Position numbers and translations under genes: made by a program
The notes under the pieces: generated by a model
What the model was told of the DNA's origin: nothing
What the model saw: the letters and a program-made list of their open reading frames with translations, nothing else
Database searches by the model: none
In this document: one piece after another, positions 1-64,000 of the stretch
Numbering within the stretch: position 1 is the stretch's first letter
Layout of the letters: every line of letters starts with the position of its first letter
DNA from: an uncultured Planctomycetota bacterium
GTDB taxonomy: Bacteria > Planctomycetota > Planctomycetia > Isosphaerales > Isosphaeraceae
NCBI GenBank assembly: GCA_963823665.1
Contig: CAWGMQ010000008.1
Span: 1,088,001-1,152,000, forward strand
Direction of reading: 5' to 3'
Length of the DNA stretch: 64,000 nt

Positions 1-59
1 AGGGCTTCGAGCTCAGAGAGCGCAACTGTCTCTTTTTGAACGAGTGGAGACTCAGGCAT
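1..59 (-). CDS. 5' end of a gene running off the window edge (MPESPLVQKETVALSELEA...); possibly the FtsK/EccC-like ATPase expected after a WXG100 cluster
   Basis: ATG at 59 preceded by AAGGA on the minus strand, with an open frame to base 1. The product is guessed from context only. Confidence 0.4.
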   Translation of the reverse strand, partial: MPESPLVQKETVALSELEA

Positions 60-158
60 GATCCTTGATCCGTCTAGAAGGCTATCGCAGGCTTTTTTGC
101 CGAAGAGATCGTCAGTTGTTTATCGATGACGCGGCCGCAGGCGAGGCCCGAGCGTCTG

Positions 159-371
159 TCAGTCTTCCTTGCACTGAGCCCGGATCTTTCCGAGTGTCTC
201 GGAGACCTTCTCCATACCGGTGATCGCGCCTTTGGTCAGTTGTTCGAGAGGCTGGAGGTGAATCCGCTCGAAATCGCGGGAAACGGGGTCGTCCCATGCT
301 TCCTGGGTGATGTCCCACTGCTCCCTGAGGTGTTTCAGCGCGTGATGAAGCCGTCCCGAGTGAGCGCTCAT
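159..371 (-). CDS. Small WXG100-like helical protein (70 aa)
   Basis: Helix-turn-helix pattern with a W-D-D turn (QEAWDDPVSRDFE), similar to SQTWRDREHDKF of the neighbouring WXG100 protein. ATGA overlap with the upstream gene. Confidence 0.75.
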   Translation of the reverse strand: MSAHSGRLHHALKHLREQWDITQEAWDDPVSRDFERIHLQPLEQLTKGAITGMEKVSETLGKIRAQCKED

Positions 372-1051
372 GAAGTCCTCCCGGAAACCAGGGGAGCGGC
401 CTCGCCCGGCGCGATGGCCGTTCCGTCGCCTGTTGATTCGGTCTTGGTCTCGCCGCCCGCCGGAGCGGCGTCAGCCGCCGATGCCGTGGTCGCCTCACCC
501 GAGCCCGTCGAGCTGCCGGCCGACGTCGGCCCCGAAGCCGCGGCTGTCTCGAACACCGGAGCTGTCGGTGCCCGCAGTGCCAGATAAGATTCGACGGCCA
601 TGATCATCTTTTCCAGCCCGGCCATGCTCTTCTCGAAGCCCCCGGAGATATGATCTCCCAGGGGCTGAGAGTGGGAGTGGTATTCATCGATCGCGTGATG
701 AAGTTGAGGAATGAGCCGCTTGACGAGCGCGACCATTTCTTCCGCCTTGCGCAGCCGCTTCTGGGCTTCGCGGACGGCCTCCTTCTGGTCGGAGTCGGAG
801 ACGGCGTCGCTGCCCTGCTGCGAAAGTTGACGCTTGTGGAGATCGGCCCGCGCTTGCTGTAGAATCTCGGATCTTCTTTTGATTTGCGCCTGCCAGTAGC
901 CGAGCTGGTCGCGCTCGAGCCAGTCGCGAGTCCGACGCAGCTCCATGTCCACACCGCCCAGGGAGCTGCGAGCCTCCTCGGCGAAGTTGGCCATCGCGAC
1001 TTTGAAATCCTTGAGCGCCTGAACGGACAGGATGTTGGCTGATCGGCTCAT
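368..1051 (-). CDS. Coiled-coil protein in the WXG100 cluster (227 aa, low-complexity C-terminal tail)
   Basis: Long amphipathic helices, AGGA SD upstream, tightly packed between two WXG100-like genes. Confidence 0.8.
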   Translation of the reverse strand: MSRSANILSVQALKDFKVAMANFAEEARSSLGGVDMELRRTRDWLERDQLGYWQAQIKRRSEILQQARADLHKRQLSQQGSDAVSDSDQKEAVREAQKRLRKAEEMVALVKRLIPQLHHAIDEYHSHSQPLGDHISGGFEKSMAGLEKMIMAVESYLALRAPTAPVFETAAASGPTSAGSSTGSGEATTASAADAAPAGGETKTESTGDGTAIAPGEAAPLVSGRTS

Positions 1052-1060
1052 GGCTCGTTC

Positions 1061-1333
1061 CTAACGCTGTTGCAGGTATTCTTCGATTCGTTCGGCCTTG
1101 CGAAGCAGGAATGGGATGTGCTGGTTGGTCGATTCCGTAAACCGTTTCACGACCTGGAGCGTCTGCTCGAACTGCTCGACGAATTTGTCGTGCTCCCGGT
1201 CGCGCCACGTCTGGCTAAGGCCTGCCAGTTGGCCATGCAGCGCGGTTAACTGGCCGATCATCTCGTTGTTGAACTGCTTGAGACGAGCCGCGAATCGACG
1301 CAGCTCTTCCGGGTTGACAATGGCTTGAGACAT
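1061..1333 (-). CDS. WXG100/ESAT-6 family type VII secretion substrate (90 aa)
   Basis: MSQAIVNPEELRRFAARLKQF...TWRD...F: canonical length, v.PeeL N-terminus and central W-x-D variant of WXG. Start set at MSQ after a GAGG SD. Confidence 0.9.
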   Translation of the reverse strand: MSQAIVNPEELRRFAARLKQFNNEMIGQLTALHGQLAGLSQTWRDREHDKFVEQFEQTLQVVKRFTESTNQHIPFLLRKAERIEEYLQQR

Positions 1334-1562
1334 TTCGGGCCTCGCTTCCGCGACGAGAGTTTTGAGAAACAGGAAGTGCCTTCGAGGCAGTGTACCGTCA
1401 CCACGATGGCACACTACTCGGCCCGGCGCTCTGAACTGACCACTTTGATGTTATTCGTCCCTGGCCGGCCTGTAAAGCCGGCGCCGGTTGCAAGTGGCGA
1501 AGCGGCAGCGCCAAACGGACTGCCGTGTCTTTCGAATTGATTCTGCATCAACCGCCATCCGC

Positions 1563-2260
1563 CTATGTTCGCCCGCGCCCGCTGAGCACGTCCCAGATCA
1601 TCTGGATCACGACTTCGTAAGCATTGCTCCAGCTTCCCTCGCGGAAGAATTGCACAGGTGCGTCCGGGCTGCCGATGAACGGGCGGAGCACCCAGGCCAT
1701 CTGGATGCCGACGAACACGTAGATCAGCAGCCAGACAAACAGCATCCAGCGATGTTTGGGATCGCTCTTGATCAGAGGTTGGTAGCTCCGCCGCAGCATC
1801 CATTGGGCGCTGGCGCTGGCCACCGCGAATATCACGCCATTGAAGAGAATTGCAGGCTGGTAACGGCTGCCGCAAACATACCAGAACGCCGTATAAGGCG
1901 CGAGCGCCGAGAGGATGATCGTAAGCCCAGCCTGAGTGGCGAGCAAAGCACGAATCACCCTGGGAAAATCGGCTCGTAGCCCGAGCAGCGTGTTGACGAC
2001 AAAGAAACTAGGCAAGCTCAACAAGAACGTGATGAATAACAGGAACGGGACCTTGAGGGCGGAATACACAACCTGCCACACTCTGGGCCCGCCGAACCCG
2101 CTGTACGCTCCCATGACTCCGCCGTAGAACATCCCGAACGCGGCGATCGCCAGGGTAAGCGATGCAAGGGATCGCGCCGGCTCTTGATTCGATCGTTCGG
2201 CGCAGATTCGCCGCGCAGGATATCGCTCGTCATTCGAAGTAGAGCGGCGACGGAATTCAT
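1563..2260 (-). CDS. Multi-pass membrane protein, paralog of 2283-3110 (one frameshift near 2180-2200)
   Basis: N-terminus MNSVAALLRMTSDILRG lies in a different frame from the hydrophobic body. Shares DxILRG, KVPxLF, PSxxVxNxLxG and QMxWVLRPFxG motifs with the neighbour. Confidence 0.8.
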
Positions 2261-2282
2261 GACGCGACACTCGACCATTCAA

Positions 2283-3110
2283 TCACGAAAACAGGCTCCG
2301 GAACGTGCGCACGACGGCCTGGAAGAAGTTTGAGTCGCGCGGGCGAAGCCAGGTGAACGGAGAATTGGGGCTGCCCACGAACGGACGCAGCACCCAGCCC
2401 ATCTGGGCACCCACCAAGGCGAAGACAATGACCCAGAGCCGGAACACGGTCTTGACGTGCTGGCTCAAGACCCTGTTCTCAAGCGGATCGAGCGCGCCCG
2501 ACGGGTCGTCAAAGACAAGTGATTCCGGCTCCGTTTGCGCCGGTCGCGTCGCAGGAAGGAGCGGCTGAGAATCGACCGCGCTCAAACGGTGCAGAGTTTG
2601 CAGCAGGAACGCCATGCCGAGTGTCCCGGCCACGGTAAACACGACGACGTTGAACAGAAGCATGAACGGATAGCTGGACGTGCTCACCGAGAAGAAAGCG
2701 ACGATCGGTCCCAGCGACGACAGCACCGCCACCATCACGCCCAGTGACGCGACCAGCAATCGCGCGACCGTCACCAAGGTCAACCGCGAACCGACCAATG
2801 CGTTGAAGACATAAAGCGACGGGAAAGTCACCAGCAGCGTCAAATAGAACAAGAGTGGAACCTTGAGCATGCTCGCCAGCACCTGGATCGGATTAGCCCC
2901 CTGCGACCGGAAAACGGCGAACGTTCCCATGCACACTCCATAGATCATCGCCAGCACGATGATGATCAGCGAGAGGCGTCGCGAATTGACTTCGAGCCCG
3001 CCCCTGCGCAGCGATGACACCCGTGTCAGATCGCCTCGGAGTATCGAGTCCAGCTCCGCGAACCAACCGGCGATTCCGGCTCTCTTCACACCCGGTTTGT
3101 CGGTCGACAT
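2283..3110 (-). CDS. Multi-pass membrane protein of unknown function (Yip1-like topology)
   Basis: About 5-6 hydrophobic segments, GAQMGWVLRPFVG motif, GGAGG SD about 7 nt before MSTDK. Confidence 0.85.
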   Translation of the reverse strand: MSTDKPGVKRAGIAGWFAELDSILRGDLTRVSSLRRGGLEVNSRRLSLIIIVLAMIYGVCMGTFAVFRSQGANPIQVLASMLKVPLLFYLTLLVTFPSLYVFNALVGSRLTLVTVARLLVASLGVMVAVLSSLGPIVAFFSVSTSSYPFMLLFNVVVFTVAGTLGMAFLLQTLHRLSAVDSQPLLPATRPAQTEPESLVFDDPSGALDPLENRVLSQHVKTVFRLWVIVFALVGAQMGWVLRPFVGSPNSPFTWLRPRDSNFFQAVVRTFRSLFS

Positions 3111-3149
3111 TCTCATCCCTCCCCGAATCCCGCGATGGACATCAGGCAC

Positions 3150-3180
3150 TTACTTTGCATTGCAAAGTAAACAAAGTCAA
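3150..3180 (-). promoter_or_regulatory. Palindromic operator TTACTTTGCA-T-TGCAAAGTAA overlapping a candidate sigma70 promoter (TTGACT -35)
   Basis: Perfect 10-bp inverted arms at 3150-3170 in an AT-rich patch 40 bp upstream of the membrane-protein pair. Confidence 0.7.
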
Positions 3181-3318
3181 GCCGCGTTTTTGGGTTATTC
3201 TTCTCGCTGCGGTACGAGGCTGAGCTTGGGTCTCCCGCCTCGGGCGCCGGGGTGAGCGGTCCCTTCAGAGGCGTCTGCACGTGCGATCAATCGATTCAGG
3301 AACGGCTTCGTCAACTGT

Positions 3319-6300
3319 CTACTTGCCGGCAACAGCCGGGTGCGATTCCACCGCGACCTCCGCCGCGCTCATCACGGGCCGGCCTTCGACCTCGCTCAAG
3401 CCGTGGAGCTGAACGTAGCGTGCCGGCGGACCCGATAGCGGAACATATTTATGTGTTGTGTCGTTTTGCCATCGCCCCGAGGCGAGGATGCGGCTCCACG
3501 AGTGACCGTCGGTCGACGTCCGGATTTCAAAGTCTTTTACCCTGCCGTTGGGGCTGTCCTGACGAGGAATGTAGAGCAGCCCATCGACGTCGCGCAGGCT
3601 GCCCAGGTCGACGACCAGGTCGTGAGGGTAACCGGGGCTGGCGCCGACAAATTCGGTGTGCCAGATCGTCGAGAGGTCGCCGTCGCCGGCCAGTGCCGGC
3701 GCGTAGCCGGGTGAGTAGCTGTCGGCCGAATAGGTCTCCGCCTGGGAACCGCCCGCGGCCGATCGCGACGCCTCGCGAATCCAGTCCAGGATCGCGCGAA
3801 AAGCGGGCGAGTCGGTGTTTTCCCAGCGCACACCGCCGACGTGGGTCAATCCCGTCGGGCTGGCTGGATCAGCGCCACCGGCGCCGTGCGGGCTGCGCGG
3901 CTTGCGCAGGATCAAGCTGGCTTCGGGCTCGCCCAGGTTCACCACCTTGAGCGCGGAATTAAAATTGACCATCAGTTGTTCGATGCTGTTCTCGCCGCCG
4001 GGAGTGGTGGGAGCGATTCGCAGAATCGTGTGATTGCCGTGGCAGTTCGCGCAGGCCTGTTGATCCTCGCCCGTCCGGTAGAAAAGAGGGTTGATCTTCT
4101 TCCGAAAGGTCGAGAAGCTCAGCAGCCGCGATCTGCCTAGCTCGACGTCGGCCGCCAGCGTGGCTGAGTTCAGCCCATTCGCAGCGAGCAAGCCCAACGC
4201 GCGTGATCTGAGGGCCGGGTCACGGGCGAGTGCCATGACTCGTCTGGCCAGGGCCAATGTGCTCTCTTTGCCACCTGCGAGAAGCTGCTGGGAGTCGACG
4301 ACCGATAGCGCGAGCTCGCGCACCCGCGAGTCGGGGTCGACCAGGAGCCGCTTGACGTGCTCGAGGGCATCGGGCCGGCTCCAAAAACCGGTGCGATTGG
4401 CGCTTAATTCGAGCCCTTGCCGGCGCAGGGCAGGGGAGTCGTCGGCCAGCGCGGAGAGCAGCAGAGACGTTGCCGCGCGCGATGACCAGAGTCTGGGAAG
4501 GCTGCTCACGCCTGCAAGTGTGTGTTCGCGCACCGCGGGCGACGAATCCGATAACCCGCGTCGCAGGATCTCAAGCGCGGACGCCGGCGGATCGGCTTGA
4601 TCCAGAATGTCACGGCGCGCGAGCAACACGTCGATGGCTTCGACTCGCTGCGGCTGGTTCAATCGCGGCCAGGCGCGTTCGAGCAGCGAGACGACTTCGG
4701 CGTCGGCAAGCACGGCCCATTTGAGCACCGGCAGCAAGCTTGGGGCGGCCTCGGGATTCCCGATCAGCTTACGGATTGTTCCCAGGATTTCCGGGCTGGT
4801 AGAAAGGCGGTGGTTTCGTCCGATCGCCTGCAGAACGGCCTCTCGGCCCTCCGGCGAGCTCTCGAGCGCAGACCGCAGTGCTGCGATTTGCCGTGGGTCG
4901 GTCTCCGCCCCGCGAGGATCGAGGCTCGTCGAAACGAGCGCCCGGGCCGCCTCACGAACTTCGGGTTCAGGATCTGAAAGGTGTTCCAGCACGGCCAACT
5001 GAAGGCCTGGGGATTCCGACTGTTCCATCACGCGGAAGAACGCGGCGAGCTTGAACGCCTGGGCGCGGGATCGAGGCGGCAACGATATCTCGAAGAGCCG
5101 CGCAAATACGGATTCGAGCACCCGGGGATCGGGGTGAAAGAGGAAGCCGAATTCGCGGTCGTTGCCGACGTCGATCATCGCCTCGGGCTGCCTGGCGTAG
5201 AATCGTCCCTTGAAGAATGATCCGTCAAAGGCATCGAGCAAGGCGCAGGCCTGGCGCTCATTGCCGGCTTGCAGCGCCGCCACGACCGGAGCGAACAACA
5301 CGGTGCGCTCGAATTCGCGGCGGGCCTCGAGGATGCGCGGTCGCATGGCGGGCGGAAGCTGCTCGATGTTCTTCTGGAGGCTGACGCCGCCCCCGAGGTT
5401 CTCGTCGAGCATGATGTAGAGACCTTCACTCAGGTTCTTGCGCACGACCTCGGTCTCGGGCACGGCCATCCTGGCCAGGTAGGTCTCCACGATCCGGCGT
5501 GCCAGCGCCCGGTCTTTGGTTCGATAAAACCACTGACGAAGGGTTTTCGCCGCCTGGAGCCGCGTCCACAAGTCCGGGTCGTGTGCAAGCTCGATCAGTC
5601 GATTTGCCAGATCCCCTCGCTCATCCATTCCGTAGAATTGGTAGGCGAAAACTCGAGTCGCCCCGCGGCGAATACGGGGATCTGCATCATCGAGCGCTCG
5701 CTTGATCACGTCCACGCCGATGCCGTCGTTCCCGAGCCTGCGCAGGGCCCAGGCGGCCGCGCGCCACACGATCTTGGAGGGGTCTGCGAGCCGCGCCGCC
5801 AGCGGCTCGGCCGACTCGGCCTGCCCCAGCCGGCCCAGCGCGGCTGCGGCCGCCGCGCAGCTTGCGGCTCGCGGCATTCGAGCAGCTTGGCAATCGCCCG
5901 GGCGAATCGTGCACGATCTGCCTCGGGCACATCCCAGAGGTTCTCCAGATCGTCGAGGGTGTTCACCAGCGAGTCGGTTCGCGGTAGCTGCGCCGGGCCT
6001 TTCACTCGGTTTCCCCAGCCGCGCAGCGGAGCCTCTTGGCGGGGAAACGCCTCGGCGAGAGCCATCACGGCAAAGCGCGTTTCCCGCATGGGGGTGCGGA
6101 AGTTCTCATGGGTGGTGGTCTGGAACCAACCGCCGAAATCCTGCTGCTGGGCCAGCAGGTAGCGCCAGGCCTTCACGAGCGCCGGGTGGTCGCGCGGCAG
6201 ACCGGTTCGAAGCAGCGTCCAGGCGAGCTGCCCGGTGGTGTAGACGGCGCTCGGGCCTCGGTCGGAGTCGGTCTCGTGCCAGCCTCCGTCGTCATTCTGG

Positions 6301-7901
6301 ATCCTCATCAGTAGGCCGGTCTCACGCTTGATCTTGCTGGCGAAGGCCGCCTTGTCCAGCAGCGACCAGGCATAGAGCCGGTGAATCCGATCTTGCAGGG
6401 TCTCGATCCGGCGGTCGGCCGAGCGTTCACCCAGTATGGTGGAAATCGACGCGGCCGCCTGGGTGAAGTCTGCCCGGCCGGTCCGCGCGCCGAGCTCGCT
6501 CAAGACCCGCCAGTCGCGCCAGGCGATGCCGAACTTGCTGTCGAGGGGAATCACGCCGTTCTGCTCGTCGGCCGGCAGCTCCCGTCGGGTTGCCCACGCT
6601 CGCTCAAGGAAAGGACCGAATCGCTCGACGGTCTTCGTCTGCTTGCCGCTCACCTGACGCTCAAAATCGAGCAGGATGCCCCCTTGCTTGCCCTGGGCCT
6701 GGAGCGGGATGCCGATGAATCGCTGCCAGAACACACCGTCGTCGCCGTACAGTGGCGTGTTCGAGTTGTAGAGCCGGTCGATCACATACTGAAAGTTGGA
6801 TTTCGAGCGAATCTCGTAACCATTTCGATGGGCGGTCAGGTTGGCCTCGGTCGAAAAGCTTGAGGGGTGGCAGGCCGTGCAGCGAGTGGCCGTGTCGTGC
6901 ATATTGGCCGAGCGAACGTAGATATTCCCTTCACGCGGTACCTGGGCAAACCAGGCATCGCCGACATTCATGATGTAGTGCATCCCCGCCTCGACCGCCC
7001 TCGACGCCTCGTCGTACGGAGGCACCGGCAGCACGCGGGTGCGCAAGATGTAATCGGGATGGTTGGCGTTCACTTCGAGATAGTAGGTCCCGCGGGTGAA
7101 TACCCGGCTGATGTGCTTGGAGTAGCGCTCACGTTCGCGGTCATGCACGACCTCCATCGGATCCTTGCCGGCCAGGAACGGAGCTATTGTGTTGTTCGTT
7201 TTCGGGTCGACCGTGTAAACGCGAAGATTGGCCGAGACGTCGCGATCCAGCAGATCGAGCTGCAAATACACCAGGGTGGGTGTGTCTTGCGTGATCTCGA
7301 ATCGGAACCAGTCGAGGCCGGACTTTCCCTCGGCGCGGTTCTCGAGATAGTCGACATCGTCGGCGGAGCCGTAGACGTCGCGACCGAGCCGTATGTGATT
7401 CGCTTGCGGCCACGAGTCGTTGGGCTCGGCCTCGATGGCGGCGCGATCAGGCTCCGGGAGTTGCGTGTGATGCCATTCGACGCGGACGCCGAGCGGAGCG
7501 TCCTCCGCTGTCGCGACCCGGGCGAGGCTCACCTGGGCCTGGCCATTCACGCGAGGCCGATACGAGAAGTAGAGATCGGGATCGCCCGCGTGGAGTCCCT
7601 TGGCGATCCGGTCCCCGCCGGCAGCGGCCAGCTCGACCTCGACGCGATCGCCGAGGGCCCCGGGGGTGCGTTCCAGCGTAACCTGAAGGCCATACGTCTC
7701 GCCGGCTAGCACCGGGCCGAGTGATAGGCTCTCGCGCCCACCCGCCTTTAGCGAGATGGAACGCGGCAGAGTTCCTGCCTGCAAGGCGTGGGATTGGGGA
7801 GCTCCAGCGGTGCTGATTTCCTGCGCGGCCAGCCGCAGCCCGACCAGACCGAGAATCAAGGCGCACGAAACCGGCCAACGCGCACCTGGCATCCCTGGCA
7901 T
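3319..7901 (-). CDS. Giant (~1530 aa) exported protein: signal peptide, PPC-like domain, CxxCH, prenyltransferase/squalene-cyclase-like repeats, HEAT repeats, second CxxCH, C-terminal F5/8 type C domain (frameshift near 5855)
   Basis: Joins ORFs 5706-8096 and 3319-5877. Motifs: EAEPND, CTACH (6867-6881), QNDDGGW/QQDFGGW, LxDxxxxVR HEAT repeats, CANCH (4039-4053), DGDLSTIWH...PARYVQL. Confidence 0.85.
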
Positions 7902-8321
7902 CTCTGCTGTGCCTCCCAGTTTCATCGCCCTTAGCTCGCGACGATTCATTGTCGAGCCCGGGAGGATTTGTTGCAACCGTTGTATCGCGACTATCGAGCT
8001 TGAAGTGGGTGACCCGGCTCGCGTTTCCGCGACTTGACTTTTCGTCGCGGCGCGCAAAAATAGAGTGGACGCTGCGGCGGCCAAGCACGTACTCAAGTAC
8101 CAGGATGAAGTCTTAGCCCTGGCGCGTGAGTGTCGCTTTTAGCGACGAATCCCCTCGTGGGAGCGCGAACTTCCTTGTGTAGTCCGCCGCGGCGTCTTTT
8201 TTTTTGCGCGCGCTCGGGGAGAACGGCGGTCGCATCTCTTCACGTGTCCCTGACGGACCCGAACCGTTCTCGAAGTATGTGTCTGTCCCAAGAATTCCCG
8301 GCTCGATCGCGCGCGGCCGAT

Positions 8322-8843
8322 CTACCCGGCGCGGCGGTTCTCTTCGCGCTTTCCCGCGAGCGATGGGTCTTTGCCTGATGAGATCGGCCGGCTGAACGAC
8401 GCCTGCGCGGGTTGCTCGATCGACGCGTAGTCAGTGAAATGCATCCGAAGACCTTCGTGACGCGTGTTGGCGCTCACGACGATTTCCGCAATCTCTGATA
8501 AGCCAGAATCCACGAGAGTGGACAGACCGTAGAGTCGCCCGAACGGAGGCACGACGCCGGGCTCGCAGTCAGGAAAGCTCGCCAGCAGTTCTTCCGGCGT
8601 GGCGAGTCGAAGGTCAGAGACCGGAAAGCCCGTCACCTGGCTTAATCGGTCCAGGTCGATGCGGCACGACGCGGGCAGAACCGCCAGCAAGAATGAGTCG
8701 GCTGCCCGAATCAGCACGGCCTTGGCGACGGAGCGCCCGGTGATGTGGGCGTTCCGCGCCCGCCTCGCCGACGACGAGGCCGGCTGATAAAGCAAAGCCT
8801 CGAACCAGACACCCTTGCTTCGCAGAAAGTCCTGGATGTACAC
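8322..8843 (-). CDS. YbaK/EbsC family aminoacyl-tRNA deacylase
   Basis: VAKAVLI, LAVLPA, LRLATPEEL...FPDCEPGVVPPFG motifs. Confidence 0.9.
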   Translation of the reverse strand: MYIQDFLRSKGVWFEALLYQPASSSARRARNAHITGRSVAKAVLIRAADSFLLAVLPASCRIDLDRLSQVTGFPVSDLRLATPEELLASFPDCEPGVVPPFGRLYGLSTLVDSGLSEIAEIVVSANTRHEGLRMHFTDYASIEQPAQASFSRPISSGKDPSLAGKREENRRAG

Positions 8844-9132
8844 GGGCGTCTCTCCTCGAGTCGATGGTGTTGTTCTATGGAATTATAGGACACCTGGAGA
8901 AAATGCACGTTCTGTGCCGGAAACTCGGTGGCCGCACATTGCTCATCATCGTTAGAGCCGGTCTGTGTGCGGTGAGAGAAACCGTAGAGAATTGAAGCCA
9001 ATGACTCTGAGCCGAACCCGAACGTGGCGGGACGGAGTCCACTTGCGCGGGCATGCCTCTTGTAACGTGGGCCGGAAGTCGGTACCGTGCCAGGGGTTTG
9101 CTTGGGTGGGTGCGCCATGGAGGTACACCAGC

Positions 9133-10128
9133 GTGCCGGCTAACCTTCCGCCTCAGTACCTCAAGGTCGAGGATGAGTATCGCAACGCTCAGACCGCGGA
9201 GCAGCGGCTGGACAAGCTCCGGGAGATGTTCCGGCTACTTCCCAAGCACAAGGGGACTGAGAGACTCCAGTCGGACCTCAAGCAGAAAATCAGTCATCTC
9301 AAGGACGAACTGTCGCGCGGGAAGGCGCAAGGAAAGAGAGGCGGCGTCAGCTACCATGTGCCGCGAGAAGGGGCAGGTCAGTTGATGTTGATCGGGCCGC
9401 CGAACGCCGGGAAGAGCTCGCTGCTGGCAGCGCTCACTTCCGCCCGGCCGGAGATCGCGCCTTATCCGTATACAACGCGACTCCCTCAGCCGGGGATCAT
9501 GATGTGGCAAGATGTGTCCGTCCAGCTTGTCGACCTCCCGGCCATCTCTGTTGAATTCGTTGAGCCATGGTTGCCGAACGTGATTCGTTCCGGTGATGCG
9601 GCAGTTCTGGTGGCTGACCTGGCGACGGACGAGGTGGCGGACGCGTCACAGGCCGTGCTTGACCGCCTCGCACAAAGTCACACCGAGCTGGTTGGCGAGC
9701 TTCCCTTTGACAACCAGGATGAGTCGACCCGGCACTTGAAAACGGTGATGGCGGCCAACAAGGTCGACTGCGACGGAGCGCGCGAGCGGCTAGAGATTCT
9801 TCGCGAGTGGTTCGAGCCGCAGTTTCCGATCGTCTCCGTTTCGGCAACAACTGGAGAGGGGCTGGAATCGTTGCGCACAGCTTCATACCATTTACTGGGT
9901 CTGATGCGCATCTATACGAAGGTTCCCGGCAAGCCGGCTGATCGGGCGCGGCCGTTTGCGCTACCGATCGGGAGTACCGTTCTCGATCTGGCCCGGGAGA
10001 TTCATCGGGATTTCGAGCATTCGCTCAAGTCAGCGCGGATCTGGGGCACGGGGGTATTCGATGGTCAATCCGCCAAGCATGATCACGAGCTGCATGATGG
10101 TGACCTGGTCGAACTGCATGTCTCGTGA
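9133..10128 (+). CDS. DRG-like Obg-family GTPase with C-terminal TGS domain
   Basis: GGAGG SD then GTG (PANLPPQY). PKHKGTE, G1 GPPNAGKSS, G2 YPYTT, G3 DLP, G4 NKVD, TGS RIYTK...ARIWG...HELHDGDLVELH. Confidence 0.92.
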   Translation: MPANLPPQYLKVEDEYRNAQTAEQRLDKLREMFRLLPKHKGTERLQSDLKQKISHLKDELSRGKAQGKRGGVSYHVPREGAGQLMLIGPPNAGKSSLLAALTSARPEIAPYPYTTRLPQPGIMMWQDVSVQLVDLPAISVEFVEPWLPNVIRSGDAAVLVADLATDEVADASQAVLDRLAQSHTELVGELPFDNQDESTRHLKTVMAANKVDCDGARERLEILREWFEPQFPIVSVSATTGEGLESLRTASYHLLGLMRIYTKVPGKPADRARPFALPIGSTVLDLAREIHRDFEHSLKSARIWGTGVFDGQSAKHDHELHDGDLVELHVS

Positions 10129-10216
10129 GTCGGGGTTATTCAGCCGATCGAGCGTTTTGGGTATAAGATTGCGTGCCGGGGTACAGCAAGTTCCCACATG
10201 AGCGAACCCTAGTGGA

Positions 10217-11134
10217 ATGGCGGGCAACGGTATGACGGGTACGGCCCTCATCGTGGAAGATCATCCAGAACAGGCGGAGCTCGTCGCCCGGATCCTGAGC
10301 ACGCGCGCTTTTCGATCGGTGGTGGCCCAGAACGGTGAGACGGCGTTGCGGATGGCCCGCGAGTGCCTTCCCGACGTCGTACTTCTGGACCTGATGCTCC
10401 CGGACATCAACGGATTCGATGTTTGCCGGCAGCTTCGCACCGATCGGACCACGATGCTCATTCCGATTGTCATGCTCACGGCGCTCAATGACGTGCAGCA
10501 CCGCGTGCACGGATTCCGCGTCGGTGCCAACGCGTATGTCACCAAGCCGTATGGCGTGGATGATCTCTTCGACGCAATCGAGGTTGCCCGCGCCTGGCGG
10601 ACGAGCATCGGCACGCGGGACCTTCAGGGCGAGATTCACGTCGAGATCAACAGCGAGATTAATTTGCTGCAGGATCTGAACGACTTTTCGATGCTGATCT
10701 GCCAATCGACGCCGCTGGCTGATGACCAGGTGGTGCAGCTTCGCCAAGCCGTCATGGAAATGGCTCAAAATGCGATCGAGTGGGGCAACCTCCACCAGTC
10801 GGATCGCCTGGTGAGCATCACGTATCGCGTGCGCGACACCAGCCTGGAAATTGTGGTACGCGACCAGGGACCGGGCTTCGATCGGACGAGCATGCCGCAT
10901 GCCGCCATCGCGGGCGATCCGTTCACGCATCTCGACGTCCGCGAGAAACTCGGCCTGCGTGCGGGTGGATTTGGCCTCCTGATCTGTCAAGGGATGGTCG
11001 ATGAAATGTTATACAACGATCAGGGTAACGAGGTGACGCTCATCAAACGGTTCGGCTCCGGCACTCCGTCGCGTCAAGAAACGCGCAGCTCGAGCTACAA
11101 CGGCTCGAGCAGCTACGACGACGCATCGAGGTAA
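10217..11134 (+). CDS. Response regulator receiver fused to an RsbW/SpoIIAB-like HATPase domain
   Basis: REC (IVED, LLDLMLP, YVTKP) plus EMAQNAIEWGN, DQGPGFD, GGFGLLI, YNDQGNEV. Confidence 0.9.
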   Translation: MAGNGMTGTALIVEDHPEQAELVARILSTRAFRSVVAQNGETALRMARECLPDVVLLDLMLPDINGFDVCRQLRTDRTTMLIPIVMLTALNDVQHRVHGFRVGANAYVTKPYGVDDLFDAIEVARAWRTSIGTRDLQGEIHVEINSEINLLQDLNDFSMLICQSTPLADDQVVQLRQAVMEMAQNAIEWGNLHQSDRLVSITYRVRDTSLEIVVRDQGPGFDRTSMPHAAIAGDPFTHLDVREKLGLRAGGFGLLICQGMVDEMLYNDQGNEVTLIKRFGSGTPSRQETRSSSYNGSSSYDDASR

Positions 11135-12498
11135 TGTTGGATCACCCAGCGAGTCTCTGGAACGTTATCGAAGGAGTATCACAACCGGCGAGTCTGGGGC
11201 CCAGTGCGGCACAACCGCACGCGACGGCTGCCGGTGCCGGCTTCCCTCGTGCCGGCTTCCCTCGTGCGGGCGAGCTTCTCGGCTCCGACGCAAAGCGCGA
11301 TCAATCCGATTCGCCGCGCGCGAACGTGAAACCGGTGCTGGTGGTCGTCGACGACGAATCGGACGTTCTGCGTGCACTGCAAGACCTGCTGCGGATGGAC
11401 TATCAGGTGTACACCTTCCGGCAGGGGTCCGAAGCGCTCGATTTCCTGCGCAGCACCCCGCGCGTGCATGTGATTCTCTCCGACCAGCGAATGCCGGGGA
11501 TGAGCGGGGTTGAGGTTCTGCGACAGGCGATGACGATTCGCCCTGAGACGACGCGGCTGTTGTTCACGGCCTATACCGATCTCCGCGCCGTAGTTGATGC
11601 CATCAATCAGGGCAACTTGTTCCGGTATGTGGCCAAGCCGTACGACCCCGACATGCTTTCCGCGGTTTTGCGGCAAGCTGTCGAACATCACGAGCTCATC
11701 GTGGAGAAGAATGCGCTCCTTGCCGAGCTCCAGAGATCCAACACCAAGCTCTTGGAGGCCAACCGAGTGAAGGGAGCGTTCATCGAGGTTGTGAGCCACG
11801 AGCTGAATACGCCGCTCACGGTTGTCCTGGGGATGATCGACCTGTGGAGGATGTCCCAGAGCGCGACCGCCACGCCGGTTGAGCGCCAATGGGTCGACCG
11901 CATCGGCGCCGCGGCGGGGCGGCTGGCACGAACGGTCGACCGGATGCTCAAGCTCGTCCGAAATCGCGACTTCACGCAGTCGCTGAACATCGAGAAGGTC
12001 AGCCTGGCTCCAATAGCCGACCGCGTCGTCGAAGAGCTTTCCCCGTATCTCGAGCTGCGCAGACAGAAGGTCACCGTGCGCCTCGATCCCGACCTGGGAT
12101 TAATCGAGGTTGATCCGAGCAAGATTGCCGATGTCCTGATCAACCTTCTGGCGAACGCGGTAAAATTCACGCCCGACTGCGGCGCGATTCGGCTCGAAGC
12201 TCGCCCGCAGCCGAATTCACCAGGCGAGTTCCGCGTCGAAGTGACCGACCAGGGCGCGGGCGTGCCACAATGCGACCAGGAGCACCTATTCGAACCGTTC
12301 TTCACCGGTTTCGACACCCTTCGCCACTCGTCTGGTGATTACGAGTTCGGCAAGCGCGGCATCGGGCTGGGCCTTTGCCTCGTCAAGACCTTCGTCCAGC
12401 TTCACGGCGGCCGCGTTGAAGTCTCGAGCACGCCCGGATCCGGCTCAACCTTCGCCTTCGTGCTGCCGCGATCTCAGAGCAACCGTGTCCGCGACTGA
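11134..12498 (+). CDS. Hybrid REC-histidine kinase (cytoplasmic)
   Basis: VVDDE, SDQRMP, KP; H-box SHELNTPL; NLLANAVKFT; DQGAG; GIGLGL. TAATG overlap with the upstream gene. Confidence 0.93.
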   Translation: MLDHPASLWNVIEGVSQPASLGPSAAQPHATAAGAGFPRAGFPRAGELLGSDAKRDQSDSPRANVKPVLVVVDDESDVLRALQDLLRMDYQVYTFRQGSEALDFLRSTPRVHVILSDQRMPGMSGVEVLRQAMTIRPETTRLLFTAYTDLRAVVDAINQGNLFRYVAKPYDPDMLSAVLRQAVEHHELIVEKNALLAELQRSNTKLLEANRVKGAFIEVVSHELNTPLTVVLGMIDLWRMSQSATATPVERQWVDRIGAAAGRLARTVDRMLKLVRNRDFTQSLNIEKVSLAPIADRVVEELSPYLELRRQKVTVRLDPDLGLIEVDPSKIADVLINLLANAVKFTPDCGAIRLEARPQPNSPGEFRVEVTDQGAGVPQCDQEHLFEPFFTGFDTLRHSSGDYEFGKRGIGLGLCLVKTFVQLHGGRVEVSSTPGSGSTFAFVLPRSQSNRVRD

Positions 12499-12547
12499 CT
12501 TCGTCTTACCGCGCTCGCAACGGAGTAACTCCGCACGATCCGCTCGG

Positions 12548-13504
12548 TCAGTTGATCGACTTTCGACAGAAGTCGAGCATATCGGCCAGCGTGTTCTGCA
12601 TCGAGTATTGCGGCGTCCAGCCGACGGCCGCCCGCAGCTTCGACGCATCCGCGACCAGCATCGGCTGATCGACGGGCCGCACCAGCGCCTGATCGACGTG
12701 AACCTCGATTGGAAGGTTGGCCAGCGATCGTAGATGCTCGATTGCGTCGGCGATTCGCGTGCCCGATCCGCTTCCCAGGTTGTAAACTTCGCCAGGCTGT
12801 CCTCCCGATGCCAGAAGCCGATAGCCGCGGACGACGTCGCGCACGTCGGTGAAGTCTCGGATCACGTCCAGGTTGCCGACTTCCACGCGGGGCGAGCGGC
12901 CTTTCTCCACCTGGGCGACTTGTTGCGCCAGCGCGGCCAGGACATAACGAGGTGACTGCCGCGGCCCGGCGTGGTTGAAAGGACGGACAACCACGACGTG
13001 GGTTCCATGCGTCAGGTAATGCTGTATTCCCAGGAGATCAACGGCCGCCTTGCTTGCTGCATAGGGGTTATTCGGCCGCAAGGGACAGTCTTCCCTGACC
13101 GGGATCAACTCCGGCGGCGGATTGCCGTAACAGACTCCCGAGCTGACAAGTACGACCCGCGGGCTCTGACCGGAGAGCTTCACCGCCTCGAGCAGGTTGA
13201 AGCTTCCCCAAAAATTGAGAGCCCACGTGGCCCGCGGATCGGCGAGGCTGGCCTGCGGGTTGGATTGCGCCGCCAGATGATAGATCACCTCGGGCTGCTT
13301 GCGACGAATGAGCTCGGCGAGCTTCGCCTCGCTATCCTCGACGAGATTGAAGCGCTCGATGCGTGCGCGCTGACCCAGATGCGCCAGCTCCGCCGGCCAT
13401 CGCCCGGATGCTGACAGGCCAACCACGATGTCGCCTTCGGCGACGAGGTGCTCTGTCAGGTGACCGCCGACAAATCCCGAGATTCCGGTGAGCAGAGCTC
13501 GCAT
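12548..13504 (-). CDS. rmd: GDP-4-keto-6-deoxy-mannose reductase / GDP-mannose dehydratase-family extended SDR
   Basis: TGISGFVG, HLAAQS, YAASK, RPFNHAGPRQ, GNLDVIRDFTDVRDVV. The Rmd-type assignment rests on these motifs only. Confidence 0.8.
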   Translation of the reverse strand: MRALLTGISGFVGGHLTEHLVAEGDIVVGLSASGRWPAELAHLGQRARIERFNLVEDSEAKLAELIRRKQPEVIYHLAAQSNPQASLADPRATWALNFWGSFNLLEAVKLSGQSPRVVLVSSGVCYGNPPPELIPVREDCPLRPNNPYAASKAAVDLLGIQHYLTHGTHVVVVRPFNHAGPRQSPRYVLAALAQQVAQVEKGRSPRVEVGNLDVIRDFTDVRDVVRGYRLLASGGQPGEVYNLGSGSGTRIADAIEHLRSLANLPIEVHVDQALVRPVDQPMLVADASKLRAAVGWTPQYSMQNTLADMLDFCRKSIN

Positions 13505-13905
13505 TAGTGTTGGGTTGTTGTTTCTTCGTGAGCAAGACTCGTAAGGCGGCCAAGTCCCACTGCCAGCTTCGCGAGGACCAGTTGATTCAAGTTCACTCCC
13601 TCCAACGACGCCTCCCGCTCGAGTGCCGCGTGCAGCGACTTGGGAAGCCAGACGACGAACCGTCCACTCTTCTTGGGTGACGCGCCGTCCACCAGCCCGT
13701 GGCGCTCGGTGGCATCAGCGATCAACTGGCGAATTCGCTTGTACTCTTCCGTTTTGACAGACGCTTCCCGCGCTTTGCGCGTGGTGGAGGCTCGCGCCAC
13801 CAGCCCATCGACAGGGTTGAACAGGAAATTCGACAGATCGGCCCACGACTCTGCGTCATGGGCAGCTCGCTCGGCTTCGTCCAGAAGTTCGTGAGTGGAA
13901 GTCAC
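13504..13905 (-). CDS. HicB-like protein with C-terminal ribbon-helix-helix domain (start uncertain)
   Basis: KSGRFVVWLPKSLHAALEREASLEGVNLNQLV matches the HicB C-terminal RHH pattern. Its stop overlaps the ATG of the SDR gene. Confidence 0.75.
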   Translation of the reverse strand: MTSTHELLDEAERAAHDAESWADLSNFLFNPVDGLVARASTTRKAREASVKTEEYKRIRQLIADATERHGLVDGASPKKSGRFVVWLPKSLHAALEREASLEGVNLNQLVLAKLAVGLGRLTSLAHEETTTQH

Positions 13906-14120
13906 GAAATGACCATCGGAATTAACAAGATCGCCTTCTTCAGCATCGACCGACGATACCAGATACGATACTTTGTTGGAACAGCTCAATCGCCGGCTCT
14001 GCTTCGCACGCGCGCCCGTCGGCCTGGTGATGCCAGCGTTCGATTCTTCTGTATGATCACGGGATGTCAGGCGAGGGCGATCTAATCACTGACTTTTTCA
14101 AGTGTCGGTTGGCAGGAGAG

Positions 14121-14148
14121 TTGCGGCGATGAAAACTGATGATATAAT
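14121..14148 (+). promoter_or_regulatory. Candidate sigma70 promoter with extended -10 (TTGCGG-16-TATAAT; TGA-TATAAT)
   Basis: Perfect TATAAT at 14143-14148 preceded by TG, in a strongly AT-rich stretch. Confidence 0.55.
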
Positions 14149-14222
14149 AAAAATTACTTGAAATATCGAGTTGACTTAAATATCAGCGGATTTGCGCATG
14201 CTGAGGAGCGGCGTGCGTCTGT

Positions 14223-14537
14223 GTGAATTCGCTGGCTTTTTTGGAGAAAATCTTGGCGTACATCCGAATCTGGATATCTCCTGACGGCGACTCCTTTGAC
14301 GCGCGGCACGAGGTCAAAAAGTCTCCAGTGCCGGGTATGCAGTCCGAGGCCGAAAGCAAGCTGGCGCTCGAGCGACGAGAGCGGAAGAAGCTGCGCGAAA
14401 AGCGCAAGCAGGAACGTCTCGAGCGGAAACCCGTGCAGCCGGAGTCAAAATGCGGGAATGACGTGTGTTTCAAGAGTCGAGAGACGAAAACTCTAGTGCA
14501 CATCCGATATCAGGACGCCACCCAGGCGAGACGCTGA
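14223..14537 (+). CDS. Hypothetical basic protein (104 aa)
   Basis: GAGGAG upstream of GTG and a promoter-like element upstream; no recognisable family. Confidence 0.4.
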   Translation: MNSLAFLEKILAYIRIWISPDGDSFDARHEVKKSPVPGMQSEAESKLALERRERKKLREKRKQERLERKPVQPESKCGNDVCFKSRETKTLVHIRYQDATQARR

Positions 14538-14573
14538 TTGCAAAACTGCGTCACGCCGATGTAACTTGGGTGG

Positions 14574-14870
14574 ATGAGCCAGTTGATCCGGGAGGTGAAT
14601 CCCGGCGAGCTTCGGCTTCCGCCGAGTCGCGCCAGCGGAGCCGATCCGTGGAAACTGCACCAGCAGATCCGGCAGTTCGGCTCGTCAAAGACCGGGATGC
14701 CGCCAATCCTTGTCCACGAGGATCCGGACGGAATCCTGGAGATCTCCGACGGAGTCACCCGAGCGACCCGGATCGCGAAACTGGCACCCGGACAGTTGGT
14801 CCCTATTGTGGTGATTGGGCAATATCGCCGGAGCCGGGCCGGTTCTCCATGCGTGAGGGATCGGCTGTGA
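14574..14870 (+). CDS. Small ParB/Srx-like N-terminal domain protein (98 aa)
   Basis: MPPILV...LEISDGVTRA resembles the ParB P-I-x-V...dGxxR motif. Confidence 0.7.
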   Translation: MSQLIREVNPGELRLPPSRASGADPWKLHQQIRQFGSSKTGMPPILVHEDPDGILEISDGVTRATRIAKLAPGQLVPIVVIGQYRRSRAGSPCVRDRL

Positions 14871-15100
14871 GCGAGATCGAAATTCGGGCGGACGTGTTTA
14901 CTGCCCTACAGGCTTTGTCAGAGGTCATACCCGAGATGCGGACCGGCCAGCTCATGGCCGCAGTCGGGGAGCTGTGCAGCGATATTCACGGACGCGGCCT
15001 GTGGGACGCCACCGACCCAGAATTGCTCGAAGCAGTCTGGCAGTTTCGACGCAACTACGAGGCGGCTGTCACCCCCACCCATGAAAACGCCACGCCATAA
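14867..15100 (+). CDS. Small helical protein, YihD/DUF1040-like (77 aa)
   Basis: GTGA overlap with the ParB-like gene; L...PEMRTGQL...LWDATDPELL pattern. Confidence 0.65.
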   Translation: MSEIEIRADVFTALQALSEVIPEMRTGQLMAAVGELCSDIHGRGLWDATDPELLEAVWQFRRNYEAAVTPTHENATP

Positions 15101-15260
15101 TGGATTAGAGTCGGCGAAGCCGGGCTCAAGACCGGTCGTCAAGAACCCCATGGCTTTTCCGCACAGGCGACGTTGCGGGCAGCGCGGCGTAAGAGCGCTG
15201 CGATTGTCGAACCAGGCTCGTGCATTCATTGCTTCAGGATGTCGACGACGAGGGTAACCG

Positions 15261-16889
15261 ATGAACGGATTGATGATGGACTGGCCGCTCCTGATCCCGA
15301 GCATTCTACGGAGGGCGTCACAGTTCTTTCCCGATAAGGAGATTGTCAGCCGCCTCGGTGACGGCAGCCTGCACCGAGCGAACTACCGGGAGCTCAACCG
15401 CCGCGTCCACAGGCTGATGAATGTGCTGACCCGCCTGGGCGTCAAGCCCGGCGATCGAGTCGCCACGTTTGCCTGGAACCACTTCCGGCACCTGGAGCTT
15501 TATTTTGCCGCACCGGCTGTCGGAGCCGTCCTGCACACGATCAACATTCGTCTGCCGCGCGAGCAAATCATCTACATCATCAATCACGCCGACGATCGCT
15601 TGATTTTTCTGGACAAATCGGTCGCGTGCCCGATCGCCGAGATGCAGCGGGACCTTCCGTCCGGTCTGGGCTACGTGGTGATGGACGATCTCGGACCGGA
15701 GCCGGCCAGCATCCCCTCGCCGTCACACGACTACGAGACGCTGCTTGCAAGCGAGGCCGACCGCGCCCCATTTCCTGATCTCGATGAAAGGGCGGCCGCC
15801 GGTCTTTGCTATACCTCGGGAACGACGGGCGAGCCGAAGGGCGTGCTCTACAGCCATCGATCGACCGTGCTGCACGCGATGGCCGCCTGCATGGTCGACG
15901 CTGCCGCGATGACCGAGCGTGAGGTCATGCTGCTCACCGTTCCCATGTTCCACGTCAATGCCTGGGGAATGCCCTATTCCTGCACGATCGCGGGTGCCAA
16001 GCAGGTCTTGCCCGGCCCGTACATGATCGGCCAGCCGGTCGCCGAGCTGATCGAGGGCGAGCGAGTGACAAGCGCCGCCGGAGTTCCCACGATCTACAAC
16101 TTGCTGTACCAGCACCTGAAGGAAAAGACGTATGACCTTTCGAGCCTCAAAACCGTGCTGATCGGTGGCGCTGCGGCTTCTCGGACGATGATGGAGAACT
16201 ACCAGCGCGACTTCGGCATCACGATCCTGCACGCTTGGGGCATGACGGAAACTTCGCCTCTGGGTACGATTTCCCGCCTGAAGAGCACCATGGAAGACTG
16301 GCCTCACGAGCGCCAGATCGAGGTGCGGCTCAAGCAGGGGCTTCCCGTGCTGGGAGTCGAGCTCAAGGTGGCCGGGCCCCAGGGTGAAGAGCTTCCCTGG
16401 GACGGCGAGCAAGTCGGCGAGCTGCTCGTGCGCGGGCCCTGGATCGCCAGCAGCTATTACAATAACCCCGGCGCAGGCGCTTCGTTTACCAGCGACGGCT
16501 GGTTCCGCACCGGCGATATGGTGACGATCGACCGCGAGGGCTACGTCCAGATCACCGACCGCAAGAAAGACCTGATCAAGCGCAAGGGAGAATGGATCTC
16601 CAGTGTCGATATGGAAAACGCCGCGCTGGCGCACGCCGGCGTCGCCGAAGCCGCCGTGATCGCCCGGTTTGACGAGATCTGTGACGAAGTACCGGTCGTA
16701 CTTGTTGTCCGGCGCGACCACGCCCGCCAGCCCGTCCACGCACAAGACGTCATCGACGTGCTCTCGAAGACATTCCGAAAATGGCAGTTGCCTGCCATCG
16801 AAGACATCCACTTCGTCGATGCGCTGCCCAAGACCAGCGTCGGCAAGCTCGACAAGAAGGTCATGCGAAAAATGTTGCCGAAGCTGTAA
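15261..16889 (+). CDS. Medium/long-chain fatty-acid-CoA ligase (AlkK/DmdB-like)
   Basis: YTSGTTGEPKG, PMFHVNAWG, WGMTET, GWFRTGD, GEWISS, PKTSVGK. Confidence 0.95.
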   Translation: MNGLMMDWPLLIPSILRRASQFFPDKEIVSRLGDGSLHRANYRELNRRVHRLMNVLTRLGVKPGDRVATFAWNHFRHLELYFAAPAVGAVLHTINIRLPREQIIYIINHADDRLIFLDKSVACPIAEMQRDLPSGLGYVVMDDLGPEPASIPSPSHDYETLLASEADRAPFPDLDERAAAGLCYTSGTTGEPKGVLYSHRSTVLHAMAACMVDAAAMTEREVMLLTVPMFHVNAWGMPYSCTIAGAKQVLPGPYMIGQPVAELIEGERVTSAAGVPTIYNLLYQHLKEKTYDLSSLKTVLIGGAAASRTMMENYQRDFGITILHAWGMTETSPLGTISRLKSTMEDWPHERQIEVRLKQGLPVLGVELKVAGPQGEELPWDGEQVGELLVRGPWIASSYYNNPGAGASFTSDGWFRTGDMVTIDREGYVQITDRKKDLIKRKGEWISSVDMENAALAHAGVAEAAVIARFDEICDEVPVVLVVRRDHARQPVHAQDVIDVLSKTFRKWQLPAIEDIHFVDALPKTSVGKLDKKVMRKMLPKL

Positions 16890-16894
16890 AAAAA

Positions 16895-16926
16895 CTGGAC
16901 TGATATTCCCTCCCGCCGGGCACTAT
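16895..16926 (+). promoter_or_regulatory. Candidate ECF promoter CTGGA-N20-GCACTAT
   Basis: The same bipartite motif precedes the ECF gene starting at 25565 on the opposite strand. Confidence 0.5.
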
Positions 16927-16963
16927 GTGCCGGAACCAGAAATTCACGCGGGAGTAGGACCGG

Positions 16964-19825
16964 ATGGCGGTTGAGCGATCAGAAGCCTCGCTGAAGCACT
17001 TGCGAACCCTCTGGAACGAGGGCGCAATCAGCTCGCTTGGCGATCGAGAGCTGCTCGCGCGGTTCGTCGCGCATACGGGGGATGCGGCCGAGGCCGCGTT
17101 TGCGGCCCTGATGGAACGCCACGCGCCCATGGTTCTCCTCGTCTGCCGCCAAATGCTGGGCGACGAGCATGACGCCCAGGACGCCTGCCAGGCCACCTTC
17201 CTGGTTCTTGCGAAGAAGGCTCGCTCGATCAAGAAGCCGGAAGCGCTCGGTAGCTGGCTGCACGGCGTCGCCCTGCGGGTCTCCGCCAAGGCCAAAACGG
17301 CCGCCGCCCGGCGTCGATCTCACGAACGGCAAGGTGTTCACATGGTTGCACGATCCGAAAGCGATTGGCCGGGAGCCGATCCCTGCCCGGAGCTGCACGA
17401 GGAAATCGCCCGGCTCCCTGAGCGTTATCGATTGCCAGTGGTGCTCTGCTACCTCGAGGGCCTGACCCACGATCAGGCCGCGCGCAAGCTGGGCTGGCCG
17501 TTGGGGACCGTGGAGAGCCGTCTGGCCCGAGCCCGCGGCCGCCTGCGACGGCGACTTGAGCACCGAGGCGCGATGCCCGGTGTCGCACTGCTCGGAGCCC
17601 GCTCACTTGCCGATCTCGCCAAGACAACCGTTTCGTCGGGCTGGATCGAGGCTACGGCTCGATCCGCAACCCAGTTCGCAGCCGGTGAAACCGCGGCCGC
17701 CGTCGCCTCGGCCAACGTGGCATTCCTGACACGAGAGACCCTGAACATGATGACGCTCTCGCAGATCAAGCTCGCAATCGCCTGTTCTCTTGCCGCGGTC
17801 GCGGTCGCAACGGGCGTGGTGGCCGTCGTTCGCGCGGTACCGGCGGCGACATCGCAACCGCCTCTGATTGCGGCGATTCAGCCGGGCCCACCCGCCGCGG
17901 AGCGGGCGAAGCCTCCGGAGCCGCCAGTCGCACCGGTGACGATCAAGGTCCGCGGCCGCGTGCTTGATCCGGCGGGACGTCCACTCCAGGGCTCGCGATT
18001 GTGGCTCGCGTTCCAGGGCACTGACTGGACGTGGTCGAACCGGGTTCCGGAGGTCCGGGCCACCTCGGGTGCAGACGGGCGTTTCGAGTTCACCGTCTCG
18101 GACAACGATCCCGAAGTCAGCCGTGCCCTGCGCATGACGTCCGGCTGGCCCGATGGCTTCGGCGACATCCAGATCCTCGCCTCGGCAGACGGTTTCGGAC
18201 CGGCCTGGACCCCGCTGGCGGCCATCAAGACCGAGATCGAGCTGCGACTCGTTCCCGACGACATCCCGATCGAAGGCCGCCTGCTCACGCTCGAAGGCCA
18301 TCCGATCGTCGGCGCCACCGTGAAAACGCAGATGGTGGAGGATGCGGCTCGATCTAAGACCACCTTCGGAGCCCCGTCTGGCTTCTTCCAATCGGCGACG
18401 ACCGATGCCGAAGGCAGGTTTCGACTGACGGGGTTCGGCCGCGGGCGGCGGGTGATGCTGGGCTTTGCCGGCGGCGGGATCAAGCGCGAGGAAGTCCAAG
18501 CCGTGACGGGAACCTTCCCGGCGGATCATCCCACCCGATTTCGCGGGATCGCTCAAGTGGGGCCGAAGTTTGAGCACCTATGCAAGCCAGGCAAGTCTAT
18601 CGAAGGAGTCGTCCGAGATCTCGACACCGGGGCGGCACTCCCCGGAATCACGGTGAGAGCGGAATTTGGAGGCTATGCCTGGGCGACCACCGACCAAAAC
18701 GGCAGGTATCGGATCGAGGGATTGGACAGCTCACCGACGCGGCGAATGACGGCCTCGGCACGCGGGGGCGATCAGCCGTACCTGACCTCCGAGCGGACGG
18801 TGAACGACAAGGCCGGTTACGACACGATGGCAGTCGACTTCAGTCTGTTGAAGGGCGTCGTCGTCACCGGGCGCATGACTGACCGCGCAACCGGGAAGCC
18901 CGTGCAGGCCTGGGTGGGTTACGCAGCAATGCGAGACAATCCGCACTGGTCGAGAGCCCCAGGCTTTACTCAGGTCCCCGGGATCGGCAACGGCTACCGG
19001 CCTATCCACTACGTTCCGGCAATGGCAGACGGCAGCTACCGCCTCGTCACTCTTCCGGGGAAGGGTTTCCTCGTCGCGTTCATCCAGTATCAATCCGACC
19101 GCTTCCTCCCCGCCGGCGTCCCGAACAAAAGGAAACCGGGCGCACCGGCGGATGCCCTCGACGTCCACTATGACACGGTGCCGTTCGAGCTTTTCCCTTC
19201 CAATTTCCCCGCAGTCAAAGAGATCGATATCGCCCCCGGAACGGAAGCGATTACGCGCGATCTGACTTTCGACTCAGGCGTGACACGTATCGGCACCGTC
19301 GTCGATTCTGAGGGGCATCCACTCGAAGGCACGACCACCATGGCCGGCGAGACGCGTGAGCAGTTCTACCGACTCAATGCGATTGACGGCTCCAAATTCA
19401 CAGTCTACGGTCTGTTCCGCGATCCGAAGCTGTACCGCACGGTGATTTTTCGCAATGAGGCGCGCGGGCTCGGCACGACGCTGCGGGTCGACGGCAGCGA
19501 TGCCGGCCCGATCAACGTTCGCCTCGATCCATTGGCCAGCCTCACCGGCCGGTTGGTCGACGAGTCCGGAAAACCCCGCAAAGACGCTGAGATGCGACTG
19601 CTGCGGATCGTGGAGGAGCCATACGTTGGGGCCAACGGCGAGTTCTCACCCCCGCTGCGAGCGACGACCGACGGCGATGGCCGATTCCGCATCGATGGCA
19701 TCATTCCGGGCACCGCCTACTGGCTCCAGACATCGGAAGGCCGGTTCTTCAATCGGGATTTGTGGACGCCCAGACCCGCCGAGAAGAAAGACCTCGGCGA
19801 CATCACACCCAAACCGGTGAGCTGA
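16964..19825 (+). CDS. Membrane-anchored ECF sigma factor with carboxypeptidase-regulatory-like beta-sandwich repeats (953 aa)
   Basis: DAQDACQATFLVLA, SWLHGVA, LPERYR...YLEGLT...GTVESRL; TM segment; repeated GRV.D..G.P...TDxxGRF. Confidence 0.93.
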   Translation: MAVERSEASLKHLRTLWNEGAISSLGDRELLARFVAHTGDAAEAAFAALMERHAPMVLLVCRQMLGDEHDAQDACQATFLVLAKKARSIKKPEALGSWLHGVALRVSAKAKTAAARRRSHERQGVHMVARSESDWPGADPCPELHEEIARLPERYRLPVVLCYLEGLTHDQAARKLGWPLGTVESRLARARGRLRRRLEHRGAMPGVALLGARSLADLAKTTVSSGWIEATARSATQFAAGETAAAVASANVAFLTRETLNMMTLSQIKLAIACSLAAVAVATGVVAVVRAVPAATSQPPLIAAIQPGPPAAERAKPPEPPVAPVTIKVRGRVLDPAGRPLQGSRLWLAFQGTDWTWSNRVPEVRATSGADGRFEFTVSDNDPEVSRALRMTSGWPDGFGDIQILASADGFGPAWTPLAAIKTEIELRLVPDDIPIEGRLLTLEGHPIVGATVKTQMVEDAARSKTTFGAPSGFFQSATTDAEGRFRLTGFGRGRRVMLGFAGGGIKREEVQAVTGTFPADHPTRFRGIAQVGPKFEHLCKPGKSIEGVVRDLDTGAALPGITVRAEFGGYAWATTDQNGRYRIEGLDSSPTRRMTASARGGDQPYLTSERTVNDKAGYDTMAVDFSLLKGVVVTGRMTDRATGKPVQAWVGYAAMRDNPHWSRAPGFTQVPGIGNGYRPIHYVPAMADGSYRLVTLPGKGFLVAFIQYQSDRFLPAGVPNKRKPGAPADALDVHYDTVPFELFPSNFPAVKEIDIAPGTEAITRDLTFDSGVTRIGTVVDSEGHPLEGTTTMAGETREQFYRLNAIDGSKFTVYGLFRDPKLYRTVIFRNEARGLGTTLRVDGSDAGPINVRLDPLASLTGRLVDESGKPRKDAEMRLLRIVEEPYVGANGEFSPPLRATTDGDGRFRIDGIIPGTAYWLQTSEGRFFNRDLWTPRPAEKKDLGDITPKPVS

Positions 19826-19839
19826 CCGGGGAGCTTGCG

Positions 19840-21211
19840 ATGCACTTCCGATCGCGATTCGAACGAGCGCGCACACCCTGGGCCGCCTATCAACCGAGCG
19901 AATCGGCTCCGTGGAACCTGCGCAGAGTCGTGCACTTGCATCGGTGCGCGGCCTTTGGCGCCCCTGGAATGTGCTCGAGCGCGACCTGCGTGAGGGCGTC
20001 GGACCGAGCGTCGAGCGCTTGCTGCAAGGGAAATCCCGTGAAGGAAGTGTTCCCGCCGGCTTCACTCAAGTTTCCGCGTTGGCCGCCGAGGCTGCGATCA
20101 CCACCAATGACCCCGAGCGGCTACGGGCGTGGTGGATCTACCGAATGATCTTCGGGCCGGACCCCCTGGGCGAGCGGCTCACGCTCATGTGGCACAACCA
20201 CTTCGCCACCAGCAATGCCAAGGTCAACAACCTCGCGCTCATGCGCCGGCAGAATGAGGCCTTTCGCGTTCGTGCCCGCGGCCGATTTACTGATCTGCTC
20301 AACACCGCCGTGCGCGACCCGGCGCTCTTGATCTGGCTCGACGCTCCCAGCAATCGCCGGGAACATCCCAACGAAAATCTCGCTCGCGAGCTGATGGAGC
20401 TGTTCACCCTTGGCGTCGGCCACTTCTCTGAAGCCGACGTCAAGCAGGCCGCTCGCGCTTTGACGGGCTGGACGGTGAAGGATCAGAAGTTTGGCGAGGA
20501 TCCCGAAGCACACGACGGCGGCGAGAAGGAGATTCTTGGCAGACGAGGAAACTGGTCAGGGGCAGACCTGATCAAGATTCTGGTGGAAAGCCCCGCGACG
20601 TCTGTTCGCCTGGCGTGGCGCATCTGCGACACATTTTTGGGCGAAGAGGCCGTCAGCCCATCGGAGATTGAAGCGCTGGCAGAGGAGCTGCGCCGCCATG
20701 ATCTGGACGTTGCGTGGGGCGTGGAAACGGTTCTACGATCGGAGGCGTTCTTTGCCGAATCCAACCTCGGTCGTCGCGTGCTCTGCGCCGGTCGAATACG
20801 TTGTCGGCGCGGTCCACGCACTCGAGCTGGACGACCCGCCCCCGAGCACGGTCGCCCTCGCGGAGGAGATCGCACTCCAGGGGCAGGACCTCTTCTACCC
20901 GCCGAACGTCGGCGGCTGGCCAGGCGGCCGGAGCTGGCTCGAGCCTCGAGCACTCGTCCGTCGCGCCAACTTCGCCGCCGCCCTGGTGGCGGCGCACTTG
21001 CCTGGTCGCAGCACGCCACTCACCGCGGAATCATTTGCTGCTTGTCACGATAAGCCGCGTGACCGCGACGGCGCGACTCGGGTTTCTTGAAGATGTTCTC
21101 CTTGGAACGAGAACGCGATCCGGCAGCCGCACAACGATGCCGAACACCCGGAACGCTGCTCGCATCGCCGCAGGCCCAATCGTTCTGATCAATCTTCCCT
21201 CTTTTACCTGA
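19840..21211 (+). CDS. DUF1800 family protein (about 3 frameshifts)
   Basis: ERLTLMWHNHFATS, PNENLARELMELFTLG, GQDLFYPPNVGGW. Segments are spread over several frames. Confidence 0.88.
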
Positions 21212-21221
21212 CGAGGCTCTC

Positions 21222-22424
21222 ATGATTTCCCGTCGCGACTTACTGCGGCGATCCACGTTGATTTCGCTTGCTCCCACTGTCCCAGGCTTTCTCGCCCGCA
21301 CCGTGAGCGCTGCCCAGCCGAAACGCGAAGCGCGAATTCTGGTGATCGTTCAGCTTGACGGCGGCAACGACGGAATCAACACGGTCGTCCCGTACAAGGA
21401 CGAAGGGTACAAGAAGAATCGGCGCGATCTTCGCCTGACTTCAAGCGAGCTGATCACGCTCGACGAGCGAGCCGGCGTGGGGCTCAATCCTGCTTTGCGA
21501 CCGATGAGCAAGCTCTACGAAGACGGGCATCTTGCCGTCATTCAGGGCGTCGGCTATCCCAACCCGAGCCGCTCTCATTTCGAGTCGATGGCGATCTGGC
21601 ATTCGGCGCGGACCGATGCGCAGGGCCGTGACGGCTACGGTTGGCTGGGACGGAGCCTCGATACGGCCCCGCGCCCGGCCGCCGGTGCACCGGCGGCCAT
21701 CTTTCTCGCTCGGTCGGAGCTCCCGCTTGCCATTCGCGGCCGTCGAGCCGTGGCGACGGCGATGACCACGCCCGAGGATTTCACGCTAAAACTCCAGGCC
21801 GATCCCCGAGGACAAGGCACCGGTGGCTCGACCAGCTCGGTGACCTCTTTCGTCGAGCGCAGCGCGCTCGACGCCTACGCGTTCGCGGATCAGATGGCGG
21901 CGATGTCGAGACGAGCGAGCACGAGCGTGAATTACCCCCGCACCGCGCTGGCCGAGCGCCTGAGCCTGGTCGCGGGCCTCATTCGCGCGGGCCTGGGCAG
22001 TCGAGTCTACTACGCCATCCAACCCGGTTACGACACTCACAGCGTGCAGATCGCTCGCCACGCGGATTTGCTGGCGGAGCTCGCCGGGGCCATTCGCGCG
22101 TTTCACGACGATCTCACCGCGGCCAAGCTCGAGGACCGCGTGGCTGTTCTGTGCTTCAGCGAGTTCGGCCGCCGGGTCGAGGAAAACGGCTCGAGCGGCA
22201 CCGACCACGGCACCGCCGGGCCGGTTTTCCTGGCCGGCTCGCACGTGCGCGGCGGCCTTGCTGGAACGCCGCCCAGCCTGGTGGATCTTGACTCGGAAGG
22301 GGACCTGAAAATGACGGTCGACTTCCGGCGCGTTTATGCGTCGCTGCTGGAAGATTGGCTAGAAATCCCGTGCAAAGCGGTGCTCGGAAGCTCGTACGAA
22401 CGCCTGCCGCTGTTCAAAGCGTGA
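21222..22424 (+). CDS. DUF1501 family protein with Tat-type signal
   Basis: SRRDLL, LDGGNDGINTVVP, SRSHF, GYDTH, FSEFGRR..ENG.GTDHG; adjacent to DUF1800. Confidence 0.93.
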   Translation: MISRRDLLRRSTLISLAPTVPGFLARTVSAAQPKREARILVIVQLDGGNDGINTVVPYKDEGYKKNRRDLRLTSSELITLDERAGVGLNPALRPMSKLYEDGHLAVIQGVGYPNPSRSHFESMAIWHSARTDAQGRDGYGWLGRSLDTAPRPAAGAPAAIFLARSELPLAIRGRRAVATAMTTPEDFTLKLQADPRGQGTGGSTSSVTSFVERSALDAYAFADQMAAMSRRASTSVNYPRTALAERLSLVAGLIRAGLGSRVYYAIQPGYDTHSVQIARHADLLAELAGAIRAFHDDLTAAKLEDRVAVLCFSEFGRRVEENGSSGTDHGTAGPVFLAGSHVRGGLAGTPPSLVDLDSEGDLKMTVDFRRVYASLLEDWLEIPCKAVLGSSYERLPLFKA

Positions 22425-22485
22425 TTCGGGGTCATCGAGGTGCAATTGACCGATTCCGCTGGCGCGGTTACAAGAAGCGCGGCGA

Positions 22486-23367
22486 GTGTCGACACCGACG
22501 GCAAGGAGCAACACAGTGATCACGCCGCCAGGATGGTTGAAGCGGTTAGCGATGGAACCGCCGTTCAGGCTGTTTGTGTGCGCCATGTTGAAGCACCTGC
22601 CTGTCTCCGTTTCCACTCGCGAATTCTGGGATATCTCTGCCCGCCCGGCATACCTCGTGGGCGTGCTTTACGCAGCCAGGCGGGCGCTTCGCGAGCACAC
22701 GCGCGAGATCTCCGTGATCGAGTTCGGAGTGGCGGGGGGCGAGGGACTGCTTGCCCTGGAGCGAGAAGCGGAAGCGGTCGAGAAGGAGCTGGGTATCTCG
22801 ATCAAGGTTTACGGCTTTGACAACGGGCCGGCCGGTCTGCCGGCATTCATCGGCGACCATCGCGACCACCCCGACAAGTGGAAACCCGGTGACTTCCCGA
22901 TGGACGAGGCCCTGCTGCGCTCGAAGCTCTCGCCGCGCACCACGCTCGTCCTCGGCAACGTCGAGGACACGGTGCCCTGTTTCTTCGACGATCCGCGCGT
23001 CCCGCCGGTGGGATTCATCGCCTTCGACCTCGACCTCTATTCCTCAACCGCCAGTGCGCTGCGCGTCCTGAGCATGCCCGGGGGCCGGTCGCTGGACCAT
23101 GTTGCCCTCTACTTCGATGACACCGAGCACTCCATCAGCCACCACTTGGCGGGTGAGCTGCTGGCGATCGATGAGTTCAATCAGAGCCACTCCCACGTCA
23201 CGATCGACCGCTGGCGCGGCATCACGAACGACCGGCCGTTCCCGGATGCCTCGTTCTTGCAAAAGATGTACATGGCGCACAACCTCGACGCGATCTCATC
23301 GCGGGTTCTCGACCGGGAGCGGTTACATCGCTCGCTCGGAACACGTCAGCCAATCACCCCGTCGTGA
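22486..23367 (+). CDS. TylF/MycF-like SAM-dependent O-methyltransferase fold protein
   Basis: EFGVAGG, YGFD...GLP, FDLDLYSST, YFDD, GELLAIDEFN. Confidence 0.7.
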   Translation: MSTPTARSNTVITPPGWLKRLAMEPPFRLFVCAMLKHLPVSVSTREFWDISARPAYLVGVLYAARRALREHTREISVIEFGVAGGEGLLALEREAEAVEKELGISIKVYGFDNGPAGLPAFIGDHRDHPDKWKPGDFPMDEALLRSKLSPRTTLVLGNVEDTVPCFFDDPRVPPVGFIAFDLDLYSSTASALRVLSMPGGRSLDHVALYFDDTEHSISHHLAGELLAIDEFNQSHSHVTIDRWRGITNDRPFPDASFLQKMYMAHNLDAISSRVLDRERLHRSLGTRQPITPS

Positions 23368-23608
23368 TCGCCGAAGGCGATGAGCCGGCAGCAAGCTCCT
23401 CGAGCCGAACCACGTGCGCAAGGGCCAAATGCTCCGATCGTTCGGCGACTTCTTCCGAAGCCGTCGGCATCGGCAGGATCACACGCGTGCGCAAAACAAG
23501 CGCCTGGTCGGGATGACGCACATCGAACCTCCGACCGTCCGTGGCAAAAATGCGGAATGGAACGAACGGGCAACGGCGCAACAAATCGTAAAAATCCTGC
23601 GGGCGCAT
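23354..23608 (-). CDS. Small conserved hypothetical protein (84 aa)
   Basis: PFVPFRI...DGRRFDVRHPD pattern recalled from a recurrent planctomycete small-protein family. Confidence 0.75.
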   Translation of the reverse strand: MRPQDFYDLLRRCPFVPFRIFATDGRRFDVRHPDQALVLRTRVILPMPTASEEVAERSEHLALAHVVRLEELAAGSSPSAITTG

Positions 23609-23696
23609 GTCGCAACCTGTTATTGCGAGGTTTTTCGCGATCGAACGCGAATACGACTATGGTACCATGGCAAAGTCGTCACGCCAAATCGTTTTC

Positions 23697-25565
23697 TCAC
23701 CTCGACCCGCCCACACCGCGAGGCGGCAATCGCTTCTCGAGCTCCTGAACCTTCTTCTCGAGCTCGTTCAACCGCCGTAGAATCGCCGGCGCGTCGAGCT
23801 TCTCGTGGTCGGGCGTCTTCAGATCGATTTCCGCTTGCAGGCGCCGGAGTTTGATCCCTTTGAGGTCGGCCTCACTCAAACTCCCGGCCTTGTGAAGCTC
23901 CGTCGCCGCCTTTTCGAGTGCTTGAATCCGTTTGAGCGAGCTTTCCTTGATCGCGCCCAAAGGCCGCGCCGGATTTCCTGCCCGGATCTCGGCGTTCTCG
24001 AGCGCGTCACAGGCCTCGATCACATCGGCGAACGGCAGCTCGCCCTCGACGTGCTGCTTGCATTTAATTTCGAATCGTTCGAGCGCCAGCCGCACCAGTT
24101 CCTCTTTCTTGCCAGCCAGCTCGTCAGCCGCCGCAATCTTCGCCGGATCAGTTGGCAAACTCGGAATCGTCAGTTCCGACTGCCGCACGCGGATCGGCTG
24201 CTCCTCGGACGCCGCCAGATCCAATTCCGCTTCCATACGCCGCACTTTGATCGCCATCGAATCAGAGCGCTTCGCACTTCCCTCTTTCATACGGACGTCC
24301 ATGATTTGATCCAGTCGCTCGAACCGCTTGAGCGAGCGCTCCTTCACTTCTCGTCGCGCCGCCGGGTTATTCGCGGCCCTCAGCTCGACCCGATCCAGCT
24401 CAAGGCCGGCGTCGATCAACGTCTCGACAGATATCTCACCTCCTTCAAACGACTGCCGCACCAGCTCGTAACGCTGTCTGGCGATTTCAACCAATTCCTG
24501 CATCTGCCGATCGAGTGCGTCGTTCTTCAAGAATGCGCCACCGTTCGGACTCGGTCCTTTCTTCTCTTCGACCGAAATCTCCTTCGTCTGCGCCTGTTGA
24601 GCTTGCGACACGCGAACAATCGTATAGCCGCCGCCAACGGTTAAGGATGCCAGCGACAAAACCACCGTGGCCATCACCGTCAGCTTCTTGAGCGTCATCA
24701 TCTTGAGCACTCCCTCCGCAAGAGCCACTGAACTCGCCGGAACAACCGTCATGCCAGAGATTGATACATCCGCGCTCTGCGCCGCGAGTTTCACAACAAG
24801 CGTCGCCACACCCTCGGGAATCGCAGTCGCCGGACCGCCGGCGAGCGCCCCGGCCAAAAGCGAAGCGCTTGCCTCCTCGCCCGCCAGCCAAGCCCCCAAA
24901 AGCCCAACCACCGCCGGCGTTGCCAGGCCGCGCCGGCTAAGCCGCCCGCGAAGCTTGTCCCTTCCTCGCGAAAGCCGGCTCCGCACTGTTCCGACCGGCC
25001 AGCTCAACGACGCGGCTGCCTCGTCATGAGTCAAGCCTTCCATGTAGCACAGCACGATCGGTGCGCGATATTTCTCCGGCAAACGGCTGATTTCCTGGTG
25101 CACGGCCTCCGCGGTTTCCGCCCGTTCGATCGCGCAGGACGTGACCCCGCGCGCTCCGTTTGCTTCGAGAAGCTGGGCCGCTGCCGCTGCATCCGTGCGA
25201 CGCTCGCGCACGCGATGCCGGATCGCATTGGCTTTCGTGCGGTTTGCCACGCGCACAGCCACACCGTGGAGCCAGCTTCCCAGCGACTCGCGTTTCCGGA
25301 TCGCGCTCGCCCGCCGCGCAAGCACCAGGAAAACCGCTTGCCACGCGTCGTGGACATCACCCGGATCATCGAGGATCTGCCGGCACACCCGCTCGACCAT
25401 CGGCCCATGGCGCTTGACGAGCAGCTCGAACGCCAGCTCGCCAGCCTGAACATGCGCGGCCAGGAACCGCGCGAGCAGTTGCCCATCCGTGAGCGCGGAG
25501 CAGGTCCCCGCGCCCCAGAGCAGCTCCAAGGCCTCAACATATGGTCGCGCCGATGCACGCCTCAT
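23697..25565 (-). CDS. Membrane-anchored ECF sigma factor with duplicated all-helical (TolC/OEP-like) C-terminal extension
   Basis: Sigma2/sigma4 motifs, TM after MMTLKK, two repeats (ARQRYE..FEGGEIS / ALERFE..HVEGELP), terminal coiled coil. Confidence 0.9.
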   Translation of the reverse strand: MRRASARPYVEALELLWGAGTCSALTDGQLLARFLAAHVQAGELAFELLVKRHGPMVERVCRQILDDPGDVHDAWQAVFLVLARRASAIRKRESLGSWLHGVAVRVANRTKANAIRHRVRERRTDAAAAAQLLEANGARGVTSCAIERAETAEAVHQEISRLPEKYRAPIVLCYMEGLTHDEAAASLSWPVGTVRSRLSRGRDKLRGRLSRRGLATPAVVGLLGAWLAGEEASASLLAGALAGGPATAIPEGVATLVVKLAAQSADVSISGMTVVPASSVALAEGVLKMMTLKKLTVMATVVLSLASLTVGGGYTIVRVSQAQQAQTKEISVEEKKGPSPNGGAFLKNDALDRQMQELVEIARQRYELVRQSFEGGEISVETLIDAGLELDRVELRAANNPAARREVKERSLKRFERLDQIMDVRMKEGSAKRSDSMAIKVRRMEAELDLAASEEQPIRVRQSELTIPSLPTDPAKIAAADELAGKKEELVRLALERFEIKCKQHVEGELPFADVIEACDALENAEIRAGNPARPLGAIKESSLKRIQALEKAATELHKAGSLSEADLKGIKLRRLQAEIDLKTPDHEKLDAPAILRRLNELEKKVQELEKRLPPRGVGGSR

Positions 25566-25603
25566 CGTCACCAATCCAGACTACCACTCGTTCGTTCTCA
25601 TTC

Positions 25604-25635
25604 ATAGTGCACCAGAGACCGGGCGGCCAATCCAG
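25604..25635 (-). promoter_or_regulatory. Candidate ECF promoter CTGGA-N20-GCACTAT
   Basis: Same motif and spacing as 16895-16926. Confidence 0.5.
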
Positions 25636-25781
25636 GTTTCTTCATCAGAACTCGGCGGTCGTCACCATAATTCGCGGCTTCCTTAATGATCTGTTGCCGC
25701 AATCATTCAGGAAATCGGGAATAATCGTTGGATCGGCCGCACTATACTCGTGAGACATCGAAAGGACGGGAGGTTGCCGCC

Positions 25782-27563
25782 ATGGCCGGCCGATCGACGA
25801 ACGCGACTTTGCTGCGAGACGTCCGCACGATCTTTGAATTCGGCGTGGCTCGAGATGTCTCCGATCGCGAGCTGCTTGACCGGTTCTTGTTCGCCGATCG
25901 CGCCGTGGCCGAGGCTGCTTTCACTTTCCTGGTCGAGCGCCATGGGCCAATGGTCCTCTCCGCATGCGGGCAGTTCCTGGATGATCCGTACGACGTCGAA
26001 GACGCCTTCCAGGCCACATTTCTGGTCTTCTTGCGCCGGGCACATTCAATCCGGAAGCGTGATTCACTTGCCAGTTGGCTCTTCGGAGTCGCCACGCACG
26101 TGGCGCGCCGGCGCGAAGCGGCGCAACGGCACGGCGAATCCATGAGCGACAGGCCGGCGAGCTCGCCCTCGCGTACCGGGAGCGCACAAGCGGACACTCC
26201 GACAGGCTGGCAGCATTGCACGAGGAGATTGCACGACTTCCGGAGCGGTACCGAGAGCCGATCGTGCTCTGCCATCTCGAAGGTTTATCCACAGCGGCCG
26301 CGGCGGGCCGGCTGGGCTGCGCCCACGGGACGGTTCTTTCCCGGCTGGCGCGCGCTCGCGGCCGCTTGCGCCGCTCGTTGACACGGCGAGGGCGATTGGA
26401 ATTCGCGGGGCCGGTTGCTCGCGGCTGGTTCCCGTCAAAACTTACGGTGACGTTGCCTGCCCGGCTCGTGAAGTCGACCGTCCAGGCTGCGGTGGATGGT
26501 GCATCCGTTCGCACGGCGTCCGGGGCGATCCTCTCGCACACGGTCACCGCGCTGGCTCAAGCGACCTTGAGGACTCTATTCATGACTCGAATGACACTCG
26601 GGGCGGCTCTCCTCGCGACGGCCGCCGTCTGCACGGCGACGACGGTTTCGTTCCTCCCGTTTCCAGTAAGGGGCGGCTCATCCGCGGTGGCCGCCGTCGC
26701 GAGCGCCCCGCAGAATTCCGCAGAAAAGCTCGCGCCACACGAGCAAAAGGGTCTTCGGCCTCAGGAAATCAGAGACGCCTTGTACAAGATTCTCAGGCGC
26801 GATCACGCGCTGCGAGATCCGCGCTGGCCGTTTCTCATCACGGTCCGCGATGTCGAGGGAGATACGCTCATTGACGCAACATTCCGGCATCGGACCAAAG
26901 GGGACCACCGCGAGATGGACCTGGTGATCCAGGCCAAACGTGCGATCCTTCATGTCGATCTTACGGGCAAGGCGGTCTACGCGATTCTCGAAGAGCACGA
27001 GTACCAGGGGATCGCGCCGATCGACAGCAGAGACGTTCTGATACTTGACCAGGTTCTGAAAATCCCGGTTCCGCCCGGCAACCCATTCGGGGCCGATGAG
27101 CGTGTGCCCGCCAAGCCGGCCTTATCGCCGCAAGAACAAGCGGTGCTCGCTGCGGAGTGTCTCCGCCGCGTCAAGGAAACCCACGGAACCGAGAATGTCT
27201 GGGCCGTCGCCGGCTATCGGATTGGTGCCCGCGCTCTCAAAGAGCTGCGGCTGCCTCGTCACGCCGAGTCCCTCCTGGTGATCCATCGTTTCCCGCATGA
27301 AGCCTACGCCGTCATGGCCGATGGCCTCCAGGCTGCGACCGGTGCCAGTGCGGGCAAACGAAACCTTCGTCTGGAAGAGGCCGTGCAGGTCAACGCTGCG
27401 CACGGTGATCGAAGAGACGAACACCGGCCGCAGCCTCACATTCGTGCTCAAACCGGAATTCGTGAAGTCATTCCTCGGCGCGCCCGGGGAATTCCTCGTC
27501 ACCGAGGCCAGGCGCGTCGCATCACTTCCCGACGACGCGATTTTCGAGGTCAGGACCGATTGA
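25782..27563 (+). CDS. Membrane-anchored ECF sigma factor with beta-rich domain and C-terminal FmdE-like domain (frameshifts near 26110 and 27385)
   Basis: Joins ORFs 25728-26381, 26075-27661 and 27297-27563. GGAGG SD; HG..WAVAGYRIG..AL, ADGLQAATGAS.GK.NL, LPDDAIFEV. Confidence 0.85.
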
Positions 27564-27746
27564 CCTGGGTCGTGGCGGCACACCTGGTAATCACTGCCCC
27601 CCAGCCCCATCCCGTCCACTCAGATTGCGATTGCACCGCCGCCCCGCGCGTGCGAATATGACAACCGTCAGACGTGTGTGGTCTCAGCGCTCGCCAGCGG
27701 TGATCCGGTCGTGGACTAAGCTCGGGCGATATCGCGGGAGGTATCG

Positions 27747-30167
27747 GTGAGCATTCGAGCCCGATGGCGCGTCGGCGTTGGCCCCGTCTTCGTCTACGAC
27801 TGCCTGACCTCCTCGAGGCGCTGGCAGGGTTACGCGATGCGCGCGGGGTTTCTGCTGCTCCTCTTGATCACGCTGCTGGTGATCTGGAACGGAAGCCGTC
27901 CGCTGGAGCGCTTGAGCGCGATCCGCGGCATGGCCAGGCTCGGCGAGTCGTTTTTCCTCGGGTTCGTCGGCATGCAGTTGACCCTGGTCTTGCTCGCGGC
28001 CCCGGCCGCGACCGCGGGCTCGATTTGCCTTGACCGCGCTCGCGGCACGCTGACCCACATGCTCGTGACCGACCTCTCGAGCGCCGAGATCGTCCTGGGA
28101 AAGCTGGCTGCGCGACTGGTTCCGGTCCTGGGGCTCCTCGCCTGCGCGCTCCCTTTGATGGAGATCCTCGCTCTTGTCGGCGGGCTCGATCCCAATGCGC
28201 TGCTCGGGGCCTTCGTCGTGGCCATCGGCATCGCCGTGCTGGGCTCGAGTCTCGCCCTCTTCTTTTCACTCTGGGTGGGCAAGACTCATGAGGCCATTCT
28301 CGGTACGTACGCCGTGTGGGGGTTATGGCTCTTGTGGACGCCAATCATATCGATTGTCGGGGCTCTGTTTCCCCAGGCGTTTTTCTTCGTGCCTCCGCGC
28401 TCGGCCGATCCGTTCTGGCTGTCTTTCGCACCTTATCGGGCACCGAGATTGGTGGCGTGGCAAGACTATGCATCGTTCCTCGAGGTTACGCTGGCCGTCT
28501 CGGCGATGTTGGTGGCCATCGCAGTTTTCCGGCTGCGCGCGATCGTCACCCGCGATTCCCTCAAACGCCGGTCTTCGCGATCCATGCTCGAGCGCCTCGT
28601 CGAGCGCTTGGCCCGGGGCCGCCGCTTGCCGAGGCCGTCGCTGGATTGGAACCCGGTTTTCTGGAGGGAATGGCATCGGGGCAAGCCGTCGCGCATGTCG
28701 CTGGCGATCGTCGCGCTCTATTTCGCGCTCGCCACGACCTTCAGCTTGACCACGGTCGCTTTCCGGGGCACGGCGGCCGCGCCCTGGGTCAACGGCTTCC
28801 AGGTGAGCGTGGGCCTGCTGATTCTCAGCGTCATCGCAGCCGTCTCGCTCGCCGAGGAGCGGGCGCGCGGTAGTCTCGACCTGCTCTTGACGACGATGAT
28901 TTCGACCCGGCAAATCGTCCTGGGCAAGTGGCTCGGCACCTACCGCACCGTACCGATATTTGCCGTATTGCCGGTGATTGTTTCCTTCGGGTTGGCTTAC
29001 GACCGGCCCGAGCGATGGACCGATGTCGTGGTCTTGATCGTCTACATATTCTTCTCAGGCGCCGCGATCACGAGCCTCGGGCTCGCGATGGCCACCTGGT
29101 TCTCTCGCGTCGGCAGCGCGGTGGCCGCGACGGTATCGATCTATCTCGCCATTACCGTCGGATCGTTCTTCGTGGTAGCGACGGTCGGACCAGCCGGCGA
29201 AGGGCTCCTGATGGGCAGCCCGTTCGCCTGGGCACTCCTCGTGACGATCAAAACCATCGACAGTCGCTCCCGGTTCGATGAAGTCGCGCCATGGGCCATC
29301 ATCTGGCTGTTCATCATGGCGATCGCTGCAGTCGCCTTGCTGATCGCCACACTGGCGGCCTTCGACCGCAAGCTCGGCCGCGGAGAGAGCGCTTCATCGC
29401 GGCTGATGAACGGAATCTTCACGCGCCGCGAGCAAGTATACCGGGGCGTATTCCTGGTGATCGCGGCGATTGCGACGGTCGCCACAATTTACGGTGGACC
29501 CAGATCCGACTTCGCCTTCGTGGTCAACGGCACGCAGGTCTTGATCGGCCTGCTCCTGGCGGCGATCGCAGCCACCAATTCCACCGCTCGCCAGTTCGAG
29601 CGCGACTCCATGGCGCCGCCGGTTTGGATCGGCCAGCCGCCTCTCAAGACTGTGCTCGCAAACTGGCTGGGCCCTTGCCGGCTGGTGGCACTGATGGCGC
29701 TTCTAGCCACTCTGGTGGTTGTCGTGCGCTGGAAACCCGGCGCTCTACCCTTCATGCGAATCTGGCTCGTTCCCGCATACATCATGTTTGCCGGCGCAGC
29801 GTGGTGCGCCTTCGGCGTAGCCGTGGGCATGCGATTCACTCGTCGGACAGCCCTGCTCTTGCTTGCGGCGGCCTACGCGCTCGCTCTGATCGGCGCACCC
29901 ATCGCGGCGGTGCCGTTCCTCGACAGCGGCCCGTCGCAGTTGCTCATGGCGGCAAGCCCGATAGTGGCGGTGTCCCTGCTGACAATGCATCAGAGCGGCG
30001 GGGCTCCGCCCGGCTTAGAGATTCTTGACGGGGCGCTTGCCGCAACCGCACTGCACGCGGCTGCGATCCCAATCCTGCTCACTCTCGCGGTGTTCGTCCT
30101 CGAGCGGCGCGGCGCTCGCAATCCGACGACCGCCGTGCCCGGGCCTGCCCCGGTCTCTGCCGCCTGA
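27747..30167 (+). CDS. Large ABC-2-type transporter permease (repeated permease units)
   Basis: PAATAGSIC.DRARGTL..LVTDLSS.EIVLGKL repeated as EERARGSLDLLLTT.IS..QIVLGKW; NPVFWREW; many TM helices. Confidence 0.88.
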   Translation: MSIRARWRVGVGPVFVYDCLTSSRRWQGYAMRAGFLLLLLITLLVIWNGSRPLERLSAIRGMARLGESFFLGFVGMQLTLVLLAAPAATAGSICLDRARGTLTHMLVTDLSSAEIVLGKLAARLVPVLGLLACALPLMEILALVGGLDPNALLGAFVVAIGIAVLGSSLALFFSLWVGKTHEAILGTYAVWGLWLLWTPIISIVGALFPQAFFFVPPRSADPFWLSFAPYRAPRLVAWQDYASFLEVTLAVSAMLVAIAVFRLRAIVTRDSLKRRSSRSMLERLVERLARGRRLPRPSLDWNPVFWREWHRGKPSRMSLAIVALYFALATTFSLTTVAFRGTAAAPWVNGFQVSVGLLILSVIAAVSLAEERARGSLDLLLTTMISTRQIVLGKWLGTYRTVPIFAVLPVIVSFGLAYDRPERWTDVVVLIVYIFFSGAAITSLGLAMATWFSRVGSAVAATVSIYLAITVGSFFVVATVGPAGEGLLMGSPFAWALLVTIKTIDSRSRFDEVAPWAIIWLFIMAIAAVALLIATLAAFDRKLGRGESASSRLMNGIFTRREQVYRGVFLVIAAIATVATIYGGPRSDFAFVVNGTQVLIGLLLAAIAATNSTARQFERDSMAPPVWIGQPPLKTVLANWLGPCRLVALMALLATLVVVVRWKPGALPFMRIWLVPAYIMFAGAAWCAFGVAVGMRFTRRTALLLLAAAYALALIGAPIAAVPFLDSGPSQLLMAASPIVAVSLLTMHQSGGAPPGLEILDGALAATALHAAAIPILLTLAVFVLERRGARNPTTAVPGPAPVSAA

Positions 30168-30378
30168 CACGGTCGTTATCGGGCCGGTTCGTACTATCGC
30201 TTCGGCGCGGCACGACAGCAGCGACACCCTCCACGCGGTCATCCGGTCCTGGCACAACTCCGGTGAAAGCAGCGGGAGATCAGTCGGATCAGTGGCCGGT
30301 CTGGGAAAAACCCTCTGCTGCGAGGATAATGGCGAAATCGACCTACGCAACGGCGTCAAGCGAACTGAGGAACGGCCC

Positions 30379-30621
30379 AAGACGAAAACGATTCACGGCA
30401 AGACCCACGGCAAGACGATCGAACTGAACGAGGACCTTGGTGTGGCCGAGGGCCAGGAGGTCGAGGTCCAGGTGACGATCGTCCAACCGGCCCGGAAATG
30501 GGGCGAAGGCATTCTGCGGACGGCCGGCGCCCTCGCTGACGACCCCGAGTGGGATCGGATCATGGAGCAGATCTACCAGGACCGAAAGTTGAACCGGCGT
30601 CCCCAGGTGGAGGAGGGATGA
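30379..30621 (+). pseudogene. Antitoxin-like gene (AbrB/AF2212-like) with start codon read as AAG
   Basis: GAGGA SD then AAG-ACG-AAA-ACG (xTKTIHGK...[15 protein letters not shown]). ATGA overlap with a VapC N-terminus. Confidence 0.65.
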
Positions 30622-30657
30622 CGCATCTCCTGGACACCAATATCTGTTTAGCCCATC
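30618..30657 (+). pseudogene. Truncated VapC/PIN toxin N-terminus
   Basis: GGAGG SD plus MTHLLDTNIC (PIN LDTN motif); similarity is lost after about 13 codons. Confidence 0.7.
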
Positions 30658-30690
30658 GACAACCACCCCGAATTGGCAGAGATACGTCTG

Positions 30691-32028
30691 ATGTGCATTT
30701 TGGCGAAGTTACTGGCCGGCACGCTTTCGCTGGCGTCGTGTTTTTGGTGCTCCGCGCTCACGCTCGGGCCACCCGCCCGGGCCAGCGAATCCACAGCCGG
30801 TCTGGGGGTCATCGACGACCACGGCCGAGCGATCGCTCAGCAAGGCCTCGTTCTCATTGATTGGGAAGGATACATCGCGAACCCGGCCGTGAAGTTCTAT
30901 CTCGTGCCTCCCGCCAATACGGCCTTCCCGGCCAGGGCCGTCCTCTCCGCCGCCGAATCGCGCTTGCATTTCGACGTCCCCAGTGACGATCGGGCGCGAT
31001 GGGCCCCGAAAGGTAGTCACCTGGCAAAAGCATGAACGGTTCCCAGTCTATCTCTCGATCTTCCCTGATCGCGACGGCCGGAACGAGGACCATCGACTGC
31101 GCATCGACTTCACCGACGCCCGGGGATCACGAGAATCTCTCAGCCTGCCCGTCCGCGTGATCGATCAGGATCAAAATCGAGCCAGCGAGTTCTCGATCAC
31201 GGTCGATTTTTCGCAGGACCATACCGGGTTCTTCAAGGACCAGGACCGGAGAGCCACTGTCGTCCAGGCAGCCAGTGACTGGGCATACTTTTTCGCGGAT
31301 ATGAACTTGCAGCCAGTCGCAGCGGGCAGCGAGAAAACGCTCATCTGGGGTTCCGATGGATTCAAAACGTCGACTTCAGCTACAAACGCGCATGACTATC
31401 AGGGTTTTCTGCTCTACGCCTACGGAATCCGCAATGAATTGTCCCCGTCAGATTCCAAAATACCGCCGGCCTGGTTGTTACTGAAACGAGACCCGGCCGC
31501 CCGGATGATCCGGTCGGGTGGAGAGCCTTCGCCGTGCGGCGGGTTCCAGATGTCTGATGGCAACAAGAAACCGATCCGCCGCTCGGGTGGCCTGGAGATC
31601 GAGGTCAAGGGCAACTACAACACTCTGGGGTGGATCGTGACTCTCTCGGACGGCGAGTGGTGGAAGGCCGCAAACTCCGGGGATGCAGCGGCAGACTTGT
31701 ACTCGATCGCCCACCACGAAATTGGCCATGCTCTCATCTTCAACCCCAACAACTTGTTAATCAAGCGCGGCGAGACATTGAAAGACGAACGGATTCGCGC
31801 CTATCTCGGCAGCTCGCCGGCACTGAATCAGTCGGACCATCTCGACGGCGTGATCGACCCGGCGAGCCTGCACGGCGCCTTCGGCAACGAATACCACGGC
31901 CGGATGCCCCGAGGCCGCTGGCTGATCACCAAGCTCGACCTTCTTTGCGCCGCGCGATCGGTTACGAGCTTCGGGAGACGTCGGCCTTCAGGGCTGATCG
32001 CGAAATTGATAGAGGCGGGGGGGGTTAG
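30691..32028 (+). CDS. Exported zinc metalloprotease-like protein (frameshifts near 30990 and 31950)
   Basis: Signal peptide ending ARA-S; DLYSIAHHEIGHAL (HExxH). Confidence 0.7.
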
Positions 32029-32069
32029 TTGCTCCCTGTCAAACACGTGCCGACTGATCCACCGGCCCG

Positions 32070-35000
32070 TCACTGGGGTTGAAGGACGCCCCCGCTGAAT
32101 TCCACTCCCTTCATCTCCTCGCCCGGCGAGCTCTCCCACACCCACACCTTGCCGTCTGCCGATGCCGCGGCAAGCGCACTGCCGTCCGGGCTGAACGCAA
32201 CGCCGTGGACACGGTCGCGCGGCCCGCGGATGACCAGCAGCTCGCGGCCGCGGGCGACGTCCCAGATGCGGACGGTCTGATCCAATCCCCCGGATGCCAG
32301 CCGCGATCCATCCGGGCTGAACGCAATGCTCATCACAAAGTTCATGTGGCCCTCGAGCTTAAAGATCAATCGGCCGGTCGCGACATCCCAGAAGCCGATC
32401 GTCCTGTCCGCTCCCGCGGCGGCGACTTTCGTGCCGTCGGGGCTTAGCGCCAGTGTGAACAGGGGACGCTCAAACTCTTTCAGGTTGAGGGTCGCCTCGC
32501 CGGTCTCGGCGTTCCACACTCGCACGGAGCCATCCGCGCCCGAGGAGATCAGCCGCTTGTCGTCGGGACTGAACGCGATCGCGTGGATCGAGCCGGTGTG
32601 CCCTGCGAGCGTGCGCAGGGGCACGCCGCTGGACGCGTTCCAGAGGCGGATCGTTCGCGCATCGCTTTGGGGCGGAGAAAACTTTCCGATCGGGGCCTGG
32701 ACGATTTCAGGGGCATCGCCCCCGCCGGTCGCGATCGTTTTCCCGTCGTGACTGAACGCAACACTGGCAATGCCTTCGATATGATCGGAAATCACCAAAG
32801 GCTCGGCGCCGCTCGTCAGGCTATGGACCCAAACCGACCGATCGCTACCGGCAAACGCGAGTCGCGCCCGGTGGGGTCATAGGCGAGTGCGAACGGGCTG
32901 CCCATCGGAGTTTCGAGGGTTCGCTCGAGATTCCCCGATCGCAGACCCCAGAGCGCAACCGTCTCATCCGTGCCGGCGGCGGCAACCTGCGCTCCGTCCG
33001 GCCGAAAGGCGACTCCACCACGCCAGCGAACAAGAGGGGCATCGCCGTTAAAGCTCGTTTCCAGGTTCTTTCCTCGTACTTGCGCACGGAGAAACGCGCA
33101 CTCCTCGGTCGGATGCCAGGTCCCAGAGCTTTGATCGTCGCGTGCTGGCCGGCCGAGATCAGCTTGGTTCCATCATTGTTGAATGCGACCTCGAAAACCG
33201 GGTCCGTATGGCCCCGCAGGATGCCTGCGGGATTTCCATTGCGTGAATCCCAAAGACCGATTGGGCCGTCCTGGCTGCCGATCGCAAGTCCGTTTCCGTC
33301 GGGGCTGTAGGCGATCGCGTTCACTCGACTCGCGGCCGCGTGGAAGCTTGCTTCGTTCCCTGCCGGTGGATGCTTCCCAGATGCGCACATAGCGATCGGC
33401 GCCGCCGGATGCGATCAACTGGCCGCGCGGATCAAACGCGACGCACCACGCCCCGCCTTCATGTCCGCGGAAGATCACCGGCTTGCCGGAGTTGCTCTGC
33501 GAAATGTCCCAGACGCGCACGCTTCCGTCCTTGCCGGCAGCAGCAATCCGCTTGCCGTCGGGGCTCCAGGCAACGCCGAAGACTCCGCCGCATTCCGCGG
33601 CAATGACGAGCGAGGCACACCGGACTCGCGCTTGGCTTGATCGATTCGCGCGGCAAGATCCCAGATGCACACCTTGTCATCTTGTCCGGCCGAGGCGAGC
33701 CGATTGCCGTCGGGACTGAACGCGACGTCGGCGGCCCAGCCCTCGTGGGCGCGGAAGGCGTGATCGAGCCGCCCGGCGACGACGTTCCAGACCTTGACCT
33801 GCCCGTCCGATCCAGCCGTGGCCAGCCGAATTCCACGGCGATCGATTGCCGCGCCGAAGGAGGTGCCGTCGGGGCCGTGGAGCCGGCGGCTCCGCACGCC
33901 GTTGCCGGTATCCCACATCGAGCCGGAAGGAAGCTCCGACTCGACAGCGCCCGTCCCAGTTTCCCGGTCGAAAATCGCTGCGCGCAGAGGAACGCGGAGT
34001 GCCCGGTGATCGTCAGCATGTCGCCGTTCAGCCGGTTCTTGAGATAGCCCCACTCCCAGCCTCGTAGCCGCGGCGGGCATTTTTCCAGCTCGGCGGCGAT
34101 CAAACCCGGATCTTCGCGAGTCGGATCGGTGTTCGCCAGCAGACCGTCGATCGAGAGGATCTGCTTGGCGTAGCCTTCTTCCTCGGCTCGCAGCTTCTGG
34201 GCGTGCTCGTATACCGCCGCCTGCTCCGAGCGTTGCTGTTTTTCGCGAAGTTCCGTCGTGCTGATATATCCGCGAATCGCCGCTGCGCTGGCGAGCGCGG
34301 CAATACTCGCGAACAGAATGAGCGCCGCCGCCGCCGGCCGGCGGCGCACCCACTTCACCGCGCGCTCGAGGCGCGTCGCCGGCCGTGCCCGGATCGGTAG
34401 ATCCGCGAGCCAGCGCTCGAGGTCTTCCGCCAGCGCTTCGGCCGAATGGTAGCGCTTGAGCGGGTTCTTCTCGAGGCACTTGAGCACGATCGTCGCCAGG
34501 TCGCGATCGACCCCGGGATTCAGCGTGCTGGGATGTTCCGGATCTTGTTCGCGCACTAATCGCAGCGTTTCGAGCATTGTCTCGGCACGGAAGGGCGGGC
34601 GGCCGGTGAGCAGCTCGAACAGGATAGCCCCCAGGGCGTGAACGTCGGTCGCGGTCGTCACCGATTCGCGGCGTCCCTCGGCCTGCTCGGGTGCCATGTA
34701 ACTTGGCGTGGCGGCGATCGAGCCCGATTGGGTCAGCGCTGCCGCTTGCTCCTCGACCCGCTTGGCCAGGCCGAAATCGGTGACCAGCGGAACCAGCTCC
34801 TCGAGCGGCGAATCGCTGCGTCCCGAGAGCAGGATGTTTGCCGGTTTCAGATCGCGGTGCAGGATGCCTCGCTGATGCACGTAGTGCACGGCCCTGGCAA
34901 CCGTGGCGGTGAGCCGCGCGGCGGCACGCGGCGCCGATCGAAATCGCTCAACCTGCGCGGCCAGATTGCCGCCGTCCACGAGCTTCATGCTGAAGTAGTG

Positions 35001-35645
35001 GTGCCCGTCGTGCTCGCCGACTTCGTAAATCGGCACGATGTGCGGGTGATCCAGATGCGCGGCCGCTTCGGCCTCGAGCCGGAATCGCTGCAGATCGTCG
35101 GATGTCGCGAATCGCCCCGCGCGCACCATCTTGAGCGCGAGCGTGCGGTTCAAGCTAACCTGGCGGGCCTTGTAAACCACACCCATCCCGCCCTGCGCGA
35201 TCACCTCGATCAGCTCGTAATCACCAAAGTAGCTGATCCTTGCTTCGCGAGACTGGCGAGGGTCTGCGCCGAGCGCGATGCCTGACCCGTGCACGCCGGT
35301 GCGATCGAATTCGGCTTGAGCGGCGGAAAGCCCCGGAAACGGCACGGTTGCCGCACACCCGGGAGCATCCAGGTCGTCATCAAGCCCACCTTCGCGGCGA
35401 GTTTCAGTCCCCGTTGTTCCCTCGCGGAGAGGGGCGGTCAATCGCGACAGGTGGTCCTGGTTGGCGAAGAAGATGGAAAGCTCGTCGGCCAGATCCGGGT
35501 GATCGGCCTTGAGAGCAGCGCGATCAACGGGCGTGCCTGATTCGACCGCTTCGAGATAGGCCGCGATGACATCGTCCAGCCGTCCGTCGCTTGCTGCGGA
35601 CCGATCGCGATTCGGCTCGGACGAGTGCTTGGCGATTGCAGACAT
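32070..35645 (-). CDS. Hanks-type Ser/Thr kinase with WD40 repeats (several frameshifts)
   Basis: [32 protein letters not shown]+TM, RGWEW, many GH...AFSPDG...WD repeats across ORFs 33459, 33475, 33173, 32845 and 32070. Confidence 0.92.
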
Positions 35646-35660
35646 GACAGTAGCCCCGGT

Positions 35661-36254
35661 TCAGCGATCCAGGTTCTTTCGCAGCGATTTGAGCCCGCGG
35701 TGGAGCATTCCTGCGACCGCCGACTTGGTTGTGCCGAGCTCGAGCGCGATCTCGGCCAGCGGCCGCCCTTGCAAGTGATGAAGCTCGATCGCGCGGCGCT
35801 GACCGTCCGGCAGCGTCGCGAGTGATTCGGCCATCCTGAGCAATTCTTCCTGCCTGATCGCTTGCCGGCTGGGAGACGACTGCTCGGCAGCCAGCCACTG
35901 TTCGACGCGAGATGCCGATTGGTCGAGCGCCCGGTCGAGAGACCACTCGCGGCGAAAGTCGCGTTTGTGGGCAGTCAGCTTGCGGAGCACGTCCGCGAGA
36001 TTGTGGGAGAGGATCGAACGCAGCCATGCGGCGACCTCCGGGGCCGTCCGCGTCGGCCGCCGTTCCTCGAGCATGCCCTGGTGAGCTTCGAGCAGTGTTT
36101 GTTGAACGACGCCGGAGAGATCGACCTTGTCGCGCAGCCGCGGTGCGACCTCCAGGCGGGCAAGCAGATCCAGATAGGCGCGGAACCGCTCGAGCTGCTC
36201 CGGCCCGAGCGGCCCCTCCGCCAGTTCCTCGACGATTCGCGCTCTAGTCGTCAT
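35661..36254 (-). CDS. Soluble ECF sigma factor, planctomycete kinase-associated type
   Basis: RAYLDLLAR..LRDKVDLSGVVQQTLLEAH, WLRSIL, SSPS, LHRGLKSLR; lies 15 bp upstream of the kinase. Confidence 0.92.
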   Translation of the reverse strand: MTTRARIVEELAEGPLGPEQLERFRAYLDLLARLEVAPRLRDKVDLSGVVQQTLLEAHQGMLEERRPTRTAPEVAAWLRSILSHNLADVLRKLTAHKRDFRREWSLDRALDQSASRVEQWLAAEQSSPSRQAIRQEELLRMAESLATLPDGQRRAIELHHLQGRPLAEIALELGTTKSAVAGMLHRGLKSLRKNLDR

Positions 36255-36294
36255 GAAGATCATTCTATCCAAGTGCTGCGGTTCGCGCGGCGGA

Positions 36295-38264
36295 TCAAAT
36301 CCCGGTCTTGGCAGAAGCCGGGGGCTCTGGCGCCGGGTTTGACGCGGCCTCCGGAGCGGCCTTTGTGATGATCGACCGCCACTCGGACATCGCGAGAGTC
36401 GGTTTGCCCTGTTCCTCGAGCAGGAACGCCAGCAGCATCCGCGCCGTTCGCTCACTGGAGCGATCGGTGCCGCCTTTCGCGGGCAGCGAGATCTGAGCAC
36501 GAAGCGAGCTTTCGACTGCCGCCAGACGGCCGCTTCGCAGGCGCAAGCGGCGTAGGCACGGCCGATCCACCAGTCTCGCATGCCGGGAATCTGCGACTCG
36601 AGGAACTCGGGCGCCAGGCTTCGAGCAGCCAGCTCAACCCGTCGTGCGTAGGCTTCCGCGGCCTTGGCGTCGTCGCCGCTTCCGTCGAGCGCGGTTGCTC
36701 TGATCTCGACGGCCGCGGGCGCATCCTCGATCTTCTGGCCCGGCGGCAACGGATAGGTAACAAGCGCCCTGAGCACGGCGTTTGCCTCTGACCTGGCCTC
36801 CTGATCCTGGCCCACCTGGCGCAGCAGTCGCGCCAGTTGTGCTCGAAGCGAGAGTGCGTTCGGGTCAAGCGGCTTGCCGTCGCCGGCGTTGTGGAGCGCG
36901 GCGCGGAGGTCGGTCACGAAGTCGGTGAGCAGCAGCTTGCCGCAAAGCGCTTTGACCTTCTCATCGCTGGTCGTCTTCGCGACGTGACGGACGATCGGCT
37001 CCAGAAAGCGGCCCTGGTCGTATAGAAAACGATAGGCTTTCGCGATTTCACTTGGTTTGCCTGAGGCAAAGCCGGCTATCGCCGCTTCGGCCTTCCGCTG
37101 GCGAGCGGCTGAGAGCATCTCCAGACGCCCCACCATCACACGTACGATCTTCCTGGGCGCGGGCTCGATGTTCATCGGGATGCAGTCGTCCGTCCACGAT
37201 TGCGGCAAGACAAACAGCACGCGAATTCCCTCGGTCTGGAAATAGCTGCTCTGCCAGGTGTTGACCATCGCCCGCGCCTCCTTGCTGAAAAGGCCACTGC
37301 CGGCAAGCCGCGCCGCCAGGTCGTCGCCGATCTTCCTGGTAAACTCCGCCAGAGGCATGGCTTTATCCATCGTCGGGATCACGCCGCTTGTGCTTTCCCC
37401 GGGCCGCATTTCAGCGCGGTAGGTGTAAGCGCCGCGGCCTCCTTCAACTCGCAAGACGAAGACGTCGCGCACGCCTTCGCTCACATCGACCTGAGGGTCG
37501 AGAGTCAGCGTACCGTCGCCGCTCTCCTCGATGCGCAGCGGCAGCCTCGCGGCGCCGAGCCCGCGGTAGAACAGGAACTTCTCGTATTCCTCAGCCGGCT
37601 TGGCCCGAGCGGCGTCGACCGTCTTGACGAACGCAGCATCAACCTCGCGGGCATGATTCCAGAGCGCGTCCGTGCTGGTCTGCGGCAGCATGCTGTTGAT
37701 TTCAGACGCCGTACCGCGCTGCTTGGTGCCGTTAGCGGGCATCGCGGACCTGGGAACGACTTCAGCAAACCAGCAGATACGCCCCCCTGCGAGCTTTCCC
37801 GCTTGCTCGGCCTGCGTGGCGAGACTCGGGACCACCAGCGCGGCCTGGGGATACCACTGGGTCCAGATCCCTTGGGGAAACCCGACTCCGACACGCACCT
37901 TCTGCTTTTCCTTGGTATAGAAATAGATGACCGGCGTTTCGCCCTTCAGGAACATCTGCGGCAGCTTGAGCTGATCGCGGCTCCGGCCGTGCACAAACGC
38001 GGGCAGAGCGTGCTCTTCGTGATACATCCCGTCCAGGGCCGTGCCATCTGCGCTGCTCATGCCCAGGAACGTGCCCCATTCGTGCACGACCAGGTCGCTG
38101 GTCTTCGCCAACGACGGCGTCTGCTTTTCATCTGGGTGCGGCAGCAGCGTTACACCCCGTACGCCGACAGAAACACAAATGCTTGCTGCAGCGGTTGTTA
38201 CGACAAGGAACACCGAACGCAGCAGCGCTCGCCCACATGAACTCGCAAATCGCATCGATCTCAT
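36295..38264 (-). CDS. Exported hypothetical protein with VHEWGTF / ETPVIYFY domain and helical C-terminus (frameshift near 36540)
   Basis: N-terminal hydrophobic segment and conserved-looking blocks. The true C-terminus is probably ORF 36295-36570. Confidence 0.78.
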
Positions 38265-38655
38265 CGCAATGACCTCCGCCCTAGAGAGTTGCCCGCCGGC
38301 ACGTTGGAAGCTCGCCCGGAAGTCTTCCGGCGAGAATCACCTTCGTGTCGCTGTAAGGTTTCCCAGGGTATGAGGCGTATTATCGCCGCGGAGGGAGCGC
38401 GCCGCGGCCGCTTCGGCAAAGGGCGCGCGACCTGCCGATTGTGAAGTTTTCTGAATTCGCACCCCGATCATGCCGCCGGGAAAGTGCGAATTCCGATTCC
38501 CATCTTGTAAGGTGAGGCAGTCCGCGAAGGATCCTCGCGTCTGGTTTTTTTCGAGAGTTGCATCGGCCTGAGCGGTTCAGTCTGCCGCCTAAAACCTTGT
38601 AGCACGAACGAAGAAAGCCGGAGAAGAACCGGATTTCGTCACGGAGGATGAGATC

Positions 38656-39816
38656 ATGGATACAATATTTACACGGGCGCGAGGCGGGTCTCGCACGCAA
38701 GGTAGCGGGACGAAGGCGTGGTCGGGTCGTTCCGTGGAGACGCTCGAAGAGCGCCAGCTTCTCTCGAGCGGGATGGGGGTGGGATTGCTGGGCGGATTTG
38801 GGGCGGTCAAGGGGCGTGCGGCCGAGATGTCCTCGTTCCGCATGGGACGTCAGGGCGGTTTTTTCGGAGGTGGGTCTCTTGGGTTGGGCGGGGGTATGAG
38901 CAACCCCACTTTGCTGCTGACAGCGCCCCTTCTCGAGGGTGGGAGTGGTCAATCCGCGCCGCCGTCGCCGGCCGTGTTTTCGAACTCGGCTGTCCAGTCG
39001 GCGATGCAGACCCTGCAAACGGACTTGAAGACGGACATTCCCAGCGGGACCAAGCCGACCCACGCCTCAGTCGGCGCCCTCGAAGACGACCTGGACGCGA
39101 TCCGCAAGGGAACGCTTACCGGCAGTGCCGCGACGACCAAGATTCAGTCTGACCAGGCTGCGATACTTTCCAGCATGGGATTGACCGCTGCGCAGGTTTC
39201 GCAAATCCAGTCCGACCAGCAGGCGCTTCAGACGGCGATCTCGAATGCGAGTACGAGTACAAGTACAAGCACGACGGGCACGTCGACGGCGAGCACCTCA
39301 ACGACGACCAGCACGTCGACGGGTCCTTCATCGGCGGTTCAGACCGCCATGCAGACCTTGCAAACTGCCCTGCAAACCGACACGCCGAGCAACCCGACGA
39401 TCAGTCACGAGGCGATCGGACAGGTGCAGGATGATCTCGACGCGATCCGCAAGGGTACGCTGACCGGCAGCGCGGCGGTGACGCAAGTCCAGACTGATGC
39501 GGCAGCCGTGCTCACAAGCATGGGGTTGACCTCGACCCAGGTTTCGCAGATCCAGTCTGACCAGCAAGCGCTCGCGGCGGCGATTGCGGCCGATCCCAAT
39601 GCGCCGACGATGACAACCGGCGGCACGAGCTCGGCAACGCTGAGCACGCTCCAGTCGGTCTCGGCGTACCTTGTGGGGCTGCCGGGCATCTCGAGCTTCG
39701 GCCCGGGCGGCGGCATTGCAATCCGCGGCTTTGGGGCCGGAGGCATGGGACGCGGGGGCTTCGGGCAAGGAGGAGGCTTCGGGCCCGGAGGCGGGTCGGC
39801 CATGATGTGGCGATAA
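38656..39816 (+). CDS. Exported low-complexity protein with LEPRxLL-type motif and two 85-aa LTXXQ-containing repeats
   Basis: VETLEERQLLS; repeats at 38986-39240 and 39331-39585; S/T linker; Gly-rich ends. Confidence 0.85.
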   Translation: MDTIFTRARGGSRTQGSGTKAWSGRSVETLEERQLLSSGMGVGLLGGFGAVKGRAAEMSSFRMGRQGGFFGGGSLGLGGGMSNPTLLLTAPLLEGGSGQSAPPSPAVFSNSAVQSAMQTLQTDLKTDIPSGTKPTHASVGALEDDLDAIRKGTLTGSAATTKIQSDQAAILSSMGLTAAQVSQIQSDQQALQTAISNASTSTSTSTTGTSTASTSTTTSTSTGPSSAVQTAMQTLQTALQTDTPSNPTISHEAIGQVQDDLDAIRKGTLTGSAAVTQVQTDAAAVLTSMGLTSTQVSQIQSDQQALAAAIAADPNAPTMTTGGTSSATLSTLQSVSAYLVGLPGISSFGPGGGIAIRGFGAGGMGRGGFGQGGGFGPGGGSAMMWR

Positions 39817-39831
39817 CGATCGATGCGAGCC

Positions 39832-39861
39832 CGCTCGGGGGGCCGTCGCGTCCCCCGAGCG
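39832..39861 (+). terminator. GC hairpin after the LTXXQ gene (terminator or mRNA stabiliser)
   Basis: CGCTCGGGGG-N10-CCCCCGAGCG perfect 10-bp stem, no U tract. Confidence 0.4.
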
Positions 39862-39898
39862 AGTTGCAAGAATCCGAACCTTCTACGAGTCGACCGCA

Positions 39899-40687
39899 AT
39901 GAATTTTGAAGACACCTTGGCGACCCCGTGCATCGCCGACAATCGACCGATTAACGGCGACGAGCTTCAACCCTCCTCGACCGAGCCCCAGCTCTCTGTT
40001 CTCTTGATTGAAGACGACGTCGAGCTTTGCGAACTGATGCGCGAGTTCTTCGCCGCGCGCGGGATCCGCATCGAGGCGATCCACGACGGCCGGCGCGGAC
40101 TGGCGCAGGCCTTTGCCGTATCCTATGATTTGATATTGCTTGACGTGATGTTGCCGGGGCTGGACGGGTTTGAAGTTCTGCGGCAAGTGCGCCGTCGCAG
40201 CGCGGTGCCGATCATCATGCTGACCGCTCGAACAGATAAGGTCGATCGGATCGCGGGGCTTGATTCCGGCGCCGACGACTATCTGCCCAAGCCGTTTGAT
40301 CCCGAGGAGCTGACGGCCCGGATGCGCGCGGTGCTGCGGTGCGCGGGAGGGATGGGGCGCGCGGGCGCGGACGCCATCGAGGTGAACGGTGTCAAGCTCT
40401 CTGCGGGCACGCGCGAAGTCTGGGCCGACGGCAAGCCAATCGAGCTGACAACGATCGAGTTTGATATCCTGGACCTGATCGCTCGCGCCGCCGGCCGTGT
40501 CGTGTCGCGCCACGAGCTGACTGCCGCGATCCACCAGCGGCCGATTTCGCCGCTTGATCGCTCGCTCGATGTCCACGTCAGCCACATTCGCAAGAAACTG
40601 GGCGGGCTCGGGGAGCTCATCCGCACCGTGCGGGGAGTAGGTTATCTGTTCCGGGCCGAGCTGCTCGATTCCAACGAGACCCGCTGA
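39899..40687 (+). CDS. OmpR-family response regulator (CpxR-like)
   Basis: LLIEDD.EL, LLDVMLP, GADDYLPKPF, DRSLDVHVSHIRKKL, IRTVRGVGY. Confidence 0.95.
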   Translation: MNFEDTLATPCIADNRPINGDELQPSSTEPQLSVLLIEDDVELCELMREFFAARGIRIEAIHDGRRGLAQAFAVSYDLILLDVMLPGLDGFEVLRQVRRRSAVPIIMLTARTDKVDRIAGLDSGADDYLPKPFDPEELTARMRAVLRCAGGMGRAGADAIEVNGVKLSAGTREVWADGKPIELTTIEFDILDLIARAAGRVVSRHELTAAIHQRPISPLDRSLDVHVSHIRKKLGGLGELIRTVRGVGYLFRAELLDSNETR

Positions 40688-42018
40688 TGAAGATCCGGGT
40701 GAGGTCGATCTTCACAAAAATCGTGGGTTGGGCCGTTGCTACGGTGGTGATTTCGCTGGTTGGGTTCGTCGTGACCTCGGCGTTCGTCTCAGCCCGGATT
40801 TCAGGGCGAAGCGCCACGTCGCCGCGGCTCTCCATGATGTATCTGGACGATGCCCGCCGCGCCTTTCAGGAAGGGGGCGCCAGAAGGCTCGACACCTTCC
40901 TGAAGCGGCTCAACGAGCACACCGAGTCGGAGCACTATCTCACCGACGGACGGGGCGTCGACCTGGTGACCGGCGAAGACAGATCGGCGCTCCGGATGTC
41001 TGACCCGTCAACCTACCGCTCGCCGGGATTGCCGTACTTGCCACGGAGCGAGACGTCGGTTCGAGTGCGCCGGTCGCGCGACGGCCGATTTCGCCTGATC
41101 ACGATTGTGCCGCCGACCGCCCATTTCGACCCGTGGGAGTCGCTGTGGTACTTTCTCTGGCTGCCGCTGGCGATCGCCGTGCTTTGTTACGTGCTGGCGG
41201 TGCACCTGGCCTCACCGCTGCGAAATCTCCGGAAGGTGGTCGAGCGGTTCGGCCGCGGCGACCTGGGAGCACGGTCCGAGCTCTCGCGGAGAGACGAGAT
41301 CGGCGAGCTGGCGCGCGCCTTCAACCTGATGGCCGGCCAGATCACGACGCTGCTGGCAGCGGAGCGGCGATTGCTTCAGGACGTCTCCCACGAGCTGCGA
41401 TCGCCACTGGCCCGGCTGGGCTTCGCCGTCGAGCTGGCCAAGACCAGCCCGGATCGCGAGCAGGCACTCGGCCGAATTCGCCAGGAAGCCGACCGCCTCG
41501 CACACCTGGTCGACGAGCTGCTTCAGCTCACGCGAGCGGAAGGCGACCCGGCCGCCCGGGTACACGAAGAGGTCGATCTACGCGAGCTGCTGCACGAGGT
41601 CGTCGCCAGTTGCGAGCTCGAAGCCGAGATGCAGGGCTGCCACCTGGATTCGAAGATTGACACGGCCGCCGTGCTGACCGGTGATTCCGAGCTGTTGCAG
41701 CGCGCCTGCGACAACGTGCTCCACAACGCCATCCGGCATGCCCCGAAGGGAACGGCGGTCGCGGTTGAGCTTTTGACTCACGATCACCGAATCACGATCT
41801 CGTTCCGCGACCACGGTCCCGGCGTTCCCGCCGATGAGCTTTCCGAGATCTTCAGACCTTTCTACCGCGTTGAATCCGACCGTGGCCGCGCCAGCGGCGG
41901 AGTCGGCCTGGGGCTGGCGATTGCCAGCCGTGCCGTCGAGCTCCACCAGGGCAAGATCACGGCCCGGAACGCCAACCCCGGGCTCCTGGTCGAGATCGAG
42001 CTGCCGACGGGACAGTGA
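40687..42018 (+). CDS. HAMP sensor histidine kinase (CpxA-like)
   Basis: Two TM helices, HAMP (RRDEIGELA..FN.MA), RLLQDVSHELRSPLARL, PFYRV..DR.R.SGG.GLGLAI. Confidence 0.95.
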   Translation: MKIRVRSIFTKIVGWAVATVVISLVGFVVTSAFVSARISGRSATSPRLSMMYLDDARRAFQEGGARRLDTFLKRLNEHTESEHYLTDGRGVDLVTGEDRSALRMSDPSTYRSPGLPYLPRSETSVRVRRSRDGRFRLITIVPPTAHFDPWESLWYFLWLPLAIAVLCYVLAVHLASPLRNLRKVVERFGRGDLGARSELSRRDEIGELARAFNLMAGQITTLLAAERRLLQDVSHELRSPLARLGFAVELAKTSPDREQALGRIRQEADRLAHLVDELLQLTRAEGDPAARVHEEVDLRELLHEVVASCELEAEMQGCHLDSKIDTAAVLTGDSELLQRACDNVLHNAIRHAPKGTAVAVELLTHDHRITISFRDHGPGVPADELSEIFRPFYRVESDRGRASGGVGLGLAIASRAVELHQGKITARNANPGLLVEIELPTGQ

Positions 42019-42080
42019 GCCCGGTGCCGTGCCGGAGCATGGCGCCGACTCCGCAGAAGCCGGTGGCCGCGGTTCTGGCG

Positions 42081-42530
42081 TTATCGTGGCCGCGCTGGGC
42101 GGTCGGTGTCGACGATCAGCCGGTTGCCGGCGATCTCCTCCCAGGCGAAGAACTTGAAATTCTGGCGCCCTTCGCGGCCGGGTTTGCCGTCTTGACAGAC
42201 AAAAAGGCCCCGAGGAAACTTCGTTGACGTGGCGACGTTCGTCAGTTCGATCCCGTCGGTTTGCCCTGGCTTCGCGATCGTGCCGGCCACCGGGTCGATG
42301 GTCGTCACGAACGCGTTTGAGCCGTCACGACGATAGACGAGAAACGTGTTCGCACCCTGGCTCGATGCGATCAAGTAGCCGCTGGACCGGGCTGCGTAAT
42401 AGATCGTCAACCCCTCGACGTCCGCGGCCAGGCCGTTTTCTCCCACACGGGCGACCAAGGTGCGGTCTTGGCCGTCGCCCGGCTCGGCGCCGAAACGCCA
42501 GATCCCGACTTTTTCTTCGCCGACATCAGC
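42081..42530 (-). pseudogene. C-terminal fragment of a beta-propeller phytase
   Basis: GEEKVGIWRFGAEP, DVEGLTIY, GYLIASSQG, TDGI, FP.GLFVCQDG, QNFK. No N-terminal half or plausible start is present. Confidence 0.8.
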
Positions 42531-42801
42531 CGCTCAACGTCAAACAGCACCACACAAGCATCTCGAGCCCGATCGGCCGCCGCAAGTTCACCATCGGGCA
42601 GTACCTCGCTCGAAACCAGCGTCCACAGTGATCCGTCGCACACGCGGCTTGCAATCGATCGCTCGAATCGACTACACCCCCTCGCAAGCGAAACTTTCAT
42701 TCTATGTCTCGATGTTCAGCCGTGATGAAGCAACCGAGAAGTTTTGGGTAAACCGTTCCCGTTGGGTCGGCCCATTCAGTCCAAACGCAAGCCTCGCGCC
42801 C

Positions 42802-42839
42802 TTGACGACGAGCCAAACCTACGCAATGATACGTACGCA
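42802..42839 (+). promoter_or_regulatory. Candidate sigma70 promoter (TTGACG-17-AATGAT) with repeated TACGCA sites upstream of the BlaI-like gene
   Basis: Sequence match and position; TACGCA at 42820 and 42834. Confidence 0.4.
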
Positions 42840-42874
42840 GTTGGTGGTAGGGGGAAAACACGGGGGGCGCAGAG

Positions 42875-43303
42875 ATGGCTGGACGGAAGGGCCTGGCGAT
42901 CACGGAGCGGCAGTTCGAGGTGCTTCGGGTGCTCTGGGGGCACGGGCCGCAGACGGTTCGCGGGTTGATGGTGCTTCTTCCCCGGGGAGACAGGCAGCCG
43001 TACACCACGGTGCTGGGGCTGTTGCAGGGGATGGAGAAGGCCGGGCTGGTCGATCATGAGAAAGACGGAATCACGCATCGCTATCGGCCTGTTGTCTCGC
43101 GTGAGGAAGGCACCGGCAACTTGCTCTCTGACTTCCTGGCGCGGTTCTTCCATGGATCGGCCGAGCAGTTGGTGCTTGGGCTGGTCGATGCGCAGGAACT
43201 GGCTCCTGATGACCTGCGGGCGATCGAGGCCAAGCTGGCGGATCAAGACTCGCGAGCAAATGGGACCAGGACTGCGCCTGCGAAAAAGAGGAAGGCGCGA
43301 TGA
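42875..43303 (+). CDS. BlaI/MecI/CopY family repressor
   Basis: EVLRVLW.HGP.TV, YTTVL.LL, RFFHGSAEQLV; ATGA overlap with the M56 gene. Confidence 0.93.
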   Translation: MAGRKGLAITERQFEVLRVLWGHGPQTVRGLMVLLPRGDRQPYTTVLGLLQGMEKAGLVDHEKDGITHRYRPVVSREEGTGNLLSDFLARFFHGSAEQLVLGLVDAQELAPDDLRAIEAKLADQDSRANGTRTAPAKKRKAR

Positions 43304-45951
43304 CACAATTCACTGACGACTGGGTCATTCCCTGGCTTGCGCTGCTTTGTGAATGGTCGATTCGCTGGGGCGTTCTGCTCGCGCTTCTCGCCGCGTGGTT
43401 CGCGGTGCATCCTCCGCGACGGGCCGCTGCACGCCATGTTCTCTGCTGGGCTGCTCTCGTGGCGGGGTTGCTGATTCCGGTTGCGCCGCGGTGGGGAGGA
43501 CTCCCGGTACCGAGGTGGAACATTGGAGCGCGGGAGGCAAGCGAGCCACCGATCCGAACTGTGAGCCTGCCGCAGATGCGGCAGGTTCAATCCGCTCGGC
43601 CCGCGATCGCGTCACAGGCATCTGATTTGTCGAACACTCCATTGCCGGTTGCTTCCGTTCATGCGACGTCAGTCTCGTTCAGTGGATTTCAGCTTGCGGC
43701 ACTGGCGATGGCTTCGGCGTGGGCATTCGGCGTCCTGATGTTGCTCATCCGTCTGGCCGGCGGCTGGCTGATGCTGGTGAGATTTAGCCGCGGGGCGGCC
43801 GAGATCGACGGGGAGTGTGACGCAATCTTCCTTGAGTGCACGGCAGCGATCGGGCTCTCTCGAGCCGTCCGGCTCGTCGCTCATCGTGCGATCGGCTCGC
43901 CGGTGGCATTTGGCTGCCTGGGTCCGCGAATCCTCGTACCGGCAGATTGGGCTAGCTGGCCTGAGGCACAGCGTCGCGCTTGTCTGCTCCATGAGCTGAC
44001 ACACCTCAAACGGCGGGATGACTGGTCCAAGCTGGCTCAGGAGCTGATTTCGGTTTTCTTCTTCTTCCATCCCCTGGTGCGCTGGCTGATCGCACGGCTC
44101 GACCGCGAACGCGAGTTGCTCTGCGACGAGGCGGTGGTTGCGCTGGGTACGGAGCCGGCGGGCTATGCTCGCATGCTGCTGGAAATGGCCAGACGGCCTG
44201 AACGAATCCTGGCGCTTCCCTCACGCGTTCCTTCCGCATTAATTCCCTTTGTAGGTCGCCGAACCGTCGCGATTCGCATCTCGCGACTGCTGGAGGATGA
44301 TATGTCGAATACGCTCTCTCGATCGTCGTTGTGTCGGTCGCTAATCCTGGGAGTTCTGGCGGCCATTGTTTCGCTCGCTGTGACGGGCGTTCGAATTCGC
44401 GCCGTGGAGCCGCAGGCGAGTGGGTCAATCGAAACGGGGGTTCTCACCCGCAAGATCGAGGGCCTGATCCTCGACCCCGATGGCAAACCGGCAGCCGACG
44501 CCACCGTGGTGGCGTGGATCGCCTATGCCGAGAAGAAGAGTCGCTCCGTGCTACGCAGCGATCAGAGCGGCAATTTCAGCTATTCGTTCCCCGATGGACC
44601 CGGCGTGATTCACTTCATTGCCTACAAGGAAGGTCTCGCACCCGGATTCCGGCAACAACCGATCGAAATGCTACACCAGGGCGATCGCCGTGACGGCAAA
44701 CTCGGTAGGATCAGCCGGTTCACAGCGATCGTCGTGGACAACGAGGGCAAGCCATTTCGTGATTCCAAGATCCGCGTCGAAGGGGTCGCGCATGTCAGTT
44801 CGAAGACGGACGGATCTCAGACCACGATCAGCTCGTCGTACGACTGGATCAGGCGCGAGATTCTCGCCGGAAGCCCGCTCGAGGGACTCCTTGAGACGAC
44901 AACCAACGCGGACGGCTCGTTCGTCTTCACGATGCTCGAGGAAGATTGCGGTCTCATGCTCGGCGCCGTCTCCGCTGACGGCCGCGGGTTTCGGATCAGG
45001 TCCAGGCGCCACTCGACGAATTCCGTCCACCGAGGAATTGAGCAAGAAGGATTCGTCATCGCGGAAGCCGGCGAAAAAGCTGAACTCGTCGCAATCCCTG
45101 AAGCTCGCGTCTCGGGCCGCGTCGTGACTTCACTCCCAGGCGTGCGCGTGGCGGGCCTGAAGGTGAGCTTCCAGTCCCCACACGTTTATCCCGGAATGAC
45201 CAATGTTTCGCCCGAGCACGTGTTGACCGACGCGGACGGACGGTTCAGCTTCACCGGTCTGAACGAAGGCTCGGTCAACATCTTCGTGGGGGGAAAGGGC
45301 GAAGAGGATTGGACCTATCGGGCAGCCAAGGACGTTCTTCTTACACCCGGTGAGACCTCACGCGTGACGATCGAGCTGATCCGAGGCGTCGTCGTCGAGG
45401 GAGCCGTCGTCGTCAAGGAGACCAATCAGCCGGCCCGAGGATTCACCGTCGGGGTCATCGGGCCGCTCCGTCCGAGCACGGGCGCGGCGACGACGAGGGT
45501 CAAGACCGACGGGCGCGGCCGCTACCGCGTGCGCCTGCCATCCGGCGAGACCGAGTTCTACGTCCCCGGTCCGGTGTTCGGAAAGATATCGCGCCTCACC
45601 ATTCCCATCCCCGAGGATCGCGCGACCTTCGAGATGCCCGTCATCTCCGTGGAGACCGACCCGACGATCCACGCAAAGGTGCTCGATGCCGATGGCCAGC
45701 CCTTCCCGGGTGCAACGGTTCTTGGCATCGACAAGAACGACGTGCTCGAGCCGTTTCTGGGCGCCGAGTACGTGACAGACGTTCGCGGCCGGTTCGTCCT
45801 GCCGAGTGAAGTGTACAAGCGAGCGGCAACCGGCAACCAAACCCGGCTCCGCATCCGCCTGCCCGACGGCGCCGAGCAAACCGCCATCATCTCCTTCGAA
45901 CCGGACAACTCGGTAGTTGTCCGGCTTGACCGAAGTCGCCAAGATCTCTAG
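43300..45951 (+). CDS. BlaR1-like M56 peptidase with carboxypeptidase-regulatory-like repeats
   Basis: LLHELTHLKRRD, FFFHPLV, ERELLCDE; beta-sandwich repeats C-terminally. Confidence 0.92.
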   Translation: MTQFTDDWVIPWLALLCEWSIRWGVLLALLAAWFAVHPPRRAAARHVLCWAALVAGLLIPVAPRWGGLPVPRWNIGAREASEPPIRTVSLPQMRQVQSARPAIASQASDLSNTPLPVASVHATSVSFSGFQLAALAMASAWAFGVLMLLIRLAGGWLMLVRFSRGAAEIDGECDAIFLECTAAIGLSRAVRLVAHRAIGSPVAFGCLGPRILVPADWASWPEAQRRACLLHELTHLKRRDDWSKLAQELISVFFFFHPLVRWLIARLDRERELLCDEAVVALGTEPAGYARMLLEMARRPERILALPSRVPSALIPFVGRRTVAIRISRLLEDDMSNTLSRSSLCRSLILGVLAAIVSLAVTGVRIRAVEPQASGSIETGVLTRKIEGLILDPDGKPAADATVVAWIAYAEKKSRSVLRSDQSGNFSYSFPDGPGVIHFIAYKEGLAPGFRQQPIEMLHQGDRRDGKLGRISRFTAIVVDNEGKPFRDSKIRVEGVAHVSSKTDGSQTTISSSYDWIRREILAGSPLEGLLETTTNADGSFVFTMLEEDCGLMLGAVSADGRGFRIRSRRHSTNSVHRGIEQEGFVIAEAGEKAELVAIPEARVSGRVVTSLPGVRVAGLKVSFQSPHVYPGMTNVSPEHVLTDADGRFSFTGLNEGSVNIFVGGKGEEDWTYRAAKDVLLTPGETSRVTIELIRGVVVEGAVVVKETNQPARGFTVGVIGPLRPSTGAATTRVKTDGRGRYRVRLPSGETEFYVPGPVFGKISRLTIPIPEDRATFEMPVISVETDPTIHAKVLDADGQPFPGATVLGIDKNDVLEPFLGAEYVTDVRGRFVLPSEVYKRAATGNQTRLRIRLPDGAEQTAIISFEPDNSVVVRLDRSRQDL

Positions 45952-46091
45952 GGGAAATCCTTGCCCGATGGCCGATTGAGGGGGTACAGTTGGCAACAGA
46001 GACTTTGTCTCGGATGGCGCGCGAATTCGAGTTGCGCGGTTTGGGTTCGGATCGAGGCAATCCACTCGCACCCGGGGAGGCGTAATCGATC

Positions 46092-46805
46092 GTGGCTACG
46101 GTGTCAACCGGCTCGGTGCTGCTGGGGGATGAAAACGGGATGCCACCGCTTGAGGCGGGCGACCGGCTGACTCGCGCCGAGTTCGAGCGGCGGTACCTTG
46201 CAGCGCCGCAGGTAAAGAAGGCGGAGCTGCTCGAAGGGGTCGTCTACATGCCCTCACCGGTCCGGCTGCGCCGCCACGGACGCCCACACGCCCACTTGCT
46301 TGCCTGGCTGGTGCTGTACGAGGCGGGCACCATAGACGTATACGTGGGAGATAACGCCAGTACGCGCCTGGACCTGGACAACGAGCCCCAGCCGGACGCG
46401 ATCCTGCTTCTGGACCCGCTCAAGGGCGGTCAGGCTCGCATCGGGCCTGACGACTACGTCGAAGGCGCACCCGAGCTCGTCGCCGAGATCGCGTCGAGCA
46501 GCGTCAGCTATGATCTCGACGTGAAATTGAAGGTCTATCGCCGAAGCGGTGTGAAGGAGTACATCGTCTGGCGCGTCCTGGATCGCCAGATCGACTGGTT
46601 CTGCCTCAGAGACGGACAGTACGAACGAATGTCGCTGGATGATGCAGGCCTCTACAAGAGTGAGGTCTTTCCCGGCCTGTGGCTCGACGCGGCGGCCTTG
46701 GTGCAAGGCGATATCAAGACCGTCGTCGCCGCGCTCAATCGCGGTCTGGAAAGCGTCGAGCACGCCGGCTTCCTCGCCCGTTTGCAGTCACCCACCGGCG
46801 AGTGA
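46092..46805 (+). CDS. Uma2 family (DUF820) endonuclease-like protein
   Basis: KAELLEGVVYM, EPQPD, PELVAEIASSS, K..YRRSGVKEY. Confidence 0.92.
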   Translation: MATVSTGSVLLGDENGMPPLEAGDRLTRAEFERRYLAAPQVKKAELLEGVVYMPSPVRLRRHGRPHAHLLAWLVLYEAGTIDVYVGDNASTRLDLDNEPQPDAILLLDPLKGGQARIGPDDYVEGAPELVAEIASSSVSYDLDVKLKVYRRSGVKEYIVWRVLDRQIDWFCLRDGQYERMSLDDAGLYKSEVFPGLWLDAAALVQGDIKTVVAALNRGLESVEHAGFLARLQSPTGE

Positions 46806-46819
46806 CCGTCTCGAGTATC

Positions 46820-47931
46820 ATGCGCGAGCTCACTGCCCAGAACGCCGCCGAGTATCTCCGGGATTCCGGGCGAGTTCCTGGTGGCTTATCGATCAAGGTC
46901 CGTGAGCTGACTGGCGGCGTGTCCAATATCGTGCTCGCGCGGATATCTCCGGGCGCCCGCCGATCGTGATCAAACAATGCCGCGAGCGGCTGCGCGTGGC
47001 CATGGAATGGCACGCACGGCTGGAACGCATCTGGACCGAGCAGGCGGCGATGGAGCGGCTGGGTGCCATTCTGCCCGCGGGCACTGTTCCGCTCGTCGTA
47101 TTCGAAGACCGACCGAATTACCTTTTCGCCATGACATGCGCCCCAGACGATGCGGTCACCTGGAAGTCGCAGTTGATGGGCGGAACGCTTGATCCGGAAA
47201 TCGCCGTTCGATTGGGGATCATCCTGGCCATGATCCACGACAAGGCTCCGGGGCAACCGTCACTCACGGCGCAACTTTCGCGGAGCGAAAGGCGACAATG
47301 GACAATCCACGACACGGCTGCGGCGGGACCGTCACTCACGGGCATCCTCGCCGACACAAGCCTCTTCGACGAGCTTCGGGTCGACCCTTACTATCGGACC
47401 ATCGCGCGGGCGCATCGCCGATTTGAAACCACAGATTGATGCACTGATCGCCGCGATGGATCGGCCGGTTAAGGAGCGGACACTGGTGCTCGGGCGACTT
47501 CAGCCCCAAGAACATCCTGGTGCATCAACACGGGCTCATTTTGCTTGATTTCGAATGTGCCCATGCGGGCGACGCGGCATTCGACCTGGGGTTCTTTCTC
47601 ACGCATCTTCTGCTCAAGCGAATTCGTGCCGAGGCGATCGACCACCGACTGGCGCCGGAGATATACGGGCTCGCGACCACGTTCCTGGACACGTACCTGG
47701 ATCGACGCGTCATGGACGCAACGGCGCGCGCCGATTTGACGCATCGCAGCCATCGTGCATACGGCGGCTTGCTGCCTGGCCCGCGTGGATGGCAAGAGCC
47801 CAGTGGAATATCTCGACGTAGCGGGCCCAGGCCACGGCGCGTGCATTCGCCCGGGAGTCTCTTCGCACCGAGCCACGGACATGGGATGCTTTACTCGAGC
47901 AGCTCGACGAGGCAATCAAGAGGACGAACGC
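46820..47931 (+). CDS. APH / methylthioribose-kinase-like phosphotransferase (several frameshifts; 3' end approximate)
   Basis: LTGGVSN, VIKQ...LRV...W, LRVDPYY, LGDFSPKNIL, LLDFE.AH.GD.AFDLGF, LARVDGKSPVEYL in successive frames. Confidence 0.85.
47233..47341 (+). repeat. Intragenic REP-like hairpin flanked by a 37-bp imperfect direct repeat
   Basis: 47233-47269 vs 47305-47341 match at 32/37 by my count; between them CTTTCGC-GGA-GCGAAAG; period 72 nt. Confidence 0.75.
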
Positions 47932-49280
<1,349 letters not shown>

Positions 49281-49318
49281 CTCAGCCTGCTGTTCGGCAC
49301 TACTGGGCGATGAACGAC

Positions 49319-49457
49319 GTGGGTCAGGCTTTCAGGCTGACAGAGTGCGGAAGTCGGTTTTCCAAACGGTCAGCTTTGCGGCGCAATGAGTGAGAGAATC
49401 GTCAGGCTAAAGCCTGACCTACTTTGGCCAAAATCGTCAGGCTGAAGCCTGACCTAC
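49319..49457. repeat. Three GTAG-family REP palindromes (GTAGGTCAGGCT.NAGCCTGAC)
   Basis: Copies at 49319-49341 (opposite orientation, degenerate), 49401-49422 and 49436-49457. Confidence 0.85.
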
Positions 49458-49470
49458 TCGGGAGCTCGTC

Positions 49471-51294
49471 ATGGACGCGAGTGCATCCGCTGGTTACCTC
49501 CGCGACATGCACACCCTGTTTGACGCGGGCACGGTCAGCGGATTAACCGACCGGCAGCTCTTGCAGCGGTTCACGGGCGAGCGAGGCGCATCGGGTGACG
49601 CGGCATTTGAAGCGCTCGTGCTGCGGCACGGGCCGATGGTCATGCGGGTTTGCCGCAACGCGCTCGGGCAGGAACAAGCCGATCTCCACGACGCATTTCA
49701 GGCGACGTTTCTCGTGCTCGTTCGAAAGTGCAATTCGATTCGCAGGCTGGACTCGGTGGGAAGCTGGCTTTTCGGGGTGGCGACGCGGGTGGCTCGCCGC
49801 GCTCGAGTGGAAGCGGCTCGGCGACGCTCGGCCGAACTCCGGGGTGGGCTGCGAATCGCGGTGACCGCCGATCGTGGGGGTGATTCTACCGACATCCACG
49901 ACCTCGGGCCGCTGTTACAGGCTGAGGTCGAGCGGCTGCCGGAGCGGCTTCGGGCCGTGGTGATCTTGTGTTACTGGGAGGGGCTCACGCACGAGCAAGC
50001 GGCGGCGCGGCTCGGTTGCCCGCTGGGCACGGTGCGCAGCCGGGTGGCGCGGGCTCGTGGGTTGCTCCAACGCCGGCTTTCGCGGCGAGGACTCGAACCG
50101 GTGGCCGGAGTGATGCTCGCGGTCTTTGACTCGCCGGCTTTCTTGAAGGCGACTGCACTCGAGATTCCCGGCTCACTCGTCAACTCGACTGTCCAGATCG
50201 GCACGCAGGCCGCGACGGGCGCCTCGCTTGCACAGCTTACGTCACCTTTCATTGCGTCTCTGGTCCGAAACATTATCGGGAGCATGTTCATGACGAACGT
50301 GAAGACGATCGCTGCGTGTCTGTTGTTGATTGGTGCGGGTGCTTATGGTCTCACCCTTGCCGCACCCCAGGCCCAGCGCACCTCGCGGCCGAGACCGACA
50401 TCAGATGGCCCGCGGCGCCCCGCCGCCGGGAAATCCAAAGCTCAGCCCGCGCTGGAAGCTCTCGGCGACTATGTGGTTGAGCCTCCCGACACCTTGCTGA
50501 TCGAAGTCCTGGAAGCGCTGTCGGGACGGCCCATCTCGGGCGAGCGCCTGGTGCGGCCGGACGGCAAGATCTCGCTTGGATTCTACGGGGAGATCTATGT
50601 TGCAGGCCTGACGCTGGCGGAAATCAAAGAGAAGGTCATTCTTCACCTCAAACAATTCATCGGCCCACAAAAACTGGGGTTGGTCGCTCCACCATCGGAG
50701 GTCCGTGAGGGCGAGTTCAATTCCAGGATGGAAGCGGGGAAGCCCATCGCCCCGCGGGATTCGAACCTAGTGTTCGTTGAATTGGCGAAGTCCAACAGCA
50801 AGTTTTATTACCTTCAAGGGGCGTTTGTCATACCCGGCCGCGTGCCGGTGACGGGACGGGAGCGGATTCTCGACGCCGTCAACAAGGCGGGAGGTCTCGC
50901 TCCCGAGGCAGACAGCAATCAGGTCTTCCTTTACCGCGTGGGCTCGAACGAAGGGCGCCTCAAGACACTGAAAATCGACATCGATCAGATCACCTTGGGC
51001 GATGACCTGTCGACGAACTACCAGCTCATCCCCGGTGACCGGTTGGTCGTCCGACGGCGAGCAGGCAGCCTTCCGGAAACGGAAGAGAAGCTGGCGGAGC
51101 CGTCGGAGGAGGTCGCACCGCAGCCGTCTCGTCCTGACGGCGATTCCGACCGGCCGCAAGCGACGGACGACTCAGCGAGCAAAGCCGCGCCGGGCGGTGT
51201 CATCGAAACCCTGCACCGATTTGACAAGCGATTGGGCGAAGTCGAGCGCAAGCTCGGTTTGATTCTCGAGGCACTTGGATCCACGCGGCGTTAA
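49471..51294 (+). CDS. ECF sigma factor - TM - Poly_export/SLBB (Wza-like) fusion, copy 1
   Basis: Sigma2/sigma4 motifs; [35 protein letters not shown]...AGGL, NYQL.PGDRLVV. Confidence 0.92.
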   Translation: MDASASAGYLRDMHTLFDAGTVSGLTDRQLLQRFTGERGASGDAAFEALVLRHGPMVMRVCRNALGQEQADLHDAFQATFLVLVRKCNSIRRLDSVGSWLFGVATRVARRARVEAARRRSAELRGGLRIAVTADRGGDSTDIHDLGPLLQAEVERLPERLRAVVILCYWEGLTHEQAAARLGCPLGTVRSRVARARGLLQRRLSRRGLEPVAGVMLAVFDSPAFLKATALEIPGSLVNSTVQIGTQAATGASLAQLTSPFIASLVRNIIGSMFMTNVKTIAACLLLIGAGAYGLTLAAPQAQRTSRPRPTSDGPRRPAAGKSKAQPALEALGDYVVEPPDTLLIEVLEALSGRPISGERLVRPDGKISLGFYGEIYVAGLTLAEIKEKVILHLKQFIGPQKLGLVAPPSEVREGEFNSRMEAGKPIAPRDSNLVFVELAKSNSKFYYLQGAFVIPGRVPVTGRERILDAVNKAGGLAPEADSNQVFLYRVGSNEGRLKTLKIDIDQITLGDDLSTNYQLIPGDRLVVRRRAGSLPETEEKLAEPSEEVAPQPSRPDGDSDRPQATDDSASKAAPGGVIETLHRFDKRLGEVERKLGLILEALGSTRR

Positions 51295-51325
51295 CCACGG
51301 GCGAAGCGCGGAGAAGGAGCGAGCG

Positions 51326-53272
51326 ATGCCGGGAACTGCACCAACTGACTACCTCCGCGACATGCACACGCTCTTCGACGCGGGCACAGTCAGCGGACTA
51401 ACCGACCGCCAGCTCTTGCAGCGGTTCACGGGCGAGCGAGGCCCGTCGGCTGAGGCGGCCTTTGAAGCGCTCGTGCTCCGGCATGGGCCGATGGTCATGC
51501 GGGTTTGCCGCAACGCATTGGGACAGGAGCAGGCGGAAATCCAGGATGCGTTCCAGGCGACGTTTCTCGTGCTCGTCCGAAAGTGCAAGTCGATTCGCCG
51601 GCTGGACTCGGTGGGGAGCTGGCTCTTCGGGGTGGCGACGCGGGTGGCTCGCCGCGCTCGGGTGGAAGCGGCCCGGCGGCGCTCGGCCGAACTTCAGGGC
51701 GGGCTGCGAATCGCGGCGACCGCTGATCGTGGGAGTGATTGCACCGACATCCAGGATCTCGGGCCGCTGTTACAGGCCGAGGTCGAGCGGCTGCCGGAAC
51801 GCCTTCGAGCCGTGGTGATTTTGTGCTACTGGGAGGGCCTCACGCACGAGCAAGCGGCGGCGCGGCTGGGCTGCCCACTGGGTACGGTGCGCAGCCGGGT
51901 GGCGCGTGCTCGCGGTCTGCTTCATCGCCGGCTCTCGCGGCAGGGACTCGAGCCGGTGGCCGGCGTGATGCTCGCGGCGATTGACTCGCCGGCGTTCTTG
52001 AAGGCGGGAGCTTTGGAGATTCCCGGCTCACTCGTCAGCTCGACTGTCCTGATCGCGAAGCAGGCGGCGGCTGGGGCCTCGCTCGCACAGCTCACGTCAC
52101 CTTCCATTGCGTCTCTAGTCCAAAAAGTCATTGGGAGCATGTTCATGACGAAAGTGAAGTCGATCGTTGCGTGTTTCTTGTTGATCGGTGCGGGTGCTTA
52201 TGGGCTCACGCTGGCGGCGCCCCAGGCCCAGCAGCGCACCCGGAGGGCGGCACCGGCGTCCGACGCCTCGCGGCGGCCGGCAGCCGTGAAATCGAAGGCT
52301 CAGCCCCCGCTTCGCGTGATGAGCGAGTACGTTGTCGAGCCACCAGACCTCCTGTTGGTTGAGGTGCTGGAAGCGCTGCCGGGTCGGCCCATTTCGGGCG
52401 AGCGCCTGGTGCGGCCGGACGGCAAGATCTCACTCGGGTTTTACGGCGATGTGTACGTCGCTGGTCTGAGCGTACCGCAAGTCAAGGAGAAGATCATTCT
52501 GCATCTCAGAAAATACCTGCCGGATTCGCAACTGGGCCTGGTTGTCGAGGATGAGGCAGAAGAGGAGGCGCCTGCGGTGGCGGCGCCATCCGAGCGAACG
52601 AACCCTTTTGAGCAGAGCCCTCCGCCACAGTCGAAATCCGAAAAAAGGAAATCCACGGATCCGACTCCGCCCGTCCCGTCCAGCGAGCGCAAGACCCGCA
52701 TCGAACCGAAGGATAGCGACCGCGTCTTCGTCGATGTCACGGCCTACAACAGCAAGGTTTACTATACTCAGGGGGAGGTATTCACGACCGGACGCCTTCC
52801 CATCACGGGACGAGAGAGAGTACTCGACGCGATCGATTTTGCCGGCGGCTTGACGCCGGATGCCGACCACGAGCAAGTCTTCCTCTACAGACAGCCTGCC
52901 GACGGAGGTCCGGTACACACCTTGAAGATCGACATCGACGAGATCATGCTCGGGGATGACGTTTCGACCAATTATCAGCTCGATCCCGGAGACCGGCTGG
53001 TCGTTCGGAGACGTGAGAATCCCGTTCGTGAACAGCAAGGATCCGCGCCGCGACCATCGACGACCACTTCGCGGCCGATCGGCGAACAGCTCCACTTCAA
53101 CCGCGAGACAGATACCTTGGACAAACCGGCGGGGCCAGAGCCGAGACGACTGGATAGCCGTGGAGAGAACCCTGCGTTACTTCGGCTCGAGAGACGAATG
53201 ACGGATCTCGAGCAGAAGCTCGATCGGAAGCTGGACCTGATCCTGGAGGCGATTGGGAAACCGGCGCGTTAG
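51326..53272 (+). CDS. ECF sigma factor - TM - Poly_export/SLBB fusion, copy 2
   Basis: AAGGAG SD before MPGT; same architecture as copy 1. Confidence 0.92.
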
Positions 53273-53347
53273 GTTGTCTTTCGCGGGTCACTGCGGAAGT
53301 TGGGTTGCTTGAGGGTCAGCTTTGCGACGCGGCAGAATGAGAAAATC

Positions 53348-53369
53348 GTCAGGCTAAAGCCTGACCTAC
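53348..53369. repeat. GTAG-family REP palindrome
   Basis: GTCAGGCTAAAGCCTGACCTAC, identical to 49401-49422. Confidence 0.85.
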
Positions 53370-53381
53370 TGGGAACTCCTG

Positions 53382-55205
53382 ATGAACGCCAGCGCATCCG
53401 GCGGCTACCTCCGCGACATGCACACGCTTTTCGATGGGGGCACGGTTAGCGGATTATCGGACCGGCAGCTCTTGCAGCGGTTCACGGGCGAGCAAGGCGC
53501 ATCGGCTGAGGCGGCCTTTGAAGCGCTCGTGCTGCGGCACGGGCCGATGGTGATGCGGGTTTGCCGCAATGCACTGGGGCAGGAGCAGGCGGAAATCCAT
53601 GATGCGTTCCAGGCGACTTTTCTCGTGCTCGTTCGAAAGTGCAAGTCGATTCGGCGGCTAGACTCGGTGGGGAGCTGGCTCTTCGGGGTCGCGACGCGTG
53701 TGGCTCGCCGCGCTCGGGTGGAAGCGGCTCGGCGGCGCTCGGCCGAACTCCGGGGTGGGCTGCGCATCGCGGCAACTGCTGAACATAGGAGTGATCATCC
53801 CTCCGACATCCAGGATCTCGGGCCGCTGTTACAGGCTGAGGTCGAGCGGCTGCCGGACCGGCTTCGGGCCGTCGTGATACTGTGCTACTGGGAGGGACTC
53901 ACGCACGAGCAAGCGGCGGCGCGGCTGGGCTGCCCGCTGGGGACGGTGCGCAGCCGGGTGGCGCGGGCTCGGGGCGTGCTCCATCGCCGGCTTTCGCGGC
54001 GGGGACTCGAGCCGGTGGCCGGTGTGATGCTTGCGGCGTTTGAGTCGCCGGCCTTTTTGAAGGCGGGTGCGCTGGAGATTCCCGCTGCGCTCGTCAACTC
54101 GACCGTCCAGATCGCCGAGCAGGCGGCCGGCGGGTCGCTCGCTCAACTCGCCTCTCCGTCGATCATCGCCCTCGTGCGGAAAGTCATCGGGAGCATGTTC
54201 ATGGCAAAATTGAGAACGGTTGCTTTTTCCATGTTGCTGATCGGGGCAGGGGCATATGGGCTCACGCTGGCCGTGGCCCAGATCGAGGGCATGCGCAGGA
54301 GCCGGCGCGATCCCGCATTCATGTTTACGTCCGCGAACTCGAAAGCTCAGCCGCCGTGGAAGGTGATCGATGAATACGTGGTCGATCCGCCTGACCTCAT
54401 ACTCGTCGAGCTGCTCGAAGGCCTTCCCGGCCGCCCAATTTCGGGCGAGCGGCTGGTGCGACCCGACGGCAAGATCTCTCTGGGGTGGTACGGCGATGTC
54501 TACGTTGCCGGTCTCACCGTGTTGCAAATCAAGGAAAAGATCGTCCTTCACCTTCGCAAGTTCCTGCACGACGAACAACTGGGCCTGATCAAGGCGGACG
54601 ATGAGACCGGAGAGTTGATGACAGATGCCAACGGTGAGCCCATCCTCCTCGATCCCAAGGAATCCGACCGCGTGTTTGTGGATGTGACAGCCTATAACAG
54701 CAAGAACTACTACGTGCAGGGAGAATTCGCGACGCTGGGAAAACTGCCGATCACGGGACAGGAGCGAGTGCTCGACGCCATCAGTTATTCGAACGGCCTG
54801 ACCTCAAGCGCTGACCACGACCAAGTCTTCCTGTACCGACAGCCTGCCGATGGCGGGCCGGCGCAAACCTTGAAGATCGATGTTGACCAGATCATGCTCG
54901 GTGACGACCTTTCCACCAACTATCAGCTTCTACCCGGCGACAGGCTGGTGGCGCGGACTCGCGGGGGCGACACGCGTGAACCTGAACACCCGGCGCCGCG
55001 AAAATCGCCCCTCGAATCGAAGGCCGCGCCTGACTCTGACCCGATACGGCGTTCAGACACTTCAGGAAAACCAGCAACACCGGACGCCGGTAGACCGCCA
55101 AGAGGTTCAGAGAGCCCTCCGCTCCTGCGTCTCGAGAAGCGCGTCGCGGACATGGAGCGAAAGCTAGACCAGATTCTCGAGTCGCTGCGTGCCCAGGCTC
55201 ATTGA
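53382..55205 (+). CDS. ECF sigma factor - TM - Poly_export/SLBB fusion, copy 3
   Basis: Same architecture as copies 1 and 2. Confidence 0.92.
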
Positions 55206-55250
55206 CCCAGAACGTGTGCAGCAGACGGAACTGAATCGTTTGACGGGAAT

Positions 55251-56219
55251 ATGCCGATGGCCAAGCTCCGGACGATTGCAGCCTGTTTCGTGGTTGTGGC
55301 CGCGTATTCGTACGGCGTGCGCTCCGCGTCGCCCCAAGACGAGGGCGCGAAAGCCGTATCAAAACCAACGGACGAAGCCACCGAGCGGACGAAAAGAGAC
55401 CCGCCTCCGCCATTCGCACTGCGAGATGACTATGTCGTCGAGCCGCCTGATCTGATTTTCGTGTCGCTCGAGGGAGGGCTTCCCGGAAGGCCCCTCGCCG
55501 GCGAACGCCTCGTGTGCCCCAATGGCAAGATCGCGCTGGCATGGTACGGCTACGTGGATGCCGCCGGGCTTACCGTCGTCGAGATCAAGGAGAAGATCAT
55601 CGCTCGACTCCAGAAGTTCCTACGGGACGAGCAACTCGGACTGGTCGAACTCGACGCGAGTGGCGAGCCCATCGTCGATGCCACAACCGGAAGGCCAAAA
55701 CGTATCGCTCCCAGAGACTCCAAAAAGGTCCGGGTTGAGATCACGCGATGCAACAGTAAGGTCTTCTACGTCCTGGGCGAAGTGCAGTCACCTGGGCGAT
55801 TCGCTCTGACCGGCTCAGAGAGGATACTCGACGCGATTGCCGACGCCGACGGGCCAACTCATGCCGCGAATCTCGATCGCGTCCTGCTTTATCGTGCGAA
55901 TTCTGAAGGCAAGCCCGAGTGCACCACGATCGACGTGAATCAGCTCAAACGTGGCAAGTTTCCGGCAACCAACCGTCCACTCAAGGCCGGCGACCGGTTG
56001 GTCGTCTCCCGCCGTTCGTCAGAAGCGGTGCCGATCCAGCGGGACAAATCTCGTGCTCGCCCCCAACCCGCTGTTGCCGCTGCGTCGCAAAACAAGGATG
56101 GCGAATACCAACGCGCGGGCACGGAAGACGCGTCGTTACAGCGCCTTGAGCAGCGAATGAAAGCGCTCGACCACAAACTCGACCTTGTCCTCGAGGCGAT
56201 TCGAAAGCGGGTTCGATAG
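55251..56219 (+). CDS. Stand-alone Poly_export/SLBB protein with signal peptide; sigma-less paralog of the three fusions
   Basis: MPMAKLRTIAACF aligns with the internal [29 protein letters not shown], same terminal coiled coil. Confidence 0.9.
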   Translation: MPMAKLRTIAACFVVVAAYSYGVRSASPQDEGAKAVSKPTDEATERTKRDPPPPFALRDDYVVEPPDLIFVSLEGGLPGRPLAGERLVCPNGKIALAWYGYVDAAGLTVVEIKEKIIARLQKFLRDEQLGLVELDASGEPIVDATTGRPKRIAPRDSKKVRVEITRCNSKVFYVLGEVQSPGRFALTGSERILDAIADADGPTHAANLDRVLLYRANSEGKPECTTIDVNQLKRGKFPATNRPLKAGDRLVVSRRSSEAVPIQRDKSRARPQPAVAAASQNKDGEYQRAGTEDASLQRLEQRMKALDHKLDLVLEAIRKRVR

Positions 56220-56298
56220 CAATTCGCGAACCCTCGTTGTTCGCTGGTCGCGCCGGCCACGTTTGCAAGTGTCGGAGCGTTGCGTTAATTGCGTTTAC

Positions 56299-56424
56299 GT
56301 GGAAGACTGCCGGATCTCCGGTTACGAAAGCCTGATCCCGACGATTGAGCTGCCGGACTCGAACGATCGCCACGTGCTAGCAGCGGCGATCGTCGGCGAA
56401 GCGCATCTGATCATCACGTTCAAC
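56299..56424 (+). pseudogene. Internal fragment of a PIN-domain protein
   Basis: GYESLI..IELPD.NDRHVLAAAI...A.LIITFN, lacking both ends. Confidence 0.75.
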
Positions 56425-56538
56425 CGCGCGGCGACCGCTGCCTCTTTCAGTTGCCTTCTCACGTCGTTACATTAGTTGCGCCGAAAGGGGTCGTGCCGGG
56501 CTGCGCGGGAGGTTCCTGTACGGGGAGAAGCGATCACC

Positions 56539-57411
56539 ATGCGCTGGGCAACAGTTGCAACCGAAGAGGGGCCAAGGGTTTGCGGTGTGATCGGAGGTGA
56601 GTATGTCGACGTGAACTCGGCCGATCCGGAAATGCCGACGACGCTGCGCGGGCTTTTGAAGCTGGGGCCGGGGTGGCAGCGGAAGGCCTGGGATGCGCTG
56701 AACCGCGGAGTTGTGCGGCATGAGCCGGCGCGTGTCCGCCACCTGGCTCCGGTGCCGGACCCGCAAAAGATCATTTGCATCGGGCTGAATTATCGCGATC
56801 ATGCTGCGGAGAGCGGAGTTGCGCCGCCGGATGAGCCGGTGATGTTCAGTAAATACTCCAGTGCCTTGATTGGCGACGGCGAGATGATTATCCTTCCATC
56901 TGTCAGCGAGCAGGTGGACTATGAGGCAGAGCTTGTCGTTGTGATCGGCCGAAGCGGACGGCACATCCCACGCGAGCGGGCTTTCGAGCATGTTGGCGGT
57001 TACGCGGTCGGGCACGATGTCTCGGCGCGCGACTGGCAGCTCAACAAGCCTGGCAAGCAGTGGATGGCCGGGAAGACCTTCGACACGTTCGCGCCTGTGG
57101 GGCCGGTGCTGGTAACACCGGACGAAGTTCCCGATCCCCACAAACTCGGCATCCGGCTGCGCCTCAACGGGCAGACGATGCAGGAGTCCAGTACCAGCCA
57201 GCTTATCTTTGGAGTGGACGAGCTGATCGCTTACGTGTCGCAGGTCTTCACACTTGAACCAGGCGACTTGATCTTCACAGGAACCCCGCCGGGAGTGGGC
57301 ATGGCGAGAAAACCCCCGGTGTGGCTCAAGCACGGAGACCGTGTCGAAGTCGAGATCGATCATCTGGGAACGTTGCGAAATTCGGTCGCCGCAGAAACTA
57401 TCACCAATTGA
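56539..57411 (+). CDS. Fumarylacetoacetate hydrolase family protein
   Basis: KIICIGLNY.DHA.E, DYEAEL, DVSARDWQ, GKTFDTF.P.GP, PGDLIFTGTP.GVG. Confidence 0.95.
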   Translation: MRWATVATEEGPRVCGVIGGEYVDVNSADPEMPTTLRGLLKLGPGWQRKAWDALNRGVVRHEPARVRHLAPVPDPQKIICIGLNYRDHAAESGVAPPDEPVMFSKYSSALIGDGEMIILPSVSEQVDYEAELVVVIGRSGRHIPRERAFEHVGGYAVGHDVSARDWQLNKPGKQWMAGKTFDTFAPVGPVLVTPDEVPDPHKLGIRLRLNGQTMQESSTSQLIFGVDELIAYVSQVFTLEPGDLIFTGTPPGVGMARKPPVWLKHGDRVEVEIDHLGTLRNSVAAETITN

Positions 57412-57502
57412 CCCGCCGAAATCGAGAATCGGCCTTCCTCAGAGAAGTCAGCTTAAGATAAAATTACGATGTCATCCCAGCCCGGACTGAAGGAGCGCCA
57501 CG

Positions 57503-58126
57503 ATGAGCATTGCGTCCGAGAAGCCGCAGCTTTCGGGATATGGACAGCCCACCTGGGATGTCGCCAGGCTCTTCCCCGCCCAGGGGTGCTGGACCGAGGA
57601 AGATTACCTCGAGCTCAAACCGAATCGCTGGGTGGAGTTCTCGCACGGGTTCGTTGAATTCCTGGCGACTCCGACGCTCTCACACCAGCTTGCGGCGCTC
57701 TATCTTTATCGCACCCTCGAGACGTTTGTCTCGACTCGTGAGCTGGGCACTGCACTCGCCGGGCCTTATCGGGTGCGCCTGTGGGAAGGCAAGTACCGTG
57801 AGCCCGACGTGCTGTTCGTGGCCGGCAAGCACGCATCACGCCTGACCGAGAATTACTGCAAAGGGGCCGACCTCGTGATGGAGGTCGTGAGCGACGGCGA
57901 GGAGAGCCACCGGCTCGACCGTGAGACGAAGCGCGATGAGTACGCCAAGGCCCGCATTCCGGAATACTGGATCGTTGACCCCGAGCAGGCCAGGATCACC
58001 GTGCTGATCCTCGACGGCCGGTCATATCGAGAGCTCGGCGAATACTCGCGCGGCGAGACAGCCCAATCCAGGTTGATTCCCGGGTTTTGCGTCGACGTGA
58101 CCTCGGCGATCAACGCCAAGCGGTGA
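57503..58126 (+). CDS. Uma2 family endonuclease-like protein
   Basis: WTEEDYL, REPDV, ADLVMEVVS, K..EYA.ARIPEYWIVDP. Confidence 0.92.
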   Translation: MSIASEKPQLSGYGQPTWDVARLFPAQGCWTEEDYLELKPNRWVEFSHGFVEFLATPTLSHQLAALYLYRTLETFVSTRELGTALAGPYRVRLWEGKYREPDVLFVAGKHASRLTENYCKGADLVMEVVSDGEESHRLDRETKRDEYAKARIPEYWIVDPEQARITVLILDGRSYRELGEYSRGETAQSRLIPGFCVDVTSAINAKR

Positions 58127-58143
58127 GCCGTGAGCGCGGGGTT

Positions 58144-58361
58144 CTCGGGGATGACGCCCCGAGCCATACGGTGCCGCCCCCTACGGGGGCTCTGATTCTG
58201 GCGCGGGCATCCCGACGTCTCGGGGTTCACACCCCGAGCTTTATGATGCCGCCCCCTGCGGGGGCTCTGATTTTGGCGCGGGCATTTCGACGTCTCGGGG
58301 TTCACACCCCGAGCTTTATGATGCCGCCCCCTACGGGGGCTTTGATCCTCGCGCGGGCATC
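58144..58361. repeat. Three tandem 75-bp double-hairpin REP-like units between convergent genes
   Basis: Units start at 58144, 58219 and 58294; each has CTCGGGG-N6-CCCCGAG and GCCCCC-N3-GGGGGC. Confidence 0.9.
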
Positions 58362-59331
58362 TCACCTGGGTGGATCAGCGGGCGGCTCTTGCTCGCGTCT
58401 GGCTCTGCCGACGGTCGCGGGCTTGGGGCGGGGGGTTCCGGGTGGGGCCATCGCCAGGCTCAAGCGGTTTGAGAGCTGGTGAGCCTGCGCGAAGTCTGGC
58501 GCGAGTCGCATTGCCTCCCGGGCCGCGGTGAGTGCATCTGCCGTTTTGTGGTGGGCCTCGAACGCGAGCGCCAGATGGTAATAAATATCCGCGCGGCCGG
58601 GCAGCGCGGATCGCGTGCTGAAGATCGGTGACTGCCGAATCGGTGTGCCCGAGCGCCAGTTGCGCGCGGCCCCGCAGGAACCGCGCCTCACCGTCGTCAG
58701 CAGCCATCTCCAGCACGCGGTCCAATCGTGAGAGCGCCTGCTCGGGCTGGTTGCGCGAGAGCTGAATGGCGGCGATGCAGCGGCTGGCCTGGGCATGGTT
58801 GGGCTCGCACTCGAGCGCCCTGAAGTATTCGGCCAGGGCCGGGTCGATCTGGCCCATGATCTGGAGCACGCTGCCGAGCGAGAAGTGCGCCTGAGTGCGA
58901 TGAGGGTCGATCTCGATCGCGGTCTCGAACCGTTTGCGGGCTGACTCTGCGTCGCCCTCGAGCGTCTCGACCTGGCCCAGCCCGATGACGGCATCCACAT
59001 AATCGGGATCGATCTTGAGGGCACGACTGAAGCAATCCTTCGCTTCAGCCAGACGGCCGTCGAGGAGGTAGACCGCACCGAGGCGCTGTTGAGCAACCGC
59101 CGAGGCCGGCGTGCGGGCGACTTGCTGCTCGAGCGCGGCCTCGGCCGCGGCGACGTCTCCATGATCGATCGCCGTCTGAGCGTGCTCGATCACCTGCTGC
59201 GCCTGCGCGGCCTCTTCCGGAGTCGGCGTGGGTCTGTCAGACCATCGGCGCAGCCCGACCCAGTTGCACCCGGCCTGAGCCGCGAGCAGCGAGAGCAAAA
59301 CCGCCCATTCGGCGAAAAAACCGCGCCGCAT
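58362..59331 (-). CDS. TPR-repeat lipoprotein (frameshift near 58610)
   Basis: Lipobox-like AQAGC after a hydrophobic stretch; multiple TPR repeats (AL..DP.Y.DA..GLG). The C-terminus lies in ORF 58362-59162. Confidence 0.85.
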
Positions 59332-59504
59332 GGTCAACTGGTCCCTTCCCTGGGACTTCGACGCTCGTACCAACCTCCGCCAACTCGACATGCAGCCGTA
59401 CTTTACGTCAAGTTGCCGAGGTGGTCAATGTGGGTTGGGATGGACTGCAGGGTAAGGCGAATCGAACTATCTAATGACGGATGAGAGACTTACGGCAATG
59501 AAGT

Positions 59505-59551
59505 GCCAAGGGCTGAAGCCCGTGGCTATTGACCTGGGCCCCGTTGGGGCC
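59505..59551. repeat. Single double-hairpin REP-like element
   Basis: GGGC-TGAA-GCCC followed by GGCCCC-GTT-GGGGCC; same layout as the 75-bp units. Confidence 0.6.
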
Positions 59552-59809
59552 CTCGTCGATGCCGGTCGCGACTGGGTTCAGACCAATGATTGTCCGACAC
59601 CGAGAAACCGCGGGCGGAGACCGTGAAAAGATCCACAAATGGACGGCTGGCCATTGAAGCCGCCCGAAGCGTCAAGGTGTAATCGCGGTTTCTGTCACAA
59701 TCCCTCGCCAAACAGCCATCTTCCTGGAAACGAGTTTTGGCCAGGTCGGCTCGAGAGGCTGGATTGAGCGACGAGCAGTCGATGGATCAGCAACGAACGG
59801 GGCGATGCC

Positions 59810-62800
59810 ATGAGCGAGCACCTCAGCGATCATCTGAGCGGACTTGACGTCGACGTCATCCGTCACATCGACGCCGCGTGCCGCCGTTTTGAGGGCGACT
59901 GGCGTGAGGGCCGGCAACCGAGCGTCGAGGACTATCTGGTTGAGGTACCCGAAGAAGGCCGGAAGGCGGCGCGCGGTGAGCTCGAGGCGCTGCGCGCGAG
60001 CTAGAGGAGAACAAAACTCTGCCTGGCGGGCCGGTTTCGTCGGTGCACGAGGACGAGACGGTGCCGCCCCGGGCGGCTCAGACGGTGGACCTCGGATCGT
60101 CGGCGCCGCCGTCGTCTGCTCGGACACAACCGGCGCGCATCCGCTACTTTGGCGATTACGAGATTATTCGCGAGCTGGCTCGCGGCGGTATGGGTGTCGT
60201 GTTCGAGGCGCGGCAGGTGAGCCTCAACCGTAAGGTCGCGCTCAAAATGATCCTCGCGGGACAGCTTGCGGAGGAGACCGACGTCAAGCGATTCCACACC
60301 GAGGCCGAAGCGGCGGCGAACCTCGACCATCCGGGCATCGTGCCGATCTTCGAAGTTGGGCAGCACGAGAGCCAGCATTACTTTTCCATGGGATTCGTCG
60401 AAGGGCAAAGCCTCGCCGGGCGCCTGGCCGGAGGGCCACTCCCGCCGCGGCAGGCCGCGGAGCTGATCCGGCGCGTGAGCGATGCCATCGAATATGCCCA
60501 CCAACACGGTGTGATCCATCGCGACCTCAAGCCGGCCAACATCCTGCTCGACGCGCAGGGCAACCCGAGAGTCACCGACTTTGGACTGGCAAAGAAGGTC
60601 CAGGGCGATAGCGGACTCACGGGATCGGGCCAGATCATGGGAACGCCGAGCTATATGCCGCCGGAGCAGGCCGGGGGCAAGCGAGGCGACGTGGGCCCGG
60701 CTGCGGACGTGTATGCGCTCGGGGCCACGCTTTACGCCTTGTTGATTGGCCGGCCGCCGTTTCAGGCGGCCACGGCGATGGACACGGTCATCCAGGTGTT
60801 GAGCGAAGAGGCGGTCCCGCCGCGGCGGCTGAATGCGGCGATTCCGCTCGATCTGGAAACGATCTGCCTGAAATGTCTGGAAAAGGAGCCTGCGCGGCGC
60901 TACGCGAGCGCGGCGGCGCTCGGCGCGGAGCTGGGCCGGTTTCTCTCAGGCGAGCCGATCCTGGCGCGGCCGGTCGGCGCGCCGAGCGGCTGTGGCGCTG
61001 GTGCCGGCGGAATCCGGTCGTTGCCGGACTGGGTGCCTCCGTGGCGGCGCTGCTTCTGTTTGTCGCCGCGGCCGGGGCGGTTGTGGCCGTCAGGCTTGCT
61101 CATCTCCGCGATATCGCGGAGATGAAAGCGAGCGATGCGCGCAAGGCGCAGGCCCAGGCCGAGCTTGCCCACCAGGGCGAAGCGGCCCGTCGGCTCGAGG
61201 CGGAGGCGGCCGGCTATGACGCCAGCACCAAGGCCCTGGCCGCAGATCAGGCACTCGTCCAATCGTATCTCAGCCAGGCCGAGAATCTGCGCAACCTCGC
61301 GCAACCCGGCCGGCGCGACAAGGCAATCGATCTCCTCAAGCGAGCCGCGGGCTTGAAGCACGACACGGACAGTCTCGCCGCCAAGCTCGGAGCCGACACC
61401 GCCGGACGGCGGACCGCCATGGTGCAGTTCTGGCGCGACGAGCGCCCTCGATTGCGGAGCGAGGCCACGCGCTGGATTGGCGAGTCGTCGTTGAAGCTTG
61501 TATTCGACGCGCGCTTCCCCGTCGTCATGCGGTCTCCGCGCGGTGGAAATTACACCGTCGTGCCGTCTCGCGCCTGCCTGGCGACGAGCGACGATGGAAA
61601 ATGGCTGGCGTTCTACCACGTCGGATTTGAAGGAACGGATCCGACGCCCGCCAAATTCGTGGAGATCATCAAGACGGATACCGGCGAAGTGCGCCGCACG
61701 CTGAAGGTCGGCGCGCACAACACGCTCAGCCGGATGAGCGCTCTGGCCTTTGATGCGAACGATGAAGACTTGCTGGTGGCCAGGATCGAGCCTGACTTCA
61801 ACAAGCACCGGCTGGTGTGCATCGTCGAGCGATGGTCGCGCGTCTCGGGCGAGTTCAAGGGAACCACGACCTTGCCGGTTTCGGATACCGGCCCACAAGA
61901 CCTGTCGCCCGGCCCGACGGGCGGCCGGCTGGTCTTCGGTCTCGACCGGCGAGCTTTGCTATCGATACCCAGCTTGCCCGACAAGCGGTCGACGGTGTGG
62001 AACGTGACCACCGCGAAGCCGATGCGCGACTTTGACAAAGACTTTACACCGGAGGCGTTTTTCCCGGGTGGCAATCGTGTCATCGGCACGATGGGATCGG
62101 AGATCAGCATACGCGATGTGGTGACCGGCAACGTGATCAAACACTGGCCTATGCCGGATGGACTGGTCTCGATTCTGGGAAATCTGCGAACCGCGCCGCG
62201 CATGGAGATTCCCTATGCCACCCAGCCTGACGCACAAAGCCTGTGGGTCAGCCCCGACGGCTCGATCGTGGCCGTGATCGGCCAGCGTCCCAGCTCAGAG
62301 AATCGCTTGAATCACACGCAATTGCCTCGAATGATCTACCTGTTCGACGCCGAGACGACGCAGGTGCGCGTGCGCATTCCGGTCCCCGACTTCCCGTCGA
62401 GCGGTTTGCAGACCGGCCCGGCTCCGGTGCTGGCCTTTGACAGCACGAGCCGCCTGCTGGCGGTGGCGACCGGCAAGAGCCTGTCGATGTTCTCGATCCC
62501 GGAGGGCACGCTGTTGATCTCGGAGGCGACGCCGCCGATGGGCATTCCGGCTGCCAGCCCCGCGGTGGCGACGCCGGACTGGGCGTCGACGATCCCGATC
62601 GGCCTACTTTTCGCCGCAGGCGCGAGCCGGCTGTTCGCGGGCGCGCATTTGCCCGATCTAACCGGCTCATCGCGCAGCCCTTCGGCCGCCGCTCAGCTTG
62701 TCGGGCAGGGGGTACAATCCTGGGACCTGACGCTGCCCAAAGTCAGAATCGAGGACTACTCTCATGATGGGGCAGTGCGGGCGGTGAAGCTCGACGCGCG

Positions 62801-64000
62801 AACGAGAGTCATGACCTCCGCCGGTGACGATCGGACCATCCGGGTCCGCGACCGAGGGGGTCGCCTCCGTTGGTCGGTTGGGTATCCAGGGCAGGGTAGC
62901 GCGTTCTCTGGATTCGCTGCGACGGATCAGGGGCAGAAACCCTGCGGCAGCGGCGCGTTCGATCCGACGGGCGGTGCGTTCTTCACGTTTCTTCCCGACC
63001 GCGTCGACATCTGGGATTCAGCCACGGCCGAGCGGCGAGCTTCCTTCTCTTCGATCCTTGCCGTGAGCGCCGATCGCCGGTACGTGGTGGTGCCATGGGC
63101 CGAGGGCCCCGCGCCGGCGCGAGCTCAGAGTCCATGATGTGTCGAAAAACGCCACGGCCCTGTCCATCCCCTTGGAGCAACAGCCCCTGATCGAGAGATT
63201 CAACGCGTCGGGATTTCAGGGAATGACGCAGGTCTTCCCGCGGGCGTCGTTCAGTCCCGACGCCCATTTCGTGATCGTCGGTGAGCGAGCGATTCCCGGG
63301 CGGCCAACTGAAAAGCCGGTCCTCCGGATTGGCGACCTGGCGGCGGGGCGTGTTGTTGCGACGCTGCCGGGAGGGGGATACGACTGGGCAGTCGGGCCGG
63401 CGAGCAAGGTGCTCGTGATGCCAGTTGTGGAAGGCGACCACGCGGTGTTTCGCGCATATGAGCTGGCCACCGGTCGACCGATCAGTGAATTCACGAGCCC
63501 GACTGCCGGTTTCTCGCCCGCTCCTCTCAATTACCGCGAGAGTCTTTCCTCCTGGATCAGTTCGGACGATCGCAAGATGGTGGTGAGGCTCGCGAAGGGG
63601 GCCTATCCGCGACAAGAAGTGAGCTTATGCCTCTGGACGTTTGCGGACAATCAGACCATCGCGATTCCCATCGACGGCGACTGGGAGGCGAGAGCGATGC
63701 CTACCGAACAGTGGATGTATCTCAATCAAGATGCGACGCGGCTGCTCATTTCGGGATCGAAGAAAACCGGTTCGAACAGTGCGCAGCCTGTTGTCGAGCT
63801 ATGGGATCTCACCGAGCGCCGGCGGTTGATGTCGACCGCCGACGCTGGGCCCAAGCTCACGATCGGCGTGCCCAGGCTGATTTACCATCGCGGGCAGAAC
63901 GCATTCACGACGTGCCACGACCCCGCGTCAAGCCCGGAGCGCATCGGAGCCATCCTGTGGGAGACCGCGACCGGCAAGGTCATCGGCCGCTACAAGGCCG
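59810..64000 (+). CDS. Hanks-type Ser/Thr kinase with large beta-propeller C-terminus (frameshifts near 60000, 60975 and 63115; runs off the window)
   Basis: IDAAC.RFE..W N-terminus, [30 protein letters not shown]+TM, WD40-like strands. Confidence 0.92.

Follow-up and report, generated by a model that had tools for sequence, protein, structure and literature searches.

The four-gene array

The window, by which we mean the whole stretch of 64,000 nucleotides analyzed here, contains a tandem array of four genes (Table 1). In profile searches the products of genes 1 to 3 match Sigma70_r2 and Sigma70_r4_2, all four products match Poly_export (43.4, 48.7, 36.8, and 34.3 bits for genes 1 to 4, with a cut-off of 28) and SLBB or SLBB_2 above cut-off, and none of the array proteins matches FecR. 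The sigma regions of genes 1 to 3 are 91 to 93% identical. The original prediction of three sigma fusions followed by a sigma-less gene, all four with a Poly_export plus SLBB module, is borne out by these matches and identities. For gene 2 we took the ATG that follows AAGGAG as the start, where the ORF lister has TTG 51275; a Pro/Ser-rich insert of about 30 amino acids separates its D1 from its D2. The D1-D2 module has the Wza fold, D1 corresponding to Poly_export and D2 to SLBB: when an AlphaFold model of D1-D2 from gene 3 (pLDDT 89.6) is searched with Foldseek, the 10 best matches are Wza entries and WzaB. As had been predicted, a terminal lipobox and a D4-like helix of the Wza type are absent from all four array proteins; 60 to 90 residues follow D2, and they include, in the place of D4, a terminal coil with the pattern ER-R-L-x-E-x-E-R-K-L-D-x-I-L.

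Table 1. Positions of the array genes and associated features (numbered within the window except for the separate exporter gene)
Feature	Position	Strand	Description
REP-like short palindromic element	49401..49457	.	two copies before gene 1; third at 53348 before gene 3
Gene 1	49471..51294	+	607 aa; ECF57-type sigma (aa ~10-205), linker, signal-anchor (aa 274-300), Poly_export D1 (from aa 334), SLBB D2 (to ~530), terminal coil
Gene 1 putative internal start	50279..50292	+	Shine-Dalgarno GGAG 50279-82; in-frame ATG 50290, aa 274
Gene 2	51326..53272	+	648 aa; same layout as gene 1
Gene 2 putative internal start	52134..52147	+	GGAG 52134-37; in-frame ATG 52145
Gene 3	53382..55205	+	607 aa; same layout as gene 1
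Gene 3 putative internal start	54190..54203	+	GGAG 54190-93; in-frame ATG 54201
Poly_export D1 of gene 3	54375..54590	+	portion changing in parallel with own OPX
Gene 4	55251..56219	+	322 aa; signal peptide, D1, D2, and coil, without sigma
Own OPX of array genome	G000:C4, L009:9820-10764		separate exporter gene

Misassembly is an unlikely source of the fusion and triplication, which we consider genuine: the copies differ throughout, and a second genome of the genus, G019, has the identical four-gene order with identical flanks. Two soil studies yielded short contigs of low depth that carry pieces of genes 1 to 3 with 0 to 2 differences; gene 4 is uncovered and no contig spans the array. The fusions belong to an Isosphaeraceae-wide family, and their locus is an old one, with synteny between genera. 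Full-length relatives come from the Isosphaeraceae/Planctomycetota, for example from the cultured Aquisphaera insulae JC669 (L127, residues 6-607), and matches in the ESM Atlas were limited to generic planctomycete sigma clusters below 0.9. The fusion is intact in frame at 29 of 31 loci, the other two being split by frameshifts. Identical codons between sigma parts amount to 74 to 79% within the array genome (G000) versus 57 to 64% to the G019 copy. Judged by these codons, conversion demonstrably homogenizes the sigma parts, and three near-identical sigma parts sit on three older, different modules.

The REP-like elements are accompanied by a duplicated upstream stretch. A candidate autoregulated promoter before genes 1 and 3, GGAAGT-N14-GGTCA, was rejected, with 6 genomic matches versus 7 for the reversed control, and it is present before only one of the other fusion genes. 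Because it is not enriched and is nearly absent before other fusion genes, we take it to be duplicated upstream DNA. No promoter motif shared among the fusion genes was found.

ECF57-type sigma factors and the native exporter

By their phylum, their sigma2-sigma4 organization with a long extension, and their cysteine pair, the array sigma factors are classed as ECF57-type, a known group. The two cysteines, C61 and C167, one each in sigma2 and sigma4, are invariant in 34 of 34 fusions, and both cysteine motifs occur in 112 of 144 ECF57-like genes. The genome has at least 141 ECF57-like genes, of which the array contributes 3. The ECF57 group is known to capture varied C-terminal extensions; for planctomycete ECF extensions, fortuitous capture has been proposed and a regulatory function left open (PMC7671368). 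OPX cargo is found on several separate sigma lineages, and we found no discussion of Wza D1-D2 cargo on ECF57 sigma factors in the searchable literature. Sister genes of the same arrays bear a putative efflux-adaptor hairpin as cargo, which has no Pfam match at 1e-4.

Each genome encodes one main lipoprotein OPX and one Wzc, at unlinked loci. The separate OPX of the array genome has an N-terminal lipobox and a C-terminal D4-like helix. The prediction that no wzc, wzy, flippase, or glycosyltransferase gene lies near the array holds for the 36 of about 53 called genes scanned in the window. A GDP-mannose dehydratase-like gene lies 36 kb upstream of the array. No EPS gene lies beside any of 32 fusion loci, the recurrent neighbors of those loci include no porin, EPS gene, or TonB-dependent transducer, and no EPS genes recur around the OPX. 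The suggestion that the sigma factors control a polysaccharide regulon is unsupported by these neighborhoods and by the lack of enrichment of the candidate promoter.

A conserved putative internal start at the hydrophobic segment

The transmembrane helix originally predicted between sigma and export module can be refined: the one strong hydrophobic segment there resembles the N-region and H-region of a signal peptide and is preceded by its own ribosome-binding site and Met. The single strong window lies at aa 280-298, with a hydropathy of 1.9 to 2.1 and weaker windows of 1.2 to 1.4; the published figure of about two transmembrane helices is an average for the ECF57 group. The first residue of gene 4 is the exact equivalent of the internal Met in genes 1 to 3. 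An internal GGAG before the in-frame Met that opens the segment is found in 33 of 37 fusions, versus 6.1 ± 2.2 in synonymous shuffles. Given this conserved ribosome-binding site and in-frame Met, it is likely that every fusion gene also yields a secreted sigma-less protein resembling gene 4. ECF57-like genes in general share the internal start, which is present in 72 of 107 with other cargo and in 105 of 144 overall, and so does not mark the OPX cargo as the main product. The AxA signal-peptidase motif (-3, -1) does not discriminate (31 of 37 fusions versus 30.0 in shuffles). The genome has 10 matches to M50 site-2 proteases.

At 7 of 31 other loci a sigma-less D1-D2-coil gene comes after the fusion, and these genes too track the genome's own OPX. 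The proposed role of gene 4 as a decoy or co-subunit is plausible and probably wider than had been claimed, since the internal start of each fusion gene would give the same product.

D1 follows the genome's own OPX

D1 amino acids follow the genome's own Wza-type exporter at 74 to 76% of informative sites, and silent sites do so at 53 to 54%; the tracking fades in D2. When the D1 of each of 41 copies is ranked against 30 OPXs, the own OPX comes first or ties for first in 25, with a mean rank fraction of 0.108 versus 0.5. The counts leave out a frameshifted copy in G019, a partial copy in G037, and the copies from G009 and G025, and since the genomes are related they overstate independence. Distal D2 was used to define two old clades of paralogs. 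In D1, the own OPX is a closer match than any same-type copy from another genus in 7 of 11 cases in one clade and 9 of 11 in the other; in distal D2 the corresponding figures are 0 of 10 and 0 of 8. Exact permutation with genera collapsed gave 2/40320 for D1 and 228/5040 for distal D2, the latter indicating that distal D2 also carries a weak genus signal. Within genera, informative sites matching own versus congener number 145:51 in D1 and 65:54 in D2, and monophyly of the OPXs is rejected for D1 (p-AU 0.011) but not for distal D2 (0.76), where divergence goes by paralog.

Gene 3 illustrates the pattern. Its D1 is identical to the genome's own OPX at 66 of 72 residues, and the G000 and G019 proteins are each closer to their own OPX (66/72) than to their ortholog (62/72), whereas silent sites are shared between the orthologs at 46 of 61 and with the own OPX at 36 of 65 and 33 of 65. 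The parallel changes align to Wza Y155 and Q160, and in the available text of three papers Y155 and its loop touch Wzc (PMC12881504, PMC13469938, PMC12819527). Gene 4 has the own OPX as its top D1 match among the 30 OPXs. Copies that do not track are gene 1 of the array (rank 0.74) and three fusions of genus g38 (0.60-0.86). By D1 segment the tracking is 0.61 to 0.92, that is, it covers the whole of D1. A segment comparison of the Wzc-contact apex with all of D1 cannot tell Wzc docking from ring co-assembly.

Tracking in D1 amino acids, and hardly in silent sites, points to selection on D1 for continued fit with the native export machine. This protein-level pattern lends indirect support to the original suggestion that the module mimics or co-assembles with an OPX ring. 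Recent gene conversion is not favored as the cause of the D1 likeness: silent sites barely track, and the longest identical DNA runs are short, averaging 16 nt to the own OPX versus 14.6 to others. Old block-wise gene conversion could also leave whole-D1 tracking, and the silent sites do track a little more often than half the time. D1 is about 83% identical to the own OPX, with silent sites close to saturation.

Comparison with known systems

The available sections of the group descriptions (PMC7826278, PMC8999054) give ECF57, formerly ECF01-Gob, as planctomycete sigma2-sigma4 proteins with a cysteine per domain, numerous paralogs in each genome, a long C-terminal extension that includes a membrane segment, and a proposed release from the membrane, all in keeping with the array. 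The array differs in that its cargo is Wza D1-D2 and a coil rather than WD40, with one strong hydrophobic segment where the group averages about two. Those sections mention neither the internal start nor co-evolution with a native machine. IutY of Pseudomonas putida, an ECF243 sigma/anti-sigma hybrid, likewise joins a sigma factor to a membrane anchor and a periplasmic part of its own, and the model in the portion of the account available is activation by regulated proteolysis (PMC8999054). The IutY signal comes from a TonB-dependent siderophore receptor via a FecR-type domain, whereas in the array proteins the periplasmic part copies a subunit of an export channel, and any cleavage is putative. 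RsiP and RsiV, cut at site 1 by signal peptidase, are a precedent for a regulated signal-peptidase-type site 1 adjoining a membrane anchor, but they are separate anti-sigma proteins of Firmicutes, likened by mechanism and not by sequence.

With Wza, a class 1 OPX, the array proteins share the D1-D2 fold and the D1 loops that contact Wzc in the published excerpts (PMC12881504, PMC13469938), which here track the own OPX. They have no lipobox, no D3, and no D4 outer-membrane helix, would be tethered from the inner-membrane side or soluble, and cannot form an outer-membrane pore. The class 3 OPXs WzaB and WzaX of Myxococcus xanthus are similarly described, in the text available, as Poly_export-SLBB only; WzaB oligomers need membrane tethering, and the co-polymerase is bound via the alpha1-beta5 loop (PMC12819527; bioRxiv 2022.02.11.480155). 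The array modules differ from class 3 in having a coil after D2, no neighboring beta-barrel porin or EPS cluster, a fused sigma, and a separate lipoprotein OPX with D4-like helix in the genome.

A model for the sigma-OPX fusions

Our preferred reading, which we give about an even chance on the sequence comparisons above, is that the fusions are inner-membrane sensors docking at the OPX/Wzc junction via a D1 that changes in step with their own exporter. D1 would bind the native OPX ring, the tip of the Wzc arm, or both; ring co-assembly is slightly favored because all of D1 tracks, beyond the Wzc-contact loops. By arithmetic, the linker of about 35 residues would easily reach folded Wzc but only barely the extended Wzc, about 110 Å in the available part of PMC13469938. 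Internal initiation and gene 4 would provide soluble D1-D2-coil copies that compete or co-assemble via the terminal coil and so set a threshold. Altered docking (unengaged Wzc, or unassembled or stalled OPX) would make the anchor accessible to cleavage at sites 1 and 2 and free sigma, and the three copies would serve one regulon through three differently tuned probes.

It is rather unlikely, although it would account equally well for D1 tracking, that the soluble D1-D2-coil protein from internal starts and gene 4 is itself the working product, serving the export channel as an accessory subunit or a brake. Sigma would then be freed constitutively or by another cue, the gene coupling modulator output to sigma and sensing no export; a constitutive cut at the anchor would leave no tethered sensor. 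The strong conservation of the internal ribosome-binding site, the likeness of the hydrophobic segment to a cleavable signal peptide, and the tracking sigma-less genes after other fusions fit this scheme; the in-frame fusion kept at nearly all loci and on several sigma lineages, and the internal start of ECF57-like genes with other cargo, do not. We consider it improbable that the module is a self-assembling glycan receptor whose SLBB or ring lumen binds periplasmic repeat units or polymer without contacting native OPX or Wzc. In the parts of these reports available, SLBB domains are predicted to bind polymer (bioRxiv 2022.02.11.480155) and Wza D1-D2 alone octamerizes (PMC12819527), and distal D2 diverges by paralog as different ligands would predict, but D1 following the own OPX, by genome and within genera, is left unexplained. 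Fortuitous capture of an OPX copy by a duplicated sigma cassette, with occasional conversion keeping D1 alike and little regulatory meaning, is very improbable: it has been proposed for planctomycete ECFs (PMC7671368) and suits the abundance of ECF57-like genes, the conversion of sigma parts, and the tracking over the whole of D1, but not the barely tracking silent sites, the short identical DNA runs, the old syntenic locus, or the D1 identity retained despite near-saturated silent sites.

Implications

Plant NLR receptors can carry integrated decoy domains, in which the receptor bears a copy of the host protein it watches. The comparison is an analogy only, the proteins being unrelated to the array. 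A tentative extension of the sensor model is that Isosphaeraceae use integrated mimics to monitor their trans-envelope export machines. Such a mimic would combine an ECF57 cassette, comprising sigma, linker, internal ribosome-binding site, and signal peptide, with a pore-less subunit fragment, an OPX D1-D2 ring here and an efflux-adaptor hairpin in sister genes. The fragment would co-evolve with the native subunit, join the machine, and convert the machine's state of assembly into release of sigma, with a soluble copy from the same gene buffering the signal.

One captured planctomycete ECF extension appears to be selected, at the level of residues, for agreement with a named native partner, and the question of regulatory function raised in PMC7671368 becomes directly testable. 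If the sensor reading is true, the fusions would be a one-component link from the Wza-Wzc junction, a structure resolved only in 2026, to transcription. With an internal start in 105 of 144 ECF57-like genes, annotations would be overlooking a second product, a secreted one, in a family that numbers more than a hundred in each genome.

Results

The four genes of the array have the composition that the original prediction described, with Sigma70_r2 and Sigma70_r4_2 domains found by Pfam in genes 1-3, and Poly_export (D1) and SLBB-type (D2) domains exceeding the Pfam cut-offs in all four. The predicted model of gene 3 D1-D2 has a pLDDT of 89.6, and its ten best Foldseek matches are Wza entries and WzaB. 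Within the 16.46 Mb genome (G000; 12 contigs), the array is flanked by an enolase-like gene, Uma2 proteins, an FAA hydrolase and a TPR protein. The congener G019 has the identical four-gene order and flanks. Upstream, the kinase-like and enolase-like genes carry frameshifts, which probably reflect sequencing errors in long reads or decay.

The genome's own OPX, its main Wza-type outer-membrane exporter (locus L009, contig C4), is a lipoprotein with D1, one SLBB domain and a D4-like helix; two more OPX-like genes and one D1-only gene are present. A single Wzc co-polymerase exceeds the TIGR01007 cut-off, and its locus also holds a glycosyltransferase-4 family gene, an exosortase and a glycosyltransferase. 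Wzc matches were found in 31 other genomes, one each in 30 and two partial matches in the remaining one. No recurrent EPS neighbors were found around the OPX (30 loci) or the fusions (32 loci). At L009 and most other OPX loci, a conserved element containing TTGAGC, TGCCGAT and TGTCAAG lies ~170-230 nt before the start; we take it to resemble a sigma-28-type -10 box and, on the opposite strand, a sigma-70 -35 box.

The D1 domains of the fusions resemble the OPX of their own genome, which we refer to as tracking. Gene 3 D1 is 90% identical in amino acids to its own OPX, with 44% identity at four-fold sites. When 30 OPXs were compared, the own OPX was the best or tied D1 match for 25 of 41 copies; four copies had an own-OPX rank >0.5, gene 1 of the array and three copies from one genus (g38) among them. 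In the distal D2 tree, a single clade holds the 28 OPXs and the fusions fall into old paralog clades, whereas OPXs and fusions are interleaved in the D1 tree; in quick trees, constrained OPX monophyly was rejected for D1 (p-AU 0.011) and was not rejected for distal D2 (p-AU 0.76). Within two old clades the own OPX is closer than every same-type copy of other genera in 16/22 cases for D1 and 0/18 for distal D2. Genus-collapsed permutation gave 2/40320 for D1 (8 genera) and 228/5040 for distal D2 (7 genera). At informative sites in the two clades, the own OPX is followed by 74-76% of amino acids and 53-54% of silent sites. At silent sites the gene-3 orthologs of G000 and G019 are nearest each other, but each protein is nearest its own OPX; parallel changes occur in the alignment columns of Wza Y155 and Q160. 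By segment, tracking is 0.61-0.92 throughout D1 and 0.45-0.57 in D2, except for one segment at 0.69.

A second feature of the fusion genes is a putative internal start. Their hydrophobic segment begins Met-x-Lys and is preceded by GGAG. This motif is retained in two frames and over differing amino-acid pairs, and the codons used for it include the rare AGG and GGA. The sample was 144 ECF57-like genes with a hydrophobic segment, out of 152 sigma matches. GGAG lies 4-12 nt ahead of an in-frame Met in 33/37 OPX fusions and 72/107 other ECF57-like genes, against synonymous-shuffle expectations of 6.1 (max 13) and 17.5 (max 27), respectively; this window was widened post hoc from 4-10 nt after a second peak appeared at 11 nt, the initial window having given 26/37 and 22/107 against 3.8 and about 6 expected. 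At a control Met in sigma2, GGAG was found in 2/130 (4.3 expected). The first residue of gene 4 is the Met equivalent to the internal Met of the fusions, and a sigma-less D1-D2-coil gene follows the fusion at 7/31 other loci. We infer that translation starts at the internal GGAG/Met sites.

Of 8000 proteins scored in a search with the C-terminal part, 558 matched; Poly_export and a sigma-70 domain occur together in 90 of the 120 matches listed from these 558, two of these being window proteins. The OPX lineage is present in 86/86 Isosphaeraceae genomes searched. A cut-off of E 1e-25, which more diverged fusions may escape, recovered the lineage in 35/36 Isosphaeraceae genomes versus 0/114 from the other families of the class; the named relatives are Isosphaeraceae. 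Sigma and D1 share a single frame at 29/31 loci fetched from other genomes and are split by a frameshift at 2/31, counts that do not measure prevalence because the loci were selected for long frames.

Related sigma genes number at least 141 in G000, where 150 of 327 candidates were scored. Among genes 1-3, 74-79% of codons in the sigma parts are identical, against 57-64% in comparison with the first G019 copy, while the D1-D2 modules of genes 1-3 are close to saturation at silent sites. The sigma parts were therefore homogenized after the G000/G019 split, and they probably recognize the same promoters. A FastTree phylogeny of sigma plus linker, weakly supported at its deep nodes, places OPX cargo in several separate lineages. 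The profile of a sister cargo, a lipoyl/hairpin fragment of an efflux adaptor, matches MacA (E 1.6e-4) and MexJ, and a stand-alone adaptor in G000 is 50% identical to it. Also encoded in G000 are a fusion of sigma to an entire adaptor and a truncated adaptor copy that lacks sigma. The efflux-adaptor and OPX sets show the same pattern.

Features of the window and of other loci
Feature	Location	Observation
BlaR1/M56 gene	window 43300-45951	Beside BlaI-type repressor; GGAGG 5 nt before in-frame ATG 44302 (single case); this internal Met begins a signal-peptide-like segment ahead of periplasmic domains
ECF57-like genes	window 16964-19822 and 23700-25529	Two further genes; one with carboxypeptidase-regulatory-like repeats
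Kinase-like and enolase-like genes	window 46966-49280	Upstream of array; frameshifted relative to intact relatives
REP-like element	window 49401, 49436, 53348	Short, palindromic; ahead of genes 1 and 3
Tandem repeat	window 57853-58365	After second Uma2 gene; differs from REP-like element
Further OPX-like gene	L010:9147-10583 (G000:C3)	Non-lipoprotein signal peptide, D4-like helix; D1 best match is own main OPX of G000
Small membrane protein	L012:5109-5831 (G000:C10)	Terminal lone Poly_export D1; adjoins ECF genes
Double-module fusion	L060:5994-8483 (G085)	Two tandem D1-D2 modules
Sister efflux-adaptor set	L165, L166, L229, L230, L232 (G000); L015, L018, L024, L025, L083, L087	Truncated RND efflux adaptor (lipoyl/hairpin) as cargo of sister ECF57 genes, often in same tandem arrays

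Discussion

In our reading, the D1 tracking reflects selection that keeps D1 fitted to the native ring and to the face of that ring toward Wzc; old gene conversion is a less likely source. In the available portions of the structural reports, Wza T154/Y155 and D99-E103 contact Wzc, as does the matching WzaB loop (PMC12881504, PMC13469938, PMC12819527). Judged by motif position, the beta1-beta2 loop would align with Wza D99-E103.

In the mechanism that we propose, the full-length fusion most likely resides in the inner membrane with sigma on the inside, and its D1 most likely docks where OPX and Wzc meet. Soluble copies would compete or co-assemble, and a change of state would lead to proteolytic release of sigma. 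Such release has a parallel in IutY, according to the accessible part of its description (PMC8999054), and the site-1 cut of RsiP by signal peptidase, likewise from a partial account, is a possible model. Within this mechanism, only the architecture, the D1 tracking and the internal site count as shown; the signaling step is an unproven proposal. Competing explanations are that the fusion supplies a secreted modulator and its sigma is uncoupled, that it is a glycan receptor, or that the capture was neutral.

No account of a Wza-module fusion or an ECF57 internal start was found in the available parts of the literature searched. Supplementary File 18 of PMC7671368 has columns headed Poly_export and SLBB, and therefore at least one planctomycete extension with such a match had been tabulated earlier. 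The cysteine pair and membrane extension of the fusions fit ECF57, as far as the available description of that group extends. The fusions are a real, conserved variant of ECF57, and the sequence evidence that their cargo interacts with the cell's own polysaccharide export machinery is unusually good.
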